64,000 nt of DNA, taken from positions 20,553 to 84,552 of the forward strand of contig CAKQBW010000001.1 in assembly GCA_934216505.1 (NCBI GenBank). Reading direction: 5' to 3'. The DNA is from an uncultured Alphaproteobacteria bacterium (GTDB lineage: Bacteria > Pseudomonadota > Alphaproteobacteria > CAAHEQ01 > UBA3637). Made by a program: the position numbers and the translations under genes. This document shows, one piece after another, positions 1-64,000 of this stretch; positions within the stretch are counted from its first letter, which is position 1, and the number at the start of each line of letters is the position of its first letter. Below the pieces are notes generated by a model. It was not told the DNA's origin and did no database searches. It saw only the letters and a list, made by a program, of their open reading frames with translations.

Positions 1-9410: not shown

Positions 9411-10130
9411 ATGACAGATCCAATTTTTCAAGCCCCTGATATTCCAACGCAAGGCGTAAATGAAGAAAAAACGCCCGAAAGGGAAGCGCAAATGGCTCCA
9501 CAATCGGTGCAACAAAAGCTTGGGTCTTCACAACCTCAAAATGTGCAAGTACAGGCGAGTCCAACACCGCAGGAACCCACTGAGCCTGTATCCCCTGTGT
9601 CGCCTCAAATCCAACCCACTCCGATTCCTCAGCCCGCTCAACCTGAGCCGACTCCTGTAAATCAAGAGGAACAAACAACGGAAACTCAATCGCAAAATCA
9701 AATCAACAATCTAAAGGCAAAATTGGCGGGGTTAGATCTTCAACAGGTGCGTGGAAAGATTCAAACTTATCTGTGGTATGTGTTGGGGGGCTGTTTCCTT
9801 TTGGGACTGATGTTTGGTTGTTCTATGGGGGGAGGCAGTTCTCAACCCGTTCAACAAAAAGTATCAGGTATGGAACGGTTTATTGTTCGCAACAGTGATA
9901 TTCCCCCCAAAGTAAGACGCTGTGGGGTAGTCAATATCTCAACGGAAGCCTGTCGTTATTATGTTTTAAATTCAAATACTTATGACAGGAAAGCGGAGGA
10001 TTTCTTTAAGTTAGTTCAAGATCAGGTAAAAAAGGATGAATATTATATTCGTCAGGTGAATCCTATTTATGCGCAACAACCGATTCACCCAGGGTATTTT
10101 GCCGAAATTTTAGTCCCCGCAACGAAATAG
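9411..10130 (+). CDS. Pro/Gln-rich bitopic membrane protein (N-in, single TM, ~100-aa periplasmic C-domain); possible secretin partner
   Basis: ATG lies 2 nt after the secretin stop. N-terminal 110 aa are P/Q/T-rich. TM segment is IQTYLWYVLGGCFLLGLMFGCSM. A Gly/Ser linker precedes a C-terminal globular part. Confidence 0.5.
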   Translation: MTDPIFQAPDIPTQGVNEEKTPEREAQMAPQSVQQKLGSSQPQNVQVQASPTPQEPTEPVSPVSPQIQPTPIPQPAQPEPTPVNQEEQTTETQSQNQINNLKAKLAGLDLQQVRGKIQTYLWYVLGGCFLLGLMFGCSMGGGSSQPVQQKVSGMERFIVRNSDIPPKVRRCGVVNISTEACRYYVLNSNTYDRKAEDFFKLVQDQVKKDEYYIRQVNPIYAQQPIHPGYFAEILVPATK

Positions 10131-10136
10131 TAGTTC

Positions 10137-10165
10137 TTGAAATAAAATCAATAATGTGATATAAT
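10137..10165 (+). promoter_or_regulatory. sigma70-type promoter (TTGAAA-17-TGaTATAAT) upstream of gltX
   Basis: Hexamers read directly; extended -10 TG present. Confidence 0.6.
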
Positions 10166-10195
10166 CCCCTTTTATAAAAAGAAAGGATACAAATA

Positions 10196-11842
10196 ATGAC
10201 ACCCGAAATTTTGAATTTATTATTTCCTGATAGGCTTCCTTCAATAAAGGAAATTGAAAAACTTTATCCCAAGCGGCATTTGCCCGAAGGGGCGATTGTT
10301 TCTCGATTAGCACCCAGTCCAACGGGGTATTTGCATATCGGTAATTTTTACCAAGGTTTTTTGGCGGAACGCTTGGCGCATACCCATGGGGGCGTTTTCT
10401 TTTTACGGGTAGAAGATACAGATCAGGCCCGTAAAGTGGAGGGGGCTGTGGAGGTTGTTTTAAACGCCCTTTCACATTATGGAATTAATCCCGATGAAGG
10501 GCCTCAAATTTCGGGGAAAGAGGTTGGAAAGTATGGGCCTTATACGCAATCAAAGCGTAGGGATATTTATCAAGCCTATGCCAAGGAATGGGTGAAAAAA
10601 GGATTGGCTTATCCGTGTTTTTGTGCGGCTTCAGACATTGAAATGATGCGTAAAATTCAAGAAAAGCAAGGCTTGCGCCCAGGCTATTATGGCCGATATG
10701 CTAAATGTCGTGAATTAACTGATCAAGAAATTTTGGATAATTTAAAAGCGGGTAAGCCTTTTGTCATCAGAATGCGCTCACCGGGGAATTATGAAAATCG
10801 CATTGTTGTTGATGATTTATTAAAGGGAAAGTTGTCTATGCCTGAGTATGATATGGATATCGTGATTTTAAAGGGAGATGGATTGCCCACTTATCACTTT
10901 GCCCACTTAATTGACGATCATTTGATGGGGACAACAAATGTGGTGCGTGGGGAAGAATGGTTATCTTCTTTGCCTTTGCATTTACAAATGTTTCAAATGA
11001 TGGGATGGCAACCACCGAAGTATGCGCACCACGCTCTTTTGCAAAAAATGGACGAACGGGGAAAACGGCGCAAAATTTCCAAGCGTTTGGATCCTGAAGC
11101 GAATATAGAATATTTTGCGCAAAATGGGTATCCTCAAGATGCGGTGTTGGAATATCTGTTGAACTTGATGAATGCCAGTTTTGAAGAATGGCGTAAAGCT
11201 AATCCGACAACACCCGTTTTAGATTTTCCTTTAAATTTCAATAAGATATCCAATACAGCGGGGGCTTTATTTGATTTTGTGAAATTGCACAGTATCTGTC
11301 GGGAAGTGATTGCCCGTATGACGGCGGAGGAAGTTTATAAATATACTCTTGAATGGGCGCAAAAGTTTAACCCTGCCTTTGCCAAAAAAATGGAATCAAA
11401 ATCAGAAATGCTCAAGGCTATTTTGAATATTGAACGGGGGATAGGGAATAAATCCCGCAAGGATTTAACGAAGTGGTCTGATGTGGAAAAAGAAAGCGAG
11501 TATTTCTTTAATGCACCTGAAACGATAGATTGTACTTTGTGGGCGCCTTTGATTGAATCAGATGTTCAAAAAATTGCCAAAGATTATGCGGCTATTTACA
11601 ATGATCAAGATGATAAGGAAACTTGGTTTAATAAGGTCAAGCAAGTAGCCAGTCAGAATGGTTTTGCGGCCAATATGAAAGATTATAAAGCACACCCTAG
11701 TGATTACAAAGGCTCTGTGGCTGATGTGGCAAAAGTTTTGCGAATTTTAATAACAGGGCGTGTTCAATCACCTGATTTATACCAAATTATGGCAATTTTG
11801 GGGAAAAAGGAAGTGTTGAATCGTTTGGGAAAAGTTCAATAA
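10196..11842 (+). CDS. gltX: glutamyl-tRNA synthetase (548 aa, with C-terminal extension)
   Basis: PSPTGYLHIGN (HIGH motif), KISKR (KMSKS motif), and PCFCAAS zinc-binding motif typical of GluRS. Preceded by a TTGAAA-17-TGaTATAAT promoter (10137-10165). Confidence 0.85.
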   Translation: MTPEILNLLFPDRLPSIKEIEKLYPKRHLPEGAIVSRLAPSPTGYLHIGNFYQGFLAERLAHTHGGVFFLRVEDTDQARKVEGAVEVVLNALSHYGINPDEGPQISGKEVGKYGPYTQSKRRDIYQAYAKEWVKKGLAYPCFCAASDIEMMRKIQEKQGLRPGYYGRYAKCRELTDQEILDNLKAGKPFVIRMRSPGNYENRIVVDDLLKGKLSMPEYDMDIVILKGDGLPTYHFAHLIDDHLMGTTNVVRGEEWLSSLPLHLQMFQMMGWQPPKYAHHALLQKMDERGKRRKISKRLDPEANIEYFAQNGYPQDAVLEYLLNLMNASFEEWRKANPTTPVLDFPLNFNKISNTAGALFDFVKLHSICREVIARMTAEEVYKYTLEWAQKFNPAFAKKMESKSEMLKAILNIERGIGNKSRKDLTKWSDVEKESEYFFNAPETIDCTLWAPLIESDVQKIAKDYAAIYNDQDDKETWFNKVKQVASQNGFAANMKDYKAHPSDYKGSVADVAKVLRILITGRVQSPDLYQIMAILGKKEVLNRLGKVQ

Positions 11843-12036
11843 TGCAAGACGAAATTGTTTCTTTACAAATGCGTTTGATGGAACAGGATCGTCAGATAGA
11901 GGATTTGTCCAAAGAGGTGATTCGTGTGTCAAAGTTAGTTGAAAAATTAGCGAAAGAGTGGCAGAATTTGCGTGAGTCAAGGGCTGAAAATTTGGTCAAA
12001 CCACTCAGCGAAGAAACGCCACCCCCTCATTATTAA
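11842..12036 (+). CDS. slyX: SlyX-family protein
   Basis: 64-aa coiled-coil ending ...ETPPPHY, the characteristic SlyX C-terminus. Start overlaps the gltX stop. Confidence 0.7.
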   Translation: MQDEIVSLQMRLMEQDRQIEDLSKEVIRVSKLVEKLAKEWQNLRESRAENLVKPLSEETPPPHY

Positions 12037-12044
12037 ATTTTTTC

Positions 12045-12073
12045 TTGACTTTCGTATAGGGCTTTGTTATAAA
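12045..12073 (+). promoter_or_regulatory. sigma70-type promoter (TTGACT-17-TATAAA) upstream of the TAA gene
   Basis: Hexamers read directly with 17-nt spacer. Confidence 0.55.
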
Positions 12074-12107
12074 AGGGATATGGGGTTTTTATTGAAAGGG
12101 AAAAAAG

Positions 12108-13559
12108 ATGAAAATATCTAAAACCGTTTTAAGGATTTTGCTCAATCAATACAATGCTGTGCTGTTGGCTGGATTGTTGGGAACAGTGTTTTCCATACAG
12201 GCGAGGGCAAGTGTTCAAATAACGGGGACTTATGATAATACCACTGAACAAGAAAATGTATCGGTTTCCAGTCCAACCCTTTCGGCCACAACGAAAGCCG
12301 CAGGCGGCGGAAGTGCCAGCGAAAGTTTTACCGCTGATTTGGTAACAACAGATGATTTAGTTACCGCAACCGTTGGAACAGCGGATACTTTGACAGGGCT
12401 GACCGCAACTGTTGAGGAACTCAATTATGTTGATGGGGTTACCAGCAACATTCAAAATCAACTGGATGCGAAACAAGAAACCTTAAATGCTTCCACAGAC
12501 ATCACAGTTGGCAAGATAACGGCCAATGGTGAAATTACGGGAGCGTCCTTATCTGTGGCGGGTGGGGCGATTTCTGGGGGAGCCATTTCTGGGAGTTCCT
12601 TGACGGTGGGTTCATCAAGTGCCATTTCTTCTGTTGATGATGGGGCTAGTGCCTTAACCTCAGGAAATGAGACAACTTTGGCAACAACGGGAACTGTTTT
12701 GAAGTCTGCCGAAAATGCGGCTTATTCAGGGACAACGATTACAGGTGGAACTGCTTCCACTTTGTCTGAGGCCTTAAGTGAAGTGGCCGATCAAGTAAAT
12801 ACAAACACGACCAAAAATACGACCCAAGATACAGGATTAAGTAATTTGGCGGGTAAATTGGGCGTGAGTTATGAGCCCAGTACAGGGGCTGTTGGGGTGA
12901 CGGATTACACTTCCAACAATGTTGTTTCGGACGGCGAAAATGTGGTAGAGGCTATTGGTAAAATTGACACGAAAGTCGGGACAATAACAGGAACGACGAA
13001 TAATATCACAGCGTCTGACACCTTGTCCAAAAACCTCACTGATTTAGATGCCGCCATCGGGGATCGTACCAATTTAGCCAGCAGTAATGCAACCATCAAT
13101 GCGGCGACGACGACTTCGGTTGTTTCTGGACTTCAGGCGACAGGTAATGCTATTGGAGACATGGATTTGACGGGGACAAGGTATATTCTTTCTGCGTCTG
13201 ATTTAACTTCAGCTTCTCGGTTGTTGGATACCAATTTGAATCGTGTAGAGGCTCGTGTGGATAGTTTGGATAAAAAGTATGATGCCCGAATGAATAGTTT
13301 GGATAATAAAATTGACAAAATGGACGATCGGATGAATTCCGGTTTTGCTTCCTTGGCGGCTATGTCAGGATTACAACCCAATGCACGGGCCTGTAATGAC
13401 ACCCAACTTTCCTTGGGGGCTGGGACCTATCGGGGCAAAGTGGGGTATGCGCTGGGGGCTTTCCATTATTTTAATGATAATGTCATGATGAATGTGGGGG
13501 CGTCTTATGCGGGAAATAACAGTACCACTTTCCGTGGGGGAGTTACTTTTGGTTGGTAA
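12108..13559 (+). CDS. trimeric autotransporter adhesin (YadA-like anchor), 483 aa
   Basis: Extended signal peptide. Thr/Ser/Gly-rich passenger. Coiled-coil neck LNRVEARVDSLDKKYDARMNSLDNKIDKMDDRMNSGFASLAAMSGL. C-terminal beta-barrel anchor ends ...GASYAGNNSTTFRGGVTFGW. Confidence 0.75.
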   Translation: MKISKTVLRILLNQYNAVLLAGLLGTVFSIQARASVQITGTYDNTTEQENVSVSSPTLSATTKAAGGGSASESFTADLVTTDDLVTATVGTADTLTGLTATVEELNYVDGVTSNIQNQLDAKQETLNASTDITVGKITANGEITGASLSVAGGAISGGAISGSSLTVGSSSAISSVDDGASALTSGNETTLATTGTVLKSAENAAYSGTTITGGTASTLSEALSEVADQVNTNTTKNTTQDTGLSNLAGKLGVSYEPSTGAVGVTDYTSNNVVSDGENVVEAIGKIDTKVGTITGTTNNITASDTLSKNLTDLDAAIGDRTNLASSNATINAATTTSVVSGLQATGNAIGDMDLTGTRYILSASDLTSASRLLDTNLNRVEARVDSLDKKYDARMNSLDNKIDKMDDRMNSGFASLAAMSGLQPNARACNDTQLSLGAGTYRGKVGYALGAFHYFNDNVMMNVGASYAGNNSTTFRGGVTFGW

Positions 13560-13581
13560 GTTGTCCTTGAATAAAAAAGAG

Positions 13582-13608
13582 GCGGAACGGGTATGTTCCG
13601 CTTTTTTT
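13582..13608 (+). terminator. rho-independent terminator after the TAA gene
   Basis: GCGGAAC-gggtat-GTTCCGC followed by TTTTTTT. Confidence 0.7.
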
Positions 13609-13658
13609 ATCTTGATTTTTGGGACAAAATATGCCTTTATAAAATAAAGGAGTCAAAA

Positions 13659-14960
13659 ATGCGCATTTTTCAATTTGTTCTTTTTATGTTGTTTTCTATG
13701 TTTTATGGAACAAGTTATGCTCTGTTAAAAATAGATGTGAGTGGGGCAAAAAATAGTCCTGTGCCTTTGGCATTGCCCGTACCGTCCAGCCAAGACCAAC
13801 TGAAAGACCTATCCAACAAGATGATACAGGTAATTCGTGATGATTTGGAAAATTCTGGGCTTTTTCGTGTGATAGAGCCTGAAGCCTATTTACAGGAGTT
13901 TAAAGAGATTCAAGATGAGCCTCGTTTTTCGGATTGGCAGGTGTTGAATGCGCAGGTTTTATTGCAATCTCAAGTGGAACAAGACCCTTTGACCCAAGAA
14001 CTCAAAGTTTCTTTTCGGTTGTGGGATATTTTTTCCAATACCCAAATGGCGGCCAAAAAGATTACAGCGAAACCTGATTCTTGGCGCAAGTTGGCCCATA
14101 TTGTGGCGGACAGTATTTATGAACGTTTGACGGGGGATAAGGGGTATTTTGATTCAAAAATCGTTTTTGTTTCAGAAACAGGAAAGGGAAAACATCGTCA
14201 AAAAAGATTGGCTGTGATGGATCAAGATGGGGCAAATCTTCAATTTTTGACCTCTGCCGATAAAATGGTTATGACGCCTCGTTTTTCCCCGAATATGCGT
14301 CAAATTGCTTATCTTTCTTATCAAGATGGAGAACCTAAAGTTTATTTAATGGATTTAAAAACAAAAACCTCTGAATTAGTGGGTAATTTTTCGGGGATGT
14401 CTTTTGCGCCCCGCTTTTCTCCCGATGGTAAGGATCTGATTATGTCTTTTTCACAACGGGGAAATTCGGAAATTTATCGTTATCGTTTGGACACAAAGGA
14501 AAAAACAAAATTGACAAACCACCCCGCTATTGATACTTCCCCCAGCTATTCCCCTGACGGTCAGCAAATTGTTTTTAATTCAGATAGAGGAGGCACACAG
14601 CAACTGTATGTCATGAATGCTGATGGGGCTAATGTACATCGTATCAGTTATGGGGAAGGGACTTATGCAACGCCTGTTTGGTCGCCTCGGGGGGATTATA
14701 TCGCCTTTACAAAAATAAAAGATGGGGTGTTCTATATTGGTTTGATGCGCCCTGATGGGACAAGAGAACGTTTAATTGCTCAAGGCTTTTTGGTGGAAGG
14801 GCCCACGTGGTCCCCCAATGGCCGGTTTATTGTATTTGGTCGGCAAGAGCGGGGAAAGAAAGCCTATATTTATTCCATTGATGTGGCGGGATATAATGAG
14901 CGGCGTTTGAAAACGCCTAACGAAGCAACGGATCCGACTTGGTCGCCTCTTTTACATTAA
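13659..14960 (+). CDS. tolB: Tol-Pal system beta-propeller protein TolB
   Basis: Signal peptide MRIFQFVLFMLFSMFYGTSYA, TolB N-domain, and repeated PxFSPDG / PxWSPxG beta-propeller blades. The ORF-track start 13593 overlaps an upstream terminator; the ATG at 13659 has an AAGGAG RBS. Confidence 0.85.
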   Translation: MRIFQFVLFMLFSMFYGTSYALLKIDVSGAKNSPVPLALPVPSSQDQLKDLSNKMIQVIRDDLENSGLFRVIEPEAYLQEFKEIQDEPRFSDWQVLNAQVLLQSQVEQDPLTQELKVSFRLWDIFSNTQMAAKKITAKPDSWRKLAHIVADSIYERLTGDKGYFDSKIVFVSETGKGKHRQKRLAVMDQDGANLQFLTSADKMVMTPRFSPNMRQIAYLSYQDGEPKVYLMDLKTKTSELVGNFSGMSFAPRFSPDGKDLIMSFSQRGNSEIYRYRLDTKEKTKLTNHPAIDTSPSYSPDGQQIVFNSDRGGTQQLYVMNADGANVHRISYGEGTYATPVWSPRGDYIAFTKIKDGVFYIGLMRPDGTRERLIAQGFLVEGPTWSPNGRFIVFGRQERGKKAYIYSIDVAGYNERRLKTPNEATDPTWSPLLH

Positions 14961-14968
14961 AAAAAGAA

Positions 14969-14997
14969 TTGACTTTTGTTTTTGGATTTGGTATAAT
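14969..14997 (+). promoter_or_regulatory. sigma70-type promoter (TTGACT-17-TATAAT) of the rpsB-tsf-frr-uppS operon
   Basis: Hexamers read directly; a ~150-nt leader follows. Confidence 0.65.
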
Positions 14998-15151
14998 GCC
15001 TCCATTCATTCCATGGTGGGATGAATAATTCGCATGCGGGAATATCCCCCGATTTGTGTTGAATCGGTTGAAAGGATTTCCAGTGTTATCAAAGGCTTGG
15101 TAATGCTACTTCTCGCAGAGGTTTAACTGGAAAGAAGAAAGGAATTTGAAA

Positions 15152-15898
15152 ATGTCTCTTCCAACAATTACAATGCGTCAGCTGATTGAAGCTGGTGTTC
15201 ATTTTGGTCATAATGCTCGTCGCTGGAACCCAAAGATGGCTCCCTTTATTTACGGTATTCGTGATGGGGTTCATATTATGGATTTGGGGCAAACAGTGCC
15301 TAATTTATATCGTGCTATGGAAGCGGTCCGTGATGTGGCTGCAAAAGGGGGCAAGATTTTGTTTGTCGCCACAAAGGCTCAGGCACAACAAGTGGTAGCT
15401 GATGCTGCGGCTCGTTGCGGTCAATTTTATGTAAATAAGCGTTGGTTGGGGGGGATGCTCACAAACTGGAAGACAATTTCTGCCAGCATTAAACGTTTAA
15501 AGGAAATTGATGCTCGTATGGAAAAAGATGGTTTTTCTGGTTTGACAAAAAAGGAAAAATTAAACATTGAACGTGAACGGGAAAAATTGAATGCTTCTTT
15601 GGGGGGAATTCGTGATATGAATGGCCGTCCTGATTTGGTTTTCATCATTGATGTGGTGAAGGAAGATTTGGCCGTTGCTGAAGCGAAAAAATTGGGAATC
15701 CCCGTGATTGCTATTTGCGATTCTAATGCGAATCCAGATGGTATTACTTACCCGATTCCAGGCAATGACGATGCCTCTAAAGCCATTCAACTTTACTGTG
15801 ATTTAATTAGTGGGGCTGTTTTGGACGGTATCCAAGCCGAATTAAAAGCCGCCGGCGTTGATGTGGGTGCTGCGGTTGAAACACCTGTAGAAGCTTAA
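15152..15898 (+). CDS. rpsB: 30S ribosomal protein S2
   Basis: [29 protein letters not shown] is the S2 N-terminal signature. Preceded by a TTGACT-17-TATAAT promoter and a ~150-nt leader. Confidence 0.93.
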
Positions 15899-15915
15899 TA
15901 ACAAGGGGGATTAAG

Positions 15916-16794
15916 ATGGAAATTAATGCAAAATTAGTTGGCCAATTGCGTGAAAAAACAGGCGTTGGTATGATGGAATGCAAAAAGGCTTTGGTGGCCT
16001 GTGAGGGCGATTTGGAGAAAGCCATTGACTTTTTGCGTAAGAAAGGCGTTTCTGTGGCCGAAAAGAAAGCAGGGCGTGTGGCGAATCAAGGATTGGTTGG
16101 TTTGGCTGTTAAAGGAAACAAAGGGGCTGTTGTGGAACTTAATTCCGAAACAGACTTTGTGGCCAAAAATGCGGATTTCCAAGCCTTTTTAAAGCAAGTG
16201 GTTGAATTGGCTTTGGAAAATGGGAAAGATTTGGAAACTTTAAAAGCGGCCACCTTGAATGGGAAGTCTGTCCAAGATAATTTGGTGGATTTGATTGCCA
16301 AAATTGGTGAAAATATGAGCCTGCGCCGTGTGGCGGTTGTCCAAGGGGAAACAGTTGTTTCTTATATGCATACAGCGGTAGCCGATGGTTTAGGTAAAAT
16401 TGGCGTATTGTTGGCTTTAACGGGGGCGAATGCGGCTGAAGTGGGTAAGAAAGTTGCCATGCATATTGCGGCCAGTGCGCCTAAATTTTTGTCCATTGCT
16501 GATGTAGATGCGGATACAGCGGCTCATGAACGGGGAATCTATGCTGAACAAGCCCGTGCCAGTGGCAAACCTGAAGCAATCATTGAAAAGATGGTGGAAG
16601 GTCGTATGCGTAAATATTATGAAGAATCTGTGTTATTGGAGCAGGCTTTTGTGATGGATCCTGATAAGAAAGTCAAAGATGTTTTGGCGGAATCAGGTTG
16701 CACAGCGACAGCCTTTGTCCGTTATAATTTGGGCGAAGGTATTGAAAAGAAGCAAGAAGATTTTGCGACTGAAGTCGCCAAACAAATGGGCTAA
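15916..16794 (+). CDS. tsf: elongation factor Ts
   Basis: MEINAKLVGQLREKTGVGMMECKKAL is the EF-Ts UBA-like N-terminus; follows rpsB. Confidence 0.93.
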   Translation: MEINAKLVGQLREKTGVGMMECKKALVACEGDLEKAIDFLRKKGVSVAEKKAGRVANQGLVGLAVKGNKGAVVELNSETDFVAKNADFQAFLKQVVELALENGKDLETLKAATLNGKSVQDNLVDLIAKIGENMSLRRVAVVQGETVVSYMHTAVADGLGKIGVLLALTGANAAEVGKKVAMHIAASAPKFLSIADVDADTAAHERGIYAEQARASGKPEAIIEKMVEGRMRKYYEESVLLEQAFVMDPDKKVKDVLAESGCTATAFVRYNLGEGIEKKQEDFATEVAKQMG

Positions 16795-16846
16795 TACAAA
16801 AGGGGTGTTGGCCTGTCTAGCACCCCCATTTTTATAAGGAGGAAAT

Positions 16847-17401
16847 ATGGATTTTAACACAATTAAATCTCAAATGCAGGTCGCTTTGGAAAAAGCCAAA
16901 GAGGCGTTGCGTCATAATTTTTCTGGGCTTCAAACGGGGCGGGCCAGTACGGCTTTGCTGGACGGTATTATGGTGGAAGCCTATGGTTCTGTTGTTCCTT
17001 TGAATCAAGTGGGAGCGGTCAGTGTGCCAGAAGCCAGAATGCTTTCTGTGACAGTTTGGGATAAATCCCAATTAAAGGCCGTTGAAAAAGCCATTGTTGA
17101 GGCGAATTTGGGATTAAATCCCATGAACGATGGGCAAATGATTCGGATTCCTATTCCCCCTTTGTCAGAAGAACGGCGTAATGAAATTATTCGTATCGCA
17201 AATCGTTTTACTGAAGAAGGGCGTGTGGCTGTCCGAAATGCTCGACGTGAAGCCAATGATACTTTGAAAACGATTAAAGCCTCTATTCCTGAGGACGATT
17301 TTAAACGTTATGAAAAAGAAATTCAAGATTTAACCGATAAAGCCATAGGGGAGATGGACGAAAAGTTAAAAGAAAAAGAAACAGAATTGAAACAGGTATA
17401 A
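16847..17401 (+). CDS. frr: ribosome recycling factor
   Basis: 184 aa; LRHNFSGLQTGRAS...MIRIPIPPLSEERR is typical of RRF. Confidence 0.92.
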   Translation: MDFNTIKSQMQVALEKAKEALRHNFSGLQTGRASTALLDGIMVEAYGSVVPLNQVGAVSVPEARMLSVTVWDKSQLKAVEKAIVEANLGLNPMNDGQMIRIPIPPLSEERRNEIIRIANRFTEEGRVAVRNARREANDTLKTIKASIPEDDFKRYEKEIQDLTDKAIGEMDEKLKEKETELKQV

Positions 17402-17402
17402 G

Positions 17403-18122
17403 ATGAATCAAGAAGAAAAAGTCCCCAATATCCCCACCCATATCGCCATCATTATGGACGGTAATGGTCGTTGGGCGACTGAAAAAGGGTTGCCCCGCAG
17501 TGCAGGGCATAAACAAGGGGCCGAAAATGTGCGTCCTATTTTGGAACACGCCAAAGCCCGAGGGGTGAAGTATATCACCTTGTTTGCTTTTTCTTCTGAA
17601 AATTGGAATCGTCCGAAGGCTGAAGTGAAATGTCTTTTAGATATATTTCGCAAGTACTTAAAGGAAGATATTAAAGATTTACTTGAACAAAAAGTGCATA
17701 TTTCTTTTATCGGTAATGAGGAAAAATTTCCTGATGATATGGTGGAAAGAATGCATGAAATTGAACGGGAAACGGAACAATTTGATGATTTCCATGTTAT
17801 TTTGGCCCTTTCTTATGGGGGGCGGGAAGACATCATTGCCTCTATCAAGAAGATTGCTTTGGAGGTGGCTGAAGGAAAATATCGGCTTTCTTCCATTGAT
17901 GAGCAAACAGTGCGTGAGGCTCTTTCTACCCGTGGCATTCCTTACCCTGATTTGGTTATTCGGACCAGTGGCGAACAACGGATTAGTAATTTTCTTTTGT
18001 GGGAAATGGCTTATGCAGAACTTTACTTTACGCCGATTTATTGGCCCGATTTTAATGAACAAGACTTGGATATTGCCATAGAAGCCTATGGGCGCAGAGA
18101 GCGGCGTTTCGGTAAGGTTTAA
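17403..18122 (+). CDS. uppS: undecaprenyl diphosphate synthase
   Basis: HIAIIMDGNGRWA and FAFSSENWNRP cis-prenyltransferase motifs. Confidence 0.9.
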   Translation: MNQEEKVPNIPTHIAIIMDGNGRWATEKGLPRSAGHKQGAENVRPILEHAKARGVKYITLFAFSSENWNRPKAEVKCLLDIFRKYLKEDIKDLLEQKVHISFIGNEEKFPDDMVERMHEIERETEQFDDFHVILALSYGGREDIIASIKKIALEVAEGKYRLSSIDEQTVREALSTRGIPYPDLVIRTSGEQRISNFLLWEMAYAELYFTPIYWPDFNEQDLDIAIEAYGRRERRFGKV

Positions 18123-18150
18123 AAAAAATCTTGACATTTATAAAAAATTG

Positions 18151-18180
18151 AATAGCCTCTACTAAATAGAGGCTATTTTA
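18151..18180 (+). terminator. hairpin terminator after uppS
   Basis: AATAGCCTCTA-ctaaa-TAGAGGCTATT followed by TTTA (weak T-run). Confidence 0.5.
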
Positions 18181-18197
18181 ACAAGAAAGGATTTAAA

Positions 18198-18944
18198 ATG
18201 TTTTATCGGGCGGAAAACGGCAGGTCATTGTTGGAAATTATTGCGGTAATGGCGATTATGGGAGTTTTTACGGTGGCCTCTATTGCGGCTTTTCAGGCGG
18301 GGCTAAACTCTGTTCGGGCGAAATATATTATTGAGCAAGTTCAATTAAGGGTGGAAGAAGTGGTGGCCAACTCAGAATTATCAAAGGGTCATAAGAAAAC
18401 CGTCTATACCCCTGAATATGTCAATAAATCTGGGCAAGATAAATATGGCTATTCTTTTAAAACGGTTAATGCGACACAAGGAGATAAGACAATGGCCTTT
18501 ATGTTATTGGGAAATGCAGCTCGATCTCCTACGGTTCAGGTGGAAATTTCGGGTAAAATTTCTTCGGGAATTTGCACCAGTTTAAAGGGAAAAATGGCTA
18601 TCTTGGGGAATGTTGAAAAAGCCACCACTGATAAGGGGGGAGATATTTTAAAAGAACCTTGTCCCGAAGATATTCAAAAAATAACAGTATATGTGAAGAG
18701 AAAAATTAAAAAAATTGTTCGTTCCGGTACAACAGGTCTTTCGGGCCAGACAGGGAGCAGTACCTCTCGTTCATCTTCAGGAATAACAGGCGTGACCACT
18801 CGTGTTGCGGCGCAAAAAAAGTGCAATATTGAAAATGCTCTTTCATGTGATCCATTGGTCTGTGATGAATCAAACGGTTATTATGAATTTGAAGACGAAA
18901 GGGGAAAATGTCAACCTTGTCCTGCTGGAAGTTATTGTGAATAA
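18198..18944 (+). CDS. prepilin-type (type IV pilin-like) protein with C-terminal Cys-rich CPAGSYC motif
   Basis: N-terminus ...ENG|RSLLEIIAVMAIMGVFTVASIAAF has Gly-1, Glu+5 and a hydrophobic helix. C-terminus is ...CDPLVCDESNGYYEFEDERGKCQPCPAGSYCE. Good RBS. Confidence 0.6.
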   Translation: MFYRAENGRSLLEIIAVMAIMGVFTVASIAAFQAGLNSVRAKYIIEQVQLRVEEVVANSELSKGHKKTVYTPEYVNKSGQDKYGYSFKTVNATQGDKTMAFMLLGNAARSPTVQVEISGKISSGICTSLKGKMAILGNVEKATTDKGGDILKEPCPEDIQKITVYVKRKIKKIVRSGTTGLSGQTGSSTSRSSSGITGVTTRVAAQKKCNIENALSCDPLVCDESNGYYEFEDERGKCQPCPAGSYCE

Positions 18945-19020
18945 AAAAAGTGCTTGACATTTGTTTGTATATATGCTTTTATGAAAATGGTTTTATTTTT
19001 TAACAACAAAAAAAGGAGAC

Positions 19021-19629
19021 TTGATGAAAATTTCAAAATTATGTTTGACTTTGGCCGTGGCGGGTGTCATCGGTTTGGCTTCAATGGACGCTTTTGCGGC
19101 ACGGGTGAGAAAACCCTGTCCTGCGGGAACTTACTCTAAAGCGGGGGCAACCAGTTTAGCGGGGTGTATTAAGTGTAGTACTTTGGGAATCAATAAGTAT
19201 TCTGCTTCAGAAGGGGCCTCTACCTGTTCTACCTGTCAAGGGGGAAAAATCGCTAATGCTGAGGGAACAGGTTGTATTGATACCTGTAAAAAAGGATATT
19301 TGCTTGTCAATGGTAAATGTATTGCTTGTACAGCAGAAAATAAAAAAGCAGGATTTATTTGTGATGGGACAACAGAATTTACCTGTAAAAAAGGGTATTA
19401 TAAAGCGGGAACGACTTGTAAAACATGTGTGAAAAATGCTGAGTCATGCACCAGTGGGACAGATTTTGTCTGCAAACAAGGGTTCTTTAAACGGGGAACA
19501 GCCTGCGTTGCTTGTCCGACAGGGGCAGGGGTTGAATCTTGTACGCCCGAAGGATTCACATGTAATGTTGGTTTCTATGAAAACAAGGTGACATGTACAA
19601 AATGTGAAGCAGGATATTATTGCGAATAA
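19021..19629 (+). CDS. secreted Cys-rich repeat protein (ephrin-receptor-like / GCC2_GCC3-type CxxCPAGTY modules)
   Basis: Signal peptide MMKISKLCLTLAVAGVIGLASMDAFA. Repeated C-x2-C...G(Y/F)(Y/F) modules: PCPAGTYSKAGATSLAGCIKC, CKKGYYKAGTTCKTC, CKQGFFKRGTACVAC, CTKCEAGYYCE. Confidence 0.6.
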   Translation: MMKISKLCLTLAVAGVIGLASMDAFAARVRKPCPAGTYSKAGATSLAGCIKCSTLGINKYSASEGASTCSTCQGGKIANAEGTGCIDTCKKGYLLVNGKCIACTAENKKAGFICDGTTEFTCKKGYYKAGTTCKTCVKNAESCTSGTDFVCKQGFFKRGTACVACPTGAGVESCTPEGFTCNVGFYENKVTCTKCEAGYYCE

Positions 19630-19652
19630 TCTGTTTTTTTTAAAAGAAGAGT

Positions 19653-19678
19653 CGGCCGAGTGTCGGCTCTTTTTTATA
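19653..19678 (+). terminator. weak rho-independent terminator after the Cys-rich gene
   Basis: GCCGA-gtg-TCGGC stem followed by TCTTTTTT. Confidence 0.45.
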
Positions 19679-19699
19679 TAAAAAACTTGTAAAAAAGGC

Positions 19700-19728
19700 T
19701 TGACAAGGATACTAAAATAGGCTATAAT
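19700..19728 (+). promoter_or_regulatory. consensus sigma70 promoter (TTGACA-17-TATAAT) of the str/S10/spc/alpha superoperon
   Basis: Perfect hexamers with 17-nt spacer; a ~180-nt leader precedes rpsL. Confidence 0.7.
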
Positions 19729-19911
19729 AACACCACTTGTTTGATACTTTCGGGGGTCTTTTGGAAAAGACTTTTTAGAAAAATCAGGAAGTTATATTTA
19801 ATGAAATCAAAGACTTGTTTTGGTTTCTTAAATGAAAATGAGCGCTTTCGTTTGCCTGAAATAGGTCGATGAAAGATTTTTTTGTGAATAGGTAGAAAAG
19901 GAAGAAAAAAG

Positions 19912-20283
19912 ATGCCTACAATTAACCAGCTTATCCGTAAATCTCGGAAGGCAGTGGAAAAGCGGAACAAAGTGCCCGCTTTAAAGGCGTGCCCACAAAA
20001 ACGTGGTGTTTGCACGCGTGTGTATACAACGACCCCTAAAAAACCAAACTCGGCTTTGCGTAAGGTGGCTCGTGTTCGTTTAACAAATGGTTTTGAAGTA
20101 ACCTCATATATTCCTGGTGAAGGACATAATTTACAGGAACACTCTGTTGTGATGATTCGTGGCGGACGTGTAAAGGACTTGCCTGGTGTTCGTTACCATA
20201 TTATTCGTGGTACCCTTGATACTCAAGGTGTTGCTAATCGTAAACAAGCGCGCTCGTTGTACGGCGCCAAACGCCCTAAATAA
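19912..20283 (+). CDS. rpsL: 30S ribosomal protein S12
   Basis: [13 protein letters not shown]...[23 protein letters not shown]12 signature. Confidence 0.95.
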
Positions 20284-20295
20284 GGAGAAGATACT

Positions 20296-20766
20296 ATGTC
20301 ACGTAGACATGCTGCAGAAAAGCGCGAAGTGGTGGCCGATGCGAAATATAATGACATCGTGGTTGCCAAGTTTATGAATTCTTTGATGTTGGCTGGCAAA
20401 AAGTCAGTCGCTGAAGCCATTTTATACGGCGCTATGGCTGAATTAGAAGAAAAGATTAAAAAGCCTGCTTTGGAAATTTTTAAGACGGCTTTGGACAATG
20501 TAAAACCTCAATTGGAAGTGCGTTCTCGTCGTGTGGGTGGGGCCACTTATCAAGTTCCTACAGAAGTTCGGGCTGATCGCCAACAGGCATTGGCTATTCG
20601 TTGGATTATTGGGGCTGCTCGTGGTCGGAGCGAAAAAACGATGGAAGAACGGTTGTTTAACGAATTGCAAGATGCTTATAACAACCGTGGAACTGCGATT
20701 CGCAAACGCGAAGATACGCATCGTATGGCCGAAGCCAATAAGGCTTTTGCTCACTTTAAATGGTAA
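20296..20766 (+). CDS. rpsG: 30S ribosomal protein S7
   Basis: [19 protein letters not shown]...; 156 aa; follows rpsL. Confidence 0.95.
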
Positions 20767-20775
20767 GGGGGAAAA

Positions 20776-22854
20776 ATGGCCAGAACAACTCCGATTGAAT
20801 TATACAGAAACATTGGTATTATGGCGCACATTGATGCGGGTAAGACCACAACAACAGAACGTATTCTGTATTATACAGGAAAAACACATAAAATTGGTGA
20901 AGTTCATGATGGCGGTGCCACAATGGACTGGATGGAACAAGAACAAGAACGTGGTATTACAATTACTTCTGCGGCTACAACGGCTTTTTGGCGTGGTCAT
21001 CGGATTAACGTTATTGATACGCCGGGACACGTTGATTTTACCGTTGAAGTGGAACGGTGCTTGCGTGTGTTAGACGGGGCTATCGCCGTGTTTGGTGGGG
21101 TGGAAGGTGTTGAACCTCAATCCGAAACAGTATGGCGTCAAGCGGATAAATACGGTGTTCCCCGTATTTGTTTTGTTAATAAAATGGACCGAATCGGGGC
21201 AAATTTCCCCCGTTGTGTTTCCATGATTAAAGAACGCTTGGGGGCTCGTCCTATGCCAATGACACTTCCTATCGGTGCAGAAAGCGAATTTAAAGGTGTT
21301 GTTGATATTTTAAAGCAAAAAGCCATTATTTGGCACTCTGAAGATTTAGGGGCAACTTTTGAAGAACAAGAGATTCCTGCTGAATTAAAAGATGAAGCGC
21401 AAAAATATTACAATGAATTAGTTGAATTGGCTGTTGAACAAGATGATGCAGCGATGGAAGCTTATTTAGAAGGAAAAGAACCCGATATGGACACATTGAA
21501 AAAATGTATTCGTAAGGGGACAATTTCCCGTGCTTTCGTTCCTGTCTTTTGTGGATCTGCTTTTAAAAACAAAGGGATTCAAGTTTTGTTGGACGCTGTG
21601 GTGGATTATTTGCCTTCTCCTATTGATATTCCTCAAGCAAAAGGAATCAATGAAAAAGATGGCAGTGAATATGTTTGTGCCTCAGAAGATAACAAACCTT
21701 TGGCCGCTTTAGCGTTTAAGATTATGAATGACCCCTTTGTGGGCTCTTTGACTTTTGCGCGTATTTATCAGGGAACTCTGACAACAGGGACCTATGTGCG
21801 CAACTCTGTTAAAGATGAAAAAGAACGCATTGGCCGTATGTTGTTGATGCATGCTAACCACCGTGAAGACATTAAAGAAGCCCGTGCGGGTGATATTGTG
21901 GCTTTAGTGGGGCTTAAAGAAACAACAACGGGTGATACGCTTTGTGCAGAAAGTCTTGATGTTGTTTTGGAAAAGATGGAATTCCCTGATCCAGTTATTG
22001 AAATTGCGGTGGAACCTAAAACAAAGGCGGATATTGAAAAGATGGGCTTGGCGTTGAATCGTTTGGCCATTGAAGATCCTTCTTTCCGTGTTTCTTCCAA
22101 TACTGAAACAGGGCAAACCATTATTAAAGGAATGGGTGAGTTGCACTTGGAAATCATTGTGGATCGTATGAAGCGTGAATTTAAGGTGGAAGCCAATGTG
22201 GGCGCTCCTCAAGTTGCTTATCGTGAAACTATTTCCAAACTTTATGATGAAGATTATACCCACAAAAAGCAATCCGGTGGGGCAGGGCAATTTGCTCGGG
22301 TTAAAATTAAATTTGAACCCTTACCTGCTGGTTCAGGATTTGTTTTTGAAAATGAGGTTGTGGGTGGATCTGTTCCCAAAGAATATATCCCTGGCGTAGA
22401 AAAAGGATTGCGTCAAGCCCTTGAAACAGGCGTGTTGGCGGGATTTCCTTGCACAGACTTTAAAGCGACTCTTTATGATGGGGCTTATCACGAAGTGGAT
22501 TCTAACGTGATGTGCTTTGAAATTGCGGCGCGTGCGGCATTCCGTGAAGGAATGGCCAAAGCGGGTCCAAAATTGTTGGAACCCATTATGAAGGTTGAAA
22601 TTGTGACACCTGAAGAATACATGGGTGATATTATTGGGGATTTGAATTCACGCCGTGGTCAAGTCGGAGGTATGGATTCACGGGGAAATGCCCGTGTTAT
22701 TGATGCCACTGTTCCTTTGGCAAACATGTTTGGTTATGTTGGAACTTTGCGTTCTATGAGCCAAGGGCGTGCCCAATACACAATGCAGTTTGATCATTAT
22801 GCGGATGTGCCACAAATGATTGCTGATGAAATCAAAGCCAAGATGGCTGGATAA
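20776..22854 (+). CDS. fusA: elongation factor G
   Basis: 692 aa with [16 protein letters not shown]-loop and DTPGHVDF; follows rpsG. Confidence 0.95.
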
Positions 22855-22869
22855 GAAAGGTAGTTAAAG

Positions 22870-23172
22870 ATGGAAAAAATTAGAATTCGTTTAAGAGCTT
22901 TTGATCATGGGTTGTTGGATCAATCAACCCTTGAGATTGTCAATACAGCGAAACGTACAGGGGCTCAGGTCGTTGGACCTATCCCCTTGCCAACGCGTAT
23001 TGAAAAATTTACCGTGAATCGCGGTGTTCACATCGATAAGAAATCACGGGAACAATTTGAAATCAGAACCCACAAGCGGGTGCTCGACATTATTGATCCG
23101 ACACCACAAACGGTTGATGCCCTTATGAAATTGGACCTCGCCGCCGGTGTAGATGTTGAGATTAAAGTGTAA
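22870..23172 (+). CDS. rpsJ: 30S ribosomal protein S10
   Basis: [17 protein letters not shown]10 signature. Follows fusA directly, with no tuf between. Confidence 0.95.
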
Positions 23173-23183
23173 AGGAAAAGACA

Positions 23184-23888
23184 ATGCGTACAGCTGTTAT
23201 CGCAGAAAAAGTCGGTATGATGGGTCTGTTCCAAGAAAACGGGGATCAGTTGCCTGTAACTGTTTTGAAAATTGACAGTACAGTCGTTGATACTCGGACT
23301 CAGGAAAAAGACGGCTATACCGCTGTCCAGATTGGGTTCAAAACAGCCAAAGAAAAGCATTTGGCTAAACCCCAAAAAGGACATTTTGCTAAATTAAAGC
23401 AAGAACCCAAGCGTGTACTGAAAGAATTTCGTGTAAGCGAAGATTGTTTGGTCCCCGCTGGGAGCGTTATTGGTGCAAACCACTTTGTCGTTGGACAATT
23501 GGTTGATGTCACTGGTATTTCATTAGGGAAAGGTTTTGCTGGGGTTATGAAAAAATATAACTTCGGTGGGGACTGTGCTTCTCACGGTGTTTCAAGAACA
23601 CACCGTTCTGGTGGTTCTACGGGAAATCGTGAATGGCCTGGTCGTGTCTTTAAAAACCGTAAAATGCCTGGTCAAATGGGAAATAAGCAAGTCACTGTTC
23701 AAAATCTTAAAGTTGTGGCGGTTGATGAAGCCCGCAACTTGGTGATGGTGCAAGGGGCTGTTCCTGGTTATGACGAAGGTATGGTTATTATTCAAGATGC
23801 CAAAAAGCGTTCAACACAAGCGGTGGGACCTGTTCCTGCTGGCTTAAAGGTTGTTGAAACACCTAAGGCTGAAGAAGTAAAGGAATAA
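23184..23888 (+). CDS. rplC: 50S ribosomal protein L3
   Basis: [18 protein letters not shown]... resembles L3; S10-operon order. Confidence 0.93.
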
Positions 23889-23892
23889 TCAA

Positions 23893-24513
23893 ATGAAATA
23901 CGATGTAATTGATTTATCAAAAAAAGCTGTTGGCAGTATTGAATTGAATGATACTGTTTTCGGTGTTGATTTGAATAAAGGTATTTTGGCCCGTGTGATC
24001 CAATGGCAATTGGATAAACGCCGTCAAGGAACTCACGCTGTTAAAGATGTGGGTGATGTGCATGGTGTGGGTAAAAAGCCCTTTAAACAAAAAGGAACGG
24101 GTCGTGCCCGTCAAGGTATCAAAACAGCCCCTGGAAAATACCATGGTGGTATTGCTTTTGGTCCAGTGGTGCGTTCTCATGCCTATGGTTTAACCAAAAA
24201 GATTCGTGCCCTAGCCATGCGTGTGGCTTTGTCCATGAAAGCCAGAGATGGTAAGTTGTTTATCTTGGACGATATGTCTGCCAAAAAGCCAAGTACAAAA
24301 TCTTTCCAAACTTCTTTCAAAAAGAATGGGTGGAATTCCATTTTGTTTGTTGGTGGTGAAAAATTGGACGAAAATTTTGCGTTGTCTGCTCGTAATATCA
24401 TCAATGTTGATGTTTTACCTGTTCAAGGCGCAAATGTGTATGACATTGTTCGCCGTGATGTTTTGGTATTATCCAAAGAAGCGGTTCAAAAATTGGAAGG
24501 ACGGTTAGCCTAA
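23893..24513 (+). CDS. rplD: 50S ribosomal protein L4
   Basis: 206 aa; position and similarity ([15 protein letters not shown]). Confidence 0.93.
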
Positions 24514-24827
24514 TGAAAAAGTCCGAACAAAAATCAGTGAAAACTGAATTATACGATATCATTGTGCGTCCTGTGATTACGGAAAAAGCAATGAAAGTTT
24601 CCGAAAACAATCAAGTAACTTTTATGGTTAGTTTGAATGCCACAAAGCCTCAAATTAAAAAGGCAATTGAAGGTGTTTTTGGAGTGGAAGTAAAAGCAGT
24701 GAATACTTTGACAGCTCATGGAAAGACAAAATTGTTCCGTGGTCAAAAAGGTGTTCGCTCTGATATGAAGAAAGCCATCATCACTTTGGCCAAAGGTCAA
24801 ACAATTGATGTGACTGCGGGAGTGTAA
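24513..24827 (+). CDS. rplW: 50S ribosomal protein L23
   Basis: 104 aa; [13 protein letters not shown] is L23-like. Confidence 0.92.
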
Positions 24828-24828
24828 T

Positions 24829-25656
24829 ATGACATTAAAAACATATAAACCTACAACCAAAACAACAAGACACTTAATTGGTGTTGATCGTTCTGAATTG
24901 TACAAAGGGGCCCCTGTTAAAACATTGGTGGAAGGTAAAAATTCCACAGGTGGTCGTAATAATCATGGTCATATCACTTCTCGTCGTCGTGGCGGTGGGG
25001 TGAAAAAGGCCTATCGTTTGGTTGATTTTAAGCGTCAAAAGTTGGATATGCCAGCGGTTGTTGAACGTTTAGAATACGATCCAAATCGGACGGCTTTTAT
25101 TGCTTTGATTAAATATGAAGATGGTACGCAATCTTATATCTTGGCGCCACAACGTTTGGCGGTTGGGGATAAAGTTGTTGCCGCTTTAACAGCCGATATT
25201 AAGCCCGGTAATGCAATGTTGTTAAAGAATATGCCCGTTGGAACAATCGTGCATAACATTGAAATGCAACCTGGTCGTGGAGGTCAATTAGCCCGTTCAG
25301 CAGGTTGTTATGCTCAATTGATTGGTAAAGATGCTGGCTATGCCCAAATTCGTTTAAGTTCAGGTGAGTTGCGTTTGGTCCGTGCAGAATGCTTTGCTTC
25401 TGTAGGGGCTGTTTCAAATGCGGATCACCAAAATACAACTTTGGCGAAAGCTGGTCGTGCCCGTTGGATGGGGATTCGCCCCTCTGTGCGTGGTATTGCC
25501 ATGAACCCAGTGGATCACCCTCATGGTGGTCGTACCAATGGTGGTCGGAACCCTGTATCACCTTGGGGCTGGAAGACTAAGGGTAAGAAGACTCGTAACA
25601 ACAAGCGGACGAATAACCTGATTGTACGTTCTCGTCACGCAGTCAAGAAAGCTTAA
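24829..25656 (+). CDS. rplB: 50S ribosomal protein L2
   Basis: 275 aa; [16 protein letters not shown]2 signature. Confidence 0.95.
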
Positions 25657-25667
25657 AGGAGGCTAGA

Positions 25668-25952
25668 ATGACAAGATCTATATGGAAAGGACCGTTTGTT
25701 GATGGTGATTTGCTGAAAAAAGCAGAGAAAGTCAAAGCATCCGGTCGTCATGAACAAATTAAAACATGGTCCAGACGTTCAACAATTTTACCTGATTTCG
25801 TTGGTTTAACTTTTGCCGTTTATAATGGTCATAAGTTTATTCCTGTTTTGGTCAGTGAAAATATGATTGGACATAAGTTTGGTGAATTTGCGCCGACAAG
25901 AACCTTTGTGGCTCATACAGCGGCAGATGCGAAAGCCAAACAGGAGGGATAA
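25668..25952 (+). CDS. rpsS: 30S ribosomal protein S19
   Basis: [18 protein letters not shown]... and NGHKFIPV motifs. Confidence 0.95.
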
Positions 25953-25953
25953 G

Positions 25954-26385
25954 ATGGTAGCAAAGAAAAAAGAAGTAAAAGCAGTTGCGCGGACAATTCG
26001 TATTTCTCCGCAAAAGTTGAACTTGGTGGCTGAAACGATTCGAGGTTTAAAAGTTGATAAGGCTTTAGTCCAATTGACTTTCTCTCGCAAGCGTGTGGCT
26101 GGTGAAGTCAAAAAACTTTTGACAGCAGCGATTGCAAATGCCGAAAACAACTTTGGTTTGGATATTGATAATTTGGTTGTGGCTGAAGCCTATGTGGGGA
26201 AAGCCATGGTGATGAAACGTTGGCATGCGGCCGCAAAAGGGTCAGGTCATCGTATTTTGAAACCATTTTCAAATTTGACAATTATCGTTAAAGAAGCCGA
26301 AGCTGTTAAGCCTGTTGCTAAAAAAGCACCCGCTAAGGCCAAAGCTGAAAAAACAACTCAAGAAACAAAGAAGGAGGCTGTCTAA
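25954..26385 (+). CDS. rplV: 50S ribosomal protein L22
   Basis: True start is [25 protein letters not shown] (ATG 25954, right after the rpsS stop). Listed ORF 25867 is an upstream over-extension. Confidence 0.9.
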
Positions 26386-27056
26386 TGGGACAAAAAGTTA
26401 ATCCGACAGGCTTACGTTTAGGTATCAACCGTACTTGGGATTCTCGTTGGTTTTCCGATGCAGACTATGCCAAATTATTGTTAGCCGATATTGAAATGCG
26501 TCAATTTTTGGAAAAGAAATTAGCCACAGCAGGGATCAGTCATATCGTGATTGAACGGCCTGCTAAAAAGGCACGGGTAACTATTTATTGTGCTCGTCCA
26601 GGTGTGGTTATTGGTAAAAAAGGTCAAGATATTGAAACATTAAAGAAAGACTTGACGAAGTTGGCGGGCAACAGCGAAGTGAGCGTGAATATTGTTGAAA
26701 TTCGCAAACCAGAAACAAATGCAAAATTGGTGGCTGAAAATGTGGCTCAACAATTGGAAAAGCGTATTTCTTTCCGCCGTGCGATGAAGCGGGCTGTTCA
26801 ATCGGCTTTGCGTCAAGGGGCAGAAGGAATCAAGATCAGTTGTGGTGGCCGTTTGGGTGGGGCTGAAATTGCCCGTACTGAATGGTATCACGAAGGTCGC
26901 GTGCCTTTGCATACATTGCGTGCTGATATTGACTATGGTCAAGCGACAGCATTCACAACTTACGGTACTTGCGGTGTTAAGGTCTGGATTTACAAGGGCG
27001 AAATTTTGGCTCATGATCCGATGGCTCAAGACAAACGCTTGAACGAACAACGTTAA
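26385..27056 (+). CDS. rpsC: 30S ribosomal protein S3
   Basis: [24 protein letters not shown]3 N-terminus. Confidence 0.95.
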
Positions 27057-27068
27057 GGAGAATGAAAA

Positions 27069-27491
27069 ATGTTACAACCTAAAAGAACAAAGTTTCGTAA
27101 GGCTTTTAAAGGTCGTATTCATGGGTTAGCTAAAAATGCTACATCTTTGGATAAAGGGGAATTTGGTTTAAAGGCCGAAGAACCCTGTCGTATGACAGCG
27201 CGTCAAATTGAAGCGGCTCGTCGGGCTATTTCACATGCCATGAAGCGTCAAGGGCGTATGTGGATTCGTGTGTTTCCTGATGTTCCAGTTTCAAAGAAAC
27301 CTCCTGAAGTCCGTCAAGGGAAAGGGAAGGGTGCTGTTGAATTTTGGATTTGTCGTGTGAAACCTGGTCGTGTTTTATTTGAATGCGATGGTGTCAGTGA
27401 AGCCTTGGCTCGTGAAGCGATGACTTTGGCTGGTGCGAAATTGCCAATTAAAACTAAATTTGTAGCCAGAACGGCTGATGAAGAGGTGTAA
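27069..27491 (+). CDS. rplP: 50S ribosomal protein L16
   Basis: [18 protein letters not shown]16 N-terminus. Confidence 0.95.
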
Positions 27492-27492
27492 A

Positions 27493-27705
27493 ATGGAAAA
27501 ATTTAACACAATTAAAGCGAAGTCTTTAGAGGAATTAAAAACTCAAGAACAGGCTTTGTACAAAGAAGCTATGAACCTGCGTTTTCAACAGGCTCAAGGC
27601 GCTTTGAAAAATACGGCTCGTCGTCGTCAAATTCGGCGTGAAGTAGCCCGTATTAAAACCGCTGTGGCTCAAAAGGCTACGGCTACAAACAAGGAGAGTA
27701 AATAA
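27493..27705 (+). CDS. rpmC: 50S ribosomal protein L29
   Basis: Start at [16 protein letters not shown] (ATG 27493). Listed ORF 27478 overlaps rplP. Confidence 0.88.
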
Positions 27706-27935
27706 TGCCTAAACGTATATTACAAGGTGTTGTTGTCAGCGACAAAATGGACAAGTCTGTTGTTGTTCAAGTGGAACGTCGTGTGATGCATCCTGTGTAC
27801 AAGAAATACATCAAGCGTTCGCAAAAATATACGGCGCATGATGAAAATAATCAGCACAAAGTCGGTGATAATGTGCGGATTATGGAAAGTCGGCCCTTAT
27901 CCAGAACAAAACGCTGGGTAGTGGTTGAAGATTAA
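27705..27935 (+). CDS. rpsQ: 30S ribosomal protein S17
   Basis: 76 aa; [23 protein letters not shown] is S17-like. Confidence 0.93.
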
Positions 27936-27956
27936 CAAGCACGAAAGGTAAATACT

Positions 27957-28325
27957 ATGATTCAAGTAGAAACTAATCTTGATGTAGCTGATAACTCCGG
28001 TGCCCGGAAAGTTCAGTGTATTAAGATTCTTGGTGCTGCCGGTCGACGCTATGCTTCTATCGGAGACGTGGTTATCGTCTCCGTTAAGGAAGCAGCGCCT
28101 CATGGCAAAGTCAAGGAAGGTGAAGTGCAACGTGCATTGATTGTTCGGACGAAAAAAGAAATTCGTCGTCAAGACGGGTCTGCTATTCGTTTTGATACCA
28201 ATGCCGCTGTGTTAGTTGATAAAGAAGGTGAGCCTATCGGGACACGTATCTTTGGACCGGTAACACGTGAATTGCGTGCGGCTGGTTTTGTAAAGATTAT
28301 GTCTTTGGCTCCGGAGGTCTTATAA
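27957..28325 (+). CDS. rplN: 50S ribosomal protein L14
   Basis: [27 protein letters not shown]14 signature. Confidence 0.95.
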
Positions 28326-28642
28326 TGAAGTTAAAGTTGAAGAAAGGCGACAAAGTCGTTGTAATTACAGGAAAAGATAAGGGTAAGACGGGTGAAATCA
28401 CTAAAGTTTTAGTGAAAGAAAACAAAGTCCTCGTTTCTGGTATCAACATGGCGAAACGTCATACAAAGCCCAGTCAAGAAAATGCGGGTGGTATCATTTC
28501 AAAAGAAATGCCTATCCATATTTCTAATGTGGCTTTTATGGATCCAAAAACTCAAAAAGCAACACGCTTAGGTGTTCAGATGGATAAAGACGGACATAAG
28601 GTCCGTGTAGCCAAAAAATCTGGCGAAGTTGTGGATAAATAA
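28325..28642 (+). CDS. rplX: 50S ribosomal protein L24
   Basis: [25 protein letters not shown] motif. Confidence 0.93.
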
Positions 28643-28652
28643 GGAGGAATGA

Positions 28653-29204
28653 ATGAAAACAAGATTACAAAAACAGTATGAAGAAGTCATCGTTCCTGCT
28701 TTGGTTAAGGAATTTGGCTATAAGAACAAGATGGAAATTCCCAAATTATCCAAAATCGTTTTGAATATGGGTGTTGGTGAAGCCACAGAAGACAAAAAAG
28801 CCATTGAAGGTGCCGTGAAAGATATGGAAGCGATTGCGGGTCAAAAAGCCGTTATCACACATTCTCGTAAATCTATTGCTAGTTTTAAATTGCGTGATGG
28901 GATGCCCATCGGTTGCAAAGTCACTTTGCGTAGAGAAAAGATGTATGAATTTTTGGACCGTTTCATTACGATGGCGATGCCTCGTATTCGGGACTTCCGT
29001 GGAATTTCTGCTAAAAGTTTTGATGGACATGGCAACTATGCTATGGGTATTAAAGAGCAGATTATCTTTTTGGAAATCAACTATGATACTGTGGATAAAA
29101 TCCGCGGTATGGATATCGTGATTGCTACCACAGCCAAGACAGACAAAGAAGCAAAAGCTTTGTTGTCCGGTTTTGGTATGCCCTTTATGAAAGAAGGAAA
29201 ATAA
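28653..29204 (+). CDS. rplE: 50S ribosomal protein L5
   Basis: 183 aa; spc-operon position; similarity to L5. Confidence 0.93.
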
Positions 29205-29205
29205 G

Positions 29206-29511
29206 ATGGCAAAACTATGTCAAATTAATCGTAATAAAAAGCGTGAAAAAATGGTGGCTCAATATGCCAACAAACGTGCCGCTTTAAAGGCTGTTATTGC
29301 CAATAAAGAATCTTCTGCTGAAGATATTTTTGAAGCGACATTGAAACTCGCTAAGTTGCCTCGGAACTCATCAAAAGTTCGTGTTCATAATCGTTGTGAA
29401 TTAACGGGCCGTTCCCATGGTTTTTACAGAAAATTAAAACTCAGCCGTATTCAACTGCGCAAGTTGTCCAATGAAGGACAAGTGCCTGGTATGAAAAAAT
29501 CGAGCTGGTAA
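29206..29511 (+). CDS. rpsN: 30S ribosomal protein S14 (long form, 101 aa)
   Basis: [17 protein letters not shown]...[27 protein letters not shown]. Confidence 0.93.
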
Positions 29512-29523
29512 GGAGAAGAAAAG

Positions 29524-29922
29524 ATGTCTATGACAGATCCTTTAGGTGATATGCTAACCCGTTTGCGCAACGGGGGTATGGCAAACAAAGAAACAGTCGT
29601 GGTTCCTGCTTCTAGCTTGTGCGCCAGTGTTTTGGACGTGTTAAAGCGGGAAGGGTATATTCGTGGCTATGAACGCGTGAATGTTCGTAAGGGCGTTGAC
29701 GAATTCAAAGTTGAATTGAAGTACTATGAAAATGCACCAGTGATTAAACAAATTGAACGTGTTTCTACCCCTGGTCGCCGCGTCTATTCAAAAGTGAAAG
29801 ATTTACCAAAATTCTATAATGGTTTGGGAATCTACGTATTATCAACTCCCTCAGGCGTTATGTCTGATCACGAAGCCCGCCAAGCCAATTTAGGTGGCGA
29901 AGTTTTGTGTAAGGTGTTTTAA
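29524..29922 (+). CDS. rpsH: 30S ribosomal protein S8
   Basis: MSMTDPLGDMLTRLRNG S8 N-terminus. Confidence 0.95.
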   Translation: MSMTDPLGDMLTRLRNGGMANKETVVVPASSLCASVLDVLKREGYIRGYERVNVRKGVDEFKVELKYYENAPVIKQIERVSTPGRRVYSKVKDLPKFYNGLGIYVLSTPSGVMSDHEARQANLGGEVLCKVF

Positions 29923-29934
29923 GGAGGTTTTGAA

Positions 29935-30468
29935 ATGTCTAAAATTGGAAAACATCCTATTCAAATTCCCGCAGATGTGACAGTGACTTTAACGGAAGAA
30001 GAAGTTGTTGTTAAGGGAAAATTGGGAACATTAAAAGAACATATTCCTGCTGGTGTTAAGGTAGAGTTAAAGGACGGTTTATTTACTGTTCAACCTTTAC
30101 ATGATACAAAAGAATCTCATGCGGCTTGGGGAACTATGCGTGCCAATATGGCCAATATGGTCAAAGGGGTAACAGAAGGTTTTTCACGCAAGTTGGAATT
30201 GATTGGTGTGGGATATCGTGCTCAAGTCATGGGGCAAAAATTAAAGTTGACTTTAGGTTTTTCCCATGATATAGATTATACATTACCCGAAGGGGTAAAG
30301 GCCGTTGTAACGGATCAAACAAAGTTGGAATTAACAGGTTCTGATAAGCAATTATTGGGGCAAGTGGCCGCTGAAATTCGTTCCTATCGTAAGCCTGAAC
30401 CATATAAGGGCAAAGGTGTAAAATATGTTGAAGAAACTATTTTACGCAAAGAAGGTAAAAAGAAATAA
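29935..30468 (+). CDS. rplF: 50S ribosomal protein L6
   Basis: MSKIGKHPIQIP...; 177 aa. Confidence 0.93.
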   Translation: MSKIGKHPIQIPADVTVTLTEEEVVVKGKLGTLKEHIPAGVKVELKDGLFTVQPLHDTKESHAAWGTMRANMANMVKGVTEGFSRKLELIGVGYRAQVMGQKLKLTLGFSHDIDYTLPEGVKAVVTDQTKLELTGSDKQLLGQVAAEIRSYRKPEPYKGKGVKYVEETILRKEGKKK

Positions 30469-30480
30469 GGAAGAAAGAAA

Positions 30481-30831
30481 ATGAAAAAGATTACATCATT
30501 TGAACGCCGGAAAAATCGTGTGCGTTTTGCGTTAAAGCAAAAAAGTGCCGGTCGTATCCGTTTGTCTGTGAATCGTTCTGAACGCCATATAGAGGCGCAA
30601 TTGATTGATGACAAAAAAGGAATGACTCTTGTGTGTGCTTCTTCCAAAGAAAAAGATTTTAAGGAAAAAGGATCCTCGGTTGCGGGGGCGACTTTGCTCG
30701 GTAAATTGATTGCTGAACGGGCCTTAAAAGCTGGAATTAAAGAAGTTGTGTATGATCGTGGTGCTTATAAGTTCCATGGCCGTATTAAGGCCTTGGCTGA
30801 AGCAGCTCGTGAAGCGGGCTTATCTTTCTAA
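30481..30831 (+). CDS. rplR: 50S ribosomal protein L18
   Basis: 116 aa; [18 protein letters not shown] is L18-like. Confidence 0.92.
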
Positions 30832-30841
30832 GGAGAATTAA

Positions 30842-31471
30842 ATGACAGAAGAAATCATTGAAAAACAAGAAGTTGCCGAACAAGCGCCAAAAGCGGAAAA
30901 GGCCGAAAAACAAGATAAAAAGCGTGCGCCACGTCGTGAACGGGCAAATCGTGATGAAAAACCCGCTGATGAATTTATTGATCGGGTTGTTCATGTGAAC
31001 CGTGTTTCTAAAACGGTGAAAGGTGGACGTAATATGTCTTTTGCTGCTTTGGTTGTGGTTGGCGATAAAAAAGGTCGTATTGGATTTGCTCATGCGAAAG
31101 CAAAGGAAGTTCCTGATGCGATTAAAAAGGCCACAGAATTGGCGCGTCGTAAGTTAGTACGTGTTCCTTTGAAAGAAGGACGAACCTTGCATCACGATGT
31201 TTATGGTCATTTTGGGGCTGGTAAAGTGACATTGCGTACGGCACCTGCGGGGACGGGTATCATTGCGGGTGGTCCTATGCGTGCTGTGTTTGAAGTATTG
31301 GGGATTCAAGATGTTGTAGCCAAATGTACTGGTTCCAGCAATCCTCACAACATGGTGCGTGCCACTTTTAAGGCTTTGTTAGACGAAGCGGCTCCACGTC
31401 ATGTGGCGGCTCGCCGTGGTAAAAAAGTTGGTGAAATTGTTGGCCAACGTGAAGAAACCGTGGCTGAATAA
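30842..31471 (+). CDS. rpsE: 30S ribosomal protein S5
   Basis: [28 protein letters not shown]5 signature; N-terminal Lys/Glu-rich extension. Confidence 0.93.
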
Positions 31472-31482
31472 GGAGAATTAAA

Positions 31483-32019
31483 ATGAAATTAAATGAAATT
31501 CGTGATAATAAAGGGGCGCGCAAGTCTTTGATGCGGGTGTCTCGTGGTTACGGTTCAGGTAAAGGACGGACAGGAGGCCGTGGTATTAAAGGGCAAAAAT
31601 CCCGTACAGGGGTAGCCATTAATGCCTTTGAAGGTGGTCAAATGCCTGTTTATCGTCGTTTGCCAAAACGTGGTTTTGTAAATATCTTCCGTAAGACATT
31701 TTCTGAAATCAATGTGGGTGATTTGCAAAAGGCGATTGAAGCCAAGTTGTTGAATGCTGGCAAAGAAATCAACGAAGTGGTCTTGATGGAGGCTGGATTG
31801 ATTAAGAAAGTCAAAGATGGTGTTCGTTTGCTGGGTAAAGGCGAATTGAAGACAAAATTGACAATCAAAGTTGTTGGGGCAACAAAATCTGCTATCGCTA
31901 TGGTTGAAAAGCTGGGCGGGGCAGTGATTGTTGAACCTATCCAAAAAACAGTGTTGGAAAAAGGGAAGAAAACTTCCAAAAAAACACCTGTGAAAAAAAC
32001 AACAAAAAAAACTAAATAA
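31483..32019 (+). CDS. rplO: 50S ribosomal protein L15
   Basis: [34 protein letters not shown]. Follows rpsE directly, with no rpmD between. Confidence 0.93.
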
Positions 32020-32038
32020 ATCAAAGGGAGAGTGAATT

Positions 32039-33370
32039 ATGGTTTCTATGTCTGAAAAAATGGCGTCTAGTGTGGATTTTTCTGCTTTTTCAAGAGCAAC
32101 TGATTTACATAAGAGATTGTGGTTCACTCTCTTTGCGATTATTGTGTTCCGTTTTGGGACATATATTCCTTTTCCAGGGTTAAATCCGAGTGTTTTAAAG
32201 GAATTTTTTGCCGAAAACCAAGGGGGATTGATCGGCATGTTTAACGCCTTTACGGGGGGCGCTTTATCTCGTATGTCTATTTTTGCCTTGAATATTATGC
32301 CTTATATTTCTGCCAGCATTATTATTCAATTGGCGGCCAGTGTTTTTCCCAGTATGATTGCCTTGAAAAAAGAGGGAGCGGCAGGGTTCAGAAAAATTCA
32401 ACAATATACCCGCAGTTTAACCATTTTAATCACTGTTGTTCAGGCCTATTTTATGGCGTTGGCTTTGGAACGGGGCGGGGCGGTTATTATGTCCAATCCA
32501 CATCTGTTTGAACTTTCCACCGTTGTTTCATTGTTGGGTGGAACGATGTTCGTTGTTTGGTTAGGAGAACAAATGACAGCACGTGGGGTTGGCAACGGAA
32601 CTTCTATTTTAATTATGGTGGGGATTGTGGCGAATATCCCTCAGGCTTTGATTCGTATCTTAGAAGACGGAAAAGCGGGGGCTTTATCAGGGATAACAAT
32701 TCTTTTAATTATGGCAATGATTTTTGCGGTGATTTATGTTGTGGTTTTGTTTGAAACAGCCCAACGCCGTATTGTGATTCAATACCCTAAACACCAAATG
32801 GGAGGACGGGTGATGCAAGGGGTGAGTTCTCATTTACCTTTAAAAATCAATCCAACAGGGGTGATGCCTCCTATCTTTGCCAGTGCTTTGTTGGCTCTCC
32901 CCGTGGGAATTGCTCAGTATTTTTCAAGGTCTGGTGAATCGGATTTTTGGACAAAAACGTCCACTTTATTGACACCAGGACAATGGGTGTATATGCTGAC
33001 TTTTGCGATTTTGATTATCTTTTTTACTTTCTTTTATACAGGGGTACAATCTAATCCCAAAGAGACGGCTGATAATTTAAAACGGCAAGGAGGATTTGTT
33101 GCGGGAATTCGTCCTGGTGAAAACACAGCAAAATACTTGGATTATGTGATTACACGTTTAACTGTTTTAGGGGCGATATATTTGACTGTTTTATGTATTT
33201 TCCCAGAATTTTTAATTGCAACATTCAAAGTTCCTTTTTTCTTGGGAGGGACGACTTTATTGATTGTTGTCTCTGTGATATTGGAAACATTTAATCAAAC
33301 ACAATCCCACTTATTGGCTTACCAATACGAAGGGTTGATTAAAAAAGCGAAGTTAAGGGGGCGCTTATAA
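32039..33370 (+). CDS. secY: preprotein translocase subunit SecY
   Basis: 443-aa 10-TM protein; LWFTLFAIIVFRFGTYIPFPG and LNIMPYISASIIIQL motifs. Confidence 0.93.
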   Translation: MVSMSEKMASSVDFSAFSRATDLHKRLWFTLFAIIVFRFGTYIPFPGLNPSVLKEFFAENQGGLIGMFNAFTGGALSRMSIFALNIMPYISASIIIQLAASVFPSMIALKKEGAAGFRKIQQYTRSLTILITVVQAYFMALALERGGAVIMSNPHLFELSTVVSLLGGTMFVVWLGEQMTARGVGNGTSILIMVGIVANIPQALIRILEDGKAGALSGITILLIMAMIFAVIYVVVLFETAQRRIVIQYPKHQMGGRVMQGVSSHLPLKINPTGVMPPIFASALLALPVGIAQYFSRSGESDFWTKTSTLLTPGQWVYMLTFAILIIFFTFFYTGVQSNPKETADNLKRQGGFVAGIRPGENTAKYLDYVITRLTVLGAIYLTVLCIFPEFLIATFKVPFFLGGTTLLIVVSVILETFNQTQSHLLAYQYEGLIKKAKLRGRL

Positions 33371-34044
33371 TGGCAATATTCAGACATATTATTATGGTTG
33401 GACCACCAGGAAGTGGTAAAGGAACTCAAGCAGGGATTTTGGCTGAAAAGTTAAAAATAACGACAGTTTCTGCGGGAGAGCTTTTGCGGGCTGAGGCCAA
33501 AACGGGCTCGGAATTAGGAAAACAAATTGCGGACAGAATTGACTTTGGTAAGATGGTTCCTCCTGAAATTATTGTGCGGGCAATGTTGAATGAAATTAGC
33601 AAACCAGAGAATGCCGCAGGGTATATTATGGACGGTTTTCCACGGTCCTTAGACCAAGTGGATTTGTTCAATAATGCGATTGTCCAACCTCCCTATCAGG
33701 ATAAAAATTTGGAACCCGATTTAGTTTTGTTTTTACAAGTTCCAGATGAATATATCTATGACCGTATTTTGGGGCGTAGTCAATGTGCCAAATGCGGTGA
33801 AATGTATCATGAAAAATTTAAGACCCCAAAAGTGTTCGGTGTGTGCGATCGCTGCGGGGGAAAAGAATTTACTAAACGGGCGGACGACACCTATGAAACG
33901 GTGGTATCTAGACTCCGTACTTACCGTTCAGTAACGGCTCCCATTATACCATTCTACGAAGAAAAGGGGCTACTCAGGTGCATTGATGGGACGGGACCCA
34001 TTGATGTTGTTAGTGAAAAAATACGAAAGGTAGTAGGGTACTGA
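33370..34044 (+). CDS. adk: adenylate kinase (zinc-lid type)
   Basis: IIMVGPPGSGKGTQA P-loop; CAKCG...CDRCG lid cysteines. Confidence 0.92.
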   Translation: MAIFRHIIMVGPPGSGKGTQAGILAEKLKITTVSAGELLRAEAKTGSELGKQIADRIDFGKMVPPEIIVRAMLNEISKPENAAGYIMDGFPRSLDQVDLFNNAIVQPPYQDKNLEPDLVLFLQVPDEYIYDRILGRSQCAKCGEMYHEKFKTPKVFGVCDRCGGKEFTKRADDTYETVVSRLRTYRSVTAPIIPFYEEKGLLRCIDGTGPIDVVSEKIRKVVGY

Positions 34045-34053
34045 TTTTATTTC

Positions 34054-34082
34054 TTGACAACTAATGGAAAATAGAGTATAAT
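34054..34082 (+). promoter_or_regulatory. internal consensus promoter (TTGACA-17-TATAAT) upstream of rpsM (alpha operon)
   Basis: Perfect hexamers in the adk-rpsM intergenic region. Confidence 0.65.
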
Positions 34083-34158
34083 TCCCATCCGTTAGACCAA
34101 GAAAAGCTGTAAGGCAAAATTGGACTTATTATTTTTTAACTATAATGGAGAATGAACC

Positions 34159-34536
34159 TTGGCACGTATTGCTGGTGTAAATATTCCGACAAACAAATTG
34201 GTAAATATCGGTTTGACCTATATTTATGGTATTGGGCGGAAAACTGCAGATGAAATCTGCGCAAAAGCGGGGATTCCTGCGACTCGTCGTGTGAATGATT
34301 TGACAGATGCGGAAGCATTGAAATTGCGTGAAATCATTGATGCAAATTATCATGTAGAAGGGGACTTACGTCGTGAAGTTTCTTTGAATATTAAACGGTT
34401 AGTAGATTTGGGGTGTTATCGTGGGTTGCGCCATCGTAAGAAATTACCTGTGCGTGGGCAACGGACACATACCAATGCGCGTACCCGCAAAGGTAAGGCG
34501 ATTGCTATTGCCGGTAAAAAGATGGCAACGAAGTAA
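34159..34536 (+). CDS. rpsM: 30S ribosomal protein S13
   Basis: [13 protein letters not shown]13 N-terminus; apparent TTG start. A TTGACA-17-TATAAT promoter lies at 34054-34082. Confidence 0.92.
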
Positions 34537-34550
34537 GGTGAGGTAGAGAT

Positions 34551-34949
34551 ATGGTAGCAGAAACAAAAAAAGCAAAAACAAAAGTGCGGGTAAAGAAAAC
34601 AGCCGCTGTTAATGGGGTTGCGCATATTAATTCCACTTTTAACAATACAATTATTACAATCACAGATACTCAAGGAAACACTGTTTCTTGGTCTTCTTGT
34701 GGATTGAAAGGGTTTAAAGGCTCTCGTAAATCAACACCTTATGCGGCTCAAATGGCTGCTGATGATGCGGCTAAAAAAGCCGTTGAACGGGGAATGAAGT
34801 CTATTGATGTTTTGTGTTTGGGACCTGGTTCAGGTCGTGAATCTGCCTTGCGTGCTTTTAATGCGGCGGGCTTGATTGTGACATCAATTAAAGATATTAC
34901 GGGTGTGCCACATAATGGATGTCGTGCTCGCAAACGTCGTCGTGTGTAA
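34551..34949 (+). CDS. rpsK: 30S ribosomal protein S11
   Basis: [29 protein letters not shown]11 signature. Confidence 0.95.
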
Positions 34950-34972
34950 TTTTTAACAAAAGGAACAAGACA

Positions 34973-35989
34973 ATGATGATCCAAAAAAATTGGCAAGAAT
35001 TGATTAAACCGGGCAAACAATCGGTAGAACAAATTGTTCCGGGCTATAAAGCCACAATGACGATTGAACCATTAGAACGTGGTTTTGGTTTGACATTAGG
35101 GAATGCTTTGCGCCGTGTGCTTTTATCTTCTTTGCAAGGTGGGGCCGTCAAAGCTATTAAGATTAAAGATGTTTCTCATGAATTTTCTTCAATCCCTGGT
35201 GTTCGTGAAGATGTGACTGAGATTATTTTAAATATCAAGACTTTGGCTTTAAAGGTGGAATCTTTGGAAGATCAACGCATCGTTTTAAAAGCGAAAGGTC
35301 CTGGTGTTGTAAAGGCTAGTCAGATTGAAACAAATCATGCGGTAGAAGTGATGAATCCTGAATTAGTGATTTGTACTTTGGATAAAGATGCTTCTATTGA
35401 AATTGAAATGTTGGTGGGGACAGGAAGTGGTTATTTGACCGCTGAACAAAACCGCCCAGAAGAATGCCCCATTGGGTATCTTCCTGTGGATTCAATTTAC
35501 TCCCCAGTTAAGTCTGTTGTTTATAAAGTTGAAAATGCCCGTGTGGGTCAAAAAACGGACTATGATAAATTGACAATGACTGTGGAAACAAATGGTGTTG
35601 TGACACCCGAAGATGCCGTTGCTTTTGCGGCGCGTATTTTGCAAGAACAATTGAAGCCTTTTGTGACTTTTGAAGAACCAGAAGAAGCCACAATGGAAGA
35701 AAAAATTGCTGAATTGCCCTTTAATCAAAACTTGTTGCGCAAAGTGGAAGATATGGAATTGTCTGTCCGTTCTGCGAACTGTTTGAAAAATGACAATTTA
35801 CGCTACATTGGGGATTTGGTCCAAAAGACAGAATCCGAAATGTTGCGGACTCCAAATTTTGGTCGTAAATCTTTGAATGAAATCAAAGAATTGTTGGCTG
35901 TTTATGATTTGCATTTAGGAATGCAAGTTGAAAATTGGCCCCCAGAAAATTTGGACGAATTGGCGAATTCCGTCAATTTTGAAGATTAA
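34973..35989 (+). CDS. rpoA: DNA-directed RNA polymerase alpha subunit
   Basis: Start at [13 protein letters not shown] (ATG 34973). Listed 34919 start overlaps rpsK. C-terminal domain [22 protein letters not shown]. Confidence 0.93.
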
Positions 35990-36103
35990 AAAATCGCCCG
36001 AGAAGTCTCGGGCGTCTGTCCTTTGCACGCGTGACGGCGGGTGGAAGGAACGGCCTAACAATCACTTTGCCACGGCAAAGAACTTTACGAAAGGAAGTAT
36101 AAA

Positions 36104-36652
36104 ATGCGTCACGGATTTAAAAAAAGAACTTTAAATAAGAAAATTGCTCATCGTCGTGCGATGTTTGCGAACTTGGCGAATGCCTTGATTAAGCATGAAC
36201 AAATTAAAACAACTCTCCCTAAAGCAAAAGAATTAAGCCCCATTTTTGAAAAATTGGTGACTAAAGCTGAGGATAAGACTTTGCATGCAAGACGTCAATT
36301 ATTGGCTTTCTTGCGTGATGAAAAGATGGTTGAAAAATTGATGACTACCTTGGTGGAACGTTATGCAAAACGCAACGGTGGCTATGTCCGTGTTTTAAAA
36401 GCGGGTTTCCGTTTTGGGGATAGTGCTCCATTGGCGATTGTTGAATTGGTGGATCGTGATGTGAAAGCCAAAGGTCAAGATTCAGGTAAGATTGTTGAAG
36501 TTGAAACAGCTGATGAAAAAGTAGAAGATAAAAAAGTGGCAAAACCTGAATTAAAGGTTAAAAAAGAACGCACTCAAAATGTGGGGAAGATTACAGGGGC
36601 TGGGGTTGCCAAAAAGACAACGGCCATTCGCAAAACCAATACAAGCGTGTAA
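36104..36652 (+). CDS. rplQ: 50S ribosomal protein L17
   Basis: [25 protein letters not shown]17 N-terminus; 182 aa with Lys-rich tail. Confidence 0.93.
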
Positions 36653-36670
36653 TTAACTTTTAAAAATAAA

Positions 36671-36700
36671 ATCCTCACTTATCGGGTGAGGATTTTTTTT
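36671..36700 (+). terminator. rho-independent terminator ending the ribosomal superoperon after rplQ
   Basis: ATCCTCAC-ttatcgg-GTGAGGAT followed by TTTTTTTT. Confidence 0.8.
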
Positions 36701-36865
36701 ATCCCAAGATTGCCCTAGAGGTGTTTTTTAAATTATTCAACATGGACGAACAAAAAGGAGAAAGTTATAGAAGCAACCTTGATGATTTATACGGGGATAA
36801 AATTCACGCAGATTCAAAAATAGGTCTGTTATTTTACACATTCAGGCAGATGCCGAAAGCAAAGT

Positions 36866-37732
36866 TTATTTCAATGGTTCATCAATAAATTTTGCAATTT
36901 TTCGGGTAAGTTTTTTGGCCCCTGAAATATCCAAATGGTCTGTATCCGAAAAATCGTCCCACTCGTAACCTTTCCCTTTTAATTCATTAAGAACAGGGAT
37001 TTTCTTTTCTTTGGCCCATTTGTAAAGGTCATAAAACAAATCGTTTTCATTTGCTTTTTGGCGATCCAATTCCTTTAAAAAATCAGAACGAGCAGGGGCA
37101 ATAACAACGAAAAATTGAATTCCCCGTTCTTGACATTCTTCTGCCATTTCATAAAGATGGTGGTTTTGTTTGACAAACCTTTTGTTTTCACGCAAGTGAT
37201 GCGCACACCGTGCCTCAGGGCCCATAGGAATGACATTTAGATTCTTTTTTTCGGGTATATATCCAGAAAAACTTTTGTAATCAATATGGGAGTCGTCAAA
37301 TTTTTTAAAGCGGTGTTTGGCGGCTTTTTCCCATTGTTTCAGCCAATTAACATGATAAGGTACGCCAAAGACATAATGACTGACGGCTGTGTTTTTAAAA
37401 GATTGCGTCTTACATAATTCATGCCCTTGAGAATGAATAGAATAAAAGGCAACCACTTTTTTTAATTGAGGTAATTTGTCCAAGTATTGATCAAAAATCC
37501 AATGAGTTGTATAAAGGTCCTGATCTACTACACCCAAATTAAAGGCCTTGTCTAGCATATCGGTATCAAAGCCACGGGTACAGTGCGAAGAACCAATGCC
37601 CAAAATTTCAATTTCATTGGCCCGATATTCTAATCCCCGCTTTTTCAAAATAGATTCCGCAAATAAATGACGGCTTAGCCGATGGCGTTTGGACCGAATA
37701 AATTTTTTAATTGCTTTATATAGATTTAACAT
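36866..37732 (-). CDS. SGNH/GDSL-like hydrolase family protein (DltD/AlgJ-like), last gene of MoxR operon
   Basis: ILGIGSSH (block I, Ser nucleophile candidate) and a C-terminal DTDHL (Asp-x-x-His) motif. Confidence 0.45.
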   Translation of the reverse strand: MLNLYKAIKKFIRSKRHRLSRHLFAESILKKRGLEYRANEIEILGIGSSHCTRGFDTDMLDKAFNLGVVDQDLYTTHWIFDQYLDKLPQLKKVVAFYSIHSQGHELCKTQSFKNTAVSHYVFGVPYHVNWLKQWEKAAKHRFKKFDDSHIDYKSFSGYIPEKKNLNVIPMGPEARCAHHLRENKRFVKQNHHLYEMAEECQERGIQFFVVIAPARSDFLKELDRQKANENDLFYDLYKWAKEKKIPVLNELKGKGYEWDDFSDTDHLDISGAKKLTRKIAKFIDEPLK

Positions 37733-37779
37733 GAATCACTCCTTCTTTGATAAGAGGGTAGCATATTATGTTGATTTTA

Positions 37780-38241
37780 TCAATGTTTTTTTAAGACAAA
37801 TTTTATCCATTTTTGACAATTTTTGTACAGTTGAATGTCGGGTATTTTTTTGTCATAAATGGCAAAGGCTAAATCGTGCGCTTGAGTTTTGGTGAGAGTG
37901 TCAGGGGCCGCTGCAATGAGAAAATCTTGCCATCTTTCTTCAGATAAAGGAGCAATTTGCGGGCGTTCGTACTTTACCATAGCCACACGCTTTAAAAGTT
38001 GGGCCAACAATTTCATTTGGGTTTTTTGGGGGAGATTTTTTATTTTTTCTAATTCCTTTAAAGCATAGGGAAGGGGCTTTCTTTTGTGCTTTTCCCACAA
38101 ATAAAATAGTATGAGTCCAAGGATGAAAAAAGTAATGATTAAGATATACCAACCCTTTGCTAAAGGCCAAAATGAAGGAGGGACACTTGTATGAATGTCT
38201 TTTAATTGAGATAAATCAATAGGTGGGGTGGAAATGGGCAT
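37780..38241 (-). CDS. small N-terminally anchored membrane protein (DUF4381-like) of MoxR operon
   Basis: 153 aa; one TM segment WYILIITFFILGLILFYLW near the N-terminus; the start of this gene and the stop of the DUF58 gene are adjacent. Confidence 0.5.
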   Translation of the reverse strand: MPISTPPIDLSQLKDIHTSVPPSFWPLAKGWYILIITFFILGLILFYLWEKHKRKPLPYALKELEKIKNLPQKTQMKLLAQLLKRVAMVKYERPQIAPLSEERWQDFLIAAAPDTLTKTQAHDLAFAIYDKKIPDIQLYKNCQKWIKFVLKKH

Positions 38242-39159
38242 TTATTCTCCTAAACAAAAATGTTTAAATTGACTGATGTAATCACTGTTTGTGGATAAAG
38301 GCAAATATCCCATATTGTATTTTTGAATAGCTTTTCGTAAAAGGGTTGTTTTTCTTTGCCACGAATCTTGAAATTCTGTTTTAAAAGTTTTCTCTTGGGT
38401 ATTGATTAAGATATTTTCCCGTCCATTAGAGCAGGGAAATACGCCTAGGGGCATATTTACTTCCAATGGGTCATAAAGGTGGATAAAAGAAACGGTATTC
38501 TTGCGAGAAAAACGCCCCAAAGTTTCCATGTCTTTTTCGCCCACATCATGAAAATCGCTGAAGAAAAATAAAATAGCCCCTGAATGAAGGACTTGACTGA
38601 TAAACGGAAAAAGGGCGTTGAAAGACACTTCACTGTCATTTATATCGTTTTGTGAAAGTTGGTTTAAGAAATGAGGGAGGATTTCTTGGGCGGCCTCAAA
38701 GGGAAAGGAAATGATTTTATCTGTCAAAATTTGAAATCCCAAAGAATCGTTTTTATTTTCCGCCATAAAACCACACAATGCCGCTAAACGACCCGCCATA
38801 ATAGATTTAAAATGACCTTGGCTCGCAAAATGCATGGGTTTCCTTAAATCACACAGGATATAAACCTGCCGTTCTTTTTCTTCCTCATAAAGTTTGGTAA
38901 AAGGTTTCCCGTATTTTGCCGTGACCCGCCAATCAATTTGGCGAATATCATCGCCTGGTTGATACTGGCGTACTTCTTGAAAATTCAAGCCTCTTGATTT
39001 GAATAAAGACGGGGATTGACCTATCCCAGAATAAGTCCATTTCTTGCCCGTTGGTAGGGCCGTAGAGAGAGTTTCTTTTTTTAAATTGATTAAATCAGGT
39101 AATTCAAAAACAAGAGGATTTGTCATCGTGTTTCTCTTAAGGTAAGGGGACTCGTTCAA
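38242..39159 (-). CDS. DUF58-family protein (MoxR-associated)
   Basis: 305 aa immediately downstream of the MoxR ATPase and overlapping it; canonical pairing. Confidence 0.6.
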   Translation of the reverse strand: MNESPYLKRNTMTNPLVFELPDLINLKKETLSTALPTGKKWTYSGIGQSPSLFKSRGLNFQEVRQYQPGDDIRQIDWRVTAKYGKPFTKLYEEEKERQVYILCDLRKPMHFASQGHFKSIMAGRLAALCGFMAENKNDSLGFQILTDKIISFPFEAAQEILPHFLNQLSQNDINDSEVSFNALFPFISQVLHSGAILFFFSDFHDVGEKDMETLGRFSRKNTVSFIHLYDPLEVNMPLGVFPCSNGRENILINTQEKTFKTEFQDSWQRKTTLLRKAIQKYNMGYLPLSTNSDYISQFKHFCLGE

Positions 39160-40099
39160 TCAAACTTTTTAAAACTTCGTCTGAGGTTATATGCTCGGAT
39201 TTGGCTTCAAAAGTCAAAATTAACCGATGCCGCAAAACATCAGGGATTAAATCAGTGATATCTGAGGTTAAAACTTGTTCGTGTCCATTCAACCACGCAT
39301 TTGCCCGTGCGCAAATATCCAGAGCAATTGTTCCCCGAGGGCTGGCCCCATAGCGAATCAATTTGGATAATTCAGCCCCGTAAGGAGCGGGATTGCGTGT
39401 GGCCATAATAAATTGAATCAAGTATTCTTCTAACTCCTCCGCCATGGGGATATTCAATACTTCTTGACGGGCGGCCATAATTTGTTTTTCTGTAATTTTT
39501 GGGAAAAGGGGTGGTGCTTCTTTTTTTTCTTCCTTTTGAATTAATTTTAAAATCTTCCGTTCTGATTCAATGTCAGGGTAATCAATTTTTACATACATTA
39601 AAAAGCGATCTAATTGGGCTTCGGGTAAGCGATAAGTCCCTTCATTTTCAATGGGATTTTGGGTGGCCATAACTGTAAATAACAAAGGAAGTTTATAGGT
39701 CGCATTGCCCACGGTTACTTGTCGTTCCCCCATGGCTTCCAAAAGGGCTGATTGAACCTTGGCGGGGGCTCGGTTGATTTCATCGGCCAAAATCAGGTTG
39801 TGAAAGATAGGGCCCTTTTGAAAATAAAAATTGGCTGTTTCGGGTTTAAAAACATCACTTCCAGTAATATCTGCGGGCAATAAATCGGGGGTGAATTGAA
39901 TCCGATGGGCTTGGGCTTCAATCAAATTGGATAAAGTTTTAACGACCTTTGTCTTTGCTAATCCCGGGGCCCCTTCCACCAATAAATGACCATCACTTAA
40001 AAGGGCAATCAAAAGTCGGTCAATCAGTTGAGGTTGCCCAATAATTTGCCCGTTGATATAGGTTCTTAAGTTGTTAAATAATTCTTGATTTGGTGTCAT
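39137..40099 (-). CDS. MoxR-family AAA+ ATPase
   Basis: GQPQLIDRLLIALLSDGHLLVEGAPGLAKTK (Walker A) and LLFTVMATQNPIENEGTYRLPEAQLDRF. Start chosen at MTPNQ (ATG 40099-40097) behind an AAGGAG RBS; listed start 40216 is an over-extension. Confidence 0.85.
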   Translation of the reverse strand: MTPNQELFNNLRTYINGQIIGQPQLIDRLLIALLSDGHLLVEGAPGLAKTKVVKTLSNLIEAQAHRIQFTPDLLPADITGSDVFKPETANFYFQKGPIFHNLILADEINRAPAKVQSALLEAMGERQVTVGNATYKLPLLFTVMATQNPIENEGTYRLPEAQLDRFLMYVKIDYPDIESERKILKLIQKEEKKEAPPLFPKITEKQIMAARQEVLNIPMAEELEEYLIQFIMATRNPAPYGAELSKLIRYGASPRGTIALDICARANAWLNGHEQVLTSDITDLIPDVLRHRLILTFEAKSEHITSDEVLKSLIERVPLP

Positions 40100-40215
40100 T
40101 TTATCTCCTTTAAAATTGGAATACTTCAAATATAAAATTTTTTTTTGCAAAAAGCAATCAATTTTCTTGACATAAGAAAAAAATTCTTTATCCTGATATG
40201 CATCAGGAGTTTTCA

Positions 40216-40989
40216 ATGTTAGATGTTTTTATTTTATCCCTTGTTCAAAGTATTACTGAATTTTTACCGATTAGTTCTTCGGGTCATCTTTTATTGCTGA
40301 ATAAGTTGGGTTTTTCAGATCAGACTTTAGGCATGGATGTTTTGTTGCATCTGGGGACATTATTAGCCGTAATGGTGTATTTTAAAAAAGATGTATTGAA
40401 TCTGATTCAAGTTTTATGGGGGCGAGGGGACAAATACCTTTTTGGGAAATTGGTACTTGCCACTTTACCAAGCATTGTGGTGGGTTTTTTCTTCTTTAAT
40501 TTGATTGAACATTGTTTTCGCTCTCCTTACTTGGTGGCGATAAACAGCATTTATTGGGGAATTATTTTATGGGGAATGGATAAATACAGCCCCAAAACAA
40601 ATACAATAGAAAAACTTTCTTTTAAAGGAGCATTTTATATCGGTTGCCTTCAGTCTTTGGCGTTGATTCCAGGGACCAGTCGGTCGGGTATTACAATGAC
40701 TTGCGGGCGGGCTTTGGGAATAAATCGGCCAGAAAGTGCGCGTTTTTCTATGTTGTTATCTATTCCAACCATTTTGATGACGGTGGGGTATATTTTTATA
40801 AAAGGAATAAGGGGCGAAGTTCAACTTCCATCTTTTCCTATGGGATTATGGGGTGTTTGGTGGGCTTTTATTTTGGGGATTAGTGTTGTCTATTTTTTGA
40901 TGAAATGGGTAAAAACATTCTCATTTGGCTTGTTTGCCCTCTATCGCATTTTGTTGGGCGTGGGTGTTTTGCTCTATTTGATATTTTAA
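40216..40989 (+). CDS. uppP: undecaprenyl-diphosphatase
   Basis: 8-TM BacA family; SITEFLPISSSGHLLL and GTSRSGITMT motifs. ATG 40216 has a CAGGAG RBS. Confidence 0.88.
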   Translation: MLDVFILSLVQSITEFLPISSSGHLLLLNKLGFSDQTLGMDVLLHLGTLLAVMVYFKKDVLNLIQVLWGRGDKYLFGKLVLATLPSIVVGFFFFNLIEHCFRSPYLVAINSIYWGIILWGMDKYSPKTNTIEKLSFKGAFYIGCLQSLALIPGTSRSGITMTCGRALGINRPESARFSMLLSIPTILMTVGYIFIKGIRGEVQLPSFPMGLWGVWWAFILGISVVYFLMKWVKTFSFGLFALYRILLGVGVLLYLIF

Positions 40990-41166
40990 AACAAAAAGCC
41001 TAAGAGCACTGGCCAAATTTTTTTGATGAGCATTGTCAATTTGAATTAAAAGTTGCCGTAAAGAAGTCTTTTTTTGCTTGGCAATTTCTTTTAATTGAAA
41101 CCAAAATTCATCTTCTATAGCAATACTTGTTTGATGTCCCGATAATTCAACAGAATGCTTTTTCAT
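40921..41166 (-). CDS. ribbon-helix-helix (RHH_4 family) protein
   Basis: VELSGHQTSIAIEDEFWFQLKEIAKQKKTSLRQLLIQID...NLASALRLFVL matches the alphaproteobacterial RHH_4 pattern. Its 3' end overlaps the uppP 3' end by ~69 nt. Confidence 0.55.
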   Translation of the reverse strand: MKKHSVELSGHQTSIAIEDEFWFQLKEIAKQKKTSLRQLLIQIDNAHQKNLASALRLFVLKYQIEQNTHAQQNAIEGKQAK

Positions 41167-41579
41167 GATTTTTTCCTGAGACTGGCCAAGTCAATAACTT
41201 CGGCCGTTTGCATTTCTTGAGAGGGAGGAACTTCTTTTTCCTGAACGGGTGCAAAACTTAAGGCAAAATTTTGGCTGGGATCCATAAATGAAATAAGAGA
41301 AGTATAGGGAATTTTTATATCACAAGGAACGCCCCCGAATCCCAATGTCACAGAAATACAGGAATCATCGGCAGATAAATTTGAAAATTGATTTTGCAAA
41401 ATAATTGTGATCTCGTGGGGATATTTTTGGCGCACAAAATCGGGCAGGGCCGCTTCTTTTGTCAAAAACGAAAGGATATAATACGATTCATCGGTCAATC
41501 CATCTTTAGCCACAGTATTTAATATCTCTTTCACCGCATGATATAGGGCTGATTGAATAAAAGAAGAATAATCTTTCAT
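41163..41579 (-). CDS. sspB: ClpXP adaptor SspB-like protein
   Basis: 138 aa; YYILSFLTKEAALPDF...ITIILQNQFSNLSADDSCISVTLGFGGVPCDIKIPYTSLISFMDP follows the SspB-fold pattern. Confidence 0.55.
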   Translation of the reverse strand: MKDYSSFIQSALYHAVKEILNTVAKDGLTDESYYILSFLTKEAALPDFVRQKYPHEITIILQNQFSNLSADDSCISVTLGFGGVPCDIKIPYTSLISFMDPSQNFALSFAPVQEKEVPPSQEMQTAEVIDLASLRKKS

Positions 41580-41582
41580 TTT

Positions 41583-43046
41583 TTACCTTTCTTGTTCCAA
41601 ATTGGAAAATTGACTAAATTCTCCATTAAAGTATAATTTTACCGTTCCAACGGGTCCATGTCTTTGCTTGGCAACAATGACTTCGGCTTGATTGGCTAAT
41701 TCTTTTTTCTTTAATTCAATATCTGCACAGCGTAAGGCGAATTTTTCTGGGGTTTCATTTCCCCGTTGAACGGGTTGTTCATTTTGCAAATAATAAATTT
41801 CACGATAAACAAACATCACAATATCGGCGTCCTGTTCAATAGACCCAGATTCACGTAAATCCGAAAGCATGGGGCGTTTATTATCACGGGCTTCCACCAA
41901 GCGAGAAAGTTGCGATAAAACAATGACAGGAACTTTTAATTCTTTTGCCATAATTTTTAAGGACCGTGTCATTTCGGATAATTCTTGCACCCGATTTTCT
42001 GATTTTTTACCAGAAGAAATCAACTGTAAATAGTCAATCACAATCAGGCCTAACCCTTTGTTGGCATCTCGTTGCATGCGTCTGGCCCGATTTTTGATGG
42101 CGGTCACCGTAATACCGGGGGTTTCATCTACCTCTAAGGGAATACGGGAAAGTAAATCTACAGCGGCAGCTAATTCATCAAATTGTTCGGTCGTGAGTTC
42201 CCCTGTCCGCATCTTGTGATTGCTGACTTTTGCTTTAGAGGAGAGAATGCGCCCCGCCACTTGTTCGGCTGACATTTCCAAGGAAAAAAGAGCCACCGAC
42301 TTTTTGGGGACGCCTTCCTTTTTGTTTTCTTCTTCAAAAAACTGCGCCGCATTAAAGGCAATTGTGGTGGCCAAAGCAGACTTACCCATCGCAGGGCGGC
42401 CCGCTAAGATAATTAAATCCGAATCATAAAGTCCCCCCAATAACTTGTCCATATCGGTTAGACCAATGGGCGTTCCCCCAATCCCCGCAGGATTATTCAT
42501 AGCGGTTTGAGTGGATTGAAGGGTTTGATGAAGGGCCTGAGATAAAGTGATGGGACCGCCTTCTAATTCGCTTTCGTTGGCTAAATTATATAATCCTTTT
42601 TCGGCCGTTTCCAATTGTCCCACAGCATTTGTGTCTTGTTGCATATCAAAGGCATCATTGACGATATTTGTCCCCAATTCAATCAACTGTCGCCTTAAAT
42701 AACAATCCAGTATTTGATGACCATAGTCGGCCACATTCACAATGCGGACAGAACTGGAAGCCAAGCGGGCCAAATAATCTATTCCCCCCACTTCTTTGAA
42801 AGAATCATCATGGATAAACAGGGGCTTTAAGGTAACTGTGTCGGCGATTCGGCCTTGTTCAATAAAATTACGACAGGCCGCATAGATTTTGGAATGAATT
42901 GGGTGAACAAAATGGTTGGCCTGTAAAAACTCGGATACTTTTTCCAAAGCCCGATTATTGACCAAAATTGCCCCCAAAACGGCTTGTTCTGCTTCAATGT
43001 TTTGGGGAGGTGTTCGCACATTTCCTTGAATGATATCCATGACCAA
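41583..43046 (-). CDS. dnaB: replicative DNA helicase DnaB
   Basis: 487 aa; PQNIEAEQAVLGAIL N-terminus, GRPAMGKSALA Walker A, RecA-like C-terminal domain. Confidence 0.93.
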   Translation of the reverse strand: MVMDIIQGNVRTPPQNIEAEQAVLGAILVNNRALEKVSEFLQANHFVHPIHSKIYAACRNFIEQGRIADTVTLKPLFIHDDSFKEVGGIDYLARLASSSVRIVNVADYGHQILDCYLRRQLIELGTNIVNDAFDMQQDTNAVGQLETAEKGLYNLANESELEGGPITLSQALHQTLQSTQTAMNNPAGIGGTPIGLTDMDKLLGGLYDSDLIILAGRPAMGKSALATTIAFNAAQFFEEENKKEGVPKKSVALFSLEMSAEQVAGRILSSKAKVSNHKMRTGELTTEQFDELAAAVDLLSRIPLEVDETPGITVTAIKNRARRMQRDANKGLGLIVIDYLQLISSGKKSENRVQELSEMTRSLKIMAKELKVPVIVLSQLSRLVEARDNKRPMLSDLRESGSIEQDADIVMFVYREIYYLQNEQPVQRGNETPEKFALRCADIELKKKELANQAEVIVAKQRHGPVGTVKLYFNGEFSQFSNLEQER

Positions 43047-43170
43047 AAACCCTTTAATTTTAAGTTGCTATCCGATAGGGAATTTTATACACTTATTTTT
43101 CAAAAAAATCAACTTTTTTATTTGCATTTTGTTTCTTTTTTGTGTAGAGTAGAACAAAAGGAGAACAAAA

Positions 43171-43791
43171 ATGATTGGAAAACTTTCAGGGCGTGTGGAT
43201 TCGTTTTATGAAGGCTACCTTATTTTAGATGTCAATGGGGTGGGTTATAGGGTCTTTTGTTCGTCTAAGACAGTGGCAAAATTAGGAGGCGTGGGGGCGT
43301 CGGCTTCTTTATGGATAGAAACGCAAGTGCGGGAAGATCATATTCACCTGATTGGTTTTGCCGATACAACAGAACAACAACTTTTTAATCTGTTGGGGAC
43401 AGTACAGGGGGTTGGGGCAAAAGTGGCTTTGGCTATTTTATCCGCTCTGACGCCTCAGGAAATTCAAATGGCGGTGATGACGGGTGATGGAAAAGCCTTT
43501 ACACGGGCAGGAGGAGTAGGCCCCAAATTGGGTGTGCGTTTGGTGACGGAATTAAAAGGAAAAATGGGAACAGTGGGCAGTCAAGAAGCGATGCAGGTTA
43601 TCAATTCTAGTGCTTCTGTTAGGACGGGGGCTTCTGTGATGGAGGAGGCTATTTCTGCGTTGTCTAATTTAGGATATTCTCGCATTGAGGCGGGTATGGT
43701 GGTGGCCAATGTTTTAAAGGCGCACCCTGATTCTAATACTTCTGATCTGATTCGGCTGTCTTTACGGGAAATTGGCAAGGGGGCGTTTTGA
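43171..43791 (+). CDS. ruvA: Holliday junction branch migration protein RuvA
   Basis: MIGKLSGRVD... and LGTVQGVGAKVALAIL HhH motifs. Confidence 0.9.
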   Translation: MIGKLSGRVDSFYEGYLILDVNGVGYRVFCSSKTVAKLGGVGASASLWIETQVREDHIHLIGFADTTEQQLFNLLGTVQGVGAKVALAILSALTPQEIQMAVMTGDGKAFTRAGGVGPKLGVRLVTELKGKMGTVGSQEAMQVINSSASVRTGASVMEEAISALSNLGYSRIEAGMVVANVLKAHPDSNTSDLIRLSLREIGKGAF

Positions 43792-44393
43792 TGAAAAAGA
43801 TTGTTTTTTTGTTGGGACTTTGTTTTGTTGGGTCGGTTAAAGCCATGGTGGCCCCTGAAATTTTTGACTATGAGCCGACTTGCCCTAAAGATAAACCCTT
43901 TATTCAAGTTATTCCTGAACGGGGAACAGAATGTCAATCTTGTGACTCTTTACGGGGATTGATGCTGAAAAAGGAGAGTGATTGTCAAAGGTGCCCTCAT
44001 CGTGAAAGGACGGAAAAAGGGGAATGTCGGTTAAAAAGATGTCCCGCTACGGCGCCTTACTATGAATCCAAATGGAATTGGAGTGGGTGTAAAAATTGCC
44101 AAGATGAACCGACGCATATTACGAAAGACGAATGTTTGCAGTGTCCGAATATGCGCTGGGTAGAGGGATTAAATCTTTGTGCGCCGAATAAAAAAGGCGT
44201 TATTTATTATAATGGGGAAAGTTTGGGGCAGGGGCGTTTAATTGGGGGGATGTTGCCTTATTCTTTTCCTTGTGATAACTTCAAAAAGGAAAAAGCGATT
44301 CGGACGGGTCGGGAAGAATGTCGTCTGTGTCCCCATACAAAATTTCAAGATGGTTGGTGTTATTCAGATCAAAAAGGAAACTCAAATGGTTGA
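43791..44393 (+). CDS. secreted Cys-rich protein inserted between ruvA and ruvB
   Basis: ATG overlaps the ruvA TGA (TGATG). Signal peptide [18 protein letters not shown]; 22 Cys in ~180 mature residues ([38 protein letters not shown]). Its stop overlaps the ruvB start. Confidence 0.6.
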
Positions 44394-45411
44394 AAATCGT
44401 ATTATAGCCCCCCAAAAGCAAAGTGGTGATGAGGAACTTTTTAAAAGTTTGCGTCCCCAAAGTTTAGATGATTTTGTGGGCCAAAGGCAACTATGTCAAA
44501 ATTTGCGCGTTTTTGTTAATGCCGCCCGAAAAAGAAAAGAGGCCATGGATCATGTTCTTTTGTTTGGTCCCCCAGGATTGGGAAAAACAACTTTAGCCCA
44601 GATTGTGGCCAAAGAATTGGGGGTTAATTTTCGACCAACTTCAGGGCCAATGATTTCAAAGTCGGGGGATTTGGCGGCCATTTTGACGAATTTAGAGCCC
44701 CGAGATGTTTTATTTATTGATGAAATTCATCGGTTGAATCCCGCTGTAGAGGAGGTCCTTTATTCAGCGATGGAAGATTTTCAATTGGATATAGTCATAG
44801 GGGAAGGGCCTGCCGCACGGTCTGTTCGGATTGATTTACCTCCCTTTACTTTAATCGGGGCAACGACGCGTTCGGGGCTTCTTTCTACTCCTTTACGGGA
44901 TAGATTTGGTATTCCTTTACATTTGAATTTTTATGAAACAGATGATTTACAAAAAATCGTGGAACGAAATGCGCGTTTAATGAAATTGAATATCACCGAG
45001 GCAGGGGCACATGAGATTGCAAAAAGGTCCAGAGGAACGCCTCGAATTGCAGGACGACTGTTGCGCAGAGTCAGGGATTTTGCGGGGGATAATCCTGTGA
45101 GCCCTGAATTGGCGGACACGGCTTTGACACGGTTAGAGGTTGATAAACAAGGTCTAGATGCCATGGATCGGCGTTATTTGCGCTGTATCGCCGATAAGTA
45201 TGCGGGGGGGCCTGTGGGGGCAGATACTTTGTCGGCGGCCTTGTCAGAAGAAAGAGATACGCTGGAAGAAGTCATTGAACCTTACTTAATGCAACTGGGC
45301 TTGGTTATGCGAACACCACGGGGACGTATGCTGTCGCCCATGGGATATAAACAGTTGGGATTAAAAACGCCCCAACAATATATTCAACCTGATTTATTAG
45401 AAGATGTTTAA
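44386..45411 (+). CDS. ruvB: Holliday junction ATP-dependent DNA helicase RuvB
   Basis: Start at [11 protein letters not shown]; [14 protein letters not shown] Walker A. Listed start 44242 is an over-extension into the upstream gene. Confidence 0.92.
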
Positions 45412-45482
45412 TTTTACTTGAAAAAAAAGTTTTTTTCGGCTATCTTTTATTCGGATAAGGTTCAAGTTTGTGAGGAGGAAAA

Positions 45483-45896
45483 ATGATTGCAACTTATCAA
45501 TTTCGTGTTTATTATGTAGATACAGATGCAAGTGGTATTTTATACCATGCGAACTATTTGTCGTATGCGGAAAGGGCCCGCAGTGAATGGTTTAACGAAA
45601 ATAATATGCCAGTCACAAAACTTTTGGAAAGAGGCGATGCCTTTGTCGTTTGTCGGGCAGAGGTAGAATATAAACATCCTGCCCCTTTAAATGCTCTAGT
45701 GAAAGTAGAAACTCGTGTGAAAGAAGTTAAAGCGGCTAGTTGTTTGAGCGAACAAAAATTTTATATTGATGATAAATTAGTGGCGATAGTTCGGATAGAA
45801 GCGGTTAGTGTGGATACCACAACCTTAAGACCTAAACGGATTCCCGCTGATATACGGGCTTTATACGAAAAGTATATGCAAGAGGAAGAAAAATAA
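45483..45896 (+). CDS. ybgC: Tol-Pal-associated acyl-CoA thioesterase
   Basis: 137-aa 4HBT hot-dog fold: YVDTDASGILYHANYLSYAERAR. Confidence 0.85.
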   Translation: MIATYQFRVYYVDTDASGILYHANYLSYAERARSEWFNENNMPVTKLLERGDAFVVCRAEVEYKHPAPLNALVKVETRVKEVKAASCLSEQKFYIDDKLVAIVRIEAVSVDTTTLRPKRIPADIRALYEKYMQEEEK

Positions 45897-45897
45897 G

Positions 45898-46212
45898 ATG
45901 TCTTCGCCTTTTGGAATCGTCGGTCTTCTGTTTTCAAAAAACCTCCCTTTATTGGTGGGAGTTATGGTACTGGACTATTTGGGAATGTATTTTTTGAATT
46001 TGGGGGATATTGTTGAAAGTCTTTTGTTCTTTTTGATGATTTTATTGGCTCTTCTTTTTTCAAACCGAGTTCATTCGGGAACAACTTTATTACAAGTTTT
46101 GATAATTTTGTTTTCTTTTGATATGTTTTTGCGCTGGGGCTTGGGAATGATATTGCCCCAGGAAATAACAACTCTTGAAACTGAACAGATTATTCAAAGT
46201 ATTCAACAATAA
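45898..46212 (+). CDS. small hypothetical membrane protein (104 aa) between ybgC and tolQ
   Basis: Three predicted TM segments; coupled to ybgC (ATG 2 nt after its stop). Confidence 0.4.
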   Translation: MSSPFGIVGLLFSKNLPLLVGVMVLDYLGMYFLNLGDIVESLLFFLMILLALLFSNRVHSGTTLLQVLIILFSFDMFLRWGLGMILPQEITTLETEQIIQSIQQ

Positions 46213-46228
46213 CGAAAGGAAAAAATAA

Positions 46229-46912
46229 ATGACAAACCAAATACATTCATCTATTTCCATGATGGGAATGTTCCAAGATTCTGATATTTTTATGAAAATT
46301 TTAATTTTGGGATTGTTGTTTGCCTCGGTTTGGTGTTGGGCAATTATTTTTGATAAAGTGATGATGTTGCGCCGAATGAAAGAACGAATGAAACGCTTTG
46401 AGGAAGGGTTTTGGCATACGACTTCATTAGTCTCTTTTTTTCAAGACTTACCCAAGAAAGTCAAAGACCCTTTAAGTTTGATTTTTAAAAATGCTTATAT
46501 GGAATATCAGCATATTCTAACCGAAAAGGTCAGAAATCCTTCTATCAAAATGGAAGAGCGATTGGAAAAGGTCATGCAAATAACGATAGATAAACAGGTT
46601 GAAAAAATGGAAACACGCATGATTTTTTTGGCTTCAACGGGGTCTGTGGCACCTTTGTTGGGATTGTTTGGCACAGTATGGGGGATTATGGATTCTTTTA
46701 ATGCCATTGGGGCCACGCAAAGTACAAATATTGCAGCGGTGGCACCTGGGGTAGCAGAAGCTCTTTTTACAACAGCCGTTGGTTTGATAGCGGCAATTCC
46801 CGCTGTTGTAGCCTACAATAAATTGACCCATGACATTGAACGGGTCGTGGGGCGTATGGAAACTTTTTCAGATGAATTAAGTACGATTTTATCCAGTCAA
46901 AAAGGAGAGTAA
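46229..46912 (+). CDS. tolQ: Tol-Pal system protein TolQ
   Basis: MotA/TolQ/ExbB family 3-TM protein; FLASTGSVAPLLGLFGTVWGIM. Confidence 0.9.
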   Translation: MTNQIHSSISMMGMFQDSDIFMKILILGLLFASVWCWAIIFDKVMMLRRMKERMKRFEEGFWHTTSLVSFFQDLPKKVKDPLSLIFKNAYMEYQHILTEKVRNPSIKMEERLEKVMQITIDKQVEKMETRMIFLASTGSVAPLLGLFGTVWGIMDSFNAIGATQSTNIAAVAPGVAEALFTTAVGLIAAIPAVVAYNKLTHDIERVVGRMETFSDELSTILSSQKGE

Positions 46913-46914
46913 AG

Positions 46915-47340
46915 ATGATTCGGTCTCGTCGTCATCGTCATTCCATCAGGGCTGAAGTGAATTTAACCCCTCTTATTGATGTGATGACTAGTTTATTGGC
47001 TATTTTTATGATAACAGCTCCTTTATTGACAACAGGGATTCCTTTGAATTTACCAAGGGGAGATGGCAAAGTAGTAGATAGTCCCGAAAAAACATTGGAT
47101 ATATCGGTAGATAGACGCGGAAAAGTTTATTTAGCGAATCAAGAGGTGAAATTGGAAAATTTAACCCAAAAACTTTCTTCGTTGGTTCGGGAAAATCCCC
47201 GTTTGCAAATGATGATTTCGGGGGACAAAAAAGCAGATTATGGTCGGGTGATTGAAGTTATGGCATTGTTGCGGACCTCTGGTTTTACCCAGGTGGGCTT
47301 AAAAACAGATGCAGAAGTTATGAAAATAAAAGGAAAATAA
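46915..47340 (+). CDS. tolR: Tol-Pal system protein TolR
   Basis: ExbD/TolR family; EVNLTPLIDVMTSLLAIFMITAPL. Confidence 0.9.
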   Translation: MIRSRRHRHSIRAEVNLTPLIDVMTSLLAIFMITAPLLTTGIPLNLPRGDGKVVDSPEKTLDISVDRRGKVYLANQEVKLENLTQKLSSLVRENPRLQMMISGDKKADYGRVIEVMALLRTSGFTQVGLKTDAEVMKIKGK

Positions 47341-47343
47341 AAT

Positions 47344-48249
47344 ATGGAACGGCGCGCTTTGGTGATGTCGCTGGCTTTACACGGAGCAATACTTGCTTTG
47401 ATGTTTTGCGATTTTTCTTTTTCACGGGAGTATTCTAAACCTCCCGCCGTCATTATGCATATTGATTTGAATAAAGTCCAAATAGCCGACAAAACAAATC
47501 TCCCTCAAAAGGGAATAGTTCAAAAGGCTTCTAAGGTTATTCCTCCAAAACAGGAAAAACAAAAGCCTTCAAAAGTTCTTTCAAAAAAACAAGAGACGCC
47601 AAAGGCTAAAAAAGAAACGAAAGTTGTTTCGTCCGAAAAAAAAGTTGTAAAAGCCCCTAAGCCTCAGCCTCAACCCAAATTGCCACCTGTCCCCAAAGAG
47701 GCTGTCATTGTTCAAGGAAAAAAAGAAAAAAAATCAGAGAAAGTTATTTTTTCCCAAAAACAAGCGCAACAAGCCCATGAAGAAGAGGCAGATTTAAAAT
47801 CTTTATTAGCGACGGTTGATAAAGTAAGGCAAGCCCCTGTAAAAAAAGAAAAGACCTCTCCTCAAGAATCATCAGGGGGCGGGGGAATGTCAGGTGGTTT
47901 AGAGGGGCGTTTGGACCAAATGATGACTATTTCGGATAAAGATTTTATCAGTTCAAAATTAAGGGAGTCTTGGAACTTAGACGGAGGAACGGATAGACTA
48001 GATGAAATTGTGGTGGAAGTTTATGTTAGTTTAAATAAAGATGGCTCCTTGCGTTTGGTAAAATATACCAATAAGATGAATATCCCCGCCTTTGTTCAGG
48101 TAGCCGAAAGTGCGGTGCGGGCTGTTCATATTGCGGCCAATAAAGGCAGCGAATCTCCCTTTAAAATCTTGGCCGAAAAATATGCCTCCCATTATTCTGA
48201 TTGGAAAGAGATAAGTCTGCGTTTTAGTCCAACGGAGGGTATTTTTTAA
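47344..48249 (+). CDS. tolA: TolA-like protein
   Basis: N-terminal TM, Lys/Pro-rich spacer, C-terminal TolA/TonB-like domain; follows tolQR. Confidence 0.75.
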   Translation: MERRALVMSLALHGAILALMFCDFSFSREYSKPPAVIMHIDLNKVQIADKTNLPQKGIVQKASKVIPPKQEKQKPSKVLSKKQETPKAKKETKVVSSEKKVVKAPKPQPQPKLPPVPKEAVIVQGKKEKKSEKVIFSQKQAQQAHEEEADLKSLLATVDKVRQAPVKKEKTSPQESSGGGGMSGGLEGRLDQMMTISDKDFISSKLRESWNLDGGTDRLDEIVVEVYVSLNKDGSLRLVKYTNKMNIPAFVQVAESAVRAVHIAANKGSESPFKILAEKYASHYSDWKEISLRFSPTEGIF

Positions 48250-50322
48250 CTAATCCTTTAATAGCTTTTGAACTGTATTCAATAAATCGTTCAAGACGAA
48301 AGGTTTTGAAATAAAAGTAAAGGGAAGGTTGTTATTAGAGGCGTGTCTTTCAAATTCCGTGGAATATCCTGACATCAAAATGCTCTTTAGTTTGGGATTG
48401 ATATTGTGGGCCGCTTGGATTAAATGCTCCCCGTCCATGCCAGGCATAACCATATCTGTGATTAAAAGTTTGGCAAGGGGATTTTGACGGACAGCCTCAA
48501 GGGCTTGATTGGCGTTTTGACATTCAATAACCTGAAAACCTTTTAGAGATAGGGCTCGTTTTAAAATCGTCCGGATACTGTCTTCATCATCAGATAAAAT
48601 AATTGTCCCTCCCGCATTTTGGAAAAATATGTTAGGAATAATGGGGGCCTGTTGTATTTCTGAAACTTTTGGTTTTTCAAAACGGGGCAGATAAATGGAA
48701 AAAGTTGTCCCCACATTTTGTTCGCTATCCACATAAATAAATCCCCCTACGCTGTTGATAATTCCAAAAACAGTGGAAAGACCTAACCCTGTCCCCGATT
48801 CTTGATTCTTTTCTTTTGTGGTAAAGAAAGGATCAAAAATGTGGGGCAGAATTTCAGGGGGAATGCCTGCGCCCGTATCAGTGGTACAAATTTTGATGTA
48901 ATCCCCGCTGGGTAAAATTTTGTTTCCAATAGGTTTTGCTTTTTTGGCTTCTTCTCGTGTGACTGTTATTTGAAAGGTGCCTCCCTTTGTCATAGCGTCT
49001 TTTGAATTGACGGCCAAGTTGAGTAAAATTTGAGTGAGTTGGCTCGGGTCTAAACGCAAACACCCTAAATGTTTTTTGACGTTCAATTTCAAAGTGCAAA
49101 GAGGGGCTAAACTTCTTTGTAAAAGAGGGGTTAAATCCACAAAAGCATCATGCACAGAGATGAGTTTGCTTTGTACAGGTGTCTTTCGTGAAAAGGTTAA
49201 AAGTTGTCTCACCAAAGAGGCAGCCTTTTGGGCATTCCCTTTTATTTGCATGATATCAGAGAAAGACGAATCTCCCACGGCATGTTTTTGTAAAAGCAAA
49301 TCAGAAAACCCGATAATAGCGGTCAATATGTTATTAAAATCATGTGCAATTCCCCCTGTCAGTTGTCCAATCGCTTGCATTTTTTGGTCTTGGACAAGTT
49401 GTTGTTCCAATTTTTTGCGGGGGGTAATGTCAAATAAATAGCAACAGATGTCTTCTTTTTGTTTATTCCATAGACTTTGGAAAGTAACCCCAATTTGATT
49501 GTTCGTCAATTCAAGGGAATTATTTGGGTGATTTTGGCAGATTTTTGTCCAAGATTTTGCCAAATCTTCTTGAGAAGTATTATCCCATAAAATAGGAAAC
49601 TCTTGGTCAATTAAGTTTGAAATTTTTTGATCAAAAATTTTCGCAAAGGCTTCATTTGTAGAAGTAATCTTCTGTGTCTTTGGGTTGATAAGGATGGTAG
49701 GAACAGGGGAAGTATTGTATTCATCAGATAAATTTTTGCCAATTTTAATTTTTTTTGTAGCTAATAAAAGGTTTTCTTTGGCGGCTTGAACAGGTAAAAA
49801 TTCCCATCCGAGAGGTGTTGTGGAATGCAGAAAAGTTGTGTAATTTTTTCCAATTAAATCAATAAATTCTTTTTTTAAATCATCGCAACAGGCTGGGTTT
49901 GTATAAAGAATCTTTCCATTTTTGTCTGATAGAAAAACAGGAATTGGAAGATGACGAATCATTTCACTCAATAAATCCAACTGTGTTTCCAAATTTTGGT
50001 AAATCTGTTCGGCGGCTGTTTTATCCAAGGCGGTGATTAAAAACGCTTTTTCCAAGGCATAAAGTTGAATTTCTAAAGTTTGATTTTCAATTTCTAAAGT
50101 ACAATCAAAACTCACTTTTTGTTCATAAGCGTTTTTTAATTCTTTGGTCGTCGTGTTTTCAGGTTCAATAAGAAAAGGAAAAGGGTCTTTTCCTAAACCA
50201 AAAAGCAAAGTTCCCTTAGCATTTGTATAAAGGATTTTGTTGTTCATATCACGCAACTGACAGGCGCGGGTGTCAATTTGCAGGATTTGTTGATATAAAT
50301 GTTTGTGTATTTTGTGAAACAT
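48250..50322 (-). CDS. hybrid sensor histidine kinase (PAS domains, HisKA, HATPase_c, C-terminal receiver)
   Basis: H-box GIAHDFNNILTAIIGFSDLL; G-box GTGLGLSTVFGIINSVGGFIYVDSEQNVGTTF; receiver with LLITDMVMPGMDGEHL. Confidence 0.88.
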   Translation of the reverse strand: MFHKIHKHLYQQILQIDTRACQLRDMNNKILYTNAKGTLLFGLGKDPFPFLIEPENTTTKELKNAYEQKVSFDCTLEIENQTLEIQLYALEKAFLITALDKTAAEQIYQNLETQLDLLSEMIRHLPIPVFLSDKNGKILYTNPACCDDLKKEFIDLIGKNYTTFLHSTTPLGWEFLPVQAAKENLLLATKKIKIGKNLSDEYNTSPVPTILINPKTQKITSTNEAFAKIFDQKISNLIDQEFPILWDNTSQEDLAKSWTKICQNHPNNSLELTNNQIGVTFQSLWNKQKEDICCYLFDITPRKKLEQQLVQDQKMQAIGQLTGGIAHDFNNILTAIIGFSDLLLQKHAVGDSSFSDIMQIKGNAQKAASLVRQLLTFSRKTPVQSKLISVHDAFVDLTPLLQRSLAPLCTLKLNVKKHLGCLRLDPSQLTQILLNLAVNSKDAMTKGGTFQITVTREEAKKAKPIGNKILPSGDYIKICTTDTGAGIPPEILPHIFDPFFTTKEKNQESGTGLGLSTVFGIINSVGGFIYVDSEQNVGTTFSIYLPRFEKPKVSEIQQAPIIPNIFFQNAGGTIILSDDEDSIRTILKRALSLKGFQVIECQNANQALEAVRQNPLAKLLITDMVMPGMDGEHLIQAAHNINPKLKSILMSGYSTEFERHASNNNLPFTFISKPFVLNDLLNTVQKLLKD

Positions 50323-50425
50323 AATTTCATTATATCCTTTTTTTTACAAAAATCCACTTTTTCTTTTAAAAAAAACTTGCAAAACAAAAATTTGTTGTTT
50401 ATACTGAAATTAAAAGGAGGAGAAA

Positions 50426-51910
50426 ATGGTTTCCAATACTGTTTTTTTTATTGCAGCAGAAATGACACCTTTTATTAAAACGGGGGGATTGGGAGATGTC
50501 GTTGGGGCTCTTCCGAAATCTTTGGTTGAAAAGGGTGTAGATGTGAAGGTTATTATTCCCCTTTATTCCAAAATAGATTATCAAAAATATGGCTTGCGCA
50601 AGGTGATGCAGGGAAATTGTGTCAATATGGGAGATTGTCAAGAGTTTTTCTGTGTCCATCATTCAAACTACATTCCCAAAGTGGATACTTACTTTATTGA
50701 ATTTAATAAGTATTTTGACCGAAATGGCGTCTATGATGATGCGATAAATCATATTGCTTATGGAGATAACGCCTATCGTTATGCGTTTTTTTGTCGGGCG
50801 GCCTTACAGACAATTAAAGATTTGAAGATTCAACCTAAGATTTTGCATTTACATGACTGGCAAACGGGGTTGATTCCTTATTATATCAAGTTTGAACATG
50901 ACCCTTTTTATGCTCAAACAAAGACACTTTTGACAATTCATAATCTGCCGTATCAAGGACGCTTTGGAGCTGATGTGCTTTCTTATGCGAAAATTGGGTG
51001 GGATGTTTTTCATTCAGGGGCTTTTGAAGATTATGGCTGTATTAACTTTTTAAAAGGGGGAATTCGTTTTGCTGATAAATTGAATACGGTTTCCCCGAAC
51101 TATGCCCGTGAGATTTTAACGCCAGAATTGGGGGCGGGGTTAGATTGGTTGTTACGTGAGCGTCAAGCCGATTTGAGTGGTATTTTGAATGGGATTGATA
51201 CGCAATTATGGAACCCCAAAAAGGATTTAATTATTTTGGAAAAGTATTCAGTGCGTAATTTTTCGCAAGGAAAGAGTGAAAACAAAAAATATTTGGTTCA
51301 AAAAATGGGGTTGGAAAGCGTGAAAAAACCTGTGATTTCTATGTGTGTTCGGTTATCAGAACAAAAGGGAATTAAGATGCTTTCAGAATGTATTGAACCT
51401 GTTTTGAATACTATGGAAACGCAATTTGTGATTATGGGCCAAGGGGAAAAATGGGCCAGTGATTACTTTTCTTCTTTGCCCCAAAAATACCCCGGTAAAA
51501 TTGCCGTTGATATTGGTTTTGATCCAGAAAAAGAACATATGATTTCAGCGGGGGCAGATTTTTCATTGATGCCCTCTGTTTATGAACCCTGTGGTTTGAC
51601 CCAAATGGTAAGTCAAACATATGGGGCTTTACCGATTGTTCGTTCTACAGGGGGGTTAGAAGATACTGTTTTGAATTATAATGAATACTACGGGGTGGGA
51701 ACAGGATTTAAATTTAATGATGTTTCCTCGCAGGCACTTTATAATACAATCGGGTGGGCTAATGCGACATATTATGATCGTCCTGAACATATAGAGCGTA
51801 TGCGTGAAATGGCAATGCAAAAAAACTATTCTTGGACAAAATCCAGTGAAGATTATAAAAGACTTTATCAACAAATATCAGGAGAATTAGTATGCAAAAA
51901 ATCAATGTAG
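50426..51910 (+). CDS. glgA: glycogen synthase
   Basis: FIAAEMTPFIKTGGLGDVVGALPK (KTGGL motif); 494 aa. Confidence 0.9.
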   Translation: MVSNTVFFIAAEMTPFIKTGGLGDVVGALPKSLVEKGVDVKVIIPLYSKIDYQKYGLRKVMQGNCVNMGDCQEFFCVHHSNYIPKVDTYFIEFNKYFDRNGVYDDAINHIAYGDNAYRYAFFCRAALQTIKDLKIQPKILHLHDWQTGLIPYYIKFEHDPFYAQTKTLLTIHNLPYQGRFGADVLSYAKIGWDVFHSGAFEDYGCINFLKGGIRFADKLNTVSPNYAREILTPELGAGLDWLLRERQADLSGILNGIDTQLWNPKKDLIILEKYSVRNFSQGKSENKKYLVQKMGLESVKKPVISMCVRLSEQKGIKMLSECIEPVLNTMETQFVIMGQGEKWASDYFSSLPQKYPGKIAVDIGFDPEKEHMISAGADFSLMPSVYEPCGLTQMVSQTYGALPIVRSTGGLEDTVLNYNEYYGVGTGFKFNDVSSQALYNTIGWANATYYDRPEHIERMREMAMQKNYSWTKSSEDYKRLYQQISGELVCKKSM

Positions 51911-52803
51911 CAATTATTGGTTGGGGAAATGTGGGTCGTGGTTGTAAACGGGCTATCAGTGAATGTAAGGATATGCGATTGGTGGGGGTAGTGCGCCGCC
52001 CTGCTTCTTTATATAAAAATAGAGAAGAATTGCAAGATACGATTGTGGTTTCGGATGTGTCAGAATTGAAAAATAAACCCGATGTGTTGTTGCTTTGTAT
52101 CCCTTCCCGTGAAGTTCCCGCTAAAGTGAAAGTGTATCAAGATATGGGGTATTGTACGGTGGATAGTTATGATGAGCATGAAAATATCCCTGTGTTTCGT
52201 CGTGAAGCGGATATTTCCGCAAAGGCTACAAATACTGTTTCTATAATTTCGGCTGGTTGGGATCCAGGAACCGATTCTATGGTACGGGCTTTGATGAAAA
52301 TTGTTTCTATTACAGGCCGTACAACGACCACCTTTGGGGGTGAAAAAGGCGGACGTAGTATGGGACATACGGCGGCTGTGAAGGCTATAGAAGGTGTTGT
52401 TGATGCGGTTGCTTTGACTTTGTCCAATGGACGGGGAAATCAAAAAAGACGCGTTTATGTTCAGGTAGATAAAAAGGAAAATGAGACTCGGGTTGAAAAA
52501 ATGATAAAAACGGATCCGTATTTTATCAATGATCCAACGGAGGTTTTGTTTGTCAAGGACATCAATAAATATAATACTTTACATCACGAAGGGGAAGTGG
52601 AACGCACGGCCCAAGAAGTCAATCAAAAGTATATTGTAGAAGGGGTAAATCCTGAATTTACCGCAAATGTGATGGTGGCTTCAGCACGGGCGGTTATCAA
52701 TGCCAAAAATAAAGAAGCCTATGGGGCTTATACTTTGTTGGAATTACCTTTAATCAGTTTCTTGCCTGGGGCAACGACAGAAGAAAAATTGGAAGGTTAT
52801 TAG
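51892..52803 (+). CDS. ddh: meso-diaminopimelate D-dehydrogenase
   Basis: VAIIGWGNVGRG Rossmann motif, SAGWDPGTDS, and GGEKGGRSMGHTAAV match the Ddh pattern. Overlaps the glgA end by 19 nt. Confidence 0.7.
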   Translation: MQKINVAIIGWGNVGRGCKRAISECKDMRLVGVVRRPASLYKNREELQDTIVVSDVSELKNKPDVLLLCIPSREVPAKVKVYQDMGYCTVDSYDEHENIPVFRREADISAKATNTVSIISAGWDPGTDSMVRALMKIVSITGRTTTTFGGEKGGRSMGHTAAVKAIEGVVDAVALTLSNGRGNQKRRVYVQVDKKENETRVEKMIKTDPYFINDPTEVLFVKDINKYNTLHHEGEVERTAQEVNQKYIVEGVNPEFTANVMVASARAVINAKNKEAYGAYTLLELPLISFLPGATTEEKLEGY

Positions 52804-52838
52804 TCTTTTAAACCTTTATTGATTTCGTCCAGAAAGGA

Positions 52839-54203
52839 ATGCTTATGAAGAGTTTTTTTGTTTGTATTTTGATGACTACCTGTTTATCAAGAATGGTTTT
52901 GGCGGATAATTTGAATCAAGTGTTGGCTTATTCATATAAGAATAACTTGACTTTGTCGGCCGAAAGAACGGGGCAGAAAATCACAGATGAGGAAGTGTCC
53001 AAAGCCAAATCGGGGTATCGTCCTCAGATCTATGCGGAAGGTTTTGTGGGGCGCAGTCATGATAAATTAGAGTACCAAAATTCAGCTATTCAAGCGGGAA
53101 CAAAGTATAACCAAAATCCAACTTCAGTTCAAATAAATTTAACTCAACCTTTGTTTTCGGGACTTTCTACATATCATTCTGTTCGGGCGGCCAAAGATAA
53201 AGTGCGGGCGGGACGCCATAGTTTGATAAGTGCTGAACAAAGCGTTTTGTTGGATACTGTTTCTGTGTATATGAATGTGATTCGGGATAAGGCAGTTTTG
53301 GAACTTCAAGAAAACCAAGAAAAAGTATTGAAAAGGCATTTGGATTCTTATCGTAAGCGTTTTAAAGCAGGGGAATTAACCCGTACAGATGTGGCACAAT
53401 CTGAAGCTAGGGCATCGGGGGCAACAGCAAAACGCATCGGGGCTGAAGGGGATTTAAAAAGGTCTGAGGCGTTGTTTTATAGTGTTGTTGGGGCCGAGCC
53501 GAAATCTTTGGAAGATGTGAAGGAAGTGGCTTTAAATTTACCCAAGACGATTGACGAGGCGATGGATTTAGCCATGAATCATAATCCTCAAATTTTGGCC
53601 GCCCGTTATGCGCAACAATCGGCTAAATATACGGTAAAAGCACAGAAAGGGGCCTTATCTCCTTCGGTCAATTTGGGGGCGTCAGCGGGACGTATGGAAG
53701 AAAGTACTTCGGTGGATAGGAATGATTATTGGAAGGTATCGGCTAATTTAACTATTCCTCTTTATCAATCAGGTACGGAATATGCCAATGTGCGTCAAGC
53801 GAAATTGACAGAAAACAAATATCGTATTTTATGGAATAAAACGATTCAAGATGTCCATGCAGAGGTCATCAGTACTTGGGAAAATTATATGGCGAGCAAA
53901 GCCCAAGTTGATTCTATTAAGGCGCAAATTAAGGCTTCAAAATTGGCTTTGGACGGTGTAATTCGGGAGGCTAGAGTTGGTTCTCGTACAGTTTTAGATG
54001 TATTAGATGCTGAGCAGGAACATTTGGATAATCAGGTGGCTTTGGTGCGGGTACATCATAATGAAATTGTATCGGCGTTTTCTTTGATGAGTACGATTGG
54101 ACGGATGAATCCCGAAAGTTTGGGGTTAGATGTTCCTGCTTATGATCCTCAGGAATACTATGAGATGGTCAAAAATAAGTGGGTTGGTTTTGGAATAGAA
54201 TAG
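52839..54203 (+). CDS. TolC-family outer membrane efflux protein
   Basis: Signal peptide. Two repeats of the OEP pattern (LNQVLAYSYKNNLTLSA...; ...LDVLDAEQEHLDNQVALVRVHHNEIVSAFSLMSTIG). Confidence 0.8.
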   Translation: MLMKSFFVCILMTTCLSRMVLADNLNQVLAYSYKNNLTLSAERTGQKITDEEVSKAKSGYRPQIYAEGFVGRSHDKLEYQNSAIQAGTKYNQNPTSVQINLTQPLFSGLSTYHSVRAAKDKVRAGRHSLISAEQSVLLDTVSVYMNVIRDKAVLELQENQEKVLKRHLDSYRKRFKAGELTRTDVAQSEARASGATAKRIGAEGDLKRSEALFYSVVGAEPKSLEDVKEVALNLPKTIDEAMDLAMNHNPQILAARYAQQSAKYTVKAQKGALSPSVNLGASAGRMEESTSVDRNDYWKVSANLTIPLYQSGTEYANVRQAKLTENKYRILWNKTIQDVHAEVISTWENYMASKAQVDSIKAQIKASKLALDGVIREARVGSRTVLDVLDAEQEHLDNQVALVRVHHNEIVSAFSLMSTIGRMNPESLGLDVPAYDPQEYYEMVKNKWVGFGIE

Positions 54204-54209
54204 GGGAAA

Positions 54210-54470
54210 ATGATGAATGAGCAGGAAATGACTACAGAAGAAATCCTTTCATCAATTCGTCAGATGCTGTCTGATGAAGTACGGCAAGGAGAACCCACAG
54301 AATCTGTTCCTGTTATATCAGAAATAACGGATGTGTTTGTTTTGACTCAAGAAATGCGCTGTCCGCCTGAAGATATTTTAAAGGAAAAGATGCAACGTGT
54401 GCTGGAAAAAATGTCTCAGCAAAAGCCTGAAAGTTCGTCTCAAATACTCAATTCAAATTGGAAAGTTTAA
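54210..54470 (+). CDS. hypothetical small acidic protein (86 aa)
   Basis: ORF with a GGGGAAAA RBS-like stretch; no recognisable domain. Confidence 0.35.
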   Translation: MMNEQEMTTEEILSSIRQMLSDEVRQGEPTESVPVISEITDVFVLTQEMRCPPEDILKEKMQRVLEKMSQQKPESSSQILNSNWKV

Positions 54471-55196
54471 TTATTTTCCCGCCCGACAGAGGGTCAGACA
54501 ATAAACTTTTTGGACTTTGGCTTTTTTCAATACTTTCGCACATTCGTTTAAAGTGGCCCCTGTGGTATAAACATCATCAATTAGAAGAATTTTCTTTCCT
54601 TGGATTTTTTCGGGCGTTGCCACATAAAAAGCCCCGCGCATATTTTCTTGACGTTTTTGTTTGTTCAGGTGGCCTTGTGAAGGTGTATTTCTCTTTCGTT
54701 TTAGAACCAAAGGCTGATATTCTTTTTTAAAATGTTGAGCCAATTTTTGTGCCAAGAGAGCAGATTGATTATACTTTCTTTTAAATAATCGCCTCGCATG
54801 CAAGGGAACAGGTATCAGAACATCGCATTCTTCAATTAAAGGTTTTCCTTTCAGAATCAACCACTTCACAAACAAAGGGGCTAATTCTTGATGGTCGGCG
54901 TGTTTAAAAGGTAAAATGAGGGATTTAATGGTGGTATTATATTGAAAAACGGAAAGGCATTTGTCAAATTTGGGAGGCTTTCTTAAGCATTCCCCGCACA
55001 TTTCTCCAGATAAAATTTCTCTGCCACACAGGGAACAAATATGGTTATTGATAAACTTTAACCCAGAAAAGCACGGACCACACAATAAAAACTCGTCCTG
55101 TAATCTCGCATGACAAATAGGACAATGGGGCGGTAGCAGGAAATTTAAAATTTGTTTAACTAAAGACACCTTGACATCCTTTGGGATAAAAACCAC
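54471..55196 (-). CDS. comF: ComF-family phosphoribosyltransferase-like protein
   Basis: N-terminal 4-Cys zinc finger (CPICHARL...CGPC) and C-terminal PRTase fold LLIDDVYTTGATLNECAKVL. Confidence 0.8.
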   Translation of the reverse strand: MVFIPKDVKVSLVKQILNFLLPPHCPICHARLQDEFLLCGPCFSGLKFINNHICSLCGREILSGEMCGECLRKPPKFDKCLSVFQYNTTIKSLILPFKHADHQELAPLFVKWLILKGKPLIEECDVLIPVPLHARRLFKRKYNQSALLAQKLAQHFKKEYQPLVLKRKRNTPSQGHLNKQKRQENMRGAFYVATPEKIQGKKILLIDDVYTTGATLNECAKVLKKAKVQKVYCLTLCRAGK

Positions 55197-55229
55197 TTAC
55201 TCTATAAGTATATTTAAAAGGAAGTAAAA

Positions 55230-55688
55230 ATGCAAAGAGAATCTTTTTGGATTAAATCTGGTCATTTCTTTTTCTTGTTTTTCGTAATGAATCTGATTGG
55301 GTTAGTGGCATATTCGTATATGACCCCAGAAACATTAGTGTGGTATAGCCACTTACCTAAACCGTCTTTAACCCCACCAAATGCCTACTTTGGAATTGCT
55401 TGGACAATTTTATTTTTTCTGATTTCTCTATCGGGGGCTTGGTTGTGGGATAAAGCCTCGTTTTTTTGGTTTAAAGGGCAGGTTGTGTTTATCTTTTTAT
55501 GGAGTTTTTGTTTTTTCTTTTTGCATTTACCTCAGGTAGCTTTTTATGTTTTGCTTTTGCTTATTATTTGTGAGATAGAAACAATTTTGACTTTTTATCC
55601 CAAATCAAAAGGTGGAAGTCTTTTACTGATTCCTTTATTGGTGTGGTCCTTATTTGCGTTGTATTTGAATGGGGTTATAATACTTTGA
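55230..55688 (+). CDS. tspO: TspO/MBR tryptophan-rich sensory protein
   Basis: 5-TM, W-rich; LPKPSLTPPNAYFGIAWTILFFL matches the TspO signature. Confidence 0.75.
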   Translation: MQRESFWIKSGHFFFLFFVMNLIGLVAYSYMTPETLVWYSHLPKPSLTPPNAYFGIAWTILFFLISLSGAWLWDKASFFWFKGQVVFIFLWSFCFFFLHLPQVAFYVLLLLIICEIETILTFYPKSKGGSLLLIPLLVWSLFALYLNGVIIL

Positions 55689-55694
55689 AATAAA

Positions 55695-55723
55695 TTGACA
55701 AAATTTCTAAAATGTGATAGAAT
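55695..55723 (+). promoter_or_regulatory. promoter TTGACA-17-TAGAAT with TG extension upstream of small ORF 55752
   Basis: Read directly. Confidence 0.55.
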
Positions 55724-55751
55724 ACACCTATGCTAAAAAAAGGAGTGTTTT

Positions 55752-55931
55752 ATGAATTGTAAAGAAACAGGTGATAAAGTAAGTGTAGCCGCAGGAGTGT
55801 TGTGTTGGCTATGTGTTTTGGGAACGCTGGCTTGTGCTTGTGCACGTGGCTATCAAGAGGTAAAGAAACATTTAGCGAAAAATAAGGCCCCTGCTGTTCA
55901 AATGATGAATGTGGGTCAAAAGATTCGTTAA
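55752..55931 (+). CDS. unlisted small ORF (59 aa) encoding a Cys-rich hydrophobic peptide, possibly entericidin-like
   Basis: TTGACA-17-TAGAAT promoter (55695-55723), AGGAG RBS 6 nt upstream of the ATG. Translation: MNCKETGDKVSVAAGVLCWLCVLGTLACACARGYQEVKKHLAKNKAPAVQMMNVGQKIR. Confidence 0.5.
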   Translation: MNCKETGDKVSVAAGVLCWLCVLGTLACACARGYQEVKKHLAKNKAPAVQMMNVGQKIR

Positions 55932-55939
55932 AAAAATTC

Positions 55940-55968
55940 TTGTGTTTTCAATTAAATTATGTTAGTAT
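55940..55968 (+). promoter_or_regulatory. candidate promoter (TTGTGT-17-TAGTAT) for tRNA-Glu
   Basis: Spacing is appropriate for a transcription start about 10 nt before the tRNA 5' end. Confidence 0.35.
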
Positions 55969-55984
55969 GATGGGGTCTAAAAAG

Positions 55985-56059
55985 GACCCTATCATCTAAT
56001 GGTTAGGATACAGCCCTCTCAAGGCTGGTATACGGGTTCAAATCCCGTTAGGGTCGCCA
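55985..56059 (+). tRNA. tRNA-Glu (anticodon read as CUC)
   Basis: 75-nt cloverleaf: acceptor GACCCTA/TAGGGTC, D-stem ATCT/GGAT, anticodon stem CAGCC/GGCTG with loop CTCTCAA, T-arm ACGGG-TTCAAAT-CCCGT, discriminator G, encoded CCA. Followed by a hairpin plus T-run. Confidence 0.8.
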
Positions 56060-56063
56060 ATAC

Positions 56064-56085
56064 CCCCTGATTGAAGGGGATTTTT
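56064..56085 (+). terminator. hairpin plus T-run after tRNA-Glu
   Basis: CCCCT-gattga-AGGGG followed by ATTTTT. Confidence 0.5.
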
Positions 56086-56353
56086 ATAAAGGATATTTTT
56101 TGTTATTCTTACTTTTTTAAGTTCCTTTGTCCTTCTTATGCAAGCGAGGATTTGTTGGGGATGGTATCGTTCCCGAACAGGTGGAAATTTCGTCAAAGAG
56201 GGCTCTACCCTAACAGATGCCCGAACAGGTCGGGCATGACAATTCCCTGTTTTGGCCTGTATTTACGGGCTGTGTGGGGTAAAAAGAGAGAAGCCTTAAA
56301 ATCCACCTTTCAAACAAGCGATAAAGCCCGTCAATAAAGGGAAGTAAGGTATA

Positions 56354-56373
56354 ACAAAAACGATCGTTTTTGT
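56354..56373. promoter_or_regulatory. perfect palindrome ACAAAAACGATCGTTTTTGT, copy 1 of a candidate operator pair upstream of the pilin-like gene
   Basis: 20-bp perfect inverted repeat; a second copy of the core CAAAAACGATCGTTTTTG lies 134 bp downstream. Confidence 0.5.
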
Positions 56374-56487
56374 CAATATGCTTTTTAGCGTCTTTTTGAA
56401 TTTTGATAATTTTAAAATAACTTATTGATTTTAAATAAGAATTTAATCGTTTGGTCATTTTCTCTCTTTCCACATTTTCCCCTATTC

Positions 56488-56505
56488 CAAAAACGATCGT
56501 TTTTG
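56488..56505. promoter_or_regulatory. perfect palindrome CAAAAACGATCGTTTTTG, copy 2, abutting a TATAGT -10-like hexamer ~45 nt upstream of the pilin-like ATG
   Basis: Identical 18-bp core followed immediately by TTATAGTGGG. Confidence 0.5.
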
Positions 56506-56557
56506 TTATAGTGGGATTCGCAAAGATTTTATTACTTATTTTTGAGGAGGAACTTAT

Positions 56558-57697
56558 ATGAAAAAAACAAAAGAATCAGGTCGCAGTATGGTTGAAATGC
56601 TGGGTGTTTTGGCCATTATTGGGGTGTTGAGTGTGGGCGGTATAGCGGGCTATACGACCGCTATGAACAAACATCGGGCGAATAAGATTTTAAATGGGGC
56701 GTCTGTGCGGGCCATCGTAGTTTCCACGCAAATCCAAAGAGGCTCTGCGGCACCGACACTCGGCGAATTTACAGATAACGAAGTCGGTGGGGCGAGACTT
56801 GGGACAGGTGTTCAAAACGCAGATGGGACAGCTACTTGGACCACAACAGACAAACGCTTTAGTTTGACTTTGACAGGGGTAAATGAAGATATTTGCACCC
56901 AAATGAAAGCCATGAAAGGGGAAAATGGCATCATCAAAGCCATCGCCGATGATTGTACCACGATTACCTATAATAACGATTTAACTGCAACGACTTTCAT
57001 AACGGACAATAAGGATTCCACGAGTTGCGAAAGTGCGGGCGGGGCTTGGAACGAAGCAACCAAGACCTGTGGGTGTCCAGGGCGCTATACAGGCTCTAAT
57101 TGTGAAATCGCCCCTACCACCTGTCCTTCAGAAACAACTCCCACCGAAGGCGGAAAGTGCAAGTGGTGTACTGATGAGGGAGACTGTGTCGTCTGTGAGA
57201 AGGAAGAAGAAGTAAAATGTGCTGACCTCCAATGTGGCTGTTATAACCCTAAAACCGAAAACGCAAAGTGTGGCAACTTTGCCTGTAAAACCTGTGAAAT
57301 AAAGAGTGATACCCCTGATGTTATTTGTGCTGAATACGGTAGTTGTATCTGCTATAACAAAAACACACAGAATGTAAAATGTGGCAACAAAAGATGTGGA
57401 ACCTGTGAAATAAAGAGTGATACCCCTGATGTTATTTGTGCTGAACACGGTAGTTGTATCTGCTATAACAAAAACACACAGAATGCAGGATGTAACAACA
57501 GCTACTGTAAAACCTGTGAACTAAAGAGTGATACCTCTGATGTTATTTGTCCTGGATATGGTGATTGTATCTGTTATAATAAGAACACACAGAATGTAAC
57601 ATGTAACGACTATAGATGTGGAACCTGTGAAATAAAGAGTGATACCCCTATCGCACGATGTGAGGATAATGGCACATGTTCCTGTGTGGCGGAGTAG
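56558..57697 (+). CDS. prepilin-type protein with large Cys-rich tandem-repeat C-terminal domain (379 aa)
   Basis: N-terminus ...SG|RSMVEMLGVLAIIGVLSVGGIAGYTTAMNKHRANKIL is pilin-like. C-terminus holds 4 tandem 37-aa modules CKTCEIKSDTPDVICAEYGSCICYNKNTQNVKCGNKR. Strong RBS GAGGAGG. Confidence 0.6.
   Translation: MKKTKESGRSMVEMLGVLAIIGVLSVGGIAGYTTAMNKHRANKILNGASVRAIVVSTQIQRGSAAPTLGEFTDNEVGGARLGTGVQNADGTATWTTTDKRFSLTLTGVNEDICTQMKAMKGENGIIKAIADDCTTITYNNDLTATTFITDNKDSTSCESAGGAWNEATKTCGCPGRYTGSNCEIAPTTCPSETTPTEGGKCKWCTDEGDCVVCEKEEEVKCADLQCGCYNPKTENAKCGNFACKTCEIKSDTPDVICAEYGSCICYNKNTQNVKCGNKRCGTCEIKSDTPDVICAEHGSCICYNKNTQNAGCNNSYCKTCELKSDTSDVICPGYGDCICYNKNTQNVTCNDYRCGTCEIKSDTPIARCEDNGTCSCVAE
57285..57697 (+). 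repeat. ~3.7 tandem copies of a 111-bp (37-aa Cys-rich) in-frame repeat in the pilin-like gene
   Basis: CCTGTGAAATAAAGAGTGATACCCCTGATGTTATTTGTGCTGAA recurs at 57291 and 57402, with diverged copies at ~57513 and ~57624. Confidence 0.75.
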
Positions 57698-57732
57698 AAA
57701 AGGGGCTGATTGAAGGGCTGTTAAAAAATGGG

Positions 57733-57761
57733 TTGAAAAATTTTTTAATCTGTGGTATAAT
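57733..57761 (+). promoter_or_regulatory. promoter TTGAAA-17-TATAAT upstream of rpmI-rplT
   Basis: Read directly. Confidence 0.6.
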
Positions 57762-57837
57762 AGCCCTCGTTTGCCAAAGGGGCTGGAAAAATTTGGCTGC
57801 CCTCAGGCGTTGATAAACATTTAAAAAAGGATAAAAA

Positions 57838-58041
57838 ATGCCAAAATTAAAAACAAAAAGTTGCGTTAAAAAACGCTGCAAACTCACAAAGAACAATAAA
57901 GTAAAGGTTGGACATGTCAATAAGCGTCACTTGTTGATGAATCATCCTCATAAGCGTAATCGTCAAGCCCGTCGGACTCATGCCGCTAGCTCAACGGTGA
58001 GCAAGATTTTAAAGTTCTTTATCCATGGGAAAGGAGTATAA
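57838..58041 (+). CDS. rpmI: 50S ribosomal protein L35
   Basis: MPKLKTKS...KRHLLMNHPHKRNRQARR; 67 aa; preceded by a TTGAAA-17-TATAAT promoter. Confidence 0.88.
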   Translation: MPKLKTKSCVKKRCKLTKNNKVKVGHVNKRHLLMNHPHKRNRQARRTHAASSTVSKILKFFIHGKGV

Positions 58042-58044
58042 GCT

Positions 58045-58404
58045 ATGGCAAGAGTAAAGCGTGGCGTTACCGCCCATGTTAAGCATAAGAAAATTTTAAA
58101 GTTGGCCAAAGGGTATCGTGGTCGTAACTCTAAAGTTTATACGATTGCAAAAGAAAAAGTTGAAAAAGGATTACAATATGCCTATCGTGACCGTCGGGCC
58201 AAAAAGACCGATATGCGTCAATTGTGGATTGCCCGTATTAATGCGGCTGTTCGCCAAAATGGCTTGATCTATTCTGTCTTTATGAATGGATTGAAAAAGG
58301 CAGGGATTGTTATGGACCGTAAAATGTTGGCCAAAGTTGCTGTGGAAGATGCTTCCGCTTTTGCAAAGTTGGTTGAAGCGGCCAAAACTTCTTTGAAAAA
58401 ATAA
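58045..58404 (+). CDS. rplT: 50S ribosomal protein L20
   Basis: [28 protein letters not shown]20 N-terminus; followed by a rho-independent terminator. Confidence 0.95.
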
Positions 58405-58423
58405 TTCTTTTTCAAAAAAATAA

Positions 58424-58452
58424 AACAGCCCCGTTAAAAGGGCTGTTTTTTT
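58424..58452 (+). terminator. rho-independent terminator after rplT
   Basis: AACAGCCC-cgttaaaa-GGGCTGTT followed by TTTTT. Confidence 0.8.
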
Positions 58453-58514
58453 ATTGACAAAATCTTAAAAATAGTTTAATTATAAAACATGATTTTATTA
58501 AAAAAGGGGGAAAA

Positions 58515-64000: not shown

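Follow-up and report, generated by a model that had tools for sequence, protein, structure and literature searches.

A MoxR-DUF58-DUF4381 gene trio without adjacent BatA/BatB genes, followed by an SGNH-fold gene, in an uncultured alphaproteobacterium

The gene cluster and its products

Positions 36866-40099 of the window, by which we mean the whole 64-kb stretch of DNA analysed, carry on the minus strand a cluster of four genes that code in order for a MoxR protein (AAA_3), a DUF58 protein, a DUF4381 protein and a 288-aa SGNH-fold protein, the last of which we call gene 4 (Table 1). All four ORFs were confirmed and the cluster is real. The gene identities proposed in a preliminary description (MoxR, DUF58, an N-anchored membrane protein and an SGNH/DltD-like protein) were correct, on the evidence of Pfam matches, fold, and the weak profile similarity of gene 4 to DUF1574 and DltD. 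Between the first three genes, which we refer to as the trio, there are gaps of 10 nt and 0 nt, the start codon of the DUF4381 gene abutting the DUF58 stop codon. The genomic setting is one of conserved housekeeping genes with stable synteny (uppP, dnaB, ruvAB and the ribosomal operon), and uppP, the undecaprenyl-diphosphatase gene, adjoins the cluster. The plus-strand gene rplQ, which ends at 36652, is convergent with the cluster, and a bidirectional terminator-like hairpin is common to both. Scanning the window for Rfam families and tRNAs gave no match in or near the cluster, the sole match being a tRNA-Glu at 55985, and a promoter scan gave 11 promoter-like sites as against 11.9 expected from shuffled sequence, that is, no excess.

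Table 1. Features of the MoxR cluster, with positions in the window
Feature	Position	Strand	Basis
MoxR-type AAA+ ATPase (MRP-like), 320 aa	39137-40099	minus	Pfam AAA_3 9.5e-63 and AAA_lid_2 3.6e-17
DUF58 protein, VWA-fold adaptor	38242-39126	minus	Pfam DUF58 2.3e-31, 109.1 bits (cut-off 23.4)
DUF4381 (PF14316) single-pass membrane protein, 153 aa	37780-38241	minus	Pfam 1.4e-28, 100.5 bits (cut-off 27.2)
47-nt spacer between DUF4381 and gene 4	37733-37779	minus	Sequence and alignment of four lineages
Gene 4, leaderless SGNH-fold protein, 288 aa, DUF1574/DltD-like family	36866-37732	minus	
Bidirectional terminator-like hairpin	36668-36696	both	Terminator scan

By its sequence the first protein is a MoxR AAA+ ATPase of the MRP subfamily. 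It passes the Pfam gathering scores for both domains (AAA_3 210.4 bits, cut-off 27; AAA_lid_2 62.3 bits, cut-off 22.7), and its translation has intact Walker A (GAPGLAKT) and Walker B (LADEINR, or ILADEINR with the preceding residue) motifs. Its orthologues are 77-90% identical, and because all of them are 319-320 aa long the start is likely the ATG at 40099. A DUF58 gene directly downstream is a hallmark of the MRP subfamily (Snider & Houry 2006, as cited in PMC12067865), and it is found here, the DUF58 gene beginning just past the moxR stop codon.

The DUF58 ORF as delimited mechanically is 38242-39159, with a start at 39159 that overlaps moxR, but the orthologues are 293-297 aa long and the start is thus most likely at 39126. 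DUF58 (PF01882) has the VWA (Rossmann-like alpha/beta) fold. The classical MIDAS motif DxSxS is not present in this protein, and the position after beta1 (residues 98-104) is occupied by D104-L-R106-K-P, of which D104 and R106 are invariant across 66 homologues. A sequence search against the PDB gave chance matches only (E>0.2). Hydropathy indicates no TM helix in either DUF58 or MoxR. In contrast DUF4381 has one, at about residues 30-48, with a hydropathy maximum of 2.36 at residue 30, and from the positive-inside rule, with KHKRK following the helix, its topology is predicted to be N-out/C-in. A literature search found no functional studies of DUF4381 or of DUF1574, the latter an uncharacterised family in the SGNH clan (PMC9487903).

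Gene 4 codes for a protein with the SGNH alpha/beta/alpha fold (clan CL0264). Its putative triad of Ser49 (in GSSH), Asp263 and His266 (in DTDH), which is assigned from sequence, is conserved in 150 relatives at 99%, 98% and 99% respectively. The protein itself is below the Pfam thresholds, with no match to DUF1574 (PF07611), and gave no matches in a sequence search against the PDB. Eleven of 17 close relatives match DUF1574 at E<=1 (best 2e-8), and more distant relatives do so at 29.6-37.1 bits (gathering score 29.1 bits), in the C-terminal third only. The family is large, with 6179 representatives at E<=1e-3 (about 6000 representatives of 50%-identity clusters). No signal peptide or TM anchor is indicated by hydropathy, the maximum over 19 residues being 0.81, and the N-terminus is basic and predicted to be helical; among 152 relatives the N-terminus is hydrophobic in only 4. 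An upstream start that might hide a signal peptide was considered and rejected, as no possible start lies between the preceding stop codon and the one already used; the same basic N-terminus in all orthologues also counts against it. Judged by its hydropathy, the product is probably cytoplasmic. In 7 of the top 150 relatives the domain is fused to GT2, GT8, a TOD1-like glycosyltransferase, Gly_transf_sug/Caps_synth, Hexapep, FdtA or radical SAM. We suggest that gene 4 probably encodes an O-acyl esterase or transferase whose substrates are sugar or glycan intermediates, the glycan role being drawn from these fusions in distant members of the family and not from the neighbourhoods of its own clade.

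The spacer before gene 4 includes the Shine-Dalgarno sequence AAGGAG (37739-37744) and the motif TATGCTA (37759-37765), which is conserved in four lineages and may be the -10 element of a promoter for gene 4 itself. The terminator scan gave no terminator between the DUF4381 gene and gene 4.

BatA/BatB-type genes and the distribution of the trio and gene 4

The preliminary description had noted that there is no VWA gene in the cluster, and for genes of BatA/BatB type this holds for the window as a whole: none that is credible was found there by tblastn with a BatA fragment, and an HMM made from 125 BatA/B ORFs gave zero matches at E<=1. Nor were such genes found in 10 related loci, with flanks of about 15-20 kb. 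VWA genes beyond 36866 on the same strand, which the description had recognised as a finding that would speak against it, were looked for, and there are no same-strand ORFs 3' of gene 4, only the hairpin and the convergent rplQ. TPR (BatC) and BatD/BatE genes were likewise not found downstream at the locus, where the strand ends at the terminator. DUF58 is itself of the VWA fold, and in it MoxR still has a VWA-fold partner.

For comparison we have 61 unrelated loci from metagenomes at which MoxR-DUF58-DUF4381 is followed by 600 bp or more of sequence. In 59 of the 61 a VWA gene is immediately next, and is detected by the BatA/B HMM, while 54 have at least two VWA-class ORFs; the lack of such a gene at our locus is unusual. 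A gene-4 homologue is present in none of the 61. The trio is likewise VWA-less in one unrelated lineage (L044/L047).

Among relatives whose DUF58 is 40-57% identical, the VWA-less trio recurs in four or more genomic contexts (L096, L097/L098, L099 and L100). In the sister alphaproteobacterial lineages L097, L098, L099 and L100 (DUF58 identity 40-50%) it is without gene 4, and L097 has the same uppP to rplQ synteny as the window but gene 4 is absent. Between lineages the identity of the three trio proteins is 48-90%, which is comparable to the values for uppP (50-62%) and sspB (45-60%), and on this ground we consider that the trio is being maintained.

Gene 4 adjoins the trio in one subclade only (DUF58 identity of at least 56%). 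The four-gene order is kept in the window, L001/L002, L003, L009 and L096, and L096 keeps gene 4 beside the trio despite a changed downstream neighbour. Elsewhere the slot after DUF4381 varies, and is either empty or taken by rpmG, by a TerB-like gene or by a gene for a 536-aa membrane protein. Orthologues of gene 4 (41-47% identity) are also present at five loci with unrelated neighbourhoods and no MoxR nearby (L004, L005/L006, L007, L008 and L015). At L005, where the orthologue is unlinked, the 149-aa ORF that precedes it was considered as a cryptic DUF4381 gene and rejected, since it matches neither Pfam nor a DUF4381 HMM. The upstream gene of P0007 is, at 288 aa or more, too long for DUF4381.

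The SGNH gene had been seen in the preliminary description as present instead of VWA partners. This is not borne out, since the sister trios are VWA-less in lineages that have no gene 4, and gene-4 orthologues occur away from MoxR. For the same reasons the VWA genes appear from the sequence comparisons to have been lost before the SGNH gene arrived, and independently of it.

Relationship to known MoxR and SGNH systems

Bat/MRP MoxR operons are widespread and have been linked to stress tolerance, envelope integrity and virulence, and to our knowledge no mechanism is known for the system. The operon has the order MoxR-DUF58-small TM protein-BatA-BatB-BatC(TPR)-BatD/E, and is present in B. fragilis, Borrelia (bb0170-0176), Francisella and Riemerella. 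The first three genes of our locus are of the same families (AAA_3 MoxR, DUF58 and DUF4381), in the same order and with the same tight spacing, and in loci of the L011 type the same trio is followed directly by a BatA VWA gene. However our locus is without BatA/BatB and the TPR/BatD arm, and ends with the SGNH gene at the terminator it has in common with rplQ. The usual company of MRP-type MoxR genes is DUF58, VWA and TPR genes (PMC11834572, PMC5700661). In the BatA-like BB0173 the VWA domain is periplasmic (PMC5700661), whereas the proteins of our locus are all predicted to be cytoplasmic except for about 28 residues of DUF4381.

The locus differs from the two-component MoxR-VWA chaperones NorQ-NorD, RavA-ViaA and CbbQ-CbbO in that its DUF58 protein has D-L-R-K-P and no MIDAS DxSxS, and in having a third fixed component, the membrane anchor DUF4381. 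There are also MoxR-DUF58 clusters of other composition, as in the Bifidobacterium PFNA cluster, which is Pkb2-FN3-MoxR-DUF58-transglutaminase, and in mycobacteria, where moxR1-DUF58-VWA adjoins ripAB. These resemble our locus in that MoxR-DUF58 is a portable core with differing neighbours, enzymes included, but the partner families are others and the mycobacterial operon retains a separate VWA membrane protein. We know of no SGNH partner described for either cluster.

Gene 4 shares the SGNH fold with the SGNH-like O-acyltransferases and esterases (DltD, DUF1574, AlgJ-AlgX and PatB), and its Ser...Asp-x-x-His order is as in DltD. Unlike DltD, AlgJ and PatB it has no signal peptide, TM anchor or adjacent MBOAT gene: no MBOAT partner (DltB/AlgI/PatA) is present at the locus, where its neighbours are DUF4381 and rplQ, and none is annotated in the orthologue loci that were fetched. 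A further difference is that the known families act outside the cytoplasmic membrane, whereas the gene-4 family includes fusions to cytoplasmic glycosyltransferases and sugar-nucleotide enzymes.

Possible roles of the trio and gene 4

We think it reasonably probable that the locus comprises a minimal, membrane-tethered MoxR-DUF58-DUF4381 module to which a gene for a cytoplasmic acyl-esterase or transferase, apparently intact in its catalytic residues and probably unrelated in function, has been appended. It looks like a stripped-down form of a known operon, with gene 4 a lineage-specific add-on and not a replacement partner. In the trio MoxR would then be the AAA+ motor and DUF58 a cytoplasmic adaptor with the VWA fold and no MIDAS. 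DUF4381, the bulk of which is predicted to be in the cytoplasm, would tether MoxR-DUF58 to the inner membrane. The clade appears to be without the membrane VWA proteins BatA/BatB and the TPR genes, yet to have kept the trio, which is conserved and closely spaced. To judge from NorQ-NorD, RavA-ViaA and other MoxR-VWA pairs, the most likely function of the trio would be to remodel or mature a membrane or envelope protein, driven by ATP and guided by the adaptor. In one subclade gene 4 would have entered the gap between the trio and rplQ, and it may share a transcript with the trio or have a promoter of its own. That it lies beside the trio is most likely a matter of history and not of function, although co-transcription and a lineage-specific functional link are possible, given the retention in L096 and the lack of a terminator after DUF4381.

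An alternative, which we consider unlikely, is that the SGNH enzyme is a dedicated client or effector that MoxR and DUF58 would fold, activate or position at the membrane, so that functionally it replaces the lost BatA/B arm. The gene is on the same strand as the trio, after a short gap that has a Shine-Dalgarno sequence and no terminator, the four-gene order is kept across the subclade, L096 included, and the basic amphipathic N-terminus of the protein could bind the membrane. There is also a precedent in the reported interaction of MoxR1 with the adjacent cell-wall hydrolase RipA (PMC12067865). However the link is one of adjacency in a single subclade, which one insertion event would explain, and the spacer motif is possibly a separate promoter. 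The trio without gene 4, gene 4 without a nearby trio, the absence of a homologue from all the canonical loci and the variable slot after DUF4381 all argue in the same direction. If the SGNH enzyme were such a recruited client or effector it would be the first defined enzyme substrate of a Bat/MRP-type MoxR and, with uppP adjacent, would be tied to acylation of envelope glycan or lipid precursors, an extension that we regard as slightly more doubtful again.

It is similarly improbable, in our view, that the trio is non-autonomous, whether it is what is left of a full Bat operon that is decaying in a reduced genome, or still works with BatA/BatB/TPR partners whose genes lie at another place on the chromosome. 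In favour of this, VWA genes are nearly always part of canonical systems, and the searches covered 64 kb in this genome and about 15-20 kb of flanking sequence in relatives. Against decay, the three genes are intact, with Walker A/B and the DUF58 signature preserved, and they persist in several contexts and across lineages whose DUF58 identity is as low as 40%. A split system would itself be atypical, as BatA/B genes are adjacent in nearly all the canonical loci, and the VWA-less trio of the unrelated L044/L047 also speaks against the proposal. That the cluster is a conflict or anti-phage defence system of MoxR-vWA type with the SGNH protein as effector is very improbable: MoxR does match the bpMoxR profile (2.5e-18) of the ternary MoxR-vWA systems described in PMC7159879, but at 66 bits as against 210 for AAA_3, the locus lies among housekeeping genes in stable synteny with no beta-propeller or other ternary-system component, and PADLOC gave nothing for DUF58, DUF4381 or gene 4 and a marginal DolB match (2.4e-4) for the ATPase.

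For specialists there is nothing highly surprising in the locus, and it resolves no long-standing question. The stable retention of just MoxR, DUF58 and DUF4381 in a clade suggests that the trio is a self-sufficient core. If so, BatA/B/C/D would be an accessory, periplasm-facing arm, and the trio would be simpler to reconstitute. Treating DUF58 as a MIDAS-less VWA-fold adaptor also clarifies, for these operons, the notion that MoxR needs a VWA partner. With gene 4 comes evidence of a large, probably cytoplasmic branch within the SGNH clan, for which the glycosyltransferase fusions suggest a testable role in glycan modification.

The four-gene cluster

The cluster is made up of four consecutive minus-strand ORFs (36866-40216), and Pfam matches bear out the MoxR and DUF58 identities given in the preliminary description and assign the small membrane protein to DUF4381. 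The MoxR start is the ATG at 40099, as placed there, all orthologues being of 319-320 aa; a longer alternative ORF, from a TTG at 40216, would run into the divergent uppP upstream. The DUF58 start is more likely at 39126, as orthologues have 293-297 aa, and this leaves a gap of 10 nt after moxR. The DUF4381 start codon abuts the DUF58 stop codon, the three genes (the trio) being tightly packed. A 47-nt spacer with AAGGAG then leads to the fourth gene, the SGNH gene (288 aa), and a terminator scan found none in the spacer. The bidirectional hairpin that closes the cluster is common to the convergent rplQ.

The spacer motif TATGCTA is invariant across four lineages, although protein identity between them is only 59-76%, and may be the SGNH gene's own -10 element or a regulatory site. 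The convergent 3' ends of uppP and an RHH_4 gene overlap by 69 nt, as they also do in related loci L001, L096, L097 and L098.

Features of the window and of other metagenomic loci
Feature	Source	Position	Strand	Matches
MoxR gene	window	39137-40099	-	Pfam AAA_3 9.5e-63, AAA_lid_2 3.6e-17
DUF58 gene (ORF as called)	window	38242-39159	-	Pfam DUF58 2.3e-31
DUF4381 gene	window	37780-38241	-	Pfam DUF4381 1.4e-28
Spacer	window	37733-37779
TATGCTA	window	37759-37765	-
SGNH gene	window	36866-37732	-	Pfam ALGX E=0.21 only; NCBIfam TIGR02171, C-terminal region, 7.5e-10
Closing hairpin	window	36668-36696
uppP/BacA	window	40198-40989	+	2.1e-67
RHH_4 gene	window	40921-41166	-
uppP/RHH_4 overlap	window	40921-40989
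ORF between ruvA and ruvB	window	43788-44393	+
Trio without VWA gene	L044	4482-8984
Trio without VWA gene	L047	6781-11283
Frameshift in SGNH orthologue	L009	2744-2790
Extra 287-aa ORF	L009	2897-3760	-	Pfam sub-threshold only: TPR_19 E=0.065, DUF5315 E=0.0056
249-aa protein	L100	8388-9137		weak TerB
rpmG	L099	8437-8607
Phage genes	L099	12025-14909

The VWA arm

We classified the ORFs of 80 metagenomic DUF58 loci, which are the best by similarity to the query and not a random sample, with iteratively built HMMs. Where the trio was present with at least 600 bp downstream, a VWA gene came directly after it in 59 of 61 loci, and two or more VWA-class ORFs were found in 54 of them. In the distant L011 (DUF58 35% identical) the gene directly after the trio encodes a BatA-type protein that has DVSGSM and matches Pfam VWA at 5e-19. 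The missing VWA arm is thus unusual. Neither the BatA/B HMM nor tblastn found a BatA/B-type VWA gene across the whole 64-kb window; the preliminary description had noted none in the operon. The two exceptions among the 61, L044 and L047, are from the same organism, of an AT-rich unrelated lineage that provides a second, independent case of a trio without a VWA gene; the next ORF after its trio encodes a multi-pass membrane protein of 536 aa.

However, on its AlphaFold model (66 sequences, pLDDT 85.8) the DUF58 protein is predicted to carry a VWA fold, without a MIDAS, and to that extent the operon is not VWA-less. D104-L-R106-K-P, with D104 and R106 invariant, takes the place of the classical DxSxS at the MIDAS position, and a BatA fragment cross-matches the DUF58 profile (7.8e-6). 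MoxR therefore still has an adaptor of VWA fold, and it is by partners of this type that MoxR systems are defined. The lack of VWA genes given in the preliminary description holds for the BatA/B type; the observation is confirmed and its interpretation partly supported.

MoxR-DUF58 cores with other partners are already known from the Bifidobacterium PFNA cluster and mycobacterial moxR1 (PMC12067865). The trio has an intact AAA+ motor, a soluble VWA-fold adaptor lacking a MIDAS and a single-pass membrane protein. DUF4381 is probably N-out/C-in, as KHKRK comes after its TM helix, and with this topology its C-terminal domain of about 100 residues, DUF58 and MoxR would come together at the inner membrane, on its cytoplasmic side. 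If the trio behaves like NorQ-NorD, RavA-ViaA and CbbQ-CbbO, DUF58 would hand a substrate to the MoxR ring, which would remodel it at the expense of ATP; this substrate would be a membrane protein or one related to the envelope. The phenotypes published for Bat/MRP operons have to do with stress tolerance and the integrity of the envelope (PMC5700661, PMC11834572).

Trio and SGNH gene in relatives

DUF58 and SGNH homologues were traced back to their contigs. The trio is accompanied by the SGNH gene in the window, L001/L002, L003, L009 and L096 (DUF58 56-71%, SGNH protein 59-76% identical). It has neither SGNH nor VWA gene in L097 (DUF58 50%), where the uppP...rplQ synteny is identical and DUF4381 ends 34 nt before rplQ, in L098 (48%), in L099 (44%), where the context differs and rpmG follows, and in L100 (40%), where a weak TerB-like gene and rpmG follow. 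SGNH orthologues of 41-47% identity have no MoxR gene near them in L004 (between an rRNA methyltransferase gene and mutL), L005/L006 and L015 (near mfd), L007 and L008, and none of the 61 canonical trio loci has a homologue. With the trio lacking both in four loci and the SGNH gene standing alone elsewhere, the comparisons do not bear out the suggestion that this gene replaces the VWA arm.

The locus consists of a minimal, conserved Bat-type trio to which a lineage-specific SGNH gene has been added. The simplest history is early loss of the BatA-E arm in an alphaproteobacterial clade, whose records are titled "Alphaproteobacteria bacterium" MAGs, with the trio kept and a later insertion, in one subclade, that put the SGNH gene between DUF4381 and rplQ.

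The fourth position varies across the clade, the slot after DUF4381 having the weakly TerB-matching protein and/or rpmG in the more distant VWA-less relatives. In L009 the SGNH orthologue is frameshifted within an 11-G homopolymer, its C-terminal part including DTDH being in another frame, and misassembly, a pseudogene or slipped-strand switching could each account for this. The extra ORF of L009 lies between this gene and rplQ, and the trio-rplQ junction seems to be an insertion hotspot. Downstream of the L099 trio, at a distance of about 2-4 kb, are phage head-tail connector and capsid genes and a gene resembling an S24 peptidase repressor, probably a prophage unrelated to the finding.

The SGNH protein and its relation to the trio

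The SGNH gene encodes an SGNH-fold enzyme that looks cytoplasmic. Only 16 relatives were found in a search of 5.8 billion proteins; its profile matched 6179 of 1.84 billion representatives at E<=1e-3 and 244 at E<=1e-30. The comparison figures were 13.4 for PatB, 12.7 for OatA and 12.6 for DltD, DltD having the longest aligned stretch (214 residues). DUF1574, an SGNH clan member of unknown function and structure (PMC9487903), was matched by 11 of 17 family members (best 2e-8) and DltD by 7 of 17. Ser49 (99%), Asp263 (98%) and His266 (99%) are conserved among 150 relatives, so the catalytic triad is intact, and N65, D72 and G103 are likewise conserved; the SGNH/DltD-like assignment is upheld.

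Neither a signal peptide nor a TM segment is present in the protein (maximum 19-residue hydropathy 0.81), which begins with a basic stretch predicted to be helical; a hydrophobic N-terminus occurs in only 4 of 152 relatives. Seven of the best 150 relatives are domain fusions (P0048, P0077, P0082, P0120, P0127, P0151 and P0160), with radical SAM/SPASM, FdtA (sugar-nucleotide isomerase), GT2, TOD1-like GT, Hexapep (acyltransferase), Gly_transf_sug/Caps_synth and GT8 domains. They suggest an uncharacterised branch of cytoplasmic SGNH proteins that serves polysaccharide or sugar-nucleotide pathways, and the family's substrates are probably cytoplasmic sugar or glycan intermediates. In contrast DltD, AlgJ/X and PatB act outside the membrane with MBOAT partners, and no MBOAT gene was found near the SGNH gene in any locus examined.

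Most likely the gene encodes a cytoplasmic acyl-esterase or transferase merely co-located with the trio. That its product is a client or effector of the trio seems unlikely to us, although no terminator precedes the gene, L096 retains the four-gene order with a different downstream neighbour, and MoxR1-RipA is a precedent (PMC12067865). We are equally doubtful that BatA/B are encoded in trans, the search having covered 64 kb, or that the trio is a decaying remnant: conservation between lineages is 77-90% for MoxR, 48-71% for DUF58 and 50-63% for DUF4381, comparable to the housekeeping neighbours uppP (50-62%) and sspB (45-60%), which argues against decay. A defence system is very improbable given the PADLOC result and the housekeeping synteny.

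Elsewhere in the window, an ORF of 201 aa, rich in cysteine and hydrophobic at its N-terminus, lies between ruvA and ruvB. In L001 and L096-L098 this slot is occupied by an ORF of 178-191 aa that has no Pfam match and, by tblastn, no similarity to that of the window. The window ORF may encode a fast-evolving secreted protein inside the ruvAB operon.

Follow-up and report, generated by a model that had tools for sequence, protein, structure and literature searches.

The window, that is, the whole stretch of 64,000 nucleotides analysed here, carries complete ruvA and ruvB genes with a third gene, called X in what follows, wedged between them. The features of the locus are the following:

43122 to 43150, + strand: putative ruvA promoter, inferred from the sequence, with a -35 hexamer TTGCAT (43122-43127), a 17-nt spacer and a -10 hexamer TAGAGT (43145-43150)
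43152 to 43166, + strand: putative SOS operator GAACAAAAGGAGAAC, a GAAC-N7-GAAC direct repeat found by pattern match
43171 to 43791, + strand: ruvA, complete, 206 aa (Pfam RuvA_N 3e-18, HHH_5 3e-9, RuvA_C 6e-12)
43777 to 43783, + strand: Shine-Dalgarno-like AAGGGGG in the last ruvA codons (G-K-G), 7 nt upstream of the X ATG, read from the sequence
43791 to 44393, + strand: gene X, a predicted exported Cys-rich repeat protein of 200 aa (open reading frame, dN/dS, homologues, AlphaFold2 model)
44373 to 44379, + strand: Shine-Dalgarno-like AAAGGAA for ruvB in the last X codons, read from the sequence
44386 to 45411, + strand: ruvB, complete, 341 aa (Pfam RuvB_N 6e-81, AAA_lid_4, RuvB_C)
45483 to 47340, + strand: downstream co-directional genes, as listed in the next four lines
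45483 to 45896, + strand: ybgC-like thioesterase (Pfam 4HBT_2)
45898 to 46212, + strand: small membrane ORF
46229 to 46912, + strand: putative tolQ, from a reading of the translation
46915 to 47340, + strand: putative tolR, from a reading of the translation

The reading frame of X is uninterrupted from its ATG at 43791 to its TGA at 44391-44393, which confirms the 200-aa gene that a preliminary description had placed inside the ruvA-ruvB operon. Both overlaps reported there also hold: the last base of the ruvA stop codon (43789-43791) is the first base of the X ATG, forming TGATG, and the X stop overlaps the ruvB ATG (44386) by 8 nt (ATGGTTGA). Firstly, we showed that X is a real gene. Its dN/dS ratios, 0.12 with a homologue that is 96% identical and 0.26 with one that is 55-60% identical, show that X is under purifying selection, while its divergence is about twice that of RuvA and more than five times that of RuvB; no frame error was found in X, and these values together with the homologues rule out a spurious ORF, the eventuality for which the preliminary description had allowed. 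That description had counted 22 cysteines; there are 17, of which 16 remain after the signal peptide, and 15 of these 16 are kept in at least 90% of 21 homologues. Secondly, the local GC and codon analysis proposed at the same time revealed a native composition (GC of 0.42 for X and 0.40 for the window, with GC3 native too) and no step at X. A + strand scan inside X gave no internal promoter and no terminator, and a search for mobility genes or repeats at its junctions found none; both junctions are bare stop/start overlaps. Thirdly, such junctions are common in a genome as compact as this one: coding sequence takes up 93% of the window, and 21 of its 65 same-strand neighbouring pairs overlap or sit at most 3 nt apart. 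Hence the coupling of X to its neighbours, plausible at the level of translation, says little about a link with DNA repair.

Both hexamers of the putative ruvA promoter are positionally conserved across 20 loci of the clade surveyed below; a consensus promoter scan did not report this promoter, whose -35 hexamer matches 3 of 6 positions. The GAAC-N7-GAAC repeat sits between the -10 hexamer and the ruvA ATG, overlapping the ruvA ribosome-binding site, and is the reverse complement of the alphaproteobacterial LexA box, GTTC-N7-GTTC (PMC3323433, PMC9578287). Of the 21 clade loci, 15 have this repeat at the same position, among them the X-bearing window, L001 and L005, and L051 has it too, with flanking bases that vary between loci; it is degenerate in the six other clade loci, four of which carry Y, another occupant of this junction. 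The pattern is not enriched window-wide (3 matches for 1.6 expected, the other two lying inside ORFs), so that the case for a SOS operator is one of positional conservation only, and the overlap with the ribosome-binding site could explain part of that conservation.

A predicted exported protein built of cysteine repeats

X opens with MKK, followed by a hydrophobic stretch of 13 residues and by VKA before the likely cleavage point, as read by eye. The features of the protein are the following:

43791 to 43844, + strand: predicted signal peptide, residues 1-18, cleavage before MVAPE, Sec / signal peptidase I type (-3/-1 rule, alignment)
43881 to 44039, + strand: Cys repeat 1, residues 31-83, C31 PKDKPF…C48xxC51 D…C65xxC68 PHR…C79 RLK (regular-expression match)
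44040 to 44180, + strand: Cys repeat 2, residues 84-130, C84 PATAPY…C100xxC103…C115xxC118 PNMR…C130
44271 to 44360, + strand: partial Cys repeat 3, residues 161-190, C161 D…C177xxC180 PHT…C190

Residues A18, V20, A21 and P22 are invariant in a four-sequence alignment of the closest homologues, and comparable signal-like N-termini, with small residues at -3 and -1, occur across the X superfamily. The term secreted Cys-rich protein used in the preliminary description is thus a fair one, export being a prediction from the sequence. We rejected a lipoprotein: Cys11, in an LGLC context, is absent from the homologues P0002 and P0003, and there is no conserved lipobox L-[AS]-[GA]-C. The protein amounts to about 2.5 copies of a six-Cys repeat, CP.DKP…C..CD…C..CPNR…C.LK. 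The unit of repeat 1 occurs 4-5 times in tandem in P0014 and P0028, and P0003 has one extra Cys unit after partial repeat 3.

The domain and structure search that had been proposed was run on X, and neither family nor fold could be assigned with Pfam, NCBIfam or the PDB. An AlphaFold2 model built from a 21-sequence alignment reached a pLDDT of 85.4 and is predicted to be rich in beta-hairpins; it replaced an earlier model from 4 sequences (pLDDT 64.6), for which the Foldseek result was meaningless. The PDB holds no relative of X by sequence and no fold match to the model with pLDDT 85.4. Searches of Pfam, NCBIfam, PHROGs and PADLOC gave no credible match above curated thresholds; the weak matches were LRV_FeS (E 0.0055, below the curated cutoff) and a PADLOC methyltransferase profile (E 3.7e-4, 18 bits). 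A defence system or a prophage remnant was rejected, there being no PHROG match, no credible PADLOC match and no partner genes. X therefore belongs to an undescribed family of Cys-repeat proteins, predicted to be exported, which is absent from the curated libraries searched.

This family is rare. A word search among 5.8 billion proteins returned 3 matches, an exhaustive search yielded 90 cluster representatives, and a metagenome scan with a 9-sequence X alignment returned 5 loci; all the sequences compared are metagenome-derived. With tblastn, X had no match in phage and plasmid sequences and no paralogue within the 64-kb window. A separate ORF of the window, at 19024-19629, gives weak VSP- and TNFR-like matches. 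Members of the X superfamily are also wedged into the tolC-macA, ftsK-lolA and recF-gyrB junctions, and two of them share metagenome-assembled genomes (MAGs) with the ruvA-ruvB loci L014 and L011. The modules combine: the C-terminal part of the L005 protein, which follows an X domain, shows homology with the L010 protein (E 6e-13) and with Y (E 4e-7), and a module of the L010 protein recurs, as read from the translation, in a protein of a recF-gyrB slot. Wedging at conserved gene pairs may in part be a sampling effect, because almost any accessory gene of a compact genome consisting mostly of housekeeping operons will tend to seem inserted in one of them.

The spacing of the cysteines raises another reading of the protein. 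C48xxC51…C65xxC68 and C100xxC103…C115xxC118 form a zinc-ribbon-like pattern, and binding of a metal at these paired motifs, instead of disulfides, is possible from their resemblance to zinc-ribbon sites. X might accordingly be imagined as a zinc-binding protein that stays in the cytoplasm as a partner of RuvAB, its hydrophobic N-terminus being something other than a signal peptide, a reading that draws on the two perfect CxxC-x(11-13)-CxxC motifs, on the weak matches to LRV_FeS (a 4Fe-4S motif) and to the PADLOC methyltransferase profile, and on the location within the ruvAB operon. We consider it extremely improbable: the whole superfamily conserves a canonical signal peptide and its cleavage site of the A-x-A type, the cysteines of the mature protein are even in number (16), paralogues adjoin envelope genes (tolC/macA, lolA), X is dispensable in half of the relatives, and the PDB offers no relative by sequence or fold.

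The ruvA-ruvB junction in related genomes

We compared the ruvA-ruvB junction, as the preliminary description had proposed, in 21 species-level relatives within the clade and in 18 more distant Alphaproteobacteria genomes, and established that this slot is polymorphic. Genes ruvA and ruvB flank it in all 21 clade loci, as well as in L001, L002, L051-53 and L055, but they are adjacent, with an empty slot, in only 10 of the 21. The 11 occupants found in the others comprise one Cys-rich X with an extension, seven Y, one 465-aa protein and two membrane proteins; no additional ORF lies beside the occupant in the clade loci, and all the occupants are predicted to be exported or membrane proteins, two of them polytopic membrane ORFs. 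A gap of at least 250 nt separates ruvA from ruvB in 11/21 clade genomes and 13/18 of the more distant ones, so that the premise that the two genes are normally adjacent fails in this sample of Alphaproteobacteria. Nor can an unusual conserved coupling, one of the two readings offered in the preliminary description, be retained, since 10 of the 21 clade genomes have nothing in the slot and another 10 have other proteins there.

The state of the slot is patchy on the RuvA+RuvB tree. X-related proteins occupy the same slot in L002, L005 and L051-53, where RuvA is 77-82% and X 37-60% identical to the window, whereas the closest species-level relative, L004 (RuvA 88% identical), lacks X. In L004 and L018, which lack X, the short spacer can be aligned with the 3' end of X genes, suggesting a relic left by a secondary deletion of X. 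These observations bear on the other reading offered, a young insertion, in which X would be an effector or adhesin gene recently acquired by horizontal transfer. The patchy distribution, the absence of X from L004 and the rarity of the family would suit such an event. It is nevertheless very unlikely and largely refuted: GC and GC3 are native with no composition step, selection on X is purifying, there are no mobility genes or junction repeats and no phage or plasmid homologues, X is present in the same slot of four further lineages at 37-60% identity, and L004 apparently retains a 3' relic. The preliminary description had also allowed for a widespread orthologous insertion with a known function; X has no assigned function.

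The flanks and the occupants tell different stories. RuvB amino-acid identity is 87-97% among the closer relatives. L005 and L051 have RuvA proteins that are 89% identical and slot X proteins that are only 38% identical, and the X of the window shares 48-49% identity with X proteins encoded outside the ruvAB slot but only 37-41% with the slot X of L005 and L051. Exchange by recombination would account for this discordant similarity, from which alone we infer it; very fast divergence in place could look alike. A single ancestral slot gene may indeed have diverged very rapidly where it stands, by domain loss, repeat change and diversifying selection, with repeated deletion and no exchange between genomes. 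X, Y and the 465-aa protein all start at the ruvA stop and share an MKKI… signal peptide, the L005 protein links the modules of X and Y, deletion relics are present and X evolves faster than its flanks, all of which would fit. We nevertheless hold divergence in place to be rather unlikely, because the ratio of X to RuvA divergence is uneven (about 1:1 between the window and L001, about 2:1 between the window and L002, more than 5:1 between L005 and L051), because the X of the window is nearer to homologues outside the slot, and because the membrane ORFs of L007 and L013 show no similarity to X or Y.

The LexA-box-like motif invites a further explanation, namely that the slot is a dedicated output of DNA damage, in which fast-evolving exported or membrane effectors, for example an inhibitor acting at a division or envelope checkpoint or a secreted toxin, would be induced together with ruvAB. 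The GAAC-N7-GAAC repeat, conserved downstream of the -10 hexamer and ahead of the ruvA start, corresponds to the LexA box of Alphaproteobacteria, and in Caulobacter DNA damage induces ruvCAB as part of the SOS response (PMC3323433, PMC9578287). Every slot occupant in the clade is, by prediction, an exported or membrane protein. The SOS division inhibitors SulA, YneA and SidA are mutually unrelated and such inhibitors are often small membrane or exported proteins; the occupants of the slot could play a role comparable to that of these non-homologous proteins. However, the slot is empty in 10/21 relatives, most of which keep the motif, implying that the occupant is dispensable for the response; the superfamily also sits at tolC-macA, ftsK-lolA and recF-gyrB, where no SOS link is evident; and four Y-bearing loci have a degenerate motif, the LexA site itself being putative. 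A dedicated damage output is for these reasons quite unlikely.

Discussion

The reading that we favour, and that we regard as probable, is that X is an accessory gene, lodged in a polymorphic ruvA-ruvB slot of an uncultured clade of gut and rumen Alphaproteobacteria, and that its product is exported by Sec and acts in the periplasm or at the surface. X would have neither promoter nor terminator of its own and would be transcribed from the ruvA promoter, and it may be damage-inducible through the conserved LexA-box-like motif. Its translation would start from the Shine-Dalgarno embedded in the last ruvA codons. In empty-slot relatives, the corresponding codons stand about 9-10 nt ahead of the ruvB ATG, and the AAGGGGG at the ruvA end would serve whichever gene comes after ruvA. 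In turn, the last codons of X would supply the Shine-Dalgarno of ruvB; L002, L005 and L051 have an equivalent AAAGGA at the end of their X genes, L004 and L018 have one in their spacers, and the start of RuvB, MVENRII, is identical in all relatives. With one Shine-Dalgarno borrowed and another donated, the insertion or loss of X could therefore leave ruvAB expression intact. The slot would behave like a minimal mobile element, with conserved flanks, alternative whole-gene cassettes or nothing between them, and no mobility genes, its contents probably being turned over through homologous recombination within these flanks as well as through deletion. X thus looks like an exchangeable accessory gene that uses a housekeeping operon, not like a DNA-repair factor, and its product most likely serves the envelope of the cell or its dealings with the environment rather than the processing of Holliday junctions.

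A broader proposal, which we put forward tentatively and hold to be possible but doubtful, is that the exported six-Cys-repeat superfamily and its partner modules systematically occupy the ruvA-ruvB, recF-gyrB, ftsK-lolA and tolC-macA junctions as seamless cassettes that swap ribosome-binding sites, the core genes providing promoters and also the homology arms by which lineages would exchange cassettes, possibly under LexA control at ruvAB. If this were true, a fast-evolving surface or periplasmic repertoire would be kept in a compact genome without mobile elements.

Should the favoured reading hold, X would represent an undescribed exported Cys-rich repeat family with a confident predicted structure and no solved relative that could be detected, and slots that resemble minimal mobile elements would exist outside Neisseria, inside essential operons. 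It would bear on how a compact genome can gain and lose accessory genes while its core operons stay undisturbed, and would point to a possible link between the SOS response and exported proteins in uncultured gut Alphaproteobacteria. The survey also carries a warning for annotation: the order ruvA-gene-ruvB is common in Alphaproteobacteria and implies no role in DNA repair.

Inserted genes at ruv loci have counterparts elsewhere. A literature search for genes inserted at the ruvA-ruvB junction matched only protein-interaction papers. In the Vibrionaceae, one or two inserted genes are reported to break up the ancestral ruvCAB operon of V. vulnificus and V. parahaemolyticus (PMC3323433). That case is similar in that a ruv operon has received genes, with a LexA site kept by ruvAB there, but the insertion, on our reading, splits ruvC from ruvAB (PMC3323433), whereas X lies between ruvA and ruvB and is one among several alternative occupants. 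The same junction tolerates other insertions: MAGs of Hyphomicrobiales and Bosea have a GNAT ORF of 164-168 aa that begins at the ruvA stop, and the junction of L028 is filled by an ORF for a PIN-domain toxin together with neighbouring ORFs. In contrast to X, these GNAT and toxin-antitoxin genes encode cytoplasmic proteins unrelated to it, and the GNAT gene is seemingly fixed in its lineage rather than polymorphic, with degraded remnants in L031 and L038. As for the protein, X recalls the disulfide-rich CXXC repeat surface proteins of eukaryotic type, with the Cys-rich repeats of Giardia VSP, TNFR or furin-like proteins, being likewise exported by prediction, repetitive, CxxC-rich and predicted to be rich in beta-hairpins.

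The closest parallel to the slot is that of the minimal mobile elements of Neisseria, for example pheS-pheT (Saunders & Snyder 2002; Snyder et al. 2007), as defined in PMC3082526. Measured against that definition, the ruvAB slot has conserved flanks and holds different whole-gene cassettes or none; it has no transposase, integrase or repeat boundaries, and its flanks (RuvB 87-97%) are conserved enough to act as homology arms. There are also differences from those elements. The Neisseria elements were compared among strains of a naturally transformable species, the ruvAB slot among species-level MAGs of an uncultured clade. The ruvAB cassettes are joined to their flanks by overlapping or abutting stop and start codons and would donate the downstream ribosome-binding site. 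Finally, the occupants of the ruvAB slot are predicted exported or membrane proteins, and none of them has a match to a restriction-modification domain.

A selected gene between ruvA and ruvB

We confirmed that X, the gene of a 200-aa Cys-rich repeat protein, is real and placed between ruvA and ruvB with overlaps at both ends, as the preliminary description had reported:

43789–43791: ruvA stop, whose last base is the first base of the X ATG (TTTTGATGAAA)
43791–44393 (+): X, uninterrupted ORF of 200 aa, from ATG at 43791 to TGA at 44391–44393
44386: ruvB ATG, 8 nt ahead of the X end (AAATGGTTGAAA)

RuvA (206 aa) and RuvB (341 aa) each retain their full set of three Pfam domains. The GC content of X (0.42) and its GC3 (0.36) resemble those of neighbouring genes (window mean GC 0.40) and a sliding composition profile revealed no step at X, so that the proposed check of local GC and codon usage marks the gene as native; a consensus scan of the + strand found no promoter- or terminator-like sites inside it. 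The window is 93% coding and one third of same-strand neighbours overlap or lie at most 3 nt apart, hence a snug fit in housekeeping operons is partly what would be expected of any accessory gene in a genome so compact. Further along, a small hydrophobic ORF without a Pfam match (45898–46212, +, 104 aa) begins 1 nt past the ybgC stop and precedes a putative tolQ; it may be another small gene wedged in a conserved cluster.

Three X homologues (96%, 55% and 42% identity) emerged from a word-indexed search across 5.8 billion proteins. Between the window and L001, a metagenome locus whose X is 96% identical, dN/dS is 0.12 for X, 0.09 for ruvA and 0.05 for ruvB; against L002 (X 55–60% identical) it is 0.26 for X and 0.12 for ruvA. 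X is a real gene under selection.

An undescribed family of probably exported Cys-repeat proteins

X has 17 cysteines, not the 22 first counted; 16 lie past the predicted signal peptide, and there are five CxxC motifs. Of the 16 mature cysteines, 15 are kept in at least 90% of 21 aligned sequences, and the exception, C79, is invariant in the nine closest homologues. The N-terminus (MKK, 13 hydrophobic residues and VKA, ahead of MVAPE) has a Sec/signal peptidase I pattern, with Ala18, Val20, Ala21 and Pro22 invariant in the four closest sequences. The signal peptide described earlier is therefore present as a pattern, from which we infer export. A lipobox was ruled out, since Cys11 is not conserved.

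Pfam gave only a sub-threshold LRV_FeS match for X, NCBIfam and PHROGs none, and PADLOC a single match of 18 bits; eight homologues, multi-repeat ones included, had no Pfam match. An exhaustive profile search of 1.84 billion cluster representatives recovered 90 family proteins at E≤1e-3 (28 at E≤1e-10), two long matches bearing other Pfam domains (VIT in one, SprB repeats in the other). Nearly all of 34 retrieved sequences open with an MKK… signal peptide, and these proteins carry from 1 to about 11 tandem copies of a unit of about 35–50 residues: CP-x-DKP(L/F), 4–16 residues, CxxC(D), 6–22 residues, (E/D)CxxCPNR, 5–10 residues, C-x-LK. In X these are:

residues 31–83: Cys repeat 1, full unit
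residues 84–130: Cys repeat 2, full unit
residues 161–190: Cys repeat 3, partial unit

An AlphaFold2 model built on the 21-sequence alignment is confident (pLDDT 85.4, pTM 0.72; all five models at least 81), with short beta-hairpins and short helices ahead of each unit's second CxxC. The cysteines may form disulfide bonds or, since the paired CxxC motifs look like zinc ribbons too, bind metal. The domain and structure searches called for earlier thus yielded neither a curated family nor a fold match in the PDB, and X appears to belong to a new, undescribed exported family outside every curated family searched.

X-like Cys repeats were also seen near the C-terminus of two very long proteins (1616–1646 aa), P0019 (profile match), which bears a VIT domain at its N-terminus and matches DUF2135, and that of L059 115–5055 (tblastn), so that the repeat is a building block of large surface proteins, too. 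The window encodes two other Cys-rich proteins. That of 19024–19629 (+) is exported, has 201 aa (about 11% Cys) with CPAGTY/C..C-type repeats and weak sub-threshold Pfam matches to Giardia VSP and a TNFR-like module, and showed no kinship to X by tblastn. That of 56558–57697 (+; 379 aa) has a prepilin-like N-terminus (…GRSMVEMLGVLAIIGVLS) with a weak N_methyl match, then a run of four nearly identical repeats, Cys-rich and about 35 residues long (…CGTCEIKSDTPDVICAE.GSCICYNKNTQNV.C…).

A polymorphic slot

We scanned 185,579 species-representative genomes with RuvA, obtaining 42 loci. The 21 closest, with RuvA 62–88% identical, do not include the window's own species; they are MAGs of uncultured Alphaproteobacteria, sampled from rumen, abomasum, omasum and the like. 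In each locus, RuvA, X, RuvB and YbgC were located and intervening ORFs read.

Occupants of the ruvA–ruvB slot in the 21 closest loci
Empty, ruvA and ruvB adjacent with a 4–26 nt spacer: 10/21 (L004, L006, L014–18, L021–23)
Exported protein Y, about 190 aa: 7/21 (L008, L009, L011, L012, L019, L020, L024)
Polytopic membrane ORFs: 2/21 (L007, L013)
507-aa protein, X domain with C-terminal extension: 1/21 (L005)
465-aa exported protein: 1/21 (L010)

The statement that ruvA and ruvB are normally adjacent, which holds for 10 of these loci, was thus too strong. By our count, metagenome contigs add four further ruvA–X–ruvB loci; X is 96–98% identical to that of the window in L001 and L055, 55–60% in L002 and 37% in L051–53. 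On a neighbour-joining tree of RuvA and RuvB the slot states are intermixed: L004, the sister of the window (X), is empty, as is L016, the sister of L005 (X), and the basal lineages L021–23 have an empty slot. Slot occupants have modules in common: the L010 protein is matched by residues 247–472 of the L005 protein (E 6e-13), and Y by its residues 368–470 (E 4e-7).

In nearly all occupied loci the slot gene begins at or directly past the ruvA stop. The codons of the RuvA C-terminal …G-K-G… read AAGGGGG or AAAGGGAG, which would provide a Shine-Dalgarno sequence for whatever gene follows. Likewise, AAAGGA(A) within the last codons of X genes is placed as the ruvB Shine-Dalgarno, and the spacers of two X-less loci, L004 (26 nt) and L018 (20 nt), align with X gene 3' ends including that AAGGAAA; we read them as relics of X deletion. 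Together with the slot survey, these relics indicate that X in the slot is old and repeatedly lost, with no recent gain. The membrane ORFs of L007 (4625–5101, 158 aa) and L013 (4621–5151, 176 aa) both end …KHGRK and run 13 nt past the ruvB start; this tail is encoded by the GGACTAAAC-ATGG junction that ends the X genes of L005 and L051, read in a different frame, which suggests ORF replacement or remodelling upon an old junction.

Neither origin proposed in the preliminary description survives: native GC, slot X in other lineages and the L004/L018 relics argue against a young insertion, and conserved coupling disagrees with a polymorphic slot, empty in 10 of 21 loci and filled by other proteins in 10 more, the orthologous insertion not being universal. 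The observation itself was largely right and its interpretation partly supported. The slot is accessory and polymorphic, and X, a member of the undescribed family, is one of its states.

X and its flanks are discordant. L005 and L051 have RuvA proteins 89% identical but slot X just 38%, and window X is 48–49% identical to P0003 and P0005, encoded outside the slot, versus only 37–41% to slot X of L005 and L051. This points to either very uneven divergence rates or allele replacement.

A LexA-box-like motif at the putative ruvA promoter

A 124-nt divergent intergenic region (43047–43170) separates ruvA from dnaB, on the opposite strand, and contains:

43122–43150: TTGCAT, 17-nt spacer, TAGAGT, upstream of ruvA
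43152–43166: GAACAAAAGGAGAAC, directly after TAGAGT, overlapping the ribosome-binding site

The two GAAC tetramers are the exact limits of this block, which L051 and 15 of the 21 clade loci retain while flanking bases vary among loci. The alphaproteobacterial LexA operator is a direct repeat, GTTC-N7-GTTC, and ruvCAB of Caulobacter is damage-induced (PMC3323433, PMC9578287). X may therefore be SOS-inducible, merely via the common ruvA promoter. Part of the motif is the ribosome-binding site, and over the window as a whole the LexA-box pattern shows no enrichment. That X is a dedicated SOS effector, a minority reading that we deem the more interesting, is improbable; we rather favour a role at the envelope or outside the cell, with a co-expression alongside ruvAB that would be passive and possibly damage-inducible. 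The intergenic region is AT-rich, with T-tracts, and is kept across the clade well past the promoter hexamers; L051 has the same dnaB–ruvA arrangement. A more distant alphaproteobacterial locus, L028, has a canonical GTTC-N7-GTTC (GTTCTTGACTTGTTC) 62 nt upstream of ruvA.

X-like genes at other conserved junctions

Members of the superfamily occupy other conserved junctions:

TolC-like OEP, X-like, macA-macB: P0006, P0008 (L046–49, L056); the X-like start abuts the OEP stop
hda-ftsK, X-like, lolA: P0017, P0020, P0013 (318–454 aa; L060–65); junctions overlapping or abutting
dnaN-recF, X-like, gyrB: P0018 and a 279-aa relative (L058, L062)

The MAG of P0008 also holds L014, where the ruvAB slot is empty, and that of P0017 holds L011, where the slot has Y. 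In L062, a 333-aa exported protein (2488–3489) lies between recF and the X-like gene; as read from translation only, a domain made up of its last 190 or so residues (KPIIYLYP…YALYWEG…FIIYWLPK…VEWGG) recurs at the C-terminus of the 465-aa slot protein of L010 (4625–6022), in which Pfam gave no match for this domain.

Some family members stand alone, for example in L003. There, P0003, a 270-aa homologue, has on both sides a perfect 29-nt direct repeat (45–73 and 1006–1034; about 34 nt by eye), a terminator-like hairpin (AAAAACCGTCCGAATAGGGCGGTTTTTTT), and this pair might have been left behind by an insertion through duplication. The locus opens with an apparent tRNA 3' end (…GGTTCGAGTCC…CCA); ARAGORN found no complete tRNA in it.

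Comparison with known systems

X belongs to a new family for which no fold match turned up, and its habit in the genome is unusual, the basis being wholly metagenomic sequence and inference. Eukaryotic surface proteins rich in CXXC (VSP, TNFR-like) resemble X in general character only. Other ruv insertions exist: in Vibrio the ancestral ruvCAB operon is broken by inserted genes (PMC3323433), and in Hyphomicrobiales and Bosea MAGs a GNAT acetyltransferase gene (164–168 aa) occupies the ruvA–ruvB slot, beginning at the ruvA stop (L029, L036, L037; about 4615–5120, in L037 1958–2452). Shorter gaps of about 300 nt in L031 and L038 hold truncated ORFs that may be decayed GNAT copies. In L028 (4595–5770) a PIN-domain toxin ORF and neighbouring ORFs lie between ruvA and ruvB, including a membrane ORF and a further ORF that may include an antitoxin. 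The closest concept for the slot is the minimal mobile element. Of the four features that define it, three are found here; the fourth would be exchange by recombination, and the model predicts allele replacement.

Follow-up and report, generated by a model that had tools for sequence, protein, structure and literature searches.

Twin palindromes upstream of a pilin-like gene of an uncultured gut alphaproteobacterium: probable recombination sites of an invertible promoter

Invertible promoters and the master serine invertases that act on them are well known. In the Hin system, a fully symmetric hix site (hixC) supports inversion, including that of a 200-bp promoter segment (PMC2427008). In Bacteroides fragilis, the single unlinked serine recombinase Mpi flips many promoters, some of which are strongly biased towards the off state (PMC4747536, PMC10403206). 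Computational surveys already list invertible elements (invertons) in Proteobacteria (PMC11602134), and the kind of switch discussed here is therefore a known one. The DNA analysed in this work is a 64-kb stretch (hereafter, the window) from an uncultured alphaproteobacterium, in which two copies of a perfect palindrome precede a pilin-like gene. These palindromes are probably the recombination sites of an invertible promoter switch, on which a serine invertase of the Hin/Gin/Mpi type would act in trans.

The region lies between a tRNA-Glu(CTC) gene (55985-56059), which has its own terminator-like hairpin, and a 379-aa open reading frame (ORF). An Rfam scan of the window returned only this tRNA, leaving the region without a known RNA element. 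Further upstream (55695-55931), a strong promoter, TTGACA-17-TAGAAT with a TG, stands before a 59-aa Cys-rich ORF (55752-55931) and the tRNA. This small ORF is conserved, and it appears among the gene calls for other assemblies of the species too.

Scanning of the window located the 18-bp perfect palindrome CAAAAACGATCGTTTTTG twice (Table 1), with 133 bp from start to start and 115 nt between the copies. No further copy occurs in the 64 kb, even with up to three mismatches allowed; shuffled controls gave a mean of 0.08 matches, with two or more in 1 of 100 shuffles. The first-pass annotation had described two identical palindromes 134 bp apart, with none noticed in the rest of the window, and a TATAGT element abutting the second copy about 45 nt before the ATG. 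The spacing was essentially right, and the other two observations were borne out: a single T separates the proximal palindrome from TATAGT (56507-56512), and 45 nt lie between the end of this element and the ATG at 56558. Two features had been overlooked. The palindromes are the cores of a 23-nt inverted repeat, TATAACAAAAACGATCGTTTTTG and CAAAAACGATCGTTTTTGTTATA, 100% complementary in the repeat finder, in which the symmetry extends outward as TATAA before the left copy and TTATA after the right one. The pair flanks 115 nt and ends 47 nt upstream of the ATG, which is the geometry of an inverton. Moreover, the distal palindrome is followed by TCAA, so that the minus strand reads a perfect -35 hexamer, TTGACA. 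This inner edge is the sole asymmetric feature of the site pair. An A-rich stretch, ctaaaaagcatat, precedes the minus-strand hexamer and, judged by sequence, may be an UP element. Each palindrome can be read as two half-sites, CAAAAACGA and TCGTTTTTG, with a central AT, as in sites of the Hin/Gin type.

Table 1. Coordinates of the features of the proposed switch (positions in the window)
Feature	Position	Strand	Remark
Distal (left) inverted repeat	56350-56372		TATAA plus the palindrome (56355-56372); proposed serine invertase crossover site
-35 hexamer TTGACA	56371-56376	-	Lies across the inner boundary of the distal site; directed away from the gene as found
Proposed invertible segment, 115 nt	56373-56487		Half on the TTGACA side conserved, other half variable among copies
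Proximal (right) inverted repeat	56488-56510		18-bp palindrome (56488-56505) plus TTATA; fills the spacer of the gene's promoter
Poor -35 hexamer ATTCCA (3/6)	56484-56489	+	Faces the gene in the orientation found
Extended -10 TGtTATAGT	56504-56512	+	Outside the proposed invertible segment, fixed
Cassette left arm	56217-56345		Conserved; hairpin, motif and invariant block
Pilin-like gene, 379 aa	56558-57697	+	Proposed controlled gene; ribosome-binding sequence GAGGAGG at 56544-56550

Two dyad-symmetric sites, one of which overlaps a promoter, also correspond to a dual-operator layout. In this alternative, a dimeric helix-turn-helix repressor or activator would sit on both palindromes, perhaps looping the 133 bp, and no rearrangement would occur. 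The perfect dyad symmetry of the sites and the filling of the promoter spacer by the proximal one are what such operators would show. We consider this reading unlikely, on grounds that begin with the promoter itself.

Promoters were scored as matches to TTGACA-N16-18-TATAAT, out of 12. As found, the plus strand offers the gene ATTCCA-17-TATAGT, which scores 8/12 here and in 8/8 copies from the lineage of the window. No plus-strand promoter of the native region reaches a score of 10, and a consensus promoter scan found nothing between the sites. When the segment is inverted in silico at the palindrome centres, the gene faces TTGACA-17-TATAGT, with 11/12 matches. At the level of sequence alone, inversion thus changes the gene-facing promoter element from 8/12 to 11/12. 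The same score of 11/12 with a 17-bp spacer is reached after inversion in 16/16 cassettes from the window lineage and from RGIG10246, a rumen alphaproteobacterial metagenome-assembled genome (MAG). Promoters of at least 11/12 occupy only 10 positions in the 64 kb, mostly before operons (ribosomal protein clusters, rpsD), and the genome uses canonical promoters.

The palindrome ends in TG (56504-56505), and the -10 element is therefore of the extended TGnTATAGT type, which may permit expression without a good -35. In RGIG10246, the native state already scores 10/12 in 4/8 copies, and the contrast between on and off may be small there. The outward-facing TTGACA has no evident use as it stands: a leftward -10 that would serve it is not conserved in the 17 cassettes tabulated, and there is no gene on its left side. 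Static operators leave this conserved hexamer and its A-rich stretch unexplained. The hexamer makes sense at the distal inner edge only with flipping, which favours inversion.

The proposed switch unit would span 133 bp, with each site built in hix/gix style from two inverted half-sites around the central AT. The enzyme would be a small serine DNA invertase of the Hin/Gin/Mpi type whose gene lies elsewhere in the genome; it would bind both sites as dimers, pair them, cut the centre of each palindrome, and rotate the 115-nt segment. The crossover would fall within the 17-bp promoter spacer of the pilin-like gene, so that only the -35 and the upstream half would be exchanged, while the -10 (TGtTATAGT) would stay fixed. 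As sequenced, the gene would be off or low, facing ATTCCA-17-TATAGT with the strong TTGACA parked away from it; after inversion, it would be on, facing TTGACA-17-TATAGT. The predicted junction strings of the inverted state are GGTATAACAAAAACGATCGTTTTTGGAATAGGGG and ATATTGACAAAAACGATCGTTTTTGTTATAGTGGG. The bound recombinase could itself act as a repressor.

The arrangement is not confined to the window. Same-species copies in ENA and Logan assemblies were found through exact-protein look-ups of neighbouring genes and pilin-like homologues; these served as queries because an exact look-up of the 379-aa protein in the contig index gave no record. The first-pass annotation had envisaged a regulon around the palindrome, and the sites do form a multi-locus set, with at least five intact twin-site loci in the window lineage, plus a deleted one (L217), and at least eight in the rumen relative. 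The orthologous gene in another strain is also preceded by the cassette (L071, L185), as are paralogous pilin-like genes in four other chromosomal contexts (L210-L213). One pilin-like paralogue, which adjoins tuf, has no cassette. With the cassette before several paralogous pilin-like genes, one invertase could vary a surface-protein family cell by cell.

Eight copies from the window lineage were aligned. The core of their distal site carries zero or one mismatch, and TTATAGTG, at the -10 element, is invariant in 8/8. The conserved unit is about 400 bp long and comprises the left arm, the distal site, the segment, the proximal site, TTATAGTG, and the 5' UTR. RGIG10246 holds at least eight copies, in which a perfect distal site with the inner TCAA is followed, 132-134 bp downstream, by a slightly degenerate second site and then by TTTAAT, a ribosome-binding site, and a gene. 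In the 4/8 copies with readable downstream ORFs (L001, L028, L049, L055), the product is a small secreted Cys-rich protein.

The left arm is conserved in 8/8 lineage copies. It contains a hairpin, ATGCCCGA-ACAGG-TCGGGCAT (56217-56237), and a motif, CCTGTATTTACGGGC (56256-56270), whose inverted partner lies inside the invariant block AAAGCCCGTCAATAAAGGGAAGT (56323-56345). RGIG10246 carries a similar sequence, CCCGTAAATAYRGG, at an equal distance from the distal site. RNA folding of the arm was insignificant (z = -1.9). The arm may be a site for an accessory protein or an insulator, with the motifs at 56256-56345 as candidate accessory sites. In another strain (L071/L214), the DNA upstream of about 56200 is wholly different: a 780-aa ORF and biotin carboxylase genes take the place of TspO and tRNA-Glu, and the rearrangement breakpoint coincides with the cassette edge.

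Repeats of this kind could also belong to a miniature inverted-repeat transposable element (MITE) or to a relic res site of a recombinase, that is, a non-regulatory 161-bp unit with 23-bp terminal inverted repeats that inserted by chance. The terminal repeats and the multi-copy occurrence in two genomes agree with such an origin, as do some recombinase-linked loci elsewhere with two res-like sites 80-130 bp apart. However, the ends show neither a target-site duplication nor direct repeats, and the 5 nt by which the repeat extends outward are not conserved in the cassette alignment. What is repeated is not the 161-bp unit but the cassette of about 400 bp, which takes in the left arm, the 5' UTR, and even the start of the gene, and which always lies upstream of paralogous secreted-protein genes in a single orientation relative to them. 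The missing target-site duplication and the fixed gene context led us to reject a transposon-like origin, which we regard as very improbable.

All of the 17 cassettes examined (16 from the window lineage and RGIG10246, plus L163, a metagenome contig outside the two lineages) share one orientation, the off state of the model. TTGACA is present in 17/17, and the sites are 132-134 bp apart in every case. The fixed spacing and the common orientation of all intact copies are compatible with static operators, while under the inversion model a bias towards off could explain the single orientation in consensus assemblies. No complete cassette in the on state was found among the 17 intact alphaproteobacterial ones. 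The predicted on junction, TTGACAAAAACGATCGTWTTYGWTWTART, had 0 matches in a metagenome scan of low power, as the collection holds only two or three lineage copies in the off state. We also considered the contig ends, since the left-hand contigs of several assemblies stop at 56335-56337 or 56408. These breaks were rejected as evidence of inversion because they fit repeats shared among cassette copies.

A further trace came from the predicted spurious ORF of the inverted cassette, which was used as a query against the protein collection. Four of the matches are ORFs of the off type, and the fifth (P0125) ends with the junction peptide specific to the on state. One locus matched by the spurious ORF (L218) lies on a short, possibly chimeric contig and was uninformative. 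P0125 belongs to L217, and normal cassettes are present in the sample from which this locus comes. Here, a single, slightly degenerate site remains, and TTGACA-17-TATAGT precedes a pilin-like paralogue, with the junction sequence ...caaaaagacgctaaaaagtataTTGACAaaaaggatcgtttttatTATAGTggg... ahead of the gene. The piece of the segment that adjoins TTGACA has the opposite orientation to that in every other cassette. L217 is collinear with the virtually inverted window except for one 167-nt deletion, which falls between two AAAATTSAAAAA repeats that are direct repeats only in the inverted state. On the simplest reading of this sequence, the locus would be a locked-on derivative fixed by deletion; it could also be an ancestral promoter that was never invertible. 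At the least, L217 suggests that the composite promoter TTGACA-17-TATAGT is used in nature. Static operators leave this locus unexplained.

The distribution of the 18-mer in other genomes may point to the kind of protein that recognises it. In a scan of one genome per species, the exact 18-mer occurs at 70 loci. About 17 of these, from unrelated phyla, carry a gene for a serine recombinase of 180-200 aa (mostly 190-200 aa), and the distance from the palindrome to the start of this gene downstream is usually 13-150 bp. Comparison of three of the recombinases with solved structures gave the Gin invertase (4m6f) as the best match for each (E values from 1e-39 to 7e-50); resolvases (gamma-delta, Tn3) scored 10-20 orders of magnitude worse. 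A serine invertase of the Hin/Gin family is thus a candidate for recognition of the window sites, as far as sequence association can indicate. Genome and metagenome loci L036, L019, L058, and L182 comprise larger candidate invertible segments bounded by the 18-mer and res-like pairs upstream of recombinase genes. Among them, two perfect 18-mers of Sulfidibacter are separated by 1016 bp and have extended inverted flanks, and in Desulfopila an invertase gene lies between one perfect and one degenerate 18-mer.

A motif scan, a profile built from nine invertases, and Pfam on 40 window ORFs revealed no recombinase; between them, the searches covered the 64-kb window, the next 10 kb to its right, and RGIG10246 loci totalling 64 kb. 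The lack of a recombinase nearby is compatible with static operators. However, the 18-mer goes with invertase genes rather than regulator genes, and the neighbourhoods of the cassettes share no regulator gene. A regulator-like gene of the window, encoding an XRE-type protein (5496-6473), is about 50 kb away.

Another reading dispenses with inversion as well. In an epigenetic switch of the pap type, two sites centred on GATC/CGATCG would be differentially methylated in competition with a regulator. The pap layout has a distal and a proximal GATC, which the site pair of the window resembles: about 130 bp separate its two GATC-containing sites, which precede a pilus-type gene, and CGATCG is also a target of the restriction-modification type. 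Nevertheless, the window revealed neither a methyltransferase gene nor an Lrp-like one, and the conserved element is the whole 18-bp dyad instead of GATC alone. Neither the recombinase association nor the evidence of inversion plays any role in such a switch, and we give it little credence.

Inversion itself is observed in a related family of sites. When metagenomes were scanned for pairs of AAACGATCG-type cores separated by 112-142 nt, at least 120 loci were returned, with about two expected by chance according to our estimate. Most of the matches listed belong to a human-gut family (L087-L206, e.g., L138:3800-3968) with the extended sites ATGACTAR-AAAAAACGATCGTTTTTT-YTAGTCAT, placed 138-155 bp apart. 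A capsule-type locus follows at least one member and encodes a WecA-like transferase, a UDP-glucose dehydrogenase, and a UDP-xylose synthase. Four or more of these loci occur in both orientations. In the four contig pairs compared, the 400-nt flanks on each side are 95-100% identical, and the two interiors agree, at 98-100% identity, only when one of them is reverse-complemented. Outer half-sites keep their positions and inner ones move, which places the exchange within the central 14 bp of the palindrome. The occurrence of both orientations between identical flanks shows that twin sites of this class do serve for inversion. A further pair was seen in RGIG3823, a gut alphaproteobacterial MAG from roe deer caecum (L003:4940-5267). 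Its sites lie 154 bp apart directly upstream of a pilin-like gene and have symmetric CTACCAC/GTGGTAG flanks, with a promoter-like TTGAAT-16-TATATT wholly within the segment and facing the gene.

The demonstrable inversion of this sister family stands against static operators. The original operator model, in which a looping repressor or activator occupies both palindromes, is thus retained in part: the sites are dyad-symmetric, putatively protein-binding, and putatively regulatory for the downstream gene, with the proximal one in the promoter spacer by the -10. As the binding protein, a serine invertase is likelier than a looping regulator because of the inverted-repeat pair, the adjacency of the 18-mer to invertase genes, the inversion in the sister family, the inner TTGACA, and the L217 junction.

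The proposed target deserves comment as well. The first-pass designation as pilin-like is moderately supported by the N-terminus, the names of homologues, and the predicted fold, although Pfam and NCBIfam gave no significant match for the 379-aa protein. The N-terminus reads SG followed by RSMVEMLGVLAIIGVL, with Glu at +5. Homologues (4,826 matches) are named type II secretion system protein and occur in Alphaproteobacteria MAGs. An AlphaFold model of residues 1-170 displays a long N-terminal helix and a beta-sheet; its best match among solved structures is the type IVb pilin 9iuf_A (probability 0.97, E 0.036). The C-terminal part consists of Cys-rich repeats, and 3.3 copies of a 111-bp tandem repeat (57289-57649) encode Cys-rich modules (CGTCEIKSDTPDVIC...). 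Metagenome assemblies repeatedly break within this gene, and orthologue lengths range from 344 to 498 aa. The cassette-linked proteins vary in their C-terminal parts, and some carry a C-type-lectin-like motif, WWAARNWCLAHGKSL / LFSALVWCKSIG (L217:2732-3736; RGIG10246, e.g., L055). Judged by these sequences, the proteins may form a family that combines variable adhesin heads with a shared scaffold, pilin-like or secreted.

Other genes of the window were noted as well. Two more pilin-like ORFs (18198-18944 and 58515-59024, the latter between rplT and rpsD) share the N-terminal motif GRS[ML][LV]E[IM] and lack an upstream twin-site cassette. A YadA-anchor autotransporter-like protein is encoded at 12108-13559. 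An eight-ORF run at 282-10130 (up to 997 aa) has no Pfam match except for the XRE-type protein mentioned above, which has a double helix-turn-helix.

If the switch operates as proposed, uncultured gut Alphaproteobacteria vary pilin-like surface proteins by DNA inversion. These bacteria are poorly known members of the animal gut community, and their adhesion, susceptibility to phages, and recognition by the immune system would be affected. To label the region as a repressor operator pair would then mislead annotation. The design would also be compact, with a recombination site serving as the promoter spacer and a 115-nt flip turning a weak promoter into a near-consensus one; such a split promoter would interest designers of synthetic switches. 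Paired AAACGATCGTTT cores with a spacing of 130-155 bp provide a searchable signature, which has already yielded at least 120 candidate switches from metagenomes. A broader proposal is put forward tentatively, as we hold it to be a little less probable than its negation. It envisages multi-locus phase variation by split promoters in uncultured gut Alphaproteobacteria, in which one unlinked Gin/Mpi-like invertase would cut 17-bp spacers and switch pilin-like adhesins singly (lectin-like secreted proteins in the rumen relative). These loci would have the AAACGATCGTTT core site in common with the capsule invertons that gut Bacteroidales carry, and pairs of invertase and site would then be shared across phyla in the gut.

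In the searchable literature, the coverage of which is incomplete, we found no description of this site (AACGATCGTT) or of the split-promoter arrangement, and nothing relevant on invertons in Alphaproteobacteria. The host group of uncultured gut Alphaproteobacteria, the pilin-like protein family as targets, and the split promoter appear to be new.

Among described systems, the capsular polysaccharide promoters under Mpi share several traits with the cassettes: short segments between inverted repeats, many per genome, upstream of surface-structure loci. One unlinked serine recombinase acts on many loci in trans there, as is proposed here. The Mpi repeat consensus, ARACGTWCGT, has the same core style as AAACGATCGT of the window, and the Bacteroidales-like capsule-locus family with A6CGATCGT6 sites, which inverts in metagenomes, adds to the likeness. 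The differences lie in the alphaproteobacterial host, in pilin-like and small secreted targets instead of capsule loci, and in a site core that is a perfect 18-bp palindrome. Moreover, the crossover apparently falls between -35 and -10, so that half a promoter would move, and the recombinase is here a predicted one.

In Hin/hix and Gin/gix, too, the site has a 2-bp centre between two inverted half-sites, each about 12 bp long and with an A-tract; hixC reads TTATCAAAAACC-AT-GGTTTTTGATAA, compared with ATAACAAAAACG-AT-CGTTTTTGTTAT in the window. The closeness to Gin of the recombinases encoded beside the identical 18-mer points the same way. However, Hin and Gin segments measure 1-3 kb, with the invertase gene and an enhancer inside or next to them, whereas the window segment has 115 nt and no invertase gene nearby, and many loci are targeted here instead of one.

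The fimS element of Escherichia coli type 1 fimbriae, inverted by FimB and FimE, is similar in that a pilus-type gene varies in phase when a short promoter segment directly before it inverts. Unlike the window locus, fimS relies on tyrosine recombinases encoded by adjacent genes, has 9-bp repeats, and holds the whole promoter inside its 314-bp element. A parallel to the promoter assembly is provided by circle junctions of insertion sequences such as IS911 and IS30, where recombination joins a -35 at a repeat end to a -10 and creates a strong promoter. Those junction promoters arise from transposition intermediates, whereas the twin sites described here would form a reversible chromosomal switch for a host gene.
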